The translations under genes and the position numbers were made by a program. Below the pieces are notes generated by a model. The model did no database searches, had not been told where the DNA came from, and saw nothing but the letters and a program-made list of their open reading frames with translations. From a virus (taxonomy: Duplodnaviria > Caudoviricetes), in IMG/VR virus record IMGVR_UViG_2974512403_000001, positions 1-64,000 of that record: a stretch of 64,000 bases of DNA. One strand, written 5' to 3'. Below, piece after piece: positions 1-64,000 of the stretch (position 1 is the stretch's first letter; each line of letters begins with the position of its first letter).

Positions 1-64
1 CCTATATACGTATGCGTGCCTGTGTGTCTGCCGTTTTCCTGGCTTTTAAAGCCATACAAATTAC

Positions 65-143
65 AATATAATAATTTATTATCATGACTACAATAAAATA
101 CTATTGTAGTTTCTTTATTAATATGATAATAATTTATTATATT
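65..143. repeat. Nested inverted repeat (cruciform-capable)
   Basis: 65-85 AATATAATAATTTATTATCAT vs 123-143 ATGATAATAATTTATTATATT (1 mismatch from perfect inversion); inner arms ACTACAATA (87-95)/TATTGTAGT (102-110) around a 6-bp spacer. Confidence 0.85.
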
Positions 144-239
144 TTTTTCGTCTCAACATACTTTTTCACAAACTTTTATGTATTTATTATAATAACGCGA
201 CATTGTATCGAACTGCGCTCAATATCCGTTCGTTGTGTC

Positions 240-660
240 CGTTCTGCGATCGTGCAAGCATAGATCATCACACACAACATCAAGTAATCAACTCACAATC
301 AACATCACAACATCAATGTAACAACATCACATCACACAACCAACAACACATGAACACTCATTCATAACAAGTCATACAATCACGTTTAATCAACTCAATA
401 CATCATCAACACAACAGTACATAACCGACACACAACTGCTTATAACGTCTCTCAATAGCTTGTAGTGTTGTTGCATCCAACATCTATCATCAATCACGAT
501 CAACACACATCATTCAATCAATAATCATCAATATAATTAGATCTAACAACGTTTAGCCTATTTGCTTATAACTACACACAATAACGCTTAAAACGTCTCA
601 CAACGCTTCTTATTGACTAACATAATCAATAACACAATATAAATATGTACACAAAAAAAA
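240..660. repeat. C/A-rich, G-poor low-complexity tract (CAACATCA, AATCAA units)
   Basis: CAACATCA at 275, 300, 308, 322; only 7 G in 261-420; no ORF. Confidence 0.85.
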
Positions 661-685
661 GATCTAACTAATCAAGTTAGATCTT
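652..685 (-). terminator. Intrinsic terminator
   Basis: Minus: AAGATCTAAC-TTGATTA-GTTAGATCTT + T run, just after stop of 693 ORF. Confidence 0.85.
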
Positions 686-692
686 AAATACA

Positions 693-995
693 TTAACACT
701 TATCCAATTCATTTATAATATTGTTCACATCATCAATGCTTAGTAACTTCTCTTGATCAGTGAACACATAACACATCAACTTGTTATCGTTGTAACCTTT
801 AATACGATCGTAATGCTCACGAACTCTTTCCCTAACGTTATAGCAACTATTGATCGTGGCTGTTGTATACACGTCTATTAACTCTTTCTTAACGGCTTTC
901 ACGCTCTCAATACCGTATTCAGATAATATAACGGATTGTCTCAATGTCATGTTAATACCGGCTATATAATCACTCAAAACTTTTTCGGGCGTCAT
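693..995 (-). CDS. Hypothetical protein (100 aa)
   Basis: ORF; start moved to MTPEKV with GGTG RBS. Confidence 0.75.
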   Translation of the reverse strand: MTPEKVLSDYIAGINMTLRQSVILSEYGIESVKAVKKELIDVYTTATINSCYNVRERVREHYDRIKGYNDNKLMCYVFTDQEKLLSIDDVNNIINELDKC

Positions 996-996
996 G

Positions 997-1410
997 TTAT
1001 TCACCAACCTTGATGGTCTTTTTAGTGTACCACAACCCAACACCGTGATACTTTCCTATGCGTTGCTCTTTAATGCGATCGCGCTTGCTTAATCGTGTTA
1101 CAGTCAATTTATAAGCCTTTAAGGGTTTCTTATTGAATAGAATACCATCACCGCCACGCGTTTTAGTATACAACAACACAGACTTTTTAGATCTTATTGG
1201 AACATCAACACTAAAACTTTTACCTTTATTGGGCGTAATTTTAAAATTGTATGTTTGTACGTGTCGTGTCGTATTCGTGATCACGACATTATCTTGATCA
1301 GTCGTGCTCAACTTTACACCGCTTAACATACTGGCCTGGGACTTAATAGCAAACATCATTCCCAATAGAACCCCAACCATAATCAACACTACTTTATTTA
1401 CTTTAAACAT
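997..1410 (-). CDS. Predicted secreted basic protein (paralog of 2408-2782)
   Basis: Start MFKVNK after GGGG RBS; signal-peptide-like N-terminus ending SQA; K/R-rich. Confidence 0.75.
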   Translation of the reverse strand: MFKVNKVVLIMVGVLLGMMFAIKSQASMLSGVKLSTTDQDNVVITNTTRHVQTYNFKITPNKGKSFSVDVPIRSKKSVLLYTKTRGGDGILFNKKPLKAYKLTVTRLSKRDRIKEQRIGKYHGVGLWYTKKTIKVGE

Positions 1411-1442
1411 ATTTACATTTCCCCTTTTCATTGATTGATATA

Positions 1443-1471
1443 AGTATATCAAGATTAACTTTATTTGTCAA
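1443..1471 (-). promoter_or_regulatory. SigmaA-type early promoter
   Basis: TTGACA-N17-TATACT, then CAATCAA leader. Confidence 0.85.
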
Positions 1472-1487
1472 GCATATTTTAATAAAT

Positions 1488-1513
1488 AAAAAAGCACCCA
1501 ATCAAGGGCGCTT
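1488..1513 (-). terminator. Intrinsic terminator
   Basis: Minus: GCGCCC-TTGATT-GGGTGC + T run. Confidence 0.8.
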
Positions 1514-1518
1514 ATCAC

Positions 1519-1974
1519 TTACATAAAACTTACATATAATTTTGTTTTATGATCTTGTAACCATTCGTAAAATTTAAATGATCCACCATTCAAAATGTCC
1601 TGGCCAAAAATATCATAGCCACATCCGTGCACTGTATAATATGCGTCGGGTAATTCTACTACTGATCGCATATTAGATAAAGCATAATTAGTAGTAGGAT
1701 CTTTTGCATAAGCTCGTAAGCATTGTCCTAATAGCGAATTCTTTTTGATACGTCCAATCGTAATCATGCCATCAATAGTTTCATCGATGGTAGCGGTGTC
1801 CTCATCATAATCACCAATTAAGCAGTCGGAACATTCTTTTTTAGCCATTTCCCTGATCGTTTCCATGTCTAAATCTAAATCATGATAACCAAACCCACTC
1901 ATAACGTCATTATCACAAACAACAGTGTTCGCGTCTAAATATTCCATATCATTTTCTAAATCATATTTAATCAT
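1519..1974 (-). CDS. Acidic hypothetical protein (151 aa)
   Basis: Start MIKYDL after AAGGA RBS; about 30% D/E in first 69 aa. Confidence 0.8.
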   Translation of the reverse strand: MIKYDLENDMEYLDANTVVCDNDVMSGFGYHDLDLDMETIREMAKKECSDCLIGDYDEDTATIDETIDGMITIGRIKKNSLLGQCLRAYAKDPTTNYALSNMRSVVELPDAYYTVHGCGYDIFGQDILNGGSFKFYEWLQDHKTKLYVSFM

Positions 1975-2005
1975 ATTTACAGATCCTTTTCTATTTGATA
2001 AATAC

Positions 2006-2034
2006 ATTTTAACAATATTGCCGGGGCTTGTCAA
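2006..2034 (-). promoter_or_regulatory. SigmaA-type early promoter
   Basis: TTGACA-N17-TAAAAT with TG extension. Confidence 0.85.
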
Positions 2035-2053
2035 CTACTTTTTAAGATGCTTT

Positions 2054-2302
2054 TTATTTTAATCGCCGTTTAATGTTTCTCAGTTCAATTTTTTGTGATC
2101 TTGAAAGATTTTTATTAAACTCTTGCAGGTTGCCGAAAGCTTGCTTATAAGCTTTATAATCACGTTTATAATCATCCGTATTGCGAACGTCATCAGGTAC
2201 TAGCCCGTTTAATTTTGAATCATAGGTGTTTAATCGGTCGCTTGTTTTATTTACGATCAGTTGCAACGCCTCACGGTGGTTATATAGATCTTTAATATCC
2301 AT
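2054..2302 (-). CDS. Hypothetical protein (82 aa)
   Basis: ORF with AGGAGG RBS and its own promoter. Confidence 0.8.
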   Translation of the reverse strand: MDIKDLYNHREALQLIVNKTSDRLNTYDSKLNGLVPDDVRNTDDYKRDYKAYKQAFGNLQEFNKNLSRSQKIELRNIKRRLK

Positions 2303-2335
2303 AATGTTATTGTTCCTCCTTTATTTAATAATCTA

Positions 2336-2364
2336 ATTTTAGCAAATTTTATTAGATCTGTCAA
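2336..2364 (-). promoter_or_regulatory. SigmaA-type early promoter
   Basis: TTGACA-N17-TAAAAT with TG extension. Confidence 0.85.
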
Positions 2365-2375
2365 TAACTTTTTAC

Positions 2376-2401
2376 AAAAAAAACTAGCCGCCAGGCTAGT
2401 T
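2376..2401 (-). terminator. Intrinsic terminator
   Basis: Minus: AACTAGCC-TGGC-GGCTAGTT + T run. Confidence 0.85.
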
Positions 2402-2407
2402 AATTAT

Positions 2408-2782
2408 TTATCTATTCCAGATAGTTCGTTGCGTGTTGCTGATTCCCAATGGTATAAAATGGTTCCGCGGATCGGCGTTGCGTTTTTCGTCTACTTTAGA
2501 TACACGCCGAACAGTGACGCTATACTTGCCGGACTGGTTGACCGTCCAGGACTGGCGGGCGTTTAAAGCCATGTAATACCATTTTGAGTGGTTACGTTGT
2601 TTAATAGTGACCCTGTACATGTTTTCAGTACGTCCCGTATTTGTAAGCTTAATAGCGTGCTGCTTAGTACGGATTAAAGTATAAGCATAATTAGGTTTCT
2701 GACTAGCGTCCACATTATAGGCGGTAACTAGCGATAATGTAACACTGGCAATAATGGCGATCAATAATTTATAAAATTTCAT
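2408..2782 (-). CDS. Predicted secreted basic protein (paralog of 997-1410)
   Basis: GGAGG RBS; signal peptide ending VDA; shares LTNT-R and Y-VTV-R-SK-D motifs with 997-1410. Confidence 0.75.
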   Translation of the reverse strand: MKFYKLLIAIIASVTLSLVTAYNVDASQKPNYAYTLIRTKQHAIKLTNTGRTENMYRVTIKQRNHSKWYYMALNARQSWTVNQSGKYSVTVRRVSKVDEKRNADPRNHFIPLGISNTQRTIWNR

Positions 2783-2798
2783 TTTTATACCCTCCGAA

Positions 2799-2933
2799 TT
2801 ATTTAAAGAATGACTGGAAAAATTTTGAATTTTTAAGCGATGGAAATTGTAAAAGTAATCCGTAACACATGCCGACCACCGAAAAAACCAAAATTAATAG
2901 ATAGAACACATTACTAAGATCAACAACTAACAT
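2799..2933 (-). CDS. Small membrane protein (44 aa)
   Basis: Start MLVVDL after GGAGG; one hydrophobic helix. Confidence 0.65.
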   Translation of the reverse strand: MLVVDLSNVFYLLILVFSVVGMCYGLLLQFPSLKNSKFFQSFFK

Positions 2934-2946
2934 TTTGACACCCCTC

Positions 2947-3105
2947 CTACATTTCCTTGAAATATTGCCCCGTTTCCTCAACGTGATAAACCAAACCTTT
3001 TTGATTGTCAATTTCTAGTGGATCCAATTCTATGAAAAAATCATAGGGCAAATAATGATTATCGTATGCGATTTTCTCAAGCTCTGACATTGTTAATTCG
3101 ATCAT
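2947..3105 (-). CDS. Small acidic protein (52 aa), not in ORF track
   Basis: AAAGGAG RBS; MIELTMSELEK...YFKEM translated by hand. Confidence 0.7.
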   Translation of the reverse strand: MIELTMSELEKIAYDNHYLPYDFFIELDPLEIDNQKGLVYHVEETGQYFKEM

Positions 3106-3120
3106 ATTTATTTCTCCTTT

Positions 3121-3369
3121 TTAAAAATTATTTCCCAACATATTAATAATTTTTTCTACCGTTAGTACGACCATATTATCAGTATAATAATATTGATCCT
3201 CAACGGCTTTTCCATCATATTCTATTCTAACATTATTACGTTTACAATTAACCCATAAATTTTTATCTTTATTCGTGACTAGCATTTTGTTGCCTACTAT
3301 TCGAGCGTTTAAATTGCCTTCAAGCCGTAAGTCATTTTTTAAATCGCTATAAAAATCTTTTTTAGTCAT
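3121..3369 (-). CDS. Hypothetical protein (82 aa)
   Basis: Start MTKKDF after AAGGAG. Confidence 0.8.
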   Translation of the reverse strand: MTKKDFYSDLKNDLRLEGNLNARIVGNKMLVTNKDKNLWVNCKRNNVRIEYDGKAVEDQYYYTDNMVVLTVEKIINMLGNNF

Positions 3370-3401
3370 ATTTACATTTCTCCTTTTTTTTGATTGTCTA
3401 A

Positions 3402-3430
3402 ATTCTAACATATTTACCAAAAGCCGTCAA
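3402..3430 (-). promoter_or_regulatory. SigmaA-type early promoter
   Basis: TTGACG-N17-TAGAAT with TG extension, CAATCAA leader. Confidence 0.8.
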
Positions 3431-3436
3431 CACATT

Positions 3437-3679
3437 TTATAACTTTTCATACCCTAGGCCGTCTAAAATTCCAACGATCTTTTTTAGATCCTTGTTTACA
3501 TTTCCCGCGATCAAAACATTATGGGTTGACGTTCCTTGATAATTACTCTTTTCAAGGTAAAACTTATCAACCGCATTTACTTCAAGAATTTTGCCATTTC
3601 CGTACATATCAAGTTGACCGACAATTTCAAAATGATTCGTTTTGAGTAGCATTTCAACCAATTTCGCATTAATTTTCAT
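3437..3679 (-). CDS. Hypothetical protein (80 aa)
   Basis: Start MKINAK after AAGGA. Confidence 0.8.
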   Translation of the reverse strand: MKINAKLVEMLLKTNHFEIVGQLDMYGNGKILEVNAVDKFYLEKSNYQGTSTHNVLIAGNVNKDLKKIVGILDGLGYEKL

Positions 3680-3710
3680 AATATTTACCATCCTTTTTTT
3701 GATTGACTAA

Positions 3711-3739
3711 ATTCTAGCATATTTATTTTTTAATTGCAA
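3711..3739 (-). promoter_or_regulatory. SigmaA-type early promoter
   Basis: TTGCAA-N17-TAGAAT with TG extension, CAATCAA leader. Confidence 0.8.
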
Positions 3740-4049
3740 CCCGATCATTAAATAAATTATTAAAGCTTCTTAAAACGTCTTGATAACCGCCACTACATTC
3801 GTATTCGTCATCATCGTACAAGCAATATTTTTCTCTTTCGGGTGTTCCTTTAGCCGCATAATATACAAACGTATATTTCCCGTTAATCGTAAAAATATAC
3901 ATCAGTCCGGCGGTTTGGGACTTGAAACGCTCTACAACTATTTCAGCGTCTTGCTTTCCGTAAGCCAAGGCGTTCGCAATTCCGACAATTGTTTTTGTTT
4001 CCCGGCAACGATATTCAACCTTGCTTTTTAAAAATAACTCTTGATCCAT
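3723..4049 (-). CDS. Hypothetical protein (108 aa)
   Basis: Start MDQELF after GGAGG. Confidence 0.8.
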   Translation of the reverse strand: MDQELFLKSKVEYRCRETKTIVGIANALAYGKQDAEIVVERFKSQTAGLMYIFTINGKYTFVYYAAKGTPEREKYCLYDDDEYECSGGYQDVLRSFNNLFNDRVAIKK

Positions 4050-4080
4050 TTTTAACAACCTCCCTCGCTTGATTGATTAA

Positions 4081-4109
4081 AGAATATCATACGCCAGGAT
4101 CAAAAACAA
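4081..4109 (-). promoter_or_regulatory. SigmaA-type early promoter
   Basis: TTGTTT-N17-TATTCT with TG extension, CAATCAA leader. Confidence 0.65.
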
Positions 4110-4296
4110 CCCCCAGGGCAAAAAATATTTAATTAATCAAAAAACGATTTTTCATATTATAGTAGGAAGATCTATTTTTATAACTCAATTTTAAGCTTAA
4201 ACGCCCGTTATATAAGTATTTAAGGGCTGTTTTTATTGCTTATGCGTTATTTTATATAATCGTTTTACATATTATAGTAAGAAAAATTCTTTTTAT

Positions 4297-4600
4297 ATGT
4301 GTGTTTGTTTATGTAAGCACCTATATACTAGCGTTTTAAAGCTTATATGCATGTGTGTATATGTGTGTTTTAGGGAATGCGTGCGTGATCATGCGTTTGT
4401 GTTTACATGTGTGTATGTGTGTTTATGCGTACTTGTGTGTGTATGCGTGTTTCGTAGGGCGGTGTCGCATGTACGTATGTGTGCGTGTTTCGTATAGCGC
4501 TATATGCGTGTCTGCACGTGTTTTCCTATGTGTGCGTGCGTGTTTTTCATGAGGCTTACGCAGGCGTGGGCTATTAAATCTAAGCTGTGTATGTGTGAGT
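4297..4600. repeat. TG-rich alternating purine/pyrimidine repeat tract
   Basis: Repeated TATGYGTGTTT-like units (TATGTGTGTTT, TATGCGTGTTTCGTA, TGTGCGTGTTTCGTA). Confidence 0.85.
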
Positions 4601-5155
4601 GATATGTTAAGGTGGCCAAGATGCCATTGCCCCATATTAACATTTGGCCGCTCAAGCAAAAGCGCTAAATGATGCTCATAGTCTATTTGGACGTTTTTGT
4701 GCATAAAAATATCGCTAGAAGCATTGAATAACATATCCAATGCATAGCAAGTCTGCCCGTAGCATTTTGATTAGAATGAGCATATGAAAAACCATCCAAC
4801 AAATAAACCATTATCAAATTATTGAGAATGACTGGGCATTATCTAATAGTAAAACTCTAATAAATACCGCATAGGAATATTTTTAATATTTTTTCAGATT
4901 GCAAGCATTAATCTAGTGTCGACAAACATTTAATAAATTATTTTTATATGTAATTATTAACAATGATGTTTTCCAAGATGCGTTTCAATCATTAATCATG
5001 TCAATCGTCGCTAACCTCATAACATGTATAATTGTAAAACTTTATCTGGATGAATTATTATAAATATATAAATATGGCTAGGGCCGGGGTATATTGAAGA
5101 ACTTTTTCCGACCAACATTTCTCGTGTGTTACATATTTACTGTCAGTAGGGGTAA

Positions 5156-5181
5156 ATAAAAAGCCCTCTATTGAGGACTAA
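5156..5181 (-). terminator. Intrinsic terminator
   Basis: Minus: AGTCCTC-AATA-GAGGGCT + T run. Confidence 0.75.
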
Positions 5182-5184
5182 TCA

Positions 5185-5340
5185 TTATTTAACAGGAAAC
5201 TCATAAATGTTCTTGTTCCCACATTGCTCACATTGATATTGCGCTCTTACATGTTTTCTAGTTGTCGCAGCCATCGAAATTTTCTTAAAGTATTGGTTCG
5301 TATGACAAACAGAGCAATAGCAAAGTATTTCTTCTTTCAT
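5185..5340 (-). CDS. Zn-ribbon protein (51 aa)
   Basis: CSVC...CEQC; start moved to MKEEIL. Confidence 0.75.
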   Translation of the reverse strand: MKEEILCYCSVCHTNQYFKKISMAATTRKHVRAQYQCEQCGNKNIYEFPVK

Positions 5341-5534
5341 TAATCCTGCCCCAACTTTCTTCCACATAAGGGGCAATAATTTATTTTTACTTCATTATAA
5401 TCTGGTTCGTCGTTATAATCATCCCAGCCATCATATGCCAAATAATTCCCGTCGACATATATATAGCTGGATTTAAAACTCAAGATGGGATTACTGTCTT
5501 CGCCTTTGGACCCGCATATTTTGCATTCACTCAT
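5340..5534 (-). CDS. Zn-finger protein (64 aa)
   Basis: CKIC...YCPLCGRKL. Confidence 0.8.
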   Translation of the reverse strand: MSECKICGSKGEDSNPILSFKSSYIYVDGNYLAYDGWDDYNDEPDYNEVKINYCPLCGRKLGQD

Positions 5535-5668
5535 TCAATTAACCCCATTTCTCCGCCTAATAAAGGGGAGTAATTCATCTCTGTTCCCATAGTATAAACA
5601 ATCCCTTTATATTTCCAACCATATCCGTCAATAAATACACTCCCAGTGTAGCATTCTTTCATTATCAT
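5531..5668 (-). CDS. Small hypothetical protein (45 aa), not in ORF track
   Basis: AGGAG RBS; MIMKECYTG...; stop overlaps next start. Confidence 0.6.
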   Translation of the reverse strand: MIMKECYTGSVFIDGYGWKYKGIVYTMGTEMNYSPLLGGEMGLIE

Positions 5669-5715
5669 TTATCTCCTTAACATTAAAATGGTGATTAATC
5701 TGATCGCTATATACT

Positions 5716-6291
5716 TCAATAAGCGTAATATTCTGTGCGTACCTTGTTATTGTTCATGCGATTATTAATCGTACCAATATTCGTATTTTTATACTTAAAG
5801 GGCTTAGATACTTCAATTTTATTCTTCTTTGAGTTCCATGATGAGGTAAATACAACCTCATAGTGGGCAGGTTTATAGCTCGTTTGAACACGGGTACCTA
5901 CTTTAAAATTCTTAATCTTACGGTTATAACTGCTACCACTGAACCCGTCGAATAGATTATTCATCATATCTAAATCAGCTTTATTACCCTCAGCGCCAAT
6001 ATTAACACCATTAGTATCTGCTTCGTCTTGCTTACTGGTAGTTCCATCAGATAGTATAATCTCAGACACATTGACATTACGCTTATACTTATACTCATCA
6101 AACGTCCGTAGCCCAACGATATAAGCATACTTAGAACTCCCTGGTACATAATGTTGTGATACAATTTCAGCATTAGAGTTATCGTACACTGTATGTTCCT
6201 TAATTGCAATAGAGATAACATACCCAGAAACAATTAATAATACAGTCACCACTACCCCAAACAAGATATAGTGTTTCTTCTTACTATTCAC
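5716..6291 (-). CDS. Membrane-anchored hypothetical protein
   Basis: GTG start with GGAGG; N-terminal TM helix. Confidence 0.75.
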   Translation of the reverse strand: MNSKKKHYILFGVVVTVLLIVSGYVISIAIKEHTVYDNSNAEIVSQHYVPGSSKYAYIVGLRTFDEYKYKRNVNVSEIILSDGTTSKQDEADTNGVNIGAEGNKADLDMMNNLFDGFSGSSYNRKIKNFKVGTRVQTSYKPAHYEVVFTSSWNSKKNKIEVSKPFKYKNTNIGTINNRMNNNKVRTEYYAY

Positions 6292-6343
6292 TATTATCCG
6301 GCCTCCTAAAATAAGAGTTTTATCGTGATGAGTGTCATAAGTT

Positions 6344-6778
6344 TTACGACACGTAAATAGGTTTAATGTTCACCTTATCCCAATCTAACGGGATGTCTTT
6401 GCGTTCTTTAATTTTTGAAATCTCCGCCAGCGTAAAAATTGTTTGATAGCTATCCGTATTAAGATCATCAGCAAGTAAAGGTTTATTGTTTTCATCAATG
6501 TTCAAATATTCATTAAGCACATTTACTTTGTACTTAGTTTTGTCTTTTCGATCTTCGACCGGGGTTGCTGATAGTTCAGCCATAATCATATACGCTTTTT
6601 CAAACATAGGGACACTTTTGCTCATAGACGTTAATGATTCAAGACCATATCTATAAGGTCTAACGTAGATAATTAAGGAGTCCTGATAGAAAACATCAAA
6701 CTCTCCGTCGAGATCAACGTCGGCGCTGTAATTCTTACTCAATGATTCGATCTGTTGTTTCGCTTCGTTATATTGCAT
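6344..6778 (-). CDS. Conserved phage protein (paralog family with 9315, 10489)
   Basis: TPVEDR and FTLAEI...PLDWDKV motifs. Confidence 0.8.
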   Translation of the reverse strand: MQYNEAKQQIESLSKNYSADVDLDGEFDVFYQDSLIIYVRPYRYGLESLTSMSKSVPMFEKAYMIMAELSATPVEDRKDKTKYKVNVLNEYLNIDENNKPLLADDLNTDSYQTIFTLAEISKIKERKDIPLDWDKVNIKPIYVS

Positions 6779-6793
6779 TTTTTAATTCCTCCA

Positions 6794-7009
6794 TTACTCC
6801 ATATTTGCATCCCAGACATCTTCTAATACCGTGTCGGGGTCAATTTCTTTGATTTCAAACTCAGTATTGCCGTCAATGAACCTGGGTAACGTACCCATAA
6901 CTTTTTCTTCCGCCTTTTTTGCCTTATTTAATGAGGTAAAAATTCCATCCACACCAAACTCGCTCTGGTAAGATCCATATGATCTGTCTATCAAAACATA
7001 TAACTTCAT
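6794..7009 (-). CDS. Hypothetical protein (71 aa)
   Basis: Start MKLYVL after GGAGG. Confidence 0.75.
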   Translation of the reverse strand: MKLYVLIDRSYGSYQSEFGVDGIFTSLNKAKKAEEKVMGTLPRFIDGNTEFEIKEIDPDTVLEDVWDANME

Positions 7010-7473
7010 TTTTCTTCCTCCACTTGATAACCGTCTAGCCATGCACGGGCAAACAGATCTTGATTATCAGACGGACACAACCAACTTAATATGTCGTGGA
7101 TCATATCATGTGATCTGGCATGACCAAACAACACGATATTGCCAGATAAAGATGTTCCTATGGTAGTGTTGGCACGCTTACAATCCGTAAGGTAATTTGC
7201 AACATTTTTAGGAATCACTGGTAAATCAGCATAAGTCTTCTTGAACACATCGTTCTTAATAGCCCAATGCTCGCCATTAACTCCAGATGCAATCCAGTCG
7301 CCAATATTCACTCTTAGCTCACCTTCCAATGTTGGTAAGAAGTAAGCACCCTCAAACCCCATAGCAGTAGATGCAAGCTGTGTATTAATAATATCATATT
7401 TATCAATCATCTCAGCACTGCCATCAAATTGTTCAGCCTTGATAGTAGCTGTTTTACGATAAGTTTTAATCAT
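7006..7473 (-). CDS. DUF1642-like domain fusion protein
   Basis: N-term IKAEQFDG...TLEG...GDWI domain; C-term LPVIPKNVA...FARAWLDGYQVEEE. Confidence 0.75.
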   Translation of the reverse strand: MIKTYRKTATIKAEQFDGSAEMIDKYDIINTQLASTAMGFEGAYFLPTLEGELRVNIGDWIASGVNGEHWAIKNDVFKKTYADLPVIPKNVANYLTDCKRANTTIGTSLSGNIVLFGHARSHDMIHDILSWLCPSDNQDLFARAWLDGYQVEEEK

Positions 7474-7646
7474 TTCGATTCCTCCGTATAAAGAACAGTT
7501 AACGTATGCGAGTGGTCATCATATGGTAATACCGTATCACCCGTGGAAATTTGAATGACATTTCTATCTTTGATGAAACTATTAACTTTATCATCAAATT
7601 CATAGTCATTTGTACAGTTAGTCCAGAATGTTTTAACTTTCATCAT
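7470..7646 (-). CDS. Small hypothetical protein (58 aa), not in ORF track
   Basis: GGAG RBS; MMKVKTF...; stop overlaps next ATG. Confidence 0.65.
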   Translation of the reverse strand: MMKVKTFWTNCTNDYEFDDKVNSFIKDRNVIQISTGDTVLPYDDHSHTLTVLYTEESK

Positions 7647-7657
7647 TTTTATTACTC

Positions 7658-7978
7658 CTAATCAGAAATTGTAAGAGATGAGTGCATGTATATGGTATTT
7701 GTGGCATCATCATAAAATGAATCAGTGCGTACTCCCATTCCAGCCCAATTAGTCTCAACCGGCATGTCTTTGGGTAATTTTTTAAGATCTTCGATTAATT
7801 CCCCGACGGTTTCTCCAAAACTCCAATTTTCATCTATAACCGGGGATGTGATAATAGCTTTCTCTGCTTCAACACAGCTGTCTAATTCATCCTTAATTTT
7901 TTCATGATCAATAGGATAATCACTAAAGACTGGAATTCCCCAGACCTCATCTTCATATTTCCACTTATTATTGCTCAT
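7658..7978 (-). CDS. Hypothetical protein (106 aa)
   Basis: ORF, start MSNNKW. Confidence 0.7.
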   Translation of the reverse strand: MSNNKWKYEDEVWGIPVFSDYPIDHEKIKDELDSCVEAEKAIITSPVIDENWSFGETVGELIEDLKKLPKDMPVETNWAGMGVRTDSFYDDATNTIYMHSSLTISD

Positions 7979-8165
7979 CGGTTTCGTCCCCAATTTTTCC
8001 GATCATAATTTTTGTAAATTCCTCTGTTTCGTCAATATGATCAAGAAGAGTTTTCAAAATTGTCGGTAAATCATGAGGGGTATCAAACTCCATTTCAACC
8101 TCATATCCATCTGATTCTCCAACTGTTTTAATATGGTACTTGTTTTCAATTTCTGATTTTACCAT
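7968..8165 (-). CDS. Hypothetical protein (65 aa)
   Basis: ORF in tightly packed operon. Confidence 0.7.
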   Translation of the reverse strand: MVKSEIENKYHIKTVGESDGYEVEMEFDTPHDLPTILKTLLDHIDETEEFTKIMIGKIGDETDEQ

Positions 8166-8372
8166 TTAATCATCGTCTTCTTTCTTTTTATCCTCAATAT
8201 CTTCAATCCTACCCATGACATAGCTGATCACGGCGAACAATGTTGACACGCCATATATTACATAACATTCATTGTTTGACAGCACCCCACTATTGTTAGC
8301 TATAATCAACGCGCCAACCGTGTAGGTTACGCACCATACGATATACGATCTAAGTAAGCTAATCTTCACCAT
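8166..8372 (-). CDS. Small membrane protein
   Basis: Two hydrophobic segments. Confidence 0.7.
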   Translation of the reverse strand: MVKISLLRSYIVWCVTYTVGALIIANNSGVLSNNECYVIYGVSTLFAVISYVMGRIEDIEDKKKEDDD

Positions 8373-8607
8373 CTCCCACTAAAATGAATCTTTTATCATT
8401 AGGGTCAAATTCTGGAAGATAGTCCCTAAACACGTGCTGATATTCAAAATAGGTCTCCTCATCAAATACTTGGGTGTACTCTGGGCCACCCAAATCTGAA
8501 AAATCTTTATTACAATCTGGATCTGCCATATATACAGATTTGCCGTCAGGTCCAATACATACCTCCAAATATTGATCTCCTGGGAGCATTTTTACTCTAA
8601 ATTTCAT
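8359..8607 (-). CDS. Hypothetical protein (82 aa)
   Basis: Start MKFRVK after AGGAG. Confidence 0.75.
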   Translation of the reverse strand: MKFRVKMLPGDQYLEVCIGPDGKSVYMADPDCNKDFSDLGGPEYTQVFDEETYFEYQHVFRDYLPEFDPNDKRFILVGDGED

Positions 8608-9001
8608 TGTTTTTCTCCTTAATCTCTTCATCAACTTCTGAAATCCCATCGTTTAAATCATCATTAATACTCATGGCCAGCGTTTTTGGATTATACGGCC
8701 TTGTTGTGTCAATTTCCCAAGCATTTTTACAATATGGGCATCTTGCAAAGTATAGCTCGCTTACTAACTTTTTCCCATCTTTTTCGACAATATGTGATTT
8801 CATACCGTCACCGATAATTTTTTCAACGCCCTGCCAATTACACTTTGGACATTTAATTCCTAATTGAATCCAATTATCGTAATTAGTATTATGTTTAAGA
8901 TCAACATTATAAACCCAAATCTCCTGATATCGGTTTAGATATACTCCCATAGTGGGTAATAAGCTCTCTTTACGAGTTTTAAACCCTTCCAACTTTGTCA
9001 T
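8597..9001 (-). CDS. Zn-ribbon-containing protein
   Basis: CPKC...CPYC. Confidence 0.75.
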   Translation of the reverse strand: MTKLEGFKTRKESLLPTMGVYLNRYQEIWVYNVDLKHNTNYDNWIQLGIKCPKCNWQGVEKIIGDGMKSHIVEKDGKKLVSELYFARCPYCKNAWEIDTTRPYNPKTLAMSINDDLNDGISEVDEEIKEKNNEI

Positions 9002-9291
9002 TAGTATTCTCCTTCAAAATAATATGGCTTTATACCGTATTCCCAATAGCAATACACATTGGATATAGCCTTCTTTTGTTTATAGGTTGGACTCCATCCA
9101 TTTGTTTTTATTCTATTAGCAATACTCCATGGTTTAAAGTTTTCCAGGGCATAATCAGAATCCGCACCATTTTTGATAATATAGTCCAAGAAATCATCAT
9201 TTTTCATGTCCATTAATTCGTCAAACATCTTGTTAGATAAAAATCTGGCGACCTCTAGCTCTTCGTAATCAAATCCATTGTTATCTTCCAT
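9001..9291 (-). CDS. Hypothetical protein (96 aa)
   Basis: ORF with AGGAG RBS. Confidence 0.75.
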   Translation of the reverse strand: MEDNNGFDYEELEVARFLSNKMFDELMDMKNDDFLDYIIKNGADSDYALENFKPWSIANRIKTNGWSPTYKQKKAISNVYCYWEYGIKPYYFEGEY

Positions 9292-9314
9292 AAAAACTCC
9301 TTAAAATCTACATT

Positions 9315-9752
9315 TTAGTTGGCTAGTTCCTTTTTAACCTTATCAAAGTCAATCGGGACATTTTTGTTCTCTCTTAACATGTCGATTTCCTTTAATGTAA
9401 AGCTAACTTGATCGGTGGTATTATATTTATCGCCAAAATTCGGGAACCCGGTATATTTGTTAAATGATAGATACCCGTTCTTACCAGCAAACACGTGAAT
9501 AAAAAATCTTTTTTCTTCGGTGCGCTCGTCAACTGGTGTATGCACGTATGTCATAAGTAGCTTATAAAACTCATCTGAAATATCTTCTGACCAACATGTA
9601 TCTAGCGCATTTTTCCTACCCTTATCAATCTCAGCAACAATCTGGTTATAACTATTACGAATGACAATATATTCTTCATAGTCCTCTACATTATAGCACC
9701 CACCATGTTCAATCCGATCAATAAATTCTTTTGTTTTCATATTTTCCTCCAA
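9315..9752 (-). CDS. Conserved phage protein (paralog family with 6344, 10489)
   Basis: TPVDER and FTLKEI...PIDFDKV motifs; start may be 9740. Confidence 0.8.
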   Translation of the reverse strand: MEENMKTKEFIDRIEHGGCYNVEDYEEYIVIRNSYNQIVAEIDKGRKNALDTCWSEDISDEFYKLLMTYVHTPVDERTEEKRFFIHVFAGKNGYLSFNKYTGFPNFGDKYNTTDQVSFTLKEIDMLRENKNVPIDFDKVKKELAN

Positions 9753-9754
9753 TA

Positions 9755-9952
9755 TTAGGGTTCAAAGACGTGTGGAACATAGTCTTTCGGCTTAACTACA
9801 TAATAGTCTGGTGAAGATTCTCCAGAAAGTTGTTTGTTTAATCCATCTGCGATAAATTTCGCATAGTAACTAGAAACATCCTTTGCAACTATTGTTTCGT
9901 TATATGCGTCTAGGTAAAAATTACTAATCTCAACAATATTGTACTTATTCAT
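9755..9952 (-). CDS. Hypothetical protein (65 aa)
   Basis: GGAGG RBS. Confidence 0.75.
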   Translation of the reverse strand: MNKYNIVEISNFYLDAYNETIVAKDVSSYYAKFIADGLNKQLSGESSPDYYVVKPKDYVPHVFEP

Positions 9953-9998
9953 ATTTACCTCCTGATGTCATTTATGGCTATTTTCTAACTTCATGCGC

Positions 9999-10271
9999 CT
10001 AAGTCATATCTTCTATTTTATCAATTCTCAAATAATGCCTATCAGAATAATTATCTGAATCCGCAATATACAAAATATGATCTTCATCACAACTAACTCC
10101 AACTATGTCATTTTCGTTATAATCATAGAACTTATCTTTAAAATTTTGTATTTCCGCATTAATCTGGCTACCGTTAATAAGTGCAACCCTATTAACTGTT
10201 GGAAAAATATCAAGCAAAGATGGGTAAGTTTCCTTGGTGACTGTGACATCTTTTAATAGATATTTGCCCAT
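9999..10271 (-). CDS. Hypothetical protein (90 aa)
   Basis: GGAGGAG RBS. Confidence 0.75.
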   Translation of the reverse strand: MGKYLLKDVTVTKETYPSLLDIFPTVNRVALINGSQINAEIQNFKDKFYDYNENDIVGVSCDEDHILYIADSDNYSDRHYLRIDKIEDMT

Positions 10272-10280
10272 ATTCTCCTC

Positions 10281-10499
10281 CTAATATCCTTGCTCATTAC
10301 ATTCATCTACTACAGCGAGAATCTTTATTGTAAAGTGGTGTTTACTATCATCAAACACACCATCTGTACAGGCAATAACAAAATTTCTAAGTTTCTCTAA
10401 ATTCCCGTCAAAATTATCTTTTGTCAACAGTACACTATCTTCGTCATCATATTCCATAATGGCCGCATATACGTCATTGATGCTATAGTTAATGTTCAT
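10281..10499 (-). CDS. Acidic hypothetical protein (72 aa)
   Basis: Start MNINYS after GGGGG. Confidence 0.7.
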   Translation of the reverse strand: MNINYSINDVYAAIMEYDDEDSVLLTKDNFDGNLEKLRNFVIACTDGVFDDSKHHFTIKILAVVDECNEQGY

Positions 10500-10932
10500 T
10501 ATTATCCCCCACTGGGATTGGATCAAAATTATTCTCTGTCAAGAAGAAGCCTGGATTATTAATCATCCCATCAATTTCGTCCACAGAAAAACTAACCTTT
10601 GCCCATGAAAAAGAATCATTGGTATCATCAGTAAAGTATCGATCTTCTTGCATGTCATAATTCAAGTAGCCTGTTTCTTTATCTAACCCCTTAATTTTGA
10701 TATAATACTTTTTGTTAGTATTACGCCAATTCTTTAAAGTCTTTTGATCTTTTACTGGGGTGTATTCTGTCTGATCTGCTAGGTTCATCAGTGTTTCTTT
10801 CGCATTGTCGGCTCCAACCACGGTATGTGATCCATCATTAAAAACTATTCGCCAACTTCCAAAATCACTTTTAGACATATATTTAATACTATCAGCATCT
10901 AAATATAATCCCTCATTCGCTTTAACCAACAT
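10489..10932 (-). CDS. Conserved phage protein (C-half related to 6344, 9315)
   Basis: Start MLVKAN; TPVKDQ...KYYIKI...GYLN...FSVDEI. Confidence 0.75.
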   Translation of the reverse strand: MLVKANEGLYLDADSIKYMSKSDFGSWRIVFNDGSHTVVGADNAKETLMNLADQTEYTPVKDQKTLKNWRNTNKKYYIKIKGLDKETGYLNYDMQEDRYFTDDTNDSFSWAKVSFSVDEIDGMINNPGFFLTENNFDPIPVGDNNEH

Positions 10933-10963
10933 ATTCGTCACCTGTCCTTTTATTGATAAATAC

Positions 10964-10992
10964 ATTATCGCATTTTAACTTCTCCATGTCAA
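10964..10992 (-). promoter_or_regulatory. SigmaA-type promoter
   Basis: TTGACA-N17-GATAAT with TG extension. Confidence 0.75.
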
Positions 10993-11001
10993 ATTTATTT
11001 A

Positions 11002-11026
11002 CAAAAAAAAGACCCTATAGGGGCCT
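11002..11026 (-). terminator. Intrinsic terminator
   Basis: Minus: AGGCCCC-TATA-GGGTCT + T run. Confidence 0.7.
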
Positions 11027-11031
11027 TGATA

Positions 11032-11229
11032 CTATTTATAAAACGCTTGTTTTGTAATTCCAACTTTAGTAATCAATACTGTATTTTGCTCGTCAGCTAA
11101 TCTAACTTTTAGACCAGAGATAGCTTTTTCTTCATCACCACAAAAGTTCGTATACCAGATAAATCCATGAGTTTTTGCCCACGCGTTTGATTCTCCTAGT
11201 GTTTTAAATTCTTTATAACTAATTTTCAT
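11032..11229 (-). CDS. Hypothetical protein (65 aa)
   Basis: ORF. Confidence 0.7.
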   Translation of the reverse strand: MKISYKEFKTLGESNAWAKTHGFIWYTNFCGDEEKAISGLKVRLADEQNTVLITKVGITKQAFYK

Positions 11230-11353
11230 CTTTAATCATTCCATATAGCGTAGTGATTGTCTTTGCCATTTCAATGCTATGGTCATTTTTGTCTAATAGT
11301 GCCAGTAAATAAGCTCTAATAGCAATGTAAATATCACTTTCCATATTTTTCAT
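11219..11353 (-). CDS. Small hypothetical protein (44 aa), not in ORF track
   Basis: GGGAG RBS; MKNMESDIY...KDEN. Confidence 0.55.
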   Translation of the reverse strand: MKNMESDIYIAIRAYLLALLDKNDHSIEMAKTITTLYGMIKDEN

Positions 11354-11370
11354 CTCCCATTATATACTAT

Positions 11371-11697
11371 CTACTCTTCTCGCACGGTCGCATACGGATA
11401 CTCAGCGCAATTTTCTGACAACTCTCGCATAAAGTTCAAGCAGTTCTTAATCGTACCCCACCCATTTTCAGCTTCAAATTGTCGGTAGAATAGTGGTTTA
11501 GAATTAATATCCATAATCGCTTTTCTGAGTTTTGGTTCCAAATCTCTAGCGATCATACCGTTCCAATCTTTTGGACTGCTGCCAACGCTTTTCACAAACA
11601 TGTCTCTTAAATTATAAGTAACACTTAAGCCGTCGCCCATTTCAATCCACTTATCAACATCTTGAATTTTAGCCTCTAAATAAATATAATAACTCAT
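11371..11697 (-). CDS. Conserved phage protein
   Basis: VTYNL...AENGWGT motif common in phage hypotheticals. Confidence 0.75.
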   Translation of the reverse strand: MSYYIYLEAKIQDVDKWIEMGDGLSVTYNLRDMFVKSVGSSPKDWNGMIARDLEPKLRKAIMDINSKPLFYRQFEAENGWGTIKNCLNFMRELSENCAEYPYATVREE

Positions 11698-11702
11698 TTT
11701 AA

Positions 11703-12137
11703 TTATCCTTCCTCCAGTAGCTCCGGATTCTCATGCACGTTGCCTTTTAACAATACGTCTGATTCCGGGTCATCAAACTCACAAAATGGTACAAATTCTT
11801 TAGCGTTATAATGATTGATATGTGCGTCTGTGTGGCTAATTCTATTAATTAAAATCCCCAAAGACCAATTACTTTTGATAACAATTCCAATATATTCAGT
11901 TTCAAGGTCTGTTACTCCACCCATAGAATGTTCATAGAATTGGTCGCTATACTGAACAATGTCGCCTTCATAGATGTCCTTGCCGTTCACGTCTGTCAGT
12001 CCAGTAAACTGTTCAACAGCATATCGCTCGTTATCGAGCAAGAAGTCGCCAAAGCAAGATTCATTCGTATCGTAAGTGTCCTGCACATCATATAGATAAG
12101 ATTCGTTTTCCTTGTTCCATGCTCTAAACTTAATCAT
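11703..12137 (-). CDS. YopX family protein
   Basis: MIKFRAW...EQFTGLTDVNGKDIYEGDIV...GNVHENPELL. Confidence 0.9.
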   Translation of the reverse strand: MIKFRAWNKENESYLYDVQDTYDTNESCFGDFLLDNERYAVEQFTGLTDVNGKDIYEGDIVQYSDQFYEHSMGGVTDLETEYIGIVIKSNWSLGILINRISHTDAHINHYNAKEFVPFCEFDDPESDVLLKGNVHENPELLEEG

Positions 12138-12307
12138 TGTTTGCCTCCAGTTTTAATAATGTCGTAGCCCCACTCAAAGTGCTGGTGAGCTGTTTCTCTG
12201 GCAGCCGCTTCGATTTCTTTTTCAGTCGCATCATCTGGCATCTCAATAGTATCATGCCATTCTGCATTAACGTCCCAGCACGAAGACCATACATCTAGCT
12301 TAATCAT
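12134..12307 (-). CDS. Small hypothetical protein (57 aa), not in ORF track
   Basis: GGAGG RBS; MIKLDVWSS...; stop overlaps YopX start. Confidence 0.65.
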   Translation of the reverse strand: MIKLDVWSSCWDVNAEWHDTIEMPDDATEKEIEAAARETAHQHFEWGYDIIKTGGKQ

Positions 12308-12319
12308 CGCTGCTACCTC

Positions 12320-12457
12320 CTAAATTACTAGCTCTGTTTCAAACATAGTTGCGGGTACGTCTATGGAATTAAGTGCCGCTTTGTAGATCAATGCTCTTTC
12401 TTTTATCTTAAATGCCTTCATACCGTCTCCAGTATTTTCAACCACATAAATTTTTAT
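12320..12457 (-). CDS. Small ORF (45 aa) with non-canonical ATA start, or decayed gene
   Basis: GGAGGA then ATA AAA ATT TAT GTG...; open to TAG. Confidence 0.45.
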   Translation of the reverse strand: MKIYVVENTGDGMKAFKIKERALIYKAALNSIDVPATMFETELVI

Positions 12458-12459
12458 TT

Positions 12460-12528
12460 TTAATCCTCCCCGAACGTCTCGAATGCTTGTTTTCGTTCCT
12501 CGCTAGTTGGTTCTGTTATGATCACCAT
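12460..12528 (-). CDS. Micro-ORF (22 aa)
   Basis: AAGGAG RBS; MVIITEPTSEERKQAFETFGED. Confidence 0.5.
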   Translation of the reverse strand: MVIITEPTSEERKQAFETFGED

Positions 12529-12697
12529 ATTTACTTCTCCTTTCCATAAAATAGTAATTTTATTGTGATTTTTCTTTGATGTGCGCCCATAAAACACCCT
12601 ACGAGCCATTTACGGGGTGTCTAAGCAATTATACTATGATTCTAGTATAATTACATTAAGAACAATTTTAATGCCTGTTAGGTCCTCTTTAAGGAAG

Positions 12698-12976
12698 TCA
12701 CTTTTTCTGTTGTTCAATATTTTTAACTAAATACCAATCTGACGATAGCATATCTGTTTGACTCGCAAGCCAACCAACCTGTACGACTCCACTTGTGGTT
12801 CTAATTGCTAACACATCAGAACATTCCTTGAAATCTTGGACTGGTGATAAATAAAATATGCTATCTTCAAGATCTATGCCCCGGACAAGAAAAATATATT
12901 GTCCAGCTCCGTTCCATCCATGACGTGAAACAAGTTCTCCATTTTTTAATTCTTCGAGTGCTTCTCCAAAAGTCAT
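12698..12976 (-). CDS. DUF2829/Tad2-like protein
   Basis: MTFGEALEELKNG...RHGWNG...GWLASQTDMLSSDW. Confidence 0.85.
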   Translation of the reverse strand: MTFGEALEELKNGELVSRHGWNGAGQYIFLVRGIDLEDSIFYLSPVQDFKECSDVLAIRTTSGVVQVGWLASQTDMLSSDWYLVKNIEQQKK

Positions 12977-12986
12977 ACTGTTCCTC

Positions 12987-13535
12987 CTAGCCTAATTCTG
13001 GATCAATTAATAATACACCAACGGTGTGAAACATTCTTGATAGTTCTGCGAAAGTATCTTCATCTGACCCAATGGCATTTTTTAGTTGACCCCATGCAGT
13101 CTCTTGGGGTACTTCTTTCCCATTCGGTAATCCATCACTGCAAACGTCGGTAAAATAGATCTGTGTAGCTTGTTCTAAGCTTTGAGCGACAATTAATGCA
13201 CTATAATCATTATCTGGGGTTTTAAATTCATAATATTTGTTTTCTGGCTGAACTAACTCCCAGTCTTCTGCTAACATATCGTCCATGTAGGGCGTAGCAG
13301 GCGCCAGCCCGCCATTATTTTTCAGCTTTGCCATAATCATCTTATTCGCATAAGAATATTTGTCCGTCACTTCATTATAGACCCGTGCAGAGAATTTTGG
13401 GATGAACCAATAGCCACCCCAACTGTGGCGTTTGACTTGTTTACCTTCTTTTAAATACCTAATTGCCAGATCAAATCCAAAGCCAAATTTTCTAAGTCTC
13501 ATTTTACCGTTGTCAGTAACACGCATTTCAGTCAT
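12987..13535 (-). CDS. DUF2829/Tad2-like domain fused to a C-terminal phage domain
   Basis: FDLAIRYLKEGKQVKRHSW...DDMLAEDWELV, then YYEF...ALIVA...LLID. Confidence 0.7.
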   Translation of the reverse strand: MTEMRVTDNGKMRLRKFGFGFDLAIRYLKEGKQVKRHSWGGYWFIPKFSARVYNEVTDKYSYANKMIMAKLKNNGGLAPATPYMDDMLAEDWELVQPENKYYEFKTPDNDYSALIVAQSLEQATQIYFTDVCSDGLPNGKEVPQETAWGQLKNAIGSDEDTFAELSRMFHTVGVLLIDPELG

Positions 13536-13708
13536 TACTTAATCCCCCTCCAAACATGAATACCAAACGCTACATACAATGAAACAAAAATCAGGTACAG
13601 TGCGCCCGCAATCAATTCAGGTAACAGTACAAGCCACCACGACCATGTGATAATTCCCATTAACTTCAATACGATAAACACAATCGTCAATGTTTCTGTA
13701 AATCCCAC
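13535..13708 (-). CDS. Small transmembrane protein (57 aa)
   Basis: GTG start after AGGGGG; LTIVFIVLKLMGIITWSWWLVLLP. Confidence 0.75.
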   Translation of the reverse strand: MGFTETLTIVFIVLKLMGIITWSWWLVLLPELIAGALYLIFVSLYVAFGIHVWRGIK

Positions 13709-13721
13709 TATATAATTCCCC

Positions 13722-13994
13722 CTATTTTCTTTCAAACCTAACTGCTGTCGTTCCAACTAGCACAGAATCAAACGCATCAGAAAACAACATTACCAAATCA
13801 TCTAATCCTTCATAAATATATGTTTCCCCAGTACCAAGATTAGTTATCCCATACTGACAAGGAGCACTATCATCATAGCCTTGCTTAATACTAGTTATGA
13901 TATAATAGCAACCGACCTTATCTTTAATCACATTTCCTGGCTTAAATGCCATTTCTGGTTTAATTCCAATTTCTAATCCGCTTAAAATTTCCAT
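13722..13994 (-). CDS. GNVI-motif paralog 1 (90 aa)
   Basis: Start MEILSG after GGAGG; FKPGNVIK. Confidence 0.8.
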   Translation of the reverse strand: MEILSGLEIGIKPEMAFKPGNVIKDKVGCYYIITSIKQGYDDSAPCQYGITNLGTGETYIYEGLDDLVMLFSDAFDSVLVGTTAVRFERK

Positions 13995-13995
13995 T

Positions 13996-14274
13996 TTATT
14001 CCTCCGAATTAGGATTAAACTCAAACGAACCAGATAAAAGTACGTCACCTTTGCGAGCAAAGCATTTTGCAAGCTCATATTCACTTGAAAAGAACTTGGC
14101 ATTTTCTGGACCCTCAATAATCATGGAACTTTCTAAGTCAGCTAAGCAAAACTTCGTCTGTCCATCAGCATTTGTTCCTAAAACTACGTACAAGTTGTTG
14201 TATATGTCCTTAATAACATTTCCCAACTGATATAACCCATAAGGCTTTTCTTTATCAATCCCCGTAATTTTCAT
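13996..14274 (-). CDS. GNVI-motif paralog 2
   Basis: YQLGNVIK...DVLLSG. Confidence 0.8.
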   Translation of the reverse strand: MKITGIDKEKPYGLYQLGNVIKDIYNNLYVVLGTNADGQTKFCLADLESSMIIEGPENAKFFSSEYELAKCFARKGDVLLSGSFEFNPNSEE

Positions 14275-14288
14275 TATTTTCTCCTAAT

Positions 14289-14519
14289 TTAATCAAAATC
14301 AACTAAATGTTTACCAGATACAAGAATGTCATCAATATCTAATCTTAATGTTAATTCTTGCAATGAATTATAACGTGTAGGATTAATTCCACTGCTCAAA
14401 TCAACTAATCCATACTTATTATCAATTTCGGTAATAATAAATAGTTTTCCATTGTGATAGATTACGTTGCCTACATTGTATGAACCTTTTTCTGTGTCGA
14501 GACCTTCAACTAGTTTCAT
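14289..14519 (-). CDS. GNVI-motif paralog 3
   Basis: YNVGNVIY...YGLVDL...DILVSG. Confidence 0.8.
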   Translation of the reverse strand: MKLVEGLDTEKGSYNVGNVIYHNGKLFIITEIDNKYGLVDLSSGINPTRYNSLQELTLRLDIDDILVSGKHLVDFD

Positions 14520-14529
14520 TTTTCTCTCC

Positions 14530-14811
14530 TTAATCCACGTCGAATGTATTTTTCCCAGTTAGTAAAACATCACCACCATCATAAAATGCGTTTGACAACT
14601 CTGTCTCGGTATCAAACCAGCATTCTCCACTATAATATTGTAATCTGCCGTCTTCTAAAGACACTAGACCAAATTTATCGTCTGTGTGATTTCTCAGATT
14701 ACTATCTTTTACTACTACGAAGTAAATACCTCTTCCACATTTGATCACATTTCCAACCTTATATAACTTGCTTGGATCTTGTGGGTTGACACTATTGTCT
14801 AAAAGTTTCAT
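14530..14811 (-). CDS. GNVI-motif paralog 4
   Basis: YKVGNVIK...FGLVSL...DVLLTG. Confidence 0.8.
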   Translation of the reverse strand: MKLLDNSVNPQDPSKLYKVGNVIKCGRGIYFVVVKDSNLRNHTDDKFGLVSLEDGRLQYYSGECWFDTETELSNAFYDGGDVLLTGKNTFDVD

Positions 14812-14812
14812 T

Positions 14813-15331
14813 CTATTCGTCCTCCTCGTCTAAGTTGAAAATTTCATTCGTAATTTCTGTCAAGTGACGATTTTTATCCAACACATCAATCGCATCCTGC
14901 TTGTTCATAAAAACTTTTCCTTGTGCTTTATCAAACTTAAGTCCATCAGCGGCGTACCACATGTTATAAAGAATCTCATGAATCATATATTGATGTTCAA
15001 TTGATGGGTTGATATGATTTACCGCATCCCATTTCTTTTGAGTATCTGCAATAGGGATTTCAAGCCCATCCCTATCAACAAAATATTTTTGTTCGTTAGG
15101 ATCTACCTTAATTAAAGATTCGATGCAAGATTCTGGAATATACCCATACAAATTTTGCATTCCACGCACCTCAAACTTATAGTCATGTTCAAGTTTATAA
15201 TCACGGGACACATACAACACTTTTCCAGACATATCTGGGTTTGAATCGATAAGCGTCGTATCACCGCTAATGTAATGTAACATAGATGTTCCAAGATCCT
15301 TTTTTAATACGCAAAAATAGTTTTGTCTCAT
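14813..15331 (-). CDS. Hypothetical protein (172 aa)
   Basis: Start MRQNYF after GAGGA. Confidence 0.75.
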   Translation of the reverse strand: MRQNYFCVLKKDLGTSMLHYISGDTTLIDSNPDMSGKVLYVSRDYKLEHDYKFEVRGMQNLYGYIPESCIESLIKVDPNEQKYFVDRDGLEIPIADTQKKWDAVNHINPSIEHQYMIHEILYNMWYAADGLKFDKAQGKVFMNKQDAIDVLDKNRHLTEITNEIFNLDEEDE

Positions 15332-15332
15332 T

Positions 15333-15473
15333 TTAAATTCCTCGCTTTTTAACATTAGCAAAAATATGGCAATCTTTGCATTCAACAACATCTACATTTC
15401 CAAACGTCTTTAACCAAGGTTTGTTGTGTACTTTCTTCCATCGATGTTTCTTATGCCCAGTAAAAATATTCAT
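15333..15473 (-). CDS. Small basic protein (46 aa), not in ORF track
   Basis: GGAGG RBS; MNIFTGHKKHRW...CKDCH. Confidence 0.6.
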   Translation of the reverse strand: MNIFTGHKKHRWKKVHNKPWLKTFGNVDVVECKDCHIFANVKKRGI

Positions 15474-15494
15474 ATGTTTTTCCTCCATGAATTA

Positions 15495-15523
15495 ATAATA
15501 CAGCTACTGATTCTTTATGTCAA
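15495..15523 (-). promoter_or_regulatory. SigmaA-type promoter
   Basis: TTGACA-N17-TATTAT. Confidence 0.75.
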
Positions 15524-15525
15524 TA

Positions 15526-15548
15526 TAAAAAGGGCTTTTAGCCCTTTA
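15526..15548 (-). terminator. Intrinsic terminator after recJ
   Basis: AAAGGGCT-TTT-AGCCCTTT with flanking A/T runs. Confidence 0.7.
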
Positions 15549-17291
15549 AAAAATAAAATTGTCTGCTGTCTGCTTGATTTTAACTTCGTCACTCTTAACG
15601 CATTTGTCAATTATTAACTGAGGAACGGGGCTTTTACCCCAATAGTTGAATCCTGATGAACAAACGAAGCTAATTGTCTTATCTGAAAATCCGCTCTTAA
15701 TGTACTTTTTGAGTTCATCAGTAACATTAAAATCATCAATTGTAATTCCAGACATCTTAATTGACATCCAATTATTAACTAGTTTTATATCTTTTTTAGG
15801 GACTTTTAACCCAATCACAGCAATTTTTATTTCATCCCTTGCCCCTCTAAAAATATTTGCTGATCTGTAAATTTCTGAAATGTCATCAATAGTTGGGAGT
15901 TCATTTACAAATCCAGCATCGACATAATATTCATAGTCTGGTACAGATTTTGAATATTCTTCAATTTTATAAGCAACATCATTCCACTTATCATCATATA
16001 ACGCGACACCAAATGCTTGCTCATGTCCCGCAGCAAACTTAACACCGTCCAGCTTTTTGAGTAAAGACATTCCATTAATGTTTCCTGGGAAGCGTCCACT
16101 TCCTTGAAGGGTGTCGCCCTTTTCTTTCAATACTAAAGTTGGTTTCTTGGTGTTTCCAAGCATTTTATTAGCAACAAGTCCAGCGATCCCCTTATCGTAT
16201 TTCTCTGGTAAAATGGCAATATTATACTGACATTCCCCATTTGACAGCATTTTGATTTCCTTTAAGGCTTTTTTGACTAGTCGATCTTGTCTACTTTTTA
16301 CTTTTTGAAGCATGTCAGCGGCTCGATCATAGACACTCATTTCAATATTGACGCTGTGCATCTTACCATCTGATAGTTTCCGACGTTTTTTCACTATTTC
16401 AGTTTTTCCAATCCCAACAAGCGCGTTAAATGTTAGTTTGCGTTCTTCATGATCACCGATTCGTGCGACCGCATTAATTTTAGGAATCAGTGAGAATTGA
16501 ATATGCTTGATTGTCATTTTTTCTGGATCATCTTTAAAAAATGATTTCAACATTTTGTTACTAACATTTTCCATACCATATGAAACAATTTTCATAATCG
16601 AGGCATCATTCAAATCACTCATATCAGCAATTTGTCCAATGGCAGTTAAGTCCGGATAGGGAATTTTATCAGATCCAATCCACAATTTAGCAACTTGTGC
16701 TGCCATTCCAGACCCAGTAAGTTCTTTGTTTAGTTCACCATCTTGATACTGGTTGCTAATTACCATATAATTAGGATAATTTTCAGTGATAAATTCTTCG
16801 TTTTCAAGAATATGATGATCAATTACCATAACCTTTGCGCCTTTTGATTGAACCTTGTTAATTGTGACTAGATCGTTACTTGAACTATCTGGGCAAATAA
16901 TCCAATCGTATTTTTCACCATCAAAAAGTTTCTCGTTAGCCTTGATCCCATGAAGCTTAGCATTTGGAAAAACTGGAATAACATCATTATTTTTATTCAT
17001 CGATTTTAGAGCTTCATAAATAATTGATGAAGACATATAACCGTCGACATCGACATCAACTAGAATGGCAACTCTTAAATCGTTGTGATCTCGATAATAC
17101 TTTGAAAACTTAATCAATTCTTTTTCAAACGGAAGATGCCATTCCTCGTCACAATAATCTCCCCAGACATTATTTTTTCGATATTCGATAGCACCTTTGA
17201 CAATATTACCAATATTGTCGTTCGTTAGTTCAATGTTAAATCCGTTAATCTGGCTGTTTATATTTTCTACATCACTTTGTGCAATTCTCAT
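15546..17291 (-). CDS. recJ: RecJ-like ssDNA exonuclease (DHH/DHHA1)
   Basis: DVDVDG, IDHH, GSGR, GHEQAFG motifs. Confidence 0.9.
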   Translation of the reverse strand: MRIAQSDVENINSQINGFNIELTNDNIGNIVKGAIEYRKNNVWGDYCDEEWHLPFEKELIKFSKYYRDHNDLRVAILVDVDVDGYMSSSIIYEALKSMNKNNDVIPVFPNAKLHGIKANEKLFDGEKYDWIICPDSSSNDLVTINKVQSKGAKVMVIDHHILENEEFITENYPNYMVISNQYQDGELNKELTGSGMAAQVAKLWIGSDKIPYPDLTAIGQIADMSDLNDASIMKIVSYGMENVSNKMLKSFFKDDPEKMTIKHIQFSLIPKINAVARIGDHEERKLTFNALVGIGKTEIVKKRRKLSDGKMHSVNIEMSVYDRAADMLQKVKSRQDRLVKKALKEIKMLSNGECQYNIAILPEKYDKGIAGLVANKMLGNTKKPTLVLKEKGDTLQGSGRFPGNINGMSLLKKLDGVKFAAGHEQAFGVALYDDKWNDVAYKIEEYSKSVPDYEYYVDAGFVNELPTIDDISEIYRSANIFRGARDEIKIAVIGLKVPKKDIKLVNNWMSIKMSGITIDDFNVTDELKKYIKSGFSDKTISFVCSSGFNYWGKSPVPQLIIDKCVKSDEVKIKQTADNFIF

Positions 17292-17293
17292 TA

Positions 17294-18322
17294 TTATGAC
17301 ATAACCTTTCTTGATCTCATTAATTCGTAAAACGGTTCTGATCCTCTATCAGTGGGGCTGTCTTTGTAACCAAGTAACCCATCACAATCATCAAATAGAA
17401 CTGATACATTAAACCTTAGTAGCATTCTCTTGAACATTTTGACAATCATTTCTGCTCTTGTTTTTCTCGACTGCTCATCATTGTAATCCTTATCTAGCCC
17501 AACAATTATTTCATTGATTCCAAGTTTTGATAATTCGTTTATTTGCCAACTTGAAATACTAGATCCAGATAAGGCAACTCCATTGCCATTTCCATTCATG
17601 ATTGTATCTAATTGCATGACTGATTTTTCAGACTCAAAAATAATAACTTTTTCAGCTTTTAAAATATTCCTTTTATTTTGAAACAATCCGTACAGGTTTA
17701 GGCTGGTTGGGTATGATAACACTTTTCCCTTATACCTAACGGGGCGATACTTGCCAAAATTATCTATCTCGTACTGGTCTAATGATCTTCCACGGACACC
17801 AATCAACCTTCCATTAATATCAAGTTGTGGAATTATTATTTTGTTTTCAGATATTGAATACCTTATTCCGAATTTTTTCTGTGTTTCAGCACTAATTCCT
17901 TCATCAATCCACCCACCGTACGCATAGGGGTGATACCTTTCTAGTAGTTTAGCACTTATCTCAGAAACATCTTTGTATTCATTTTCGTTCTTTTTTAGTG
18001 CTACTGCTGGATTGTAAAGATCATGTGAAAAGAACCCCTCAATTTTTCTACCACCGATAATCGTGTTTAGTTCACTCATGGCTTGTGGGTATTCGATTTC
18101 TCTATAACGCATTATAAAACCGACTAAGTTCATTGACCCACAATTTGAGTAGCAATACATTGAAACTGATAGGTTTTCATCAAAATACGCATATAGCTTA
18201 TATCCGCCATCCCCATCGTGATGGTGGCAATAAGACCTTATTTGATAATACTTCCCTCTATCTTGATAATCCAAATTATAATATTTAATTACCTTATCAA
18301 GATCGCTTTTCTTATAGTCCAT
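17294..18322 (-). CDS. dnaG: DNA primase (Zn-binding + TOPRIM)
   Basis: CHHH...CYSNC; IIPQLDINGRLIGVRGR; IFESEKS; GLDKD. Confidence 0.85.
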   Translation of the reverse strand: MDYKKSDLDKVIKYYNLDYQDRGKYYQIRSYCHHHDGDGGYKLYAYFDENLSVSMYCYSNCGSMNLVGFIMRYREIEYPQAMSELNTIIGGRKIEGFFSHDLYNPAVALKKNENEYKDVSEISAKLLERYHPYAYGGWIDEGISAETQKKFGIRYSISENKIIIPQLDINGRLIGVRGRSLDQYEIDNFGKYRPVRYKGKVLSYPTSLNLYGLFQNKRNILKAEKVIIFESEKSVMQLDTIMNGNGNGVALSGSSISSWQINELSKLGINEIIVGLDKDYNDEQSRKTRAEMIVKMFKRMLLRFNVSVLFDDCDGLLGYKDSPTDRGSEPFYELMRSRKVMS

Positions 18323-18329
18323 ATTTCAC

Positions 18330-19934
18330 CTAGAACACAAGCTGTTCTTTAACCCCGTAGTTTCCATCATTATCAATCTTAATGGTGGTTCTTGGAAGAT
18401 CAATATAATTGTATTGATAATCTGTGGCGAATAGTGAATATTCGTGAAGTGTCCCAAGATCAACCACCGACCAGATAACAATGTTTTTCTTTCCAAGTCT
18501 ATTTTTATAGCAAAAATTTCCAATATTTGGTTTTAAATGATAAGGATTAACAGCATCATCACTAATCAATGGCTCTAAAGACTTTAAATCCCTAGGGGTA
18601 ACGTCTGCTGAGATCATGCCAAAATCAATTTTGTCAGCAATACTCTTAGAATCACGGAGAGCTTGCGATGTTCTTGACATCTCATAATTGCTATCATCAT
18701 ATGTTGGCGTAATTTGAGTCGCAGACATAATATAGATGTCAAGTTCTTTCGCCTTGTTGCGTAATCTATCTGTAAAACTTAACAGAATACGATCATCACG
18801 GGTGTCTCTACCACCATAAAGTTCAGATCCAGATCTTAGTAGCTTAGGTGCTGCCCAAATGTAGTCAAAATCAACGTATTTAACGTCGTAATTGAAAACA
18901 TACTCATCAATAGTCGACATGACATCATCTATATCGAAGTCCTGAATCTCCTTGAAATGAAGTTTGGTCTCCTGTAAGACTTTTACACCGTGATTAATAA
19001 TATTTTTTACGTCGTTTGTGTAATGTCCACGCTTAATAACTTCTGGATTAATTCTTGTAACTGCGCATATTAGAATTAATTGAATTTCTTTTTTTGAAAG
19101 TTCAGTAGAAATAAATAATGATGGCTGGGGATTTTCGTTTGTAACCCATTTTCCAGTGTTTTTATTAAAAATTTGAGTAGCAGAAACATTCACCAAATCC
19201 ATCAGGCCCAGTCGTGTTTTACCACCACCAGCTTTCATAGATCTTAGAAATAGCTTTCCAAGTTGCATCCCAGAAGTGATCGTATTCATGAGACCATCAT
19301 GAAACCCATAACCAAAATCAGGTGACTGATTAATGTTTTCAAGCATTTCTTCAATATCGTCACCAGCGTCAAATGATTCTGAATTTTGTTCCCAATCAGA
19401 AACTTCATTCTTAATGTCGCTGATTGTTTTTGAAAAATGATTGACAATATCTTGTTCAGTCATTGCATTCAATTGATCTTGTTGTTTGGAAAGTTTATCT
19501 GGTTCTTCCGTGTATACATCATATACACTGCTAATATCAATGCCGGAAGACAATAATTTTCTTAAAACTGTCATTTTTTTAATATAATGATAGTTTAATT
19601 TAAACATGCCTTCATTTGCAGATTCTTTTGCAGACTGGACATATTCAATTCCTTTATATCCAGTAAAGATAGAATAATATTTTTCAAATTGTTTTAAATA
19701 CGTGTCAATGTCAATGGCGGTTATTTCTTCTAGCTTATCCGATTCGTTAACAATATTGTTGATAGCAAAAAAAATAATTCTATGAACGCTATTCGAAAAA
19801 TCTTCTTTAGTCAGGCACACACTATCTGATAGTAGCTTAGCTGGATTGTTCATTAATACCCCAATAACACCAAAAATTTGGCTTTGGGGTGTAAGAGCCT
19901 TTAACTCATTTTTATTCAAGTAGATCATCCTCAC
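18330..19934 (-). CDS. dnaB: DnaB-like replicative helicase
   Basis: Walker A GGGKT, Walker B VDFDYI, ATQ motif; start may be 19928. Confidence 0.85.
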   Translation of the reverse strand: MRMIYLNKNELKALTPQSQIFGVIGVLMNNPAKLLSDSVCLTKEDFSNSVHRIIFFAINNIVNESDKLEEITAIDIDTYLKQFEKYYSIFTGYKGIEYVQSAKESANEGMFKLNYHYIKKMTVLRKLLSSGIDISSVYDVYTEEPDKLSKQQDQLNAMTEQDIVNHFSKTISDIKNEVSDWEQNSESFDAGDDIEEMLENINQSPDFGYGFHDGLMNTITSGMQLGKLFLRSMKAGGGKTRLGLMDLVNVSATQIFNKNTGKWVTNENPQPSLFISTELSKKEIQLILICAVTRINPEVIKRGHYTNDVKNIINHGVKVLQETKLHFKEIQDFDIDDVMSTIDEYVFNYDVKYVDFDYIWAAPKLLRSGSELYGGRDTRDDRILLSFTDRLRNKAKELDIYIMSATQITPTYDDSNYEMSRTSQALRDSKSIADKIDFGMISADVTPRDLKSLEPLISDDAVNPYHLKPNIGNFCYKNRLGKKNIVIWSVVDLGTLHEYSLFATDYQYNYIDLPRTTIKIDNDGNYGVKEQLVF

Positions 19935-20376
19935 TTATCTTAGTGATTTGTTTCCTCTCTCTTTTAGGAGGCTTGATAACTACAATAGACTTATTGTAGT
20001 TATAGGAATTATCGTTTGTCTCTCTCACATAATTATTATGATCAGCATAATAATATTTAATTAATCCAATTCCGTAGGTTGAATCAAATTTAACGTTTTT
20101 GTGCGTCTTGATCCAATCAAACGTATGCAACATTCCCTCATAAGTCATTCCTAGCGAGATATATTTTTTAATCTGGGCATACACCATCGACGGTAAAACA
20201 ACTTGTCCATATTCCTCTCGTAGGCCGTGAGTGAATGCTTTTTTACATTGGTCATTATGAATAATTATGTTTAAGCACTCTCGACAGTAATTTTTATTCT
20301 TATATTGAGTTAGTTCATCTTTTTCATGCTTTATACCTTGCTCATAGCAATTAGGCCCGTAACACTTTAATAGCAT
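19912..20376 (-). CDS. Zn-binding protein upstream of helicase (possible loader)
   Basis: CYGPNC...YCREC; overlaps helicase start. Confidence 0.7.
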   Translation of the reverse strand: MLLKCYGPNCYEQGIKHEKDELTQYKNKNYCRECLNIIIHNDQCKKAFTHGLREEYGQVVLPSMVYAQIKKYISLGMTYEGMLHTFDWIKTHKNVKFDSTYGIGLIKYYYADHNNYVRETNDNSYNYNKSIVVIKPPKRERKQITKISEDDLLE

Positions 20377-20395
20377 ATTTAACACCTCTTAATCT

Positions 20396-20424
20396 ATTAT
20401 ACTAAAAAAGGCGTAGCTTATCAA
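20396..20424 (-). promoter_or_regulatory. SigmaA promoter for the helicase-primase-recJ operon, overlapping a terminator
   Basis: TTGATA-N17-TATAAT; the -35 lies in the loop of GGCGTTGGC-TTGATA-AGCTACGCC-TTTTTT. Confidence 0.75.
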
Positions 20425-20441
20425 GCCAACGCCGACCATTT

Positions 20442-20636
20442 TTACTTCAATTTGCTCGTAATCATGTTTAAAACCCAACCGATACAGAATACTGTGGTTC
20501 CGATTTTCCAGAGTAAAAGCCATGACCACGGAGTTCCCCACAAACACATAACCAGCATCCCAATTAACCCATAAACAAACACTAAGGCAACATCAGCAAG
20601 TAACGATGCTAAAGTATTAACAATAATATCCCTCAT
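20442..20636 (-). CDS. Small membrane protein
   Basis: Two hydrophobic helices. Confidence 0.75.
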   Translation of the reverse strand: MRDIIVNTLASLLADVALVFVYGLIGMLVMCLWGTPWSWLLLWKIGTTVFCIGWVLNMITSKLK

Positions 20637-20639
20637 TTT

Positions 20640-21338
20640 CTAGTCCTCCCACGATCGCATTTCTACGATGTTTGCAAATTCTTGTTCGGTTAGGTAGCCA
20701 AGATCAACTAGTTTTGTTTCAATCAAGTCTAGTACGGCACTACGATCTCCCATATCAGACTCGAAATCAAAGTCATCTCTGTTAATCCTAATAATTGGAG
20801 CTTCACTATATGAGTCTGCCCAATTTTTAAACCCCCAGTTAATTGACTTATAGTATTCAACTAGATTGGGGTCGGCTGTTTCCATGTCGCGTCCACGCCC
20901 GATAATATCTTCGATTTCCTTTTCTGGGCTAATATCCAAGAAAACATATAGATCTGGATAATGTCCTTTAGGAGTAGCACTAATAGAATCAAGCATGTGT
21001 CGCAATAGCTTTAAATAGAGATTATATTCCTGATCTGTTGTTTCTCCTCTATCATGGATCACTTTATATACGATAGAGTCAGCTACTAGATTTGAATCCA
21101 TAACAGCTTTTTCATCAACAACAGCATCTCTTAGCTGCGAAAACCTCTCATCAAGCCAGGCAATTTGTAGCGGGAACCCAAATTTTTTACGTGTTTCTTT
21201 TCCACCTGAGTAGTAATCCTTTAAAATCGGAATGGCGTATGGGTCTTCCAGATACTCTTTTGCCCCAAGATCTTCACTCAAAATCTTTACTAAAGTGCTT
21301 TTGCCACTCCCAAAAGCCCCCATAACATTAACCAGCAT
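20640..21338 (-). CDS. Deoxynucleoside kinase (dNK family)
   Basis: GAFGSGKST P-loop, YLEDP, FLDISPE, RGRDME. Confidence 0.9.
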   Translation of the reverse strand: MLVNVMGAFGSGKSTLVKILSEDLGAKEYLEDPYAIPILKDYYSGGKETRKKFGFPLQIAWLDERFSQLRDAVVDEKAVMDSNLVADSIVYKVIHDRGETTDQEYNLYLKLLRHMLDSISATPKGHYPDLYVFLDISPEKEIEDIIGRGRDMETADPNLVEYYKSINWGFKNWADSYSEAPIIRINRDDFDFESDMGDRSAVLDLIETKLVDLGYLTEQEFANIVEMRSWED

Positions 21339-21541
21339 TACTTTACCCCCTTTGTTTGTGAATATCTAAGCATTGCAATTTCAAAATCATCATATCGTTC
21401 GATAGGAATACTAATAGGCTCATCAGTACCATCATCAACAATTACTGAAAATGTGTCTCCCCCACCACTATAGTAGAAATAAATTACATGAGATAACATA
21501 ATTACAACTTTGGAGCCATCTTTGGTTTTATAACGAAACAT
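21338..21541 (-). CDS. Hypothetical protein (67 aa)
   Basis: AGGAGGAG RBS. Confidence 0.75.
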   Translation of the reverse strand: MFRYKTKDGSKVVIMLSHVIYFYYSGGGDTFSVIVDDGTDEPISIPIERYDDFEIAMLRYSQTKGVK

Positions 21542-21553
21542 ATATATCTCCTC

Positions 21554-21832
21554 CTAAATTAAATATGGAATAATTAAAATATAAGCATGAATGCCAGTGT
21601 AATAGGCCGTATCATTTACCCCACTTCGTAAATCAAAATCACTTGCATCCAGATGGCGTGCTCCATATACATGAGCCAAATTATTGTATCGCCTTGCAAT
21701 ATTAAGCTTGACAACCTCTAAATTTTTGTCAACACATTGGTACTGTATTCCGTTAGATGAAATAGTTCCGATATATACCGTTTCGAGCTCAAATCCGTCA
21801 ATTGGCTTGTAAGCATCGCTCCATTCACCCAT
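21554..21832 (-). CDS. Hypothetical protein (92 aa)
   Basis: Start MGEWSD after GGAGGG. Confidence 0.75.
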   Translation of the reverse strand: MGEWSDAYKPIDGFELETVYIGTISSNGIQYQCVDKNLEVVKLNIARRYNNLAHVYGARHLDASDFDLRSGVNDTAYYTGIHAYILIIPYLI

Positions 21833-21974
21833 ATTATCAACCCTCCATCCGATATTCATATATCTGTATACATATACAATATATAGGTATATATATGAAT
21901 AATAATACAATATATAACCATTTTATTCATTTAAAGTGTCATAAAATTCGTATTTTATTAAATTTGTGTCATTC

Positions 21975-22376
21975 TTAATGATTGGGGGCATTCAATCCGT
22001 CAATTAATTTTTCAAGTTGTCTTGATAATTCTGCGGTATTGATTTCTACCAACATGGCTAGTTGCTTGTTAAAATTTTCTTGCTTTTTCTTTTGAGATTC
22101 TTTCAGCAAATCGTCAGTCGACACAAAACGATCGCCGTTATCAACAATACCACCCCTTAAACTATTTTCCCAATTCCTCCAACGTTTTGAATATTCGATA
22201 ATCTTTCCAATTTCGACGTTAACATTATCTTTCTTACCAGCACGATCAGCATATTTAAAAATATTAAATTTGTATGCTCCTCGCATTTCGTCTTCTGTGA
22301 GAATTTTTTCCATATGGTCCAACAAATCTTTCCCACCATGTTGATAGTGTTCTGGGATAATCTTTTCTTCTGCCAT
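21975..22376 (-). CDS. DUF3310-like protein
   Basis: PEHYQHG...NIFKYADRAGKK. Confidence 0.85.
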   Translation of the reverse strand: MAEEKIIPEHYQHGGKDLLDHMEKILTEDEMRGAYKFNIFKYADRAGKKDNVNVEIGKIIEYSKRWRNWENSLRGGIVDNGDRFVSTDDLLKESQKKKQENFNKQLAMLVEINTAELSRQLEKLIDGLNAPNH

Positions 22377-22387
22377 TTCAGCTCCTC

Positions 22388-22672
22388 CTATTTAAATTCA
22401 ATTACGGTGTCTGATAAACCAATTTCATCACTGTCTTCTCCAAATACCAATGAAACTGGTTTCCCACTCCCATAGACAGCTGCAACACCACTAGCATTGT
22501 ACTTTTCTTTCAGCTTGTTAGCAACAATATCCATAATGAATTCACTTCTGTTAATTGTTATTACATTCCGATTTTTATCATAATCGAACAAATCTAATAA
22601 CTCTAGTAGCATATCTTGTTGAGAACTGATTTTATCATACTCGTCTTCGTTCATGATAATCTTTTTATCCAT
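22388..22672 (-). CDS. Hypothetical protein (94 aa)
   Basis: Start MDKKII after GAGGAG. Confidence 0.75.
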   Translation of the reverse strand: MDKKIIMNEDEYDKISSQQDMLLELLDLFDYDKNRNVITINRSEFIMDIVANKLKEKYNASGVAAVYGSGKPVSLVFGEDSDEIGLSDTVIEFK

Positions 22673-22955
22673 TTTTAATTGTCTCCTCTGCATATGATTG
22701 TAATTTATGATCAAAATAAGACATAATCTCTTTGCCAATGTCTTTATTAGTTGCAATAATTGGCTCATCGTCAGTACTAAACCACATGATTAAGCAATTC
22801 GTGTCTCCAAATACAAACGGATAACTAATCTTAGTGACACTTTTGCCATCCTGATCATAACGTTCAAGTTCTACATTTTGTTCATTGTAAGACCCATCAA
22901 AGAAATGATCTAAAAAGTCATACATATTTTCAACTGTTAATTTCTTTTTTCTCAT
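22665..22955 (-). CDS. Hypothetical protein (96 aa)
   Basis: GGAG RBS; first gene of leftward operon. Confidence 0.75.
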   Translation of the reverse strand: MRKKKLTVENMYDFLDHFFDGSYNEQNVELERYDQDGKSVTKISYPFVFGDTNCLIMWFSTDDEPIIATNKDIGKEIMSYFDHKLQSYAEETIKNG

Positions 22956-22992
22956 ATTATATTCTCCATCTTTATTTTATTAACTAAATACA

Positions 22993-23021
22993 ATTATAGC
23001 ATTAAAACATTGAATTGTAAA
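22993..23021 (-). promoter_or_regulatory. Leftward sigmaA promoter (divergent pair)
   Basis: TTTACA-N17-TATAAT with TG extension. Confidence 0.8.
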
Positions 23022-23033
23022 CAAAACTTTATG

Positions 23034-23062
23034 TTGACTTAAAAATAATTCCGTGTTAATAT
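23034..23062 (+). promoter_or_regulatory. Rightward sigmaA promoter driving the ORF-free structured region
   Basis: TTGACT-N17-TAATAT with TG extension. Confidence 0.8.
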
Positions 23063-23068
23063 TGTATT

Positions 23069-23880
23069 TACAAATAAATGAAAACTTAATAAGTATCATG
23101 GATCAAGCGGAAAACCTACCGCGAAACAAATGGGTATGTGCTGGCGCGGCTTTAGGGAAATTGAAGTAACGTCAGTCGAGTCAAGTAGCAAAAACTCCAA
23201 AAGCTACTAATCACTAAGATGAACGCTAAACCGACAAAATATCGGCAGGCGGAAGATGGAGTGGAAAGGGCCAAGGTTCGCGCGGCTTGTACTAAGTTAG
23301 ACACTGGCAGATATGGTTTCTGTTATTTTCTATAAATAGGCACCGTGACTTAACTCAATCCGAAAGGCAGACTAACAGATATGTGAAAACTAAGCTTCTG
23401 GGACGGACGGCATAGAAGCAGAAAGTTAGTTGATTGGTTGAAATACCAATCAGAGACAATTTCTCTTGTATACGTGACGCGCTCAGTGTTGCGAAACTGA
23501 TTACAAGTCTTTGCTCCTTAGTCAGTGTATCAGTCTGCACTTTTTCCATTGGCTAAGGCAAAGACTTGTTCCGCTCAACAACTCGTATTACAAAACTGGT
23601 AGCCGATACTTTCGTTACTTTAAATCCTAACTAAACAAAACAAATAACAACCAAACTTGATATTAATTGGATTTGGTTTTTGGCTTTTAGTTTTGGTGAC
23701 ACGTATGTGTGTCACGGTTGGTGCTAGACTAATAACGCTTATTAGCTACTAGCGCGACGTTGCCCGAAATAGGGTGAGAAACTGGCCCTTCGGCAAGAAC
23801 ACTACTTAGTTGATCCCAGCTAAGCCGAGCTGTTTTCTAAAGCGAGACCCCTAGCACTATGCTAATTAGAAACATATTTG
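23069..23880 (+). ncRNA. Large (~800 nt) structured ncRNA candidate, GOLLD/ROOL size class
   Basis: No plus-strand ORF in track; own promoter; more GC-rich than flanks; long-range helices 23161-23171/23613-23623, 23503-23514/23558-23569, 23138-23144/23851-23857; hairpins at 23696-23715, 23805-23824 and others. Confidence 0.75.
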
Positions 23881-23918
23881 GACTTATGTTAGTTAATTAT
23901 GAGATTACAAAAAAGTTG

Positions 23919-23947
23919 TTGAAAAAAACTATATGTTGTGTTATAAT
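23919..23947 (+). promoter_or_regulatory. SigmaA promoter for the HNH gene
   Basis: TTGAAA-N17-TATAAT with TG extension. Confidence 0.8.
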
Positions 23948-23983
23948 TAAATCATGTAAAATATTAATAAGGAGTAATTTGTA

Positions 23984-24622
23984 ATGAGTGGTATTGAATC
24001 TTGGAAACTACACCCAGAGTTTTGTTTTATCGAAGTGAGCACATTAGGTAACGTACGCACACTTGATAGAGTAGTGCCACGTGGAAAAGGGACACAATTC
24101 GTAAAAGGGCGAGTGTTGAAGCAACAATGTGAAAAAAACGGTTATCTACATGTGCATTTCGGCGAAAATGGAAAAAATTTTTTTAGGCTCGTCCATCGTC
24201 TTGTGGCTCAAACTTTTATTCCTAACCCTAACAACCTACCAGAGGTTAATCACAAGGATTGTAATCCAACAAACAATAACGTTTCAAACTTGGAATGGAT
24301 TACACGTAAAGACAACAATCAATATCGGAACAAATATGGAGTATCATATAAAGAAGCCGCGCGAAAGAAACCTGTATGTGCAATAAACTTAGATACCTTA
24401 GAAGTATGCCGTTTCCCCTCACAAATGGAAGCGAGTCGCGTTTTGGGAGCTAACGTAGGACATATTAATAATGTTATATTAGAAAAACGAAACCACACGC
24501 ACGGTTATTGGTTTACAAACGCCGATAACAAGGCCGTAGAAGCCACCAGAGTTAAATTTGGCAACAGCATGGCTCGTAAGGTTGAAGAATTGATGATTAA
24601 TAAAGAATTACAATTAGTATAG
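23984..24622 (+). CDS. Free-standing NUMOD4-HNH homing endonuclease (I-HmuI-like)
   Basis: WK...EVSTLGNVR (NUMOD4); VHRLVAQTFIPNPNNLPEVNHKDCNPTNNNVSNLEW (HNH); C-terminal FPSQMEASRVLG NUMOD1-like helix. Confidence 0.9.
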   Translation: MSGIESWKLHPEFCFIEVSTLGNVRTLDRVVPRGKGTQFVKGRVLKQQCEKNGYLHVHFGENGKNFFRLVHRLVAQTFIPNPNNLPEVNHKDCNPTNNNVSNLEWITRKDNNQYRNKYGVSYKEAARKKPVCAINLDTLEVCRFPSQMEASRVLGANVGHINNVILEKRNHTHGYWFTNADNKAVEATRVKFGNSMARKVEELMINKELQLV

Positions 24623-24663
24623 AAACATTTGAAAAGGTGATATAATAGTAAAAATAGGTGATT

Positions 24664-25056
24664 ATGTTGAATGTTTCTGAATATAAAAGAAAAATTGATC
24701 TTGAAGAAAAAGATGAAAATTTAAAAAAGTATGAAGAATTTATGAGGGGCGAAATAAAGCGTGGATATGACTATGTATTGCTATCATGTGATAAAGACAT
24801 TGGTATTGGGCTAACATACGAAAGGTCATCACCACTGGCAAAAAGATTTGAGGATAAGATAAATGAAATTGGATATGTTGATTGCCATAAATTATTATCA
24901 TTTCCAATTCTACCTTCTGATGAATATTTAGTTAATAATTACTCATTGATAGATGGAATTTTATACGTTGAGAAAGACATAATCATAAAATATAAGAAAC
25001 TATTTTTTGATCATGATATAACTGTTCATACCAAATTGCTTAAAATAAATTATTAG
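24664..25056 (+). CDS. Hypothetical protein (130 aa)
   Basis: AGGTG RBS. Confidence 0.7.
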   Translation: MLNVSEYKRKIDLEEKDENLKKYEEFMRGEIKRGYDYVLLSCDKDIGIGLTYERSSPLAKRFEDKINEIGYVDCHKLLSFPILPSDEYLVNNYSLIDGILYVEKDIIIKYKKLFFDHDITVHTKLLKINY

Positions 25057-25066
25057 TGAGGGAAAT

Positions 25067-25246
25067 ATGGAGATTGGTGATAGTGTTTCAGTTCGTGGAA
25101 CGACATTAATTGGCAAGATAGTTGATATATTTGATCCATTTTATGTATGTAATAGTGATAAAGAAATGTTTTCAGTTGCAATTGATAGAAAAGATAATAA
25201 AAATGAACTGATAATATTTGAATTAACCAGTCTAAAGAAAGTGTAG
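25067..25246 (+). CDS. Small hypothetical protein (59 aa), not in ORF track
   Basis: GAGGG RBS; MEIGDSVSVRG... Confidence 0.65.
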   Translation: MEIGDSVSVRGTTLIGKIVDIFDPFYVCNSDKEMFSVAIDRKDNKNELIIFELTSLKKV

Positions 25247-25256
25247 AGACGAATAT

Positions 25257-25523
25257 TTGAAAGAAGTTAAGGATAATAAAATAGAAATTAACGGGAATAT
25301 GGTTTCGTTAGATGATCTATGTCAAGTTATCACTGAGTCAGATTCTATTCATGGACTAATTACTCAGAGATTTAATTTCGTTGGATCAAAAGATACTTGT
25401 GTCAGAGAAATTAAACATACGGATATTGTTCCAGAAAAAGGTTCCCACTTTTCAATTGCTGTTGCTAAATGGTGGACAACGGAAAAGGGTGATTTGGTTA
25501 ATGGGGCTTCAACACTACGGTAA
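25257..25523 (+). CDS. Hypothetical protein (88 aa)
   Basis: TTG start ORF. Confidence 0.65.
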   Translation: MKEVKDNKIEINGNMVSLDDLCQVITESDSIHGLITQRFNFVGSKDTCVREIKHTDIVPEKGSHFSIAVAKWWTTEKGDLVNGASTLR

Positions 25524-25938
25524 CAAAGTTGAATGTGATGGTTATACGTTTGATAGCACGAAAGAATATAACTTCTACAAAAAATTTATTAAAGATTGTG
25601 GATTTAAATTTAAAGTTCATGAAAAATATACGCTAATAGACAAAATTAAACTTGGTGACAAAATTTCGATCAGGAGTTTAACATACAAGCCTGATTTTAT
25701 TATCTTCAACAAGGATAATAGCATCAAACATGTTTATGACGTTAAGAACGGATTTACACCCTATGCAATTGATAGGGGGGCTGGTATATCTTTTAAATTG
25801 TTTGCACAGAGCATAGGAACACCAGTAGAAGTTGTAGTTGTTAGAACTCATGATTTTAAAACTAAAATATTAGGGACGACCAAAAAGTATGAAATTAAAA
25901 TTAGAAAGAGTGTCGATTATGATTGGAGCGAATGTTGA
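25501..25938 (+). CDS. DUF1064-like PD-(D/E)XK endonuclease
   Basis: YGNKVECDGYTFDSTKE...YKPDF...DVKNG. Confidence 0.8.
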   Translation: MGLQHYGNKVECDGYTFDSTKEYNFYKKFIKDCGFKFKVHEKYTLIDKIKLGDKISIRSLTYKPDFIIFNKDNSIKHVYDVKNGFTPYAIDRGAGISFKLFAQSIGTPVEVVVVRTHDFKTKILGTTKKYEIKIRKSVDYDWSEC

Positions 25939-26255
25939 TGTATCGTAAATTTGAGGGGGAATTAGACGGGGTAACACTTGATGGAATTAAAGAAATCTTT
26001 TTTGATAAATATTATAACATCGAGCATGGTGCAAAGCAAAGGGTAGAAGATGCAAAATCATTTATTAATAATGAATGCGGAAAATTCTTTGAATTGTATT
26101 TTGAGAATAATTTTATTTCTGTAACACCTTCTGAACAAGTAATGTCCGAAAATGATAGTGTAGCTCATTTTTTAGAAATATTAACTACATATGTTATTAC
26201 TGGTGAAGACGATGACTTACCATATAATAAAGATTTATTTTTTATTGGTAACTAG
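25932..26255 (+). CDS. Hypothetical protein (107 aa)
   Basis: GGAG RBS. Confidence 0.7.
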   Translation: MLMYRKFEGELDGVTLDGIKEIFFDKYYNIEHGAKQRVEDAKSFINNECGKFFELYFENNFISVTPSEQVMSENDSVAHFLEILTTYVITGEDDDLPYNKDLFFIGN

Positions 26256-26316
26256 TTGACTTGGTTAGCGGATAATGTTACTATTAAATAGTTATAAGAC
26301 AACATCTAGGAGGAAT

Positions 26317-27285
26317 ATGATGGAAACTCAATTGAATGAGCTAAAAGGTAATGCAGTATCAATTGTTGGGACACTAGAATCTAAGGATCTCTCATTAGAT
26401 AAAGATAAGCAAGGCAACGATATTGTCAAAGGGTTAGTTCGTGTGCAAGTTAAGAATGGCAATAAGGTAAATTCTTTTGTTCTCAATGTATACAATAAGA
26501 AATTTACTAACGCTGGTAAAGAAAACAAACTATATAACGGAATTGTAACAGTTATGAATGAATACAAGTCCATTGAAGAAACTGGTAGTGAAGAAACCGC
26601 TGACCGAGTTTCCGTAAATGCAGACTTGTCATACAACATTTATGCAAAAGATGGGGATATCATGGAAAACAACCGCCTACGTGCAAGTACATTCCATCGA
26701 GTAAACGGTAATCAAGGCGCAAAGGATCAGGCAATTGGTCAAATTACTGCGGTTATTGATAGCTATGTCGACGAAGAAGATTCTAATGGCGACCCAACTG
26801 GTAAGACGTTAGTTAACGCATTTACTGTTGGTTACAATGGCCGCGTTGGCAAAATCATGAAGCTAAAGGTTGCTGGTGATCTTTCAGAACAAATGCAAAG
26901 CTTCTTCCCAACTGGATCTACTGGTGTGCTGTCGTATGATTTATTCAATTATGTGATTGTTGAAGAACAAAGTGTTGACAATAACAGTAGCTCATTTGGT
27001 GAAATTCATGAAGTTGTACAACGCAAGTCATATGTTAACGAACTTCTGATTTCTGGTGGAGAAATGCTTAAGAATGAAGAAGAAGCGTTAGATGAAGATC
27101 AAATTAACGCAGCTAAGGTTGCATTGCGCAAGCAAAAGACAGAAGCACTGTCAAATGACACCCAAAGCGTAACGCACAAGACTGGATTTGGTAGTGCTAA
27201 GCCGAAGAGTGAATCAAATTCATCTGACCCATTCGCAAATGCTGGTGGTAGTATTGATATTACAGATGATGATTTGCCATTCTAA
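26317..27285 (+). CDS. ssb: Phage single-stranded DNA-binding protein
   Basis: OB-fold-like N-terminus; acidic tail DITDDDLPF. Confidence 0.75.
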   Translation: MMETQLNELKGNAVSIVGTLESKDLSLDKDKQGNDIVKGLVRVQVKNGNKVNSFVLNVYNKKFTNAGKENKLYNGIVTVMNEYKSIEETGSEETADRVSVNADLSYNIYAKDGDIMENNRLRASTFHRVNGNQGAKDQAIGQITAVIDSYVDEEDSNGDPTGKTLVNAFTVGYNGRVGKIMKLKVAGDLSEQMQSFFPTGSTGVLSYDLFNYVIVEEQSVDNNSSSFGEIHEVVQRKSYVNELLISGGEMLKNEEEALDEDQINAAKVALRKQKTEALSNDTQSVTHKTGFGSAKPKSESNSSDPFANAGGSIDITDDDLPF

Positions 27286-27317
27286 ATAATCACAATGACA
27301 TTAATGGAGGAATATGA

Positions 27318-28379
27318 ATGATTGATTTAACAAAAATTAAGGCTAACAAAGTTTCAACAGACCCATCAAGCTACAGTTTCTTGCTATATGGTAGTTCTAA
27401 GATCGGCAAGACTACTTTCGTAAATGGATTATTTCCAAATAATCGTTTACTTAACGTCATGACGGAAAAACGATATGGCGCCTTAGATGGTGCTATGGTT
27501 CAGTACATTTCTTCATGGGGCGAATTTAAGCAAGTTTTGGCACAATTAAAACGGCCAGAAGTGCAGAAGAACTTCGATGCTGTCTCAATCGATACTGTTG
27601 AAAACTTATATCGCTATGCAACTAAATTTACTGCTGGACAATTTGGCGAATTTAGTGTCGGTGATGGTGATGTTGGTTATGGTCGTGATTATACTCGACT
27701 AGATGAAGTTTGGTTCCGGGGATTAAAGGAACTAGAATCATTGCCTTATACGAATATTTTTGTATCTCATTCTACCAGCATTCAAGCCAAGATTCCATAT
27801 ATTGACTCTGATGAAGTTGAAAACATCCCAGATGCAACCACTAGTGAAGAAAAAGATGGCAGCAAGTTTATCGAGTTCACAAAGATCGTCCCAGACTTGA
27901 AACAAAAGGCGTTGGGACCCGTTTCAAAAATGGTTGATAATATCTTATTCGCAGAAAATAACTTGGTGAATGGCAAAGAAACACGCGTGTTACATCTACG
28001 TGGATCACTACAATACGATGCTGGGACAACATTTAAGAACGTTAAGCCTGTCATTGGGTTTAGTCCAGAAGAATACACAAAAGAAGTAAAGCGATCATTA
28101 GGTGAAAACTACTCTGAAACCACTGATAAGAAAGTCTTACATGCAGATGTTAAGGATAATGAATACGATTTTAAAGAATTACTTGAAAAAACCAAAAAGG
28201 TCGCATTTTCGTTCAGTGAAAACGATGACATGAAGTCGTTAACAACCATTGTTGAATCTGTAATTGGTAAAGGCCATAAGGTTAATGATTTAGATGAAAA
28301 ACGGTCAGATGACTTGCTTGTTATTTTGTCAGAATTGAAATCAGAAGCCGATAAGAAGGGTTACTCATATGGGGAATAA
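27318..28379 (+). CDS. AAA-24/Sak4-like P-loop NTPase (recombination/annealing)
   Basis: LLYGSSKIGKTT, SIDTVE; directly follows SSB. Confidence 0.8.
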   Translation: MIDLTKIKANKVSTDPSSYSFLLYGSSKIGKTTFVNGLFPNNRLLNVMTEKRYGALDGAMVQYISSWGEFKQVLAQLKRPEVQKNFDAVSIDTVENLYRYATKFTAGQFGEFSVGDGDVGYGRDYTRLDEVWFRGLKELESLPYTNIFVSHSTSIQAKIPYIDSDEVENIPDATTSEEKDGSKFIEFTKIVPDLKQKALGPVSKMVDNILFAENNLVNGKETRVLHLRGSLQYDAGTTFKNVKPVIGFSPEEYTKEVKRSLGENYSETTDKKVLHADVKDNEYDFKELLEKTKKVAFSFSENDDMKSLTTIVESVIGKGHKVNDLDEKRSDDLLVILSELKSEADKKGYSYGE

Positions 28380-28572
28380 CTATATTGGATCTACAAATCC
28401 GGCGTTTCTAAACGCTACTGACGCATTATCCAAGGCACTCAGCAATGTTGAAACTAGCAAGTTTACCCAGGCAGAAGCATATATGATCTATTCAATGTCG
28501 TCAAAAGTCAGTCGTGCTGTTTTAGAATCTGTTCCGTATGACATGTTAGGAGATAGTGATAACAATGAGTAG
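28369..28572 (+). CDS. Hypothetical protein (67 aa)
   Basis: ORF in operon. Confidence 0.65.
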   Translation: MGNNYIGSTNPAFLNATDALSKALSNVETSKFTQAEAYMIYSMSSKVSRAVLESVPYDMLGDSDNNE

Positions 28573-28762
28573 TAATTTGCTAGATTGGCAAGATGAAATT
28601 TTGGGTGTCGACAGTAGTATTGATTATTTGGCTAATGTATTGGAAGCAAGAGACATTAGTATGGCTGATGGCAGATGCACCCTAGTAGAAATTGATTCAC
28701 TTATCAATAAGTTAAATGGGATTAAGTGGATGTTAAAAAATGCTATGATCGGAGAAAATTGA
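28565..28762 (+). CDS. Hypothetical protein (65 aa)
   Basis: AGGAG RBS; start MSSNLL. Confidence 0.7.
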   Translation: MSSNLLDWQDEILGVDSSIDYLANVLEARDISMADGRCTLVEIDSLINKLNGIKWMLKNAMIGEN

Positions 28763-29985
28763 TGGCTATTTACAGCGACAAAAAAGATAAGAAACATGAA
28801 ATTGATGATGTCGGTCTTGAAAAGGCCGTTAAATATAAGATCGAATTACAACGTGATAATGGACGTGCTAATTGGAATAAAGTGGCACGACTATTACGTG
28901 AAGATGGCTATGATGCAAAACAATGTGAAGGATTTCGTCAGGCCGTAAAGAACAAGCAGCATAAAATGGGTCTTTTACCAACTCAAAAAGATCAGTGGTC
29001 AAATGAACTTGACCATAAGAAAGACGCAATTAACAAAGAAATCGATCAAATGCTTCTTGAAAAACGTGAGCTTCAATTAATTAGACGAGACTTCAATAAG
29101 AATCGTCGGGCATACGCAGATCAGGAATTATTCAAGCGCGATATTGCTACTGCTTTAAAGAAGAGCATCCATATTGACATCGTAAGCCCACCTAAAACGA
29201 CTTACGCATACGGGCAACATGCTTTGCTTGTTGTGCTTTCAGATCTTCACATCGGAGCAAGTGTCGACGTTGATGGATATGCGTACAATGAAGACATTGC
29301 AAAGCAAAAGCTTGAACAATATCGTGATCGGGTTGTAGAATATGCAAAGATGGCTAAGCCTGGCGTAATCTATGTTGAAAATATTGGTGATAGCATTGAA
29401 GGTGCGTACATGCGTAGTAACCAATCGTACGAAATCACCATGAAATTATCAGATCAGATTAAGACGGCTGTTAAATTAATTTCTGAGTTTGTTGTTGGAC
29501 TGCAACAAGAATTGGGAATTGAAGTTTATTACACTGGTATCATGGGAAACCACGACCGTGCCAATGGAAACAAGTTTGATAACCTGCCGGATGATGGCTT
29601 TCAAACAGTCATCTCAATGGCTTTGTCAACGATCTCTGAACAGTACGATAAGTTACACGTACTAGAACCAGATAAGCAAACAGAAGATCATATTAGCGTG
29701 AACGGCACAAACGTCAAGTTTGTTCATGGGGACTTACAGAACTTGTCTAAATCAGAAACGTTAGCCACATCAAGCCAATTTGATGATATGCGGTATAGCG
29801 CTTTGGTTGGTGGACATTTCCATAGTTTAGCTATTCGTGAAGAATCTGGACTAGTTATTCAGTCTGGGTCAGTAATTGGCCCGACAAGCTATTCTGAGCG
29901 TTTGCACTTTAAAGCATCACGATCACAGGTGATTTTAGATGTTGATGAACATGGCGTTATTACGCCAATTCCAGTTATCTTATAA
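28762..29985 (+). CDS. Calcineurin-like metallophosphoesterase with N-terminal helical extension
   Basis: SDLHIG, GDSIEG, GNHDR, HGD, GHFH. Confidence 0.85.
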   Translation: MAIYSDKKDKKHEIDDVGLEKAVKYKIELQRDNGRANWNKVARLLREDGYDAKQCEGFRQAVKNKQHKMGLLPTQKDQWSNELDHKKDAINKEIDQMLLEKRELQLIRRDFNKNRRAYADQELFKRDIATALKKSIHIDIVSPPKTTYAYGQHALLVVLSDLHIGASVDVDGYAYNEDIAKQKLEQYRDRVVEYAKMAKPGVIYVENIGDSIEGAYMRSNQSYEITMKLSDQIKTAVKLISEFVVGLQQELGIEVYYTGIMGNHDRANGNKFDNLPDDGFQTVISMALSTISEQYDKLHVLEPDKQTEDHISVNGTNVKFVHGDLQNLSKSETLATSSQFDDMRYSALVGGHFHSLAIREESGLVIQSGSVIGPTSYSERLHFKASRSQVILDVDEHGVITPIPVIL

Positions 29986-30003
29986 AAGAAAGAAGATTAA
30001 AAA

Positions 30004-30768
30004 TTGCAATCTAATGTACTTAACGAACAGTCTGTAACGAAAAACGAAAACTATTTTAAGTGGCTATTTAATCAAATCAAGGGGTGGCCACAACAAAATT
30101 ACTACTTATTCTGGTTTGCCATCGGTGCACAAGTAATGACGCTTGTTAGCAACCCTATCACATTAGTTTCATTTTTAACTTTCGTTGGTACGACTTTAGG
30201 CGTACTTTGCGTTTTGAGTATTAATGCTGCTAAATCTGTCAATGGATGGTTAGGGCTTGTATCAGCGATGCTATTCATCTATGTAGGGTTTGAAGCCAAA
30301 AATTACCTCAGCATGGCCGAACAGTTAGCATACATTGTTACTCTTGATCTGCCGGTGTTATTAGCAGTTAAGTCTTGGAACGGAAATACTGTTCATAACT
30401 TGCGGAAATTTGGCTCAAAAGAATGGATGATCGCAATTGTTGGAACATTGGTTGTTTATGCCTTGTCTGGTTATTTAATTGGTGCGTTAACAGACGATCC
30501 TCGTCCATGGATTGATGCAATTGCTTTCTCAATTAGTTTAACTGCCGGAGTTATGTGCTTCATGCGCTATAACAATCAGTATTACTGGTGGTTAGCATCT
30601 GGGTTAGCACAAATGGTTTTGTGGTTTGTATCTTTCAAGCAAGGATCAGCAACGCTTGCAATGTTTGTTAACAGTTCAATTTACTTGATGAATGATGTCT
30701 TAGCGTTCACGGTATCGCCATGGTTCTCACGAGGGCGTAAAAATGCTGGACTAGAACAGATTAAGTAA
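30004..30768 (+). CDS. pnuC: PnuC-family transporter
   Basis: Multiple TM helices; DDPRPWIDA, MRYNNQYYWW. Confidence 0.85.
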   Translation: MQSNVLNEQSVTKNENYFKWLFNQIKGWPQQNYYLFWFAIGAQVMTLVSNPITLVSFLTFVGTTLGVLCVLSINAAKSVNGWLGLVSAMLFIYVGFEAKNYLSMAEQLAYIVTLDLPVLLAVKSWNGNTVHNLRKFGSKEWMIAIVGTLVVYALSGYLIGALTDDPRPWIDAIAFSISLTAGVMCFMRYNNQYYWWLASGLAQMVLWFVSFKQGSATLAMFVNSSIYLMNDVLAFTVSPWFSRGRKNAGLEQIK

Positions 30769-30787
30769 TTCTATAGGAGGTACCATT

Positions 30788-30994
30788 ATGGAAGATGAAT
30801 GTGTCCCAATTGAAGTATTAGAAGATGAAAGAAAAGAAGCTAAACAGGATGCTGTGTTAGACGTAATTGAGCGTATTCACTCATTGATTGGTAATGGAAT
30901 TTCTTCTCATCAATTCAAAGTTATTGCAGATGATCTGACAAATTACTACGACATTCATGACCCCATTGATGGCTATGATTACAATGTTCAATGA
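30788..30994 (+). CDS. Acidic hypothetical protein (68 aa)
   Basis: AGGAGG RBS. Confidence 0.7.
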   Translation: MEDECVPIEVLEDERKEAKQDAVLDVIERIHSLIGNGISSHQFKVIADDLTNYYDIHDPIDGYDYNVQ

Positions 30995-31151
30995 TTTCAT
31001 GGAAGAGTCTGAGCGTATTAATTGGCTTGAACAAAAAGTTGAGGAATACAAAGATAAAATTGATGTTTTAAATGATAAGATTGAGGATTTACAATATCTC
31101 AATGAAGCCCTAGAACAAGAGAATAACTATCTTAGCAATAGGATGTTTTAG
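30984..31151 (+). CDS. Small coiled-coil protein (55 aa)
   Basis: Heptad pattern; start MFNDFM. Confidence 0.6.
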   Translation: MFNDFMEESERINWLEQKVEEYKDKIDVLNDKIEDLQYLNEALEQENNYLSNRMF

Positions 31152-31163
31152 AAAGGATTATTA

Positions 31164-31484
31164 ATGACGCAAAAAGTTTTAACAACCGTTTATAGGAAAG
31201 ACAATTGTAGCCAATGCCGTATGACTTTAAAGACGATGGATAAATACGATATTCATCCATTAATTGCTAATATTTCTGACTTGTCAGATGATGAAATTGA
31301 GGGATTAAAAGAAAAGGGTATGGGACACGCGCCAATCGTAACGTTTAGCTATCTTAGAGAAGATAAGGGTGTGTCCGTATCAGAAACCGGCTTGTGGTCA
31401 GGATTCCAGGTGGATGAAATTAAGAAACTTTCTAAGTTGTATAAGGATGGTGCAAAATGGAAGAACAGAAGTTCAGAGAATTAG
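31164..31484 (+). CDS. nrdH: NrdH-like glutaredoxin
   Basis: VYRKDNCSQCRMT, APIV, WSGFQVD. Confidence 0.85.
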   Translation: MTQKVLTTVYRKDNCSQCRMTLKTMDKYDIHPLIANISDLSDDEIEGLKEKGMGHAPIVTFSYLREDKGVSVSETGLWSGFQVDEIKKLSKLYKDGAKWKNRSSEN

Positions 31485-31702
31485 CAATTGAACAGGTGAA
31501 AAAGTATTGCCAAAACGTAACTGGTATTACGGTGTTTGAAACATATGTTGTCTGGATCGTCAAAGATTTACAGAACAACAAGGCATTACTATCCACAAAC
31601 ATTCCAGATGGAAGATATTATGAAGTTACCCACGATGGAGATAAGCATGAACTGTATGTTGATGCTTACGCAAAAGAAAAGAATTTTTCAGTCAAAGTTT
31701 AA
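31457..31702 (+). CDS. DUF6275-like phage protein
   Basis: YVVW...LQNNKALLST...DGRYYEVTHDGDK...DAY. Confidence 0.75.
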   Translation: MEEQKFRELAIEQVKKYCQNVTGITVFETYVVWIVKDLQNNKALLSTNIPDGRYYEVTHDGDKHELYVDAYAKEKNFSVKV

Positions 31703-31708
31703 TATTAA

Positions 31709-31740
31709 TTGACAAAAGCATATCATTTATGATATGCTTT
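31709..31740 (+). promoter_or_regulatory. Promoter with overlapping palindrome
   Basis: TTGACA, then AAAGCATATCAT-TT-ATGATATGCTTT (AGCATA-N10-TATGCT). Confidence 0.7.
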
Positions 31741-31769
31741 TTATGTTGATAAATGAAAGAAGGTAAATA

Positions 31770-32165
31770 GTGATGGAAAAAACGAAAACTAAAGATTTGG
31801 AAGTTGGTCAAGATCTATATGACTTTTATATAGATGATAATGGACATGTAAAAGCGTCTAAGGTATACGTTATTAAAAAGAACAAGACGAATTTTTACTT
31901 TTCATATGACAAGTATGGACGAACAAATAGTTATATGTGTTTAAAGACAACAGGAACACTGCCAAAGTTATGGCGACCCAGCTTTATTGAATTACACTAT
32001 ATCTCTGACGACGAAAATTTTGGAGAAGAATGGGAAAAACAAGTCAAAGAACGTTCACGGTACAAGGAAAAAATTGAACATAGTATTAATGAACTATTTT
32101 TTGGCAATTACAACATTGAAGATTATAAGAATGTTTCCAAATCTTTAGATGATATTTTGAAATAA
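31770..32165 (+). CDS. Hypothetical protein (131 aa)
   Basis: AAGG RBS. Confidence 0.75.
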   Translation: MMEKTKTKDLEVGQDLYDFYIDDNGHVKASKVYVIKKNKTNFYFSYDKYGRTNSYMCLKTTGTLPKLWRPSFIELHYISDDENFGEEWEKQVKERSRYKEKIEHSINELFFGNYNIEDYKNVSKSLDDILK

Positions 32166-32166
32166 T

Positions 32167-32499
32167 ATGGAGGAATTAAATATGAAAACATACAAGCAAC
32201 GATTACACAAAGATTTTTACAAGAGAGTTGAATATGCAAGACAGATTGCGAAAAATAATGATGACTGTTTGCCACAAGAAAACAGGAGACTGTTTAGGTT
32301 GGCACACGGTACCATCAATAATTATACATCTAACGCAGATTTTCCGACAAAGAATAATAGAAATGTATGTTTTGGAGCGCATGGTCTTCGTTACGGTGAT
32401 GGCTATACGGAGTCCAAGATTACTTCACTTTTAATTGGACTTAGTTCAGAAGAAATTGTTAACAAATTACAGAATGTAATCAACAATCTTGTTAACTAA
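32167..32499 (+). CDS. Hypothetical protein
   Basis: ORF; start may be 32182. Confidence 0.7.
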   Translation: MEELNMKTYKQRLHKDFYKRVEYARQIAKNNDDCLPQENRRLFRLAHGTINNYTSNADFPTKNNRNVCFGAHGLRYGDGYTESKITSLLIGLSSEEIVNKLQNVINNLVN

Positions 32500-32530
32500 A
32501 ATATAGCTTTTATAAAGGAAGTGAACAGTT

Positions 32531-33016
32531 ATGACCCCTATTCTTGATGCTTGCTGTGGTGGAAAAATGTTTTGGTTTGACAAAGACAATCAAAACGTTA
32601 CATTTATGGATCGTCGTGAGGAAGAAAACATCATTGGTAAATATCAAACAAAACAAGGAGAAAAAGACAGGGTGTTAAGGGTTGCACCAGATATAGTTGG
32701 CGATTTTAGAAATATGCCATTCAGCAATGAATCATTTTACATGGTCGTGTTTGATCCACCACATTTACGGTATGCCGGTAAATCATCATGGCTGGCCAAG
32801 AAGTATGGCACGTTAGACGAAACTTGGCCATTTGATCTACGGAAGGGGTTTACCGAGTGCATGCGGGTATTAAAGCCGCATGGCACATTAATATTTAAAT
32901 GGAATGAAGAACAAATTAAATTGAGTGAGCTGTTAGATGCTATTGGACAACAACCGTTGTTTGGAGACAAGCGTGGCAAGACACACTGGTTGGTATTTAT
33001 GAAAGGAATTTTATAA
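32531..33016 (+). CDS. Small SAM-dependent amino-(N6A/N4C) DNA methyltransferase
   Basis: ILDACCGGKMFW (motif I), VFDPPHL (motif IV). Confidence 0.85.
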   Translation: MTPILDACCGGKMFWFDKDNQNVTFMDRREEENIIGKYQTKQGEKDRVLRVAPDIVGDFRNMPFSNESFYMVVFDPPHLRYAGKSSWLAKKYGTLDETWPFDLRKGFTECMRVLKPHGTLIFKWNEEQIKLSELLDAIGQQPLFGDKRGKTHWLVFMKGIL

Positions 33017-35136
33017 TGAGATTTTTAGATCTATTTGCTGGTGTTGGTGGGATTAGGCTTGGTATGGAACAAGCCGGACACAAGTGTGTTGGGTGGGTAG
33101 AATGGGACAAATTCGCTCGAAAAAGCTATATTGCAGTCCACAATCCTACAAACGAGTACACAGAGAAAGATATTAATGATATTAAAGTGAGCGATTTACC
33201 AGTTGCTGATTGTTGGTGTTTTGGCTTTCCTTGCAGCCCAGCCGGAACAAAAGTGAAAACAATTGATGGATATAAAAATATCGAAGATATTAAAAAAGGT
33301 GATCTAGTTTTAACTCATCAAGGCCGTTATCAGAAGGTTATTCGACCAATGTCTAAAATTGCTGTAGCAATAAATAAAATCAACGCAAAAGGAGTATTCG
33401 ACTTACAGCTAACTGATAATCATCCATTATACGTATATAACATTAACACTAAAGAGTTTGAATGGGTTAAAGCTTCCAAGTTAAATAAAGATATTCACTA
33501 TCTAACTCTAAACATCAATAGACAAGAAGATAGAATTAATCTATCAAATGATGATATTTGGTTATTGGGTAGATATGTTTCTGACGGATATAAAAGTAAA
33601 AACGCAAGTTCATATACACAATTTGCGGTAAGAAACTCTAAAGAAAATGAATTTGTTGGCCATTTAGGCGAACATGATTATTCTATTTATCATTCTGATA
33701 GAACTGCTCCTGAATATGTAATCAAAGACCAAATATTTAGTAATTTAGCTGGTGAATTTGGAGATGGAGCTAAAAATAAGCGCTTAGCAGAATGGATCGT
33801 TAATGCGCCTATTAATCAAATTAAAACTTTTATTGACGGTTATCTTTCTGGTGATGGATATATTTCTAATGTTAGAACGATGTGGTCTACTGTTTCTGAA
33901 GAACTAGCATTAGGATTACAGTCTTTGTTTATTAAGGCGTTTCATAAGGTTCCAGCAATTTATGTCCGTCACGATAGGCGAAGTGTTACTTTTAATGATA
34001 CGTATAATTCTCAGATTCATAAAAAAGATGTTGGAACATTTGTAGTTGGAAATTACATGTGTACAAAAATTAAAAATATCGAAAGAACAGAGCGGCCTGT
34101 CGAAGTTTTCAATATGGAAGTTGAAAACGACAACTCTTATACACTAGAGAATATTATTGTTCACAATTGCCAAGATATATCAGTCGCTGGTAAACAAGGA
34201 GGATTCACAAATGGAAAAAGGTCAAGTCTGTTCTTCAAAGTCACAGGACTTATTAGGGAACTCAAAGAAGAAGATAAACCCAGCTACCTATTCATTGAAA
34301 ATGTTAAAAACCTACTTAGCATCAACAAGGGGTGGGACTTCGCAAAGTTGCAAATTGAATTGGATGAAATCGGGTACGATGTCGAATGGGACGTTCTCGA
34401 CTCAGCAGAAGTCGTGCCTCAGCACCGGGAACGCATCTTCATTATCGGACATCTTAGAGGACGAGGTACCAGAAAAGTATTTCCTATCTCAAGACAAGGT
34501 AGAAAAACTAGTAACGAAATAAAAGAAATTACTAAGGTCAATAAAAATCGCCACAGCTCAGAGGGAAATTCCGTATTAGATACAAATGGTTTGGGGCAAA
34601 CTATTTCTGCAACTAGCTTTAAGCATGTGATGAAAATTGCTATTAACCAGGTTGGTAATATAAGCAACTCAAAATCATATAATGGCAATCCACAGGTTGG
34701 CCGTGTATATGGGACTGATGGAATTGCACCAACTCTAAGCACTATGCAAGGTGGTGGTCAAGAGCCAAAGATTGCTGTTGCTAAAAAACGATTTGGAAGA
34801 CTTGGAATACAGGCAGTAGAAACATTTAATTACAAACGGCCAAAATATGGAGATACGATTGATCCATATAATAAACGTATTCGTACTGATGGGAATACAA
34901 ATACCATAACAACAAGACCAGAGGGACTTAAAACGGCAATACTTCCAGTTACACAGGATATGCGAATCAGAAAACTAATACCACTTGAATGCTGGCGACT
35001 GCAAGGTTTCCCAGATTGGGCGTTTGAACGTGCTAAGCAAGCCGGATTAAGTGACAGCCAACTGTATAAGCAGGCAGGCAACAGTGTGACGGTGCCTGTT
35101 ATTAAAGCGATTGCTAAGAATATGGAGATGTATTAA
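33016..35136 (+). CDS. dcm: C5-cytosine DNA methyltransferase containing an intein
   Basis: FAGVGG, FP/CQD split by insertion, IENVKNL, QHRERIFIIG, RLQGFPD, QAGNSVTV. Confidence 0.92.
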   Translation: MRFLDLFAGVGGIRLGMEQAGHKCVGWVEWDKFARKSYIAVHNPTNEYTEKDINDIKVSDLPVADCWCFGFPCSPAGTKVKTIDGYKNIEDIKKGDLVLTHQGRYQKVIRPMSKIAVAINKINAKGVFDLQLTDNHPLYVYNINTKEFEWVKASKLNKDIHYLTLNINRQEDRINLSNDDIWLLGRYVSDGYKSKNASSYTQFAVRNSKENEFVGHLGEHDYSIYHSDRTAPEYVIKDQIFSNLAGEFGDGAKNKRLAEWIVNAPINQIKTFIDGYLSGDGYISNVRTMWSTVSEELALGLQSLFIKAFHKVPAIYVRHDRRSVTFNDTYNSQIHKKDVGTFVVGNYMCTKIKNIERTERPVEVFNMEVENDNSYTLENIIVHNCQDISVAGKQGGFTNGKRSSLFFKVTGLIRELKEEDKPSYLFIENVKNLLSINKGWDFAKLQIELDEIGYDVEWDVLDSAEVVPQHRERIFIIGHLRGRGTRKVFPISRQGRKTSNEIKEITKVNKNRHSSEGNSVLDTNGLGQTISATSFKHVMKIAINQVGNISNSKSYNGNPQVGRVYGTDGIAPTLSTMQGGGQEPKIAVAKKRFGRLGIQAVETFNYKRPKYGDTIDPYNKRIRTDGNTNTITTRPEGLKTAILPVTQDMRIRKLIPLECWRLQGFPDWAFERAKQAGLSDSQLYKQAGNSVTVPVIKAIAKNMEMY
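33232..34167 (+). mobile_element. Intein (312 aa) with LAGLIDADG homing-endonuclease motifs
   Basis: Starts CSPAGTKV, ends IIVHN, +1 residue Cys; WLLGRYVSDG and FIDGYLSGDG blocks; excision restores GFPCQDIS. Confidence 0.92.
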
Positions 35137-35325
35137 ATGCAAAAAGACAACCTAAGAACTAAATTAGAAGAAGTAATTGATAGATATGGGTTAACATATG
35201 AGAGTTACGATGAAGAAGGAGATCTAGCGCCGTCAAATGTTGAATATGACTTGATTGATGATATTGTTGATCTGGTTTCAGATGAAGTTTCAGGATTTAT
35301 TTTAGAACAGAACAAAATTATTTAA
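35137..35325 (+). CDS. Small acidic protein (62 aa)
   Basis: ORF directly after the MTase. Confidence 0.65.
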   Translation: MQKDNLRTKLEEVIDRYGLTYESYDEEGDLAPSNVEYDLIDDIVDLVSDEVSGFILEQNKII

Positions 35326-35333
35326 ATCAGGTA

Positions 35334-44700: not shown

Positions 44701-45657
44701 ATGGTCCTGTTAATCAAATCTGGTGCCTTAAATTGCTTTGATGAAAATAGACGAAAACTGATGATTAACTATATCTCGAAGATCGTTGAGCCAAAGAAGA
44801 AATTGACAACTGTTCAAATTAAAAAAATTGGTAACTACATTCCAAAGGAATTTGAGAATCAAAAGAATGCTTATCTAATGAAAGACTATGTCAAAAATGA
44901 CAAAACATTATATGACAGTCCAATTGGACGATGGTTTTTAAATGTTATTAAACCGCTTATTTCTGATTACGAGAGTACACTTAGAAATAAGCCAGAAGGA
45001 GACTTTTGGAGCATTGAATATGGTAAAATTATCATAGATTCAAAACGTTATAATAAGTGGTTTAATGAGTATTCTAAGCCACTTAAAGATTGGTTGAAAA
45101 CGGATGAAGCTATTAATATTGAAAGAAAGGTTAGATGCTCTGAAATTTGGAAGAAAGAGTGCCAAGGGAACCCAGAACACTGGGCATTTGAAGCCTTAAA
45201 CTTCTATCCAGAAAAACATGAACTTGAAGTATCGAATTTATGGAGCCAACTGCCATACAAATCTTTTAATGATCTAAGTCCAGAACCAAAACTAGTCAAA
45301 ACAGTTAAGTCAAAAAACGGACGGGAGTTCAATATTTATCACACATATATTATCGCTGGTACAATTGTTGCAAAGAACAATGTAAAATCAACTGTTAGTT
45401 TACTAACTCCAGATGGACTTGCGATTGTATCTCTTGGCAGAAACACATATTCTAAGATCGGTAAAAAAGAAATGGTGGGAAAAGGCAAAAATAGAAAGTG
45501 CATTTCAGATAGTTGGTTAGAGCGGGGCGAGATGCTCGTGGTGACTGGCTATCGGCAACAGGATTCGTTCAGACTTAGAAAAGATAGTAATATGAGTACA
45601 ACGGTGATGCTGGCCAAAGGATTTGGAGATAATATCGTATTACAATTTGAAAAGTAA
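41797..45657 (+). CDS. dnaE: DNA polymerase III alpha subunit (family C)
   Basis: PHP HGHTD, TGHE, TTDAHY; GPGRGSS; YPDIDTD; RSEHASG; KFDFLSL; YAFSVSH. Confidence 0.95.
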   Translation: MNKQELIEYGYGNLHGHTDLSSNLRLLDSSITVKEMLDYSTKIGMKAISFTGHEALSDHIKAERYFHSNPDKFKNIKLVLGNEIYLVDRDEMQEAENNNEKFRFSHFLLNALDKKGHDFLQKQSSLAWSHYHRYRSMERVPSYYDEIESLMSDGDYKGHVIASTACLGSFTSQEILAYQQDNDKSHFVNVKNMILWMVKVFGKENVFLELMPSHHEEQIIVNNWLQKISAKMNIPYIITTDAHYLNEAQRPVHSALLLSRNSDRDLTAYDTAHLFSVEELFEFFDDDVLTNAFKALHGIFDRVEDYTLEHSPIVPEGRIPEFEDPKYSDFYRGKELKNIKTMVDSKYKTDRYLTKLALDGLKKYNLVDKEEYLERLDLEVGELVKITHNIGQPMSSYFIAQHDFVNIMWSQSLVGPGRGSSSCWLLNYLIGLTQVDALKYKLPHYRFLSAERVTENKASNYPDIDTDSEGTKRSNIIEKIREIYGKDKVLNFSTFSTIKTRSAIQYAGRGLNIDRPEIDYIVSLLPADGHNEWPITDALLGNDKEDRKPSKKLTEEISKYPKLKETILGLFGLVVGRSEHASGVLIANDSYTAHNALMYTPKGIAVTQFEADDSEYAGMIKFDFLSLSALDKIHSAIDMLVRDHKIEEQGSLRQTYMKYFGPEALDMTDIDMYKMLFNGDVIDAFEFSSSVGYKTLRKLNARDYLALVSANGLMRLTGGDDDELALDRYIRYQNNPDDWDKDMDSAGLNGDEKRLMHELLDDYKGVNNSQERLMQMVLKIAGYSLEEANKLRKSIAKKDKKKQEEQHQFFIKKAKSYGLRDEFANYVWDKQIAIQSGYAFSVSHSLPYTLVLMVEMNICKRFDPVYWQTAVLSVNAKTYGDELSNPDYNKLATAIGQLPKGLVTYPDINDSEVGFVPQINGQSKHILLGLNAISGIGEQEINEIIEKRPYTSLDDFMNRSSDVFSTKKMVLLIKSGALNCFDENRRKLMINYISKIVEPKKKLTTVQIKKIGNYIPKEFENQKNAYLMKDYVKNDKTLYDSPIGRWFLNVIKPLISDYESTLRNKPEGDFWSIEYGKIIIDSKRYNKWFNEYSKPLKDWLKTDEAINIERKVRCSEIWKKECQGNPEHWAFEALNFYPEKHELEVSNLWSQLPYKSFNDLSPEPKLVKTVKSKNGREFNIYHTYIIAGTIVAKNNVKSTVSLLTPDGLAIVSLGRNTYSKIGKKEMVGKGKNRKCISDSWLERGEMLVVTGYRQQDSFRLRKDSNMSTTVMLAKGFGDNIVLQFEK

Positions 45658-45688
45658 AAAAAAGAGACACTCATTAGAGTGTCTCTTT
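45658..45688. terminator. Bidirectional terminator between convergent operons
   Basis: AAAGAGACACTC-ATTA-GAGTGTCTCTTT. Confidence 0.85.
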
Positions 45689-45692
45689 CGTA

Positions 45693-45938
45693 TTATCTAA
45701 CGGCATAACCTAATGTTAGACCATAAAAATCGTATTCGTCGATATTCATTTTCTTAACCATAGCGTTAAATTTTCGTTTATCAATCTTACCATCACCGTA
45801 TTTTTCATGATAGATCATATCAAGGTAGTCACTTAAATCATGTTCATTTAAGAATACAGACATTCCTTTGGCGCGTGATCCAAACAGAACTGCACGAGTG
45901 ATTCCAGCTTCTCCATCTTTTACTTCAATTTTAGCCAT
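45693..45938 (-). CDS. Hypothetical protein (81 aa)
   Basis: GGAG RBS; start MAKIEV. Confidence 0.75.
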   Translation of the reverse strand: MAKIEVKDGEAGITRAVLFGSRAKGMSVFLNEHDLSDYLDMIYHEKYGDGKIDKRKFNAMVKKMNIDEYDFYGLTLGYAVR

Positions 45939-45948
45939 AAAAATTCTC

Positions 45949-46923
45949 CTATTCGATGTCAATTCCAAATGCGTTACTTAACTTGTCATCATCATGATTC
46001 TTCAAATAACCCTCAGTAGTTTCTGAGCTGGAATGATGAGCAATTAACTTCAAAACTTCGATTGGCAATGCGTCTTTTCCAGATTCGATTAGAACGTGGT
46101 GGGTGCCCATAGAGTAATTTTCAAGCCCAGTCCTTCTGAAATCATGAGGATGGATAGTAATTTCTTCTCCAGTAATTTTGGATAAAATACGTCCAAACTG
46201 GTTGCACCATTCATAAAAAACGGAATAGTTGATCCGATGTCTTTTATCACCATAATCTGAAACCCACAATGAATCAATATCATCTTCACCACGCTGTTTT
46301 AAATATAGGTCTGCAAGCTGTTGGGTACGTTTAAAATAAATTAACTGGAATCTTTTTGCACGTTTACCGATGACTGTGTTCGTTTGATTAGATTTAACAA
46401 AGTCTTTTTTGTTTACTTGAAGAATTTCATTTCTTCTACCACATGATTCGTAGGCCAAACTTACAAACAAAGCCTTCTCATATTTCTTATGTCGGACTAA
46501 ATAATCTAATAACGTGTTAATTTGTTTATCAGTTAAATAAGTGTGAGACTTAACTGGTTCTTTAATTAGACCTTTAATGGCGTGCATTTCGTTAATGTCA
46601 TAGTCATAGTCTTCACTAATCATTAAATACTCTAAGAAATTTCTTAAGCTACTTTGGAAACGATTAATCCTAGCGTGGCTAGTGCCATCGCGTTGCATCA
46701 ACAGAAAGAAATTTCTAAAGTCCTTACGTTTCAATTGTAAGACGGTTTTCTTAGGAAACTTTTTATTTGAATAACACAAAAAACCTTTAATGTCAGCACT
46801 ATATTGATAACGTGTCTTAACAGCACGTCCATTGGCTTCAAGTTCTAGGAGATAATCATCTAAAGCTTCTTTATCTTCATCTTTAACTTTATTGTCCCAA
46901 ACTTCTTGGTCAAATAGTTCCAT
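45949..46923 (-). CDS. Tyrosine recombinase (XerC/D-integrase family)
   Basis: Catalytic set R (CGRRNE), K (GKR), HxxR (HDFR), H (IAHH), Y (TEGY); N-terminal core-binding domain. Confidence 0.9.
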   Translation of the reverse strand: MELFDQEVWDNKVKDEDKEALDDYLLELEANGRAVKTRYQYSADIKGFLCYSNKKFPKKTVLQLKRKDFRNFFLLMQRDGTSHARINRFQSSLRNFLEYLMISEDYDYDINEMHAIKGLIKEPVKSHTYLTDKQINTLLDYLVRHKKYEKALFVSLAYESCGRRNEILQVNKKDFVKSNQTNTVIGKRAKRFQLIYFKRTQQLADLYLKQRGEDDIDSLWVSDYGDKRHRINYSVFYEWCNQFGRILSKITGEEITIHPHDFRRTGLENYSMGTHHVLIESGKDALPIEVLKLIAHHSSSETTEGYLKNHDDDKLSNAFGIDIE

Positions 46924-46979
46924 TGTCTCTCACCATTCCTTTTCATATACTATATGTATGCCCCTGATCGGGGCGATTG

Positions 46980-47402
46980 TTAAGCTTGACTAGCCTGTGA
47001 TTCTTGTACAGCAGATTCACTCGTTACAGGAGCAACGGCAGATTCTACTTGAGATGATGCAATAGAAGCTTGTGATTCTGCAACGGATGCTTGTGATGCG
47101 GCCTGTGATACAGCTTGACTAGCTGCTTGTTTTGTGTTATTGACTTCGCTTTGAACTTCTGTCTCAGCGTCTTCTTGGATCGTTGGGGCTGATACAGTTT
47201 GAACATCGGTCACAACACCGAGCATACCAAGAATCGTTAATACCGTGTTAATAACAGCAACAATACTGGTCCAGTCTCCAGGGAATTTAATCCCAAAGGC
47301 AAACAATACTTGTTGGATCAACACGATCAATAATGAGATAATCCCAGCAATTAACTTACCATTTAAGCTTCCATCAGCATTCTTAAAACTAATTTTTTTC
47401 AT
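46980..47402 (-). CDS. Holin with S/Q/A-rich C-terminal tail
   Basis: NGKLIAGIISLLIVLIQQV, two TM; downstream of endolysin. Confidence 0.8.
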   Translation of the reverse strand: MKKISFKNADGSLNGKLIAGIISLLIVLIQQVLFAFGIKFPGDWTSIVAVINTVLTILGMLGVVTDVQTVSAPTIQEDAETEVQSEVNNTKQAASQAVSQAASQASVAESQASIASSQVESAVAPVTSESAVQESQASQA

Positions 47403-47685
47403 TTTTTTCAGCTTCCTTTTCATATAGGTGTTTAAATTCCATATCGTGACCATCTAGTCGCCCTTCGGCCTTAATAATTCTATTTTCAAGACCATTAATC
47501 TGATCGGCGCTTTGTTGTCTGAACTTCATGCTCTCGTCAGTAAATTTGTCAATTCTGTTGCTCACTTGATTAAGTGGGTTCCTGACAGTTTTGTTTAAAA
47601 TCCAATTAGCTAAAACGCAGACACTTGTTATGATCGCCACAATTGACCCCCATTCGTCCCAACCTAAACCGAGAAAAATGTGCAT
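47389..47685 (-). CDS. Membrane-anchored coiled-coil lysis-cassette protein
   Basis: N-terminal TM then heptads; between endolysin and holin. Confidence 0.7.
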   Translation of the reverse strand: MHIFLGLGWDEWGSIVAIITSVCVLANWILNKTVRNPLNQVSNRIDKFTDESMKFRQQSADQINGLENRIIKAEGRLDGHDMEFKHLYEKEAEKNEKN

Positions 47686-47687
47686 GA

Positions 47688-49073
47688 TTACCGCACCACC
47701 AAACGTTGTCCAGGATAAATGGTCGACCAAGAATAAATACCATTTAAACTGGCTAATTTTGACACAGTTGTACCGTTATCATTGGCAATCTTCCACAAAC
47801 TATCACCTGAAACGACCGTGTGATACGTGTGAGAGACACCAACAACTCGCTTACCGTAGCTTTCACCACCATTTACACCTAATGCAATGTAACCGTAGTA
47901 ACCGTTAGATCGTAAGTATCTCGCCCAAACATAGTCAGACTTGATAATTACTTGGTTGTACTGAACGCTTTCACCACTAAAGTAAGTAGCTACCTTAGAG
48001 TACCCAGTTCCTGCCCCAGAACGTACATTTAAAGTTGTGTTAGGGTAGAAAGTGCCATTTTGGTTGTAGGTTTGAGAGCTTGCTTTGTTATTTGAAGTTG
48101 AGTTTGAACTAGAACCTTGCTTTGTAACATGTTCTGCTAATGTCCAACCAACAGCAGTGCTACCACTCTTTAATAGTAACATCTGGTTTGACTTACCCTC
48201 AGTGACTTGTTTTACTTGGCCAACCGTATAAGTCTTATGAAGAACAGAGCTTGAAATTGGCGTCTTGGTGTCTCCAGCATCCCATTTTGCGACACTAGAA
48301 TTAATCTTAACTTTATCACCAACTTTATATCCACCGACATAATACTTGGTTACATCTTGCTTGTTGGCTGCGTTGTCGCCAATCCACCACTTAACAGGAT
48401 GCTTTGAGGTGATAACCTTGTTGGTATCAACTGCTAAACTAAGGCTTGTTGAATAACCAGAGTCTGTGTGTTGCCATAAAGCCGGGTCTTTGAGATAATG
48501 ATTGCTGTAGTTTGCTTCCCAGAATCCGTCGTAATTACTCATTGATCCGATGTAGTTATTGTAGAAATAACTGCCGGAATACAAGATAACTGGACGCTTG
48601 GTCAAACTTTGCATCTCACTACCCCACGCTGAAACAGCACTTGAATAACTACCAGAAGTAGTTGTCATTTCTTCGGCATCGTTAGCAAAAAACTTAGCAT
48701 GTGGAGCGCGACTATGCAGATCCTTCGCTTCTTGTTTGGCATCCGCAGCGTTGATATAACGCGAATACGAATAAACGCCATATGGTGTCCCAGCCTTTTC
48801 AAGATTAGCAATAGTGTTTTTATATTGCACATCTTGATAATTAGATCCGTACTGAACCCGCACAATAACAAATGACGTCTCAGATTTTAATGCAAGCGCC
48901 TTTTGATAGGTAACTGCGCCTTGCCATTCTGAAATATCAATAACCTTTTTAACAACCGCACCATCGCTAGTATTAGCAGCTTTAGCTGTTTGTGGTAAGG
49001 CCGTGGATCCAAACACTCCTAGTGCCAGAGCAGTCATGGAACCATATAGTGCACGTTTTACTTTATTTTTCAT
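47688..49073 (-). CDS. Endolysin: signal peptide + GH25 muramidase + SH3b + LysM
   Basis: IDISEWQG, NDAEE, LWQHTD; LNVRSGAG (SH3); TVVSGDSLWKIA (LysM). Confidence 0.92.
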   Translation of the reverse strand: MKNKVKRALYGSMTALALGVFGSTALPQTAKAANTSDGAVVKKVIDISEWQGAVTYQKALALKSETSFVIVRVQYGSNYQDVQYKNTIANLEKAGTPYGVYSYSRYINAADAKQEAKDLHSRAPHAKFFANDAEEMTTTSGSYSSAVSAWGSEMQSLTKRPVILYSGSYFYNNYIGSMSNYDGFWEANYSNHYLKDPALWQHTDSGYSTSLSLAVDTNKVITSKHPVKWWIGDNAANKQDVTKYYVGGYKVGDKVKINSSVAKWDAGDTKTPISSSVLHKTYTVGQVKQVTEGKSNQMLLLKSGSTAVGWTLAEHVTKQGSSSNSTSNNKASSQTYNQNGTFYPNTTLNVRSGAGTGYSKVATYFSGESVQYNQVIIKSDYVWARYLRSNGYYGYIALGVNGGESYGKRVVGVSHTYHTVVSGDSLWKIANDNGTTVSKLASLNGIYSWSTIYPGQRLVVR

Positions 49074-49135
49074 TCTGTATGCACCTTTCTATAATATTTC
49101 GTGATTTATTTCGATTTAAAATTCAAATTTTATTG

Positions 49136-50335
49136 TTACTTAGGGTTGATGACAATATCAGCAGAAACTTGCAACTGCATTGACGTTGTGATTGCTGTCG
49201 CGGTTCCGGCAGTATTATGCTTAATTACCGATACTGCACCACTCGGTTGCCAAAACAATGTATATAAATTAAAATTAGACCCCTGCTGAATAACACCAAT
49301 CCTCTCTGTAATAGTACCAATAGAAGAAGGTAAATTAAACAATACGGGAGTAGCTCCAGCTTCAAGGTCTGCACTTGGAGATACAAAACCACTAACATGC
49401 AAAATGTTTCCAGTTAATACGTATTTTAAGGCTCCTGTACTACTGGTTGTGCCTGCTCCGTAGAATGCTGGCTCAACATCTAAAGTGCCAGACGTTTGAG
49501 TAACAAGCTTCTTCCATGGGTGAGTAATAAATGCGCCGTTACCATCTGTTTCGATAGATGTTGTGTAAATATCACGAGACTGGTATGGATGAAGTTCAAG
49601 TTGATTATAAACCCACGTAGGGTTACCAGCAGAACCTGCTGGTCTATTTGCTGGTGAAGCAGTTTTAATATCAAGTGTGAATACCGTTGTCACAGGACAG
49701 TTCAATAATGAACCGGCGGCCGCGTTAGAGTTGACGCACAAATGCTCTGTATTGCCAGTATTGTTAACGTGGGTAAATAAATCAGTACCATTAGGAATAG
49801 AAGTGTACTTTATTTTATTGTCAATAAGTGTGTTTACTTGGTCGTTAGTCATGACGCCTTGCGGACCAATAGGCCCAGTATCACCCTTGTCACCCTTAGC
49901 AATCGTGCTGGCGGCTTTGTTCATCGCCTTAACAAAGTCATCATAACTAATTGATGTGATAACTGAACCAGATTGACTTTCAATGTTATTATTGATTGTA
50001 AATCCTGTTAAAGCACCACTAGGGTAGATAGCAACTCCGCTATCATAAGTCACCCATACTTCTAACAAGTAAGACCCTGCTGGAAGACCACTCATAAAGT
50101 CAGAATCAAATTTAATAACCACTTGACCAGACAGGGGATCTGGAATATTATCAGAAGTGACTGTTTGTTCTTTCAGGTAGCCGGTGCTATTACCTATCTT
50201 AGCAATAATACTTGTTGCGTTAGTAAGGTCAACAGGGTTGCTATCTTCGCCCAATACCATTGTGAAACTGGTAGTCGTATCACCAATTTTTACGGTTTGA
50301 GCAGAAGTATCAGCATATTCTAATGTCTTTGCCAA
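49136..50335 (-). CDS. Baseplate/receptor-binding protein (BppU-like N-terminus, short collagen-like motif)
   Basis: VKIGDTTTSF...VWV...IYPS; GDKGDTGPIGPQG. Confidence 0.75.
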   Translation of the reverse strand: MAKTLEYADTSAQTVKIGDTTTSFTMVLGEDSNPVDLTNATSIIAKIGNSTGYLKEQTVTSDNIPDPLSGQVVIKFDSDFMSGLPAGSYLLEVWVTYDSGVAIYPSGALTGFTINNNIESQSGSVITSISYDDFVKAMNKAASTIAKGDKGDTGPIGPQGVMTNDQVNTLIDNKIKYTSIPNGTDLFTHVNNTGNTEHLCVNSNAAAGSLLNCPVTTVFTLDIKTASPANRPAGSAGNPTWVYNQLELHPYQSRDIYTTSIETDGNGAFITHPWKKLVTQTSGTLDVEPAFYGAGTTSSTGALKYVLTGNILHVSGFVSPSADLEAGATPVLFNLPSSIGTITERIGVIQQGSNFNLYTLFWQPSGAVSVIKHNTAGTATAITTSMQLQVSADIVINPK

Positions 50336-50351
50336 ACCAAATCATTCCTTT

Positions 50352-50774
50352 CTATCGCTTATCAAAGTCAACATCTAATGCAATACATAATGCGTCATAA
50401 CACGTTGCTTCATCGCCAGACACATTAATATCTGCATTCAATAAGAAGTCTTGGCAGTCTTTTTTGTGATGTGAATAGGTAGCTTTTTCAATTTCGCCAT
50501 TTTCCATCATTAATTCAAAATACGATTTTCTGAAAGCTACATCATTTTCAGGCGTAAAGTTGTATTGACCGTCTTTAACAATCAATTCACCTTTATCGTC
50601 TTTATCGGCGTATTCTTTAATTAGGTCTTTTTGAAGACCAACGATTTCATCATTTTTATCAGACAACATTTTAATTAAACGAGTCCTAGCAATTGATTGA
50701 TAGCCAGCAAGTGGCAATCTCTTTAGGAACTCAATTGATGGTGCAACAAATTGGTTTTGTAATTCAAATTTCAT
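50352..50774 (-). CDS. DUF1617-like protein
   Basis: SIARTRLIKML...LIKEYADKDDKG; position after tail fibre. Confidence 0.75.
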   Translation of the reverse strand: MKFELQNQFVAPSIEFLKRLPLAGYQSIARTRLIKMLSDKNDEIVGLQKDLIKEYADKDDKGELIVKDGQYNFTPENDVAFRKSYFELMMENGEIEKATYSHHKKDCQDFLLNADINVSGDEATCYDALCIALDVDFDKR

Positions 50775-50787
50775 AGCTTAATTCCTC

Positions 50788-51009
50788 CTATTTTTCTTCG
50801 CTAGTTGGTCTTAATGCTGTTAAACTGTCAATCAGCGTATTAAGAACTTTTAACTTAACATTATCGACACCACCTACAATAGCAGTGTTAAATTCGTCCA
50901 TAGTAATACTTACTTGTGAACTAATTGCCAATGTGTTAATCTGAACACTAATAGTCATAATGTTATTTGTGTAATCTGGTTTATAATTCATAATTAAGAT
51001 GTTATTCAT
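50788..51009 (-). CDS. Small tail-associated protein (73 aa)
   Basis: Overlaps tail fibre stop. Confidence 0.7.
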   Translation of the reverse strand: MNNILIMNYKPDYTNNIMTISVQINTLAISSQVSITMDEFNTAIVGGVDNVKLKVLNTLIDSLTALRPTSEEK

Positions 51010-54000
51010 TTAATTTGTCCTCCAGTTTGTTTAACCTTGATTCTAGTTCCATATTATGGCCGTTCAAGGCAGAAATTTGTTTTTGTTGTTCTTGGATAGT
51101 TGCTAAAGCGGCATTTAACAGCACACTGTTATCAACACCGCTTAGTTTTCCATTTTCATCACGATTAATAAAAATGTCTGGTAACTGCCACTGCTTTGTT
51201 TCGTTAACGTCATCAACGATACCAGACAACCTAATGTGACTGGTGTTATCATCTGTTTTATATTGATAGGTTGCTAAATCAATCGCATTAACTAATTGTG
51301 CCCAGTAAGCAGTATCTGCTTTCTTTACGTCTCGCTTAACACTAAGTAGTGATGAATTAACAAGGCTTGTGTAATGAACTGCACCAGCATAAATATCAAC
51401 AGTTCCACCTCCGCCTTTAGCAAAGTGGATAGCGCCCTTATCAGCACTAGTAACTGTGTGACCAGTATTAATCTGGATATTTCCGACGTCTAGTTCGCGA
51501 TTAAACTGAATAGGATTGTTTCCAGACGTGTCTGTACCAAAGTTCGCAATATCAGATCCTGAAAAATTGGTAACTCGCCACCAAGTAGAAGCTTGGTCTG
51601 CAATGATATTTCCATAACTGTTAAACGTAACACCTGTGCCATTCATTTGAAGACCGCTAAAATGAATAGATTGTGTGCTACCCCACAGGTGGATTCCGTT
51701 TAGTGGGCTAAGAACAACTTGACCTGTTAGTTGATTACCAGAAACAGATTGCGAGAACGACGTGTCTTTACCATTCGTAAATCCAGAGTTTAGCGAGATT
51801 GCATCACCACTAAAGTTACCATCATAAGCCTCGTATTGACTACCAGAAGCATTTATAGCACGGTACATAGTTCTTAAACCGCCACCACTCATCTCTGTCC
51901 TTAGAGCGTCCATCGAGTTAAATAACGTCGTAGAAGCTTTGCCAGTAGGTTCGATGGTAAACGGATAAAAATTACTAGTATTATTAGCATTATTGATAAG
52001 GTCTCCACCGTGAAAAGTAGTTGCATTAATGGTTGAACCGCTAATGATACTACCTAAAACAGTACCGGCACTAACAACATTACCGGCGTCTGGTTGGTAG
52101 CCAGTTGAATGAGCAGTTTGTGTCAACATTGGTTGACTCCACGCGACGTGTCCCTTACCGTTATAAGCCCAAAATTGCAAAGCCACGTACTTGGCGTTGC
52201 TTGGGGCGACCACGTTATCAATGGTGAAATAAATACTGCCACTATCCCCACCAGTTGCTGTGTAGTTAAACCCCTTAAAACCACTAATACGTGAATTACT
52301 ATTCTTATCAGTGAAGAACGCTAGAGCACATTGGAACGACATTCCACTAGCAGAACCGTAGTCTCTGAAAGTTCCAGAAGCACTATACGGAATACCAGTC
52401 TGTGTCACAGGCTGATAATAGGTCGTCGCGTAATTATCCCAACCTGTCGTCGTGCTTGCCCAGGCTATAGCTGGCAAACCATCGTATAAAACGGTGTCGG
52501 AATAGTAACCTTCACCATTCATATTCCAACCAGGAATATATGTCCCGTTGCCGCCAGACAACGATGAATTATAAACTAAGTTTGTTGAACCACGAATGAT
52601 TAAACTTGTGGCGGTGACAAGACCGTTCGAGTCTACTGTGAAAGTCCCGTTGTTAGTCGTAAAAGTATTGGCCGCGATGTCAGCCGCTGTCAATTTCTTG
52701 CCAACAAGGAGTGTGTCAATATTCGCGCTTTTCATAATAACAGGGTCGACACTATCAAGGAAAACACTTTTTCCAGATAATGTTAATTGACCACTAGATG
52801 AAATCAAAGTGTTACCAGCTTGTAAGTTGATTTCGTCAATTAGGTCGTCTTTTGACACCTTAATTAACACGTCGTTAATTGTCTGTGAAATCATGGAGTC
52901 TTGACCACCATAAATATAGTTTGTCGCAGTGTCACCTGGTTCCATCTTTAGCTCAGTAAAGAATAAGCCAGAAGAAGCTCCATTGTTAGAACCGATATTA
53001 TCAACTCTGATATAACCCTCATTGTCATTAGCACCAGTCGTAAACGTAACTGTATACTGGTCTATATGTGACGGAGAAGTTACCAGATTCTTGAATAAAC
53101 CATGGACTGTATCATAATCACTGGTGGAACCATAAGAACGTGACAGGAAAAATACATTGGCCCCAATAACATTAGATGAAGCAAACGCTTTAAATTGGAA
53201 CGTATACTTTGTGTTTGGTAATACTGAAAAACGTAATGAGCCAGCGGCGCAAGTTGCGTTCTGCGCTGTATTGAGGTATAATAGCTTTCCAGTACCATTT
53301 TGGTAGAAAGTGTGAGTAGTTACCAATAGTTTTTTATCAGTTGCTCCCCAGCCCGCTAATTGCCAACCTTCTAAAGAATCTGAAAAGTTGCTAGAGTAAG
53401 GTATTAAGTTAACGTTGTTGGCGTCTTTCTTAGAAACCTTGCTGGCAATCATACCATCTGTTTGCGTTTGATAAGATTCAAAATCGCTAGAAGAAACTTT
53501 TGAAGCAATATCTTTAGCCGTTTGAGTTTTGTCTGTTTGATAAGTTCCGTTATCAACCTTTGCCTCAATCAATTTGCTTGTTTGAGTTTGGTAAGTTTGA
53601 AAGTCGGCCTCTTTAACTGTCTCCGCAAACTGACTAGCAGTTTGTGTCTGGTACGTTGTGAATGTATCGTTAGAAACCTTCGTACCCAAACCATTCTCTA
53701 ATTCTGCAATGGTTAAGGTTGAGCCACCTTTTAGTTTTGTGATTTCAGCAGTGGCGCTAGTGGCAGTGTCAAGAGCGCTATTAGCTTGCGATGAAGCTTC
53801 GGAAGCGCTCTTAGAAGCTTCTGAAACAGCACTTGCTTGTGAAGCAATCTGACTGTTGGTGTAATCAACAGCAGATTGTGCTTGACTGGCCGCCTGACTG
53901 GCTGTCGACGCTGCTTGACTAGTGGCACTAGCTGCACTTGTAAACTTACTGTCTGTATTATTCTTTAAGGCTGTTTGTATCTTTGCAAGTTCTGAATTAT

Positions 54001-54337
54001 AGGCGTCTTGATAATTTTTATAAGTCTTTCGATCTACATCACTGGCGTGATCTGGATCTGTCAACACATCAATCATGAACTTGTTTAAATTATTATATGC
54101 GGTGGTTAAAGAATCTGTATTGATTCCTTCATCCTTTGCATTTTGAACAAGTACATTGTATTGTGACGTCAATCCCGCAAATTGTACGACGTTATTTTGT
54201 TTTTCAATCACAGACATCAAGTTAGGATCATTTAAATCCGTAACTCCTTTTACAGCAGTGTTTGCTGTGTCTTGGGAGTCCTGTGCAAGTTTTGTCGGAT
54301 TGGTAATATTAACTTCGACAAATGAACTTCTTGACAT
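51002..54337 (-). CDS. Tail fibre/host-specificity protein with CBM-like modules and C-terminal S74-type chaperone
   Basis: NLIPYSSNFS and NLVYNSS CBM-like starts; KLEPG-type motif; C-terminal SSLLSVKRDVK...ATYQYK + coiled coil. Confidence 0.85.
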   Translation of the reverse strand: MSRSSFVEVNITNPTKLAQDSQDTANTAVKGVTDLNDPNLMSVIEKQNNVVQFAGLTSQYNVLVQNAKDEGINTDSLTTAYNNLNKFMIDVLTDPDHASDVDRKTYKNYQDAYNSELAKIQTALKNNTDSKFTSAASATSQAASTASQAASQAQSAVDYTNSQIASQASAVSEASKSASEASSQANSALDTATSATAEITKLKGGSTLTIAELENGLGTKVSNDTFTTYQTQTASQFAETVKEADFQTYQTQTSKLIEAKVDNGTYQTDKTQTAKDIASKVSSSDFESYQTQTDGMIASKVSKKDANNVNLIPYSSNFSDSLEGWQLAGWGATDKKLLVTTHTFYQNGTGKLLYLNTAQNATCAAGSLRFSVLPNTKYTFQFKAFASSNVIGANVFFLSRSYGSTSDYDTVHGLFKNLVTSPSHIDQYTVTFTTGANDNEGYIRVDNIGSNNGASSGLFFTELKMEPGDTATNYIYGGQDSMISQTINDVLIKVSKDDLIDEINLQAGNTLISSSGQLTLSGKSVFLDSVDPVIMKSANIDTLLVGKKLTAADIAANTFTTNNGTFTVDSNGLVTATSLIIRGSTNLVYNSSLSGGNGTYIPGWNMNGEGYYSDTVLYDGLPAIAWASTTTGWDNYATTYYQPVTQTGIPYSASGTFRDYGSASGMSFQCALAFFTDKNSNSRISGFKGFNYTATGGDSGSIYFTIDNVVAPSNAKYVALQFWAYNGKGHVAWSQPMLTQTAHSTGYQPDAGNVVSAGTVLGSIISGSTINATTFHGGDLINNANNTSNFYPFTIEPTGKASTTLFNSMDALRTEMSGGGLRTMYRAINASGSQYEAYDGNFSGDAISLNSGFTNGKDTSFSQSVSGNQLTGQVVLSPLNGIHLWGSTQSIHFSGLQMNGTGVTFNSYGNIIADQASTWWRVTNFSGSDIANFGTDTSGNNPIQFNRELDVGNIQINTGHTVTSADKGAIHFAKGGGGTVDIYAGAVHYTSLVNSSLLSVKRDVKKADTAYWAQLVNAIDLATYQYKTDDNTSHIRLSGIVDDVNETKQWQLPDIFINRDENGKLSGVDNSVLLNAALATIQEQQKQISALNGHNMELESRLNKLEDKLNE

Positions 54338-54348
54338 TTAATAGCCTC

Positions 54349-64000: not shown

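Follow-up and report, generated by a model that had tools for sequence, protein, structure and literature searches.

A large structured non-coding RNA of Lactobacillales phages that probably shares modules with the GEBRO RNA of Streptococcus plasmids

Positions 23069-23880 of the window, which is the first 64 kb of a virus record of 79,221 bp in total, very probably represent the gene of a real and discrete structured non-coding RNA, as judged from the substitutions among its homologues. The explanation that fits best as a whole is that this RNA is a free-standing folded RNA with a GEBRO-related core and a role in replication or establishment; judging from sequence comparison, we put this combination slightly above even chances. 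A large, highly structured non-coding RNA with a promoter had been proposed for this site in an earlier note, and covariation among 11 homologues supports this proposal.

Location, promoter and distribution of the RNA gene

The RNA gene is located in a gap without genes at 22956-23983, with a leftward gene arm on one side and a rightward gene arm on the other. The GC content of this gap is 0.40-0.475, as compared with 0.19-0.33 for its flanks. The location of the gap agrees with the earlier placement of the RNA between the divergent genome arms. The GC-skew minimum of the window is found at 22.9-23.1 kb, which is the same place as the switch of gene orientation, and is therefore not independent evidence for a role in replication. 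The minimum free energy of the flagged stretch, as compared with that of shuffled sequences, gives a z value of -4.2 for the plus strand and -3.0 for the minus strand. The rightward arm starts with a gene (23984-24622, plus strand) for a free-standing I-HmuI-type HNH homing endonuclease of 212 aa with NUMOD4, HNH_3 and I-HmuI NUMOD-like domains, which is mentioned here as context only.

A sigma-70-type promoter with an extended -10 box is predicted at 23034-23062 on the plus strand (TTGACT-17-TAATAT, with TG upstream), and the predicted start is at ~23069-23071. Its conservation was checked in the window, LP65, Satyr and Lenus, and the sites are also aligned in the multiple alignment. The TG-extended -10 boxes end 5-6 nt ahead of the conserved 5' block in these four sequences, and the spacing between the promoter-like sites of LP65, Satyr and Lenus and this block is equal to that of the window. 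The dedicated promoter reported in the earlier note is thus confirmed, as is the separate promoter of the next gene (23919-23947, plus strand, 11/12 match). A convincing intrinsic terminator is not found in the window, LP65, Satyr or Lenus. The terminator-like hairpin at 23817-23832, which is followed by UUUUCU, is weak, and sequence conservation runs on past it. RNA-library contigs (Logan) from two studies, one of fish gut and the other of fermentation, fall inside the element at 23156-23588, 23711-23914 and 23261-23493. These contigs are a weak hint of transcription, because their depth is low and one of the runs includes the flanking genes as well, so that DNA carry-over is possible. Small shares of the element are seen in wastewater, aquatic and fish-gut sequencing runs, which are not taken as evidence for a habitat.

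The closest named relative over the flagged region, as determined by blastn, is Lactobacillus brevis phage SA-C12 (Tybeckvirinae, Lenusvirus), with 94% identity. Homologues with 69-94% identity are detected by blastn in the gaps of SA-C12, Gut-P1, Satyr, Maenad, Lenus, P1, P2 and ATCC 8014-B2, all of which are members of Tybeckvirinae, and also in the herellevirus LP65. A pattern made from the invariant block retrieves three further copies on metagenome contigs (L016, L017 and L018), which bring the total to three such contigs and nine named phages, the latter from two groups that are unrelated to each other (Tybeckvirinae and the herellevirus LP65). Pattern scans of IMG/VR give known isolates only, together with one chance match in a coding region (L015), and the same pattern gives no match among 185,579 GTDB species genomes. 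The element also gives no blastn match in a plasmid collection, and the RNA is seen in phages only. The blastn match of Lpa804 is limited to the last 0.2 kb of the region, and the core of the RNA is not found in this phage by blastn, by models R1 and R2 described below or by Rfam, indicating that Lpa804 has the 3' domain only. In Lenus and L018 the RNA is limited to the first ~0.55 kb, while the remaining homologues add a 3' extension of variable length.

The RNA is located where two replication/recombination arms diverge in all Tybeckvirinae homologues, with genes for a helicase and a deoxynucleoside kinase on the left and those for SSB, AAA_24 and a 'replication protein' on the right. Its neighbours in LP65-type phages are tRNAs and pnuC/nadR-like genes, and obvious replication genes are absent there.

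Consensus fold of the core and the 3' extension

The fold was modelled with 11 aligned sequences (window, SA-C12, Gut-P1, Satyr, Lenus, P1, LP65, B2, L016, L017 and L018) by combining RNAalifold with a scan for stacked column pairs with compensatory changes, followed by helix-by-helix inspection. The resulting model for 23107-23591 consists of 99 pairs in 18 helices and contains two pseudoknots (PK1 and PK2). In the 11-sequence alignment, 96.6% of the paired cells of the model are able to pair, as compared with 84.1+-0.7% for shuffles, none of 500 of which is as high. Compensatory changes on both sides are observed for 47 of the 99 pairs, as compared with 29.1+-2.8 for shuffles (0/500 as high) and 2-10 for slid controls, of which the latter are the fairer comparison, because the 11 sequences are related and shuffles overstate significance for relatives. 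The covariation score is 0.43 for the model and 0.05-0.08 for the slid controls. The check for covariation among homologues that the earlier note had suggested thus gives clear support for a conserved fold. The cells of the model include 121 G-U cells, which account for 11% of the paired cells, but only nine A-C cells, as expected from the many G-U pairs noticed before, and pairing would drop to 86% if the opposite strand were folded. These results indicate that the plus strand is the folding, functional strand.

The RNA begins with a 5' leader (23069-23106) containing the AAAUAAAUGAAAACUUAAUAAG block, which is conserved and apparently unpaired, with near-invariant columns. Hairpin H0 (23107-23122), which consists of a GCGG/CCGC stem and an 8-nt loop, follows this leader; two of its four pairs are compensatory and 100% of the cells pair. 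RNAalifold suggests that the core is possibly closed by helix P1 (23134-23139/23587-23591), but this helix is unproven, because it is nearly invariant and hence lacks support by covariation. The 3' strand of P1 lies inside the invariant AUUACAAAC block, which marks the end of the conserved core. Hairpin H2 (23140-46/23170-76) has compensatory changes at six of its seven pairs, and its loop holds the 5' strand of PK1 (23155-62). Likewise, hairpin H4 (23184-89/23203-08), for which three of six pairs are compensatory and 100% of the cells pair, holds the 5' strand of PK2 (23195-99) in its loop. The short hairpin H6 (AUC/GAU, 23210-23220) is invariant, so that it is uninformative. It is followed by the two-tier hairpin H7 and then GAAG/GAAA (23224-23251), which represent helices 8-9 of the model. 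PK2 is formed between the loop of H4 and the strand after H7 (23195-99/23257-61, with UGGAG as the 3' strand), has three to four compensatory pairs and pairs in 100% of the cells. A stacked hairpin domain, H9/H10 (23288-23342), corresponds to helices 10-12 and contains seven compensatory pairs.

The next part of the RNA is a GEBRO-like module of 98 nt (23358-23455), in which a three-way junction precedes hairpin M4, and all of its helices (13-16) covary. The junction is composed of M1 (23371-76/23425-30), hairpin M2 with a GAAA loop and hairpin M3 (23394-99/23414-19). Hairpin M4 (23431-38/23445-52) has a UGAAAU loop and compensatory changes at six of eight pairs. The long-range pseudoknot PK1 (23155-62/23458-65) ties the loop of the peripheral hairpin H2 to the strand immediately after this module; five of its eight pairs, which are consecutive, are compensatory, and 100% of the cells pair. 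Hairpin H13 (23475-23491) shows one-sided changes only. The long hairpin H14 (23507-23565, helix 18) consists of 12 pairs, of which four are compensatory, and is paired in 97% of the cells. This is the local hairpin ACAAGUCUUUGC/GCAAAGACUUGU with its extension that had been recognized from the single sequence, and it proves to be conserved and covarying.

The optional 3' extension (23600-23880) contains an AU-rich long hairpin at ~23628-23698, a GUGAC/GUCAC hairpin at 23696-23715 and conserved blocks at ~23744-23862. It is missing in Lenus and L018, is shorter in LP65, B2 and L017, and occurs without the core in Lpa804. No fold is proposed for this extension, because RNAalifold gives essentially no consensus fold for it and its covariation is only scattered.

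The other long-range structures drawn in the earlier note do not survive the comparison. The nested pairings of 23138-71 with 23613-30 and 23823-57 and the pseudoknot between TCGCGC at 23278 and GCGCGA at 23752 are complementary in this one sequence and are not conserved: 65.5% of their cells are paired among the 11 homologues, as compared with 64.0% for shuffles, 62 of 500 of which are as high. The long-range pairings are rejected because their 5' strands are taken by the better-supported H2 and PK1 and because Lenus and L018 lack the region of the 3' partners. The RNAalifold helices 23249-53/23277-81 and 23174-82/23366-73 are rejected as well; they have no compensatory changes and clash with helices that are better supported.

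Relationship to GEBRO and to other large RNAs

A search of the whole window against Rfam at the gathering level detects two tRNAs only. The comparison with GOLLD, ROOL, OLE and the group I/II introns called for in the earlier note, extended here to HEARO, gives no match in the region on either strand at E<=10 with lax filters. Membership in GOLLD or ROOL is thus refuted at this level (RF01998 and RF03087, respectively). In addition, a true ROOL (140.6 bits, as compared with the cut-off of 99.1) is located on the metagenomic phage contig L016, in a 14-tRNA array at a distance of 2.8 kb from the copy of the phage RNA on this contig, indicating that ROOL and the phage RNA are separate genes. The only significant Rfam match of the region is a partial match to GEBRO (RF02988), in which model positions 249-338 match 23361-23452 of the window with 39.5 bits (E 2.8e-9 for the region and 4.6e-11 for the genome). 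SA-C12 scores 37.1 bits against this model, and LP65 gives three weak matches in model order (18.1, 7.9 and 5.7 bits), with one weak match at model positions 165-223. The score of the window is one seventh of the gathering cut-off of GEBRO, which is 284.7 bits over a model of 350 positions. Because it is far below this cut-off, the phage RNA is filed as an expanded phage variant of GEBRO and not as a member.

The relationship is also detected in the reverse direction. Covariance model R1, which has 98 positions and was built from the 11 phage sequences only, matches the GEBROs of Streptococcus parasanguinis, S. mutans and S. thermophilus along its entire length and at the expected site, with 46.9, 48.8 and 42.4 bits, respectively (E 2e-9 to 7e-8). 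The S. parasanguinis sequence is a true GEBRO with 366 bits on a plasmid-like contig that encodes MobC, a relaxase, ArdC, a resolvase and ParA, and the two further GEBROs are those of S. mutans pDC09 and of an S. thermophilus plasmid. The 3' module, composed of a three-way junction, a GNRA-loop hairpin, a second hairpin and then a UUGAAAUA-type-loop hairpin, is present in the phage RNA, and all four of its helices covary. It is thus common to the two RNAs, with a GAAA loop in the junction hairpin and a UGAAAU loop in the adjacent one. The central two-tier hairpin of GEBRO has the sequence CggCUAAguccu...aggauAUGccG followed by AAAC and is enclosed by helix 155-158/229-232. A 16-nt gapped motif, CTAAGTC-N6-20-GATATG-N2-3-AAA, is found once in eight of the 11 homologues (Satyr, Lenus, P1, LP65, B2, L016, L017 and L018) and once in each of the three GEBROs, in the same order. 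A search of 25 loci detects it at no other site, and its place in H7 is taken by a covarying variant (CUAAACC-type) in the window, SA-C12 and Gut-P1. A helix that spans the central hairpin is probably also common to the two RNAs, namely 155-158/229-232 in GEBRO and PK2 in the phage RNA, and a similar closing pairing is possible. The closing pseudoknot of GEBRO (113-121/342-350) may correspond to the 5-bp pairing P1, which is similar in sequence and, being invariant, has no support by covariation.

The similarity does not extend over the whole RNA. Model R2 (23181-23263) gives no match to GEBRO, a Rfam search of 23095-23365 alone gives no match to the 5' part of GEBRO, and gapped local alignment of the whole GEBRO with the whole cores scores no better than shuffles do (z -0.9 to 2.3). 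No match to the 5' 250 nt of GEBRO is detectable in the window. Conversely, 23140-76, 23288-23342 and 23453-23584 of the phage RNA have no recognised counterpart in GEBRO. These three stretches, of which the first and the third are joined by PK1, may represent expansions in the phage lineage that behave as peripheral elements. GEBRO is ~350 nt long and resides on small Streptococcus plasmids, whereas the core of the phage RNA is ~520 nt long (up to ~800 nt with the tail) and resides in virulent Lactobacillus phages. Both are GC-enriched non-coding islands near replication functions on mobile replicons of Lactobacillales. Blastn detects GEBRO in six Streptococcus plasmid records and in no phage of the collection searched. 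The shared modules suggest that the phage RNA and GEBRO probably have a common origin, without the former being a member of the GEBRO family. The earlier suggestion of a new large RNA class is correct in that the RNA is not catalogued in Rfam 15, but the RNA is not wholly new, as the 98-nt module and probably also the hairpin motif tie it to GEBRO.

The position of the RNA directly upstream of an HNH-domain gene in five phages resembles that of HEARO, the omega-RNA of IscB. However, the HNH protein of the window has no RuvC domain, whereas IscB-type proteins have RuvC plus HNH and more than 400 aa, and no Rfam match to HEARO is obtained. In addition, an accompanying HNH gene is lacking in Satyr, Lenus, LP65 and B2, all of which carry the RNA. 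A coupling of this kind is therefore rejected.

Possible role of the RNA

The host RNA polymerase would start at ~23069 from the early-type extended -10 promoter and would produce a compact RNA, with a core of ~0.53 kb (23107-23591) to which most phages add a tail of ~0.28 kb that is variable. Part of this core may descend from, or share modules with, the GEBRO of streptococcal rolling-circle and mobilisable plasmids. The RNA would act as a free-standing particle by virtue of its folded shape, rather than as an mRNA leader or by antisense pairing. On positional grounds, we tentatively suggest, at somewhat less than even chances, that it helps the replicon to replicate or to become established in hosts of the Lactobacillales. 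This suggestion is based on the location of GEBRO a few hundred bases upstream of the origin and rep gene in tiny plasmids and on the location of the phage RNA exactly between the divergent replication/recombination arms of Tybeckvirinae. In pDC09, which is a 5.6-kb circle with a nick site at 296-319 and rep at 397-1170 (PMC3547324), GEBRO is found at 5205-5500, a few hundred bases upstream of both, and accounts for ~6% of the plasmid. The authors who described GEBRO also proposed a role in replication, possibly as single-stranded DNA (Weinberg et al. 2017, PMC5737381).

ColE1 RNA II, the pre-primer RNA of a plasmid, is ~550 nt long, promoter-driven and highly folded, is located beside the replication origin and has a function that is decided by its fold. 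It serves here as an analogy for the replication hypothesis and has no similarity to the phage RNA in sequence or structure; unlike ColE1 RNA II, the phage RNA has no identified antisense partner or RNase H site.

The same RNA may instead work like ROOL and GOLLD, as a self-assembling, protein-free 'ornate' particle that is involved in tRNA or translation supply or in anti-defence, with no link to replication. ROOL (RF03087, ~580 nt) and GOLLD (RF01998, ~800 nt) are, like the phage RNA, large, ornate and pseudoknotted RNAs of Lactobacillales and their phages. They are phage-associated and often located near tRNAs (PMC5737381), and are reported to form RNA-only multimers (10.1101/2024.12.08.627333). 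The size of the phage RNA (at least 0.5 kb), its pseudoknots, its GAAA tetraloop and its many conserved unpaired bases are consistent with this explanation. The LP65-type copies are also close to tRNAs; the tRNA genes of LP65 are located 1.5-2.4 kb upstream of the RNA, and the copy on L016 adjoins the array that contains the true ROOL. However, most copies are far from tRNAs. The two tRNAs of the window, at 39246-39481, are ~15 kb from the RNA, exactly as the earlier note had stated, and the same distance is kept in all Tybeckvirinae. Neither RNA resembles the phage RNA in sequence or structure, and the presence of both ROOL and the phage RNA on one contig suggests that the latter does a different job, which is not redundant with that of ROOL. 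We therefore regard this explanation as unlikely, although it is the most serious of the alternatives. It is less probable still, and indeed improbable, that the fold acts in single-stranded DNA, as an sso-like or origin-associated plus-strand structure that recruits priming. This function was raised explicitly by the GEBRO authors (PMC5737381), and the fold is strand-specific, GC-enriched and located between replication arms; moreover, the GEBRO locus L022 has no promoter directly upstream of the motif. Nevertheless, an extended -10 promoter is present at a fixed upstream distance in all phage homologues checked, G-U pairs, at the frequency given above, are weak in DNA, and RNA tertiary folds typically contain pseudoknots and loops of the GNRA type, as found here. 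The phages also encode their own helicase, and neither iterons nor tandem repeats are found.

The RNA might also be a cis-acting leader of great length, a 5' UTR or attenuator, that controls the rightward early operon. It is located upstream of the rightward genes on the same strand, the terminator ahead of these genes is only weak, and the RNA-library contig 23711-23914 extends beyond the terminator-like hairpin. We consider this explanation quite improbable, in that a strong promoter of its own precedes the downstream gene in the window, LP65 and Satyr, and this gene is not constant among the homologues, being an HNH endonuclease gene, unrelated small ORFs or orf82. The size and pseudoknotted complexity of the RNA are also beyond those of known leaders, and the related GEBRO module is located downstream of the relaxase gene in the S. 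parasanguinis plasmid contig and not ahead of any conserved gene. The view that the region encodes small proteins or is a spacer with structure by chance is hardly credible. It derives from two 'hypothetical protein' CDS (SAC12_087 and SAC12_088) that the SA-C12 record annotates inside the homologous region, and from ORFs of 38-64 aa in the RNA region of the window. However, neither the length nor the frame nor the position of the ORFs is conserved; the longest ones drop to 18-37 aa in several homologues, and no ORF is conserved across the homologues on either strand, in line with the absence of a plus-strand ORF stated in the earlier note. The substitutions track base-pairing and not codon structure, and the region is unannotated in the records of all other homologues. 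SAC12_087 and SAC12_088 thus fall inside an RNA gene, and their annotation in SA-C12 is to be corrected.

A wider proposal is speculative and, as a whole, rather unlikely. Phages and plasmids of Lactobacillales may share an RNA machine with a GEBRO-type core, to which virulent phages would have added peripheral domains with mutual pairing. It would be part of a modular system, in which differing 5' cores of 0.5-0.9 kb are combined with the same 3' domain, as in the family described here and in the unrelated stretch of the Lpa804/Bacchae type. The core would then start or protect the replication of the incoming replicon directly, for example by priming, by recruitment of a host enzyme, as a ribozyme or by assembly, rather than having a regulatory role.

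To our knowledge, very few non-coding RNAs of bacteria and phages are larger than 500 nt and have complex conserved folds, and those such as GOLLD, ROOL and OLE have given unexpected biology, for example RNA-only multimers. The family described here, which is absent from Rfam 15, adds one giant RNA with strong comparative support and two pseudoknots, and phages that can be cultured on lactobacilli that are easy to grow, such as SA-C12, Satyr, Lenus and LP65, are among its carriers. Its modular link to GEBRO illustrates how a 350-nt core may grow through the addition of mutually pairing domains at its periphery. This link joins a plasmid motif to phage RNAs and provides a common, testable hypothesis of a role in replication or establishment.

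A second stretch with a predicted fold upstream of a common 3' domain

Lactobacillus phage Lpa804 (MG557979.1) contains a gene-free stretch of approximately 0.8 kb (L008:1640-2440), which differs from the core of the new RNA in the window (23107-23591). This stretch occupies the expected place of the core, ahead of a 3' domain that it has in common with the window RNA (23600-23880), and contains a promoter-like site of its own. Its predicted fold is strong, with a z of -4.7. It matches neither Rfam nor R1, the covariance model of the GEBRO-like module, nor R2, the model of window 23181-23263. The stretch is kept at 95-97% in Bacchae, Bromius, Dionysus, Semele and Iacchus, in which it is unannotated, and is present in part in LpeD. 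It may represent a second large RNA family with a 3' module common to the window RNA.

Sequences within and near the new RNA

Two coding sequences annotated as 'hypothetical proteins', SAC12_087 and SAC12_088, are located inside the RNA gene of phage SA-C12 (L001:4137-4548). These reading frames are not conserved in the remaining homologues, and are probably annotation artefacts. In the window, 23070-23086 of the conserved 5' leader (ACAAATAAATGAAAACT) is repeated with 82% identity at 23375-23391 (ACAGATATGTGAAAACT), in the GEBRO-like module around its GAAA-loop hairpin.

The metagenome contig JXWR01002552.1 (L016) encodes a true member of ROOL RNA (L016:4913-5478, 140.6 bits). This ROOL lies within an array of approximately 14 tRNA genes (L016:3695-7181), whose transcription diverges from that of the copy of the new RNA on the opposite strand of the contig (1250-2135). 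R1 also gives a weak match of 15.7 bits between two of the tRNA genes (L016:3857-3937). This site may be an unannotated tRNA-like gene, because the 3' hairpin of the match resembles a tRNA T-arm.

Genes neighbouring the RNA gene

A putative PnuC-type transporter gene, assigned by the record annotation, is located downstream on the same strand as the RNA gene at window 30004-30768. PnuC-type genes are placed likewise in LP65 (L006:3941-4711) and Lpa804 (L008:3578-4348). Its distance from the RNA gene is approximately 6 kb in the window. In LP65 and Lpa804 this distance is 0.6-0.9 kb, and NadR-like or nicotinamide-nucleotide adenylyltransferase genes come after the PnuC-type gene.

The first gene after the RNA gene in the window encodes an I-HmuI-type HNH homing endonuclease (23984-24622). 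Such a gene is immediately downstream in five phages (the window, SA-C12, Gut-P1, L005 and Lpa804), and the RNA gene of Gut-P1 (L002) is flanked by two of them, one upstream and one downstream. The window and Lpa804 are 81-84% identical in the DNA of the RNA 3' domain, whereas their endonuclease proteins are only 63% identical. The conserved RNA gene may be a homing target or landing site.
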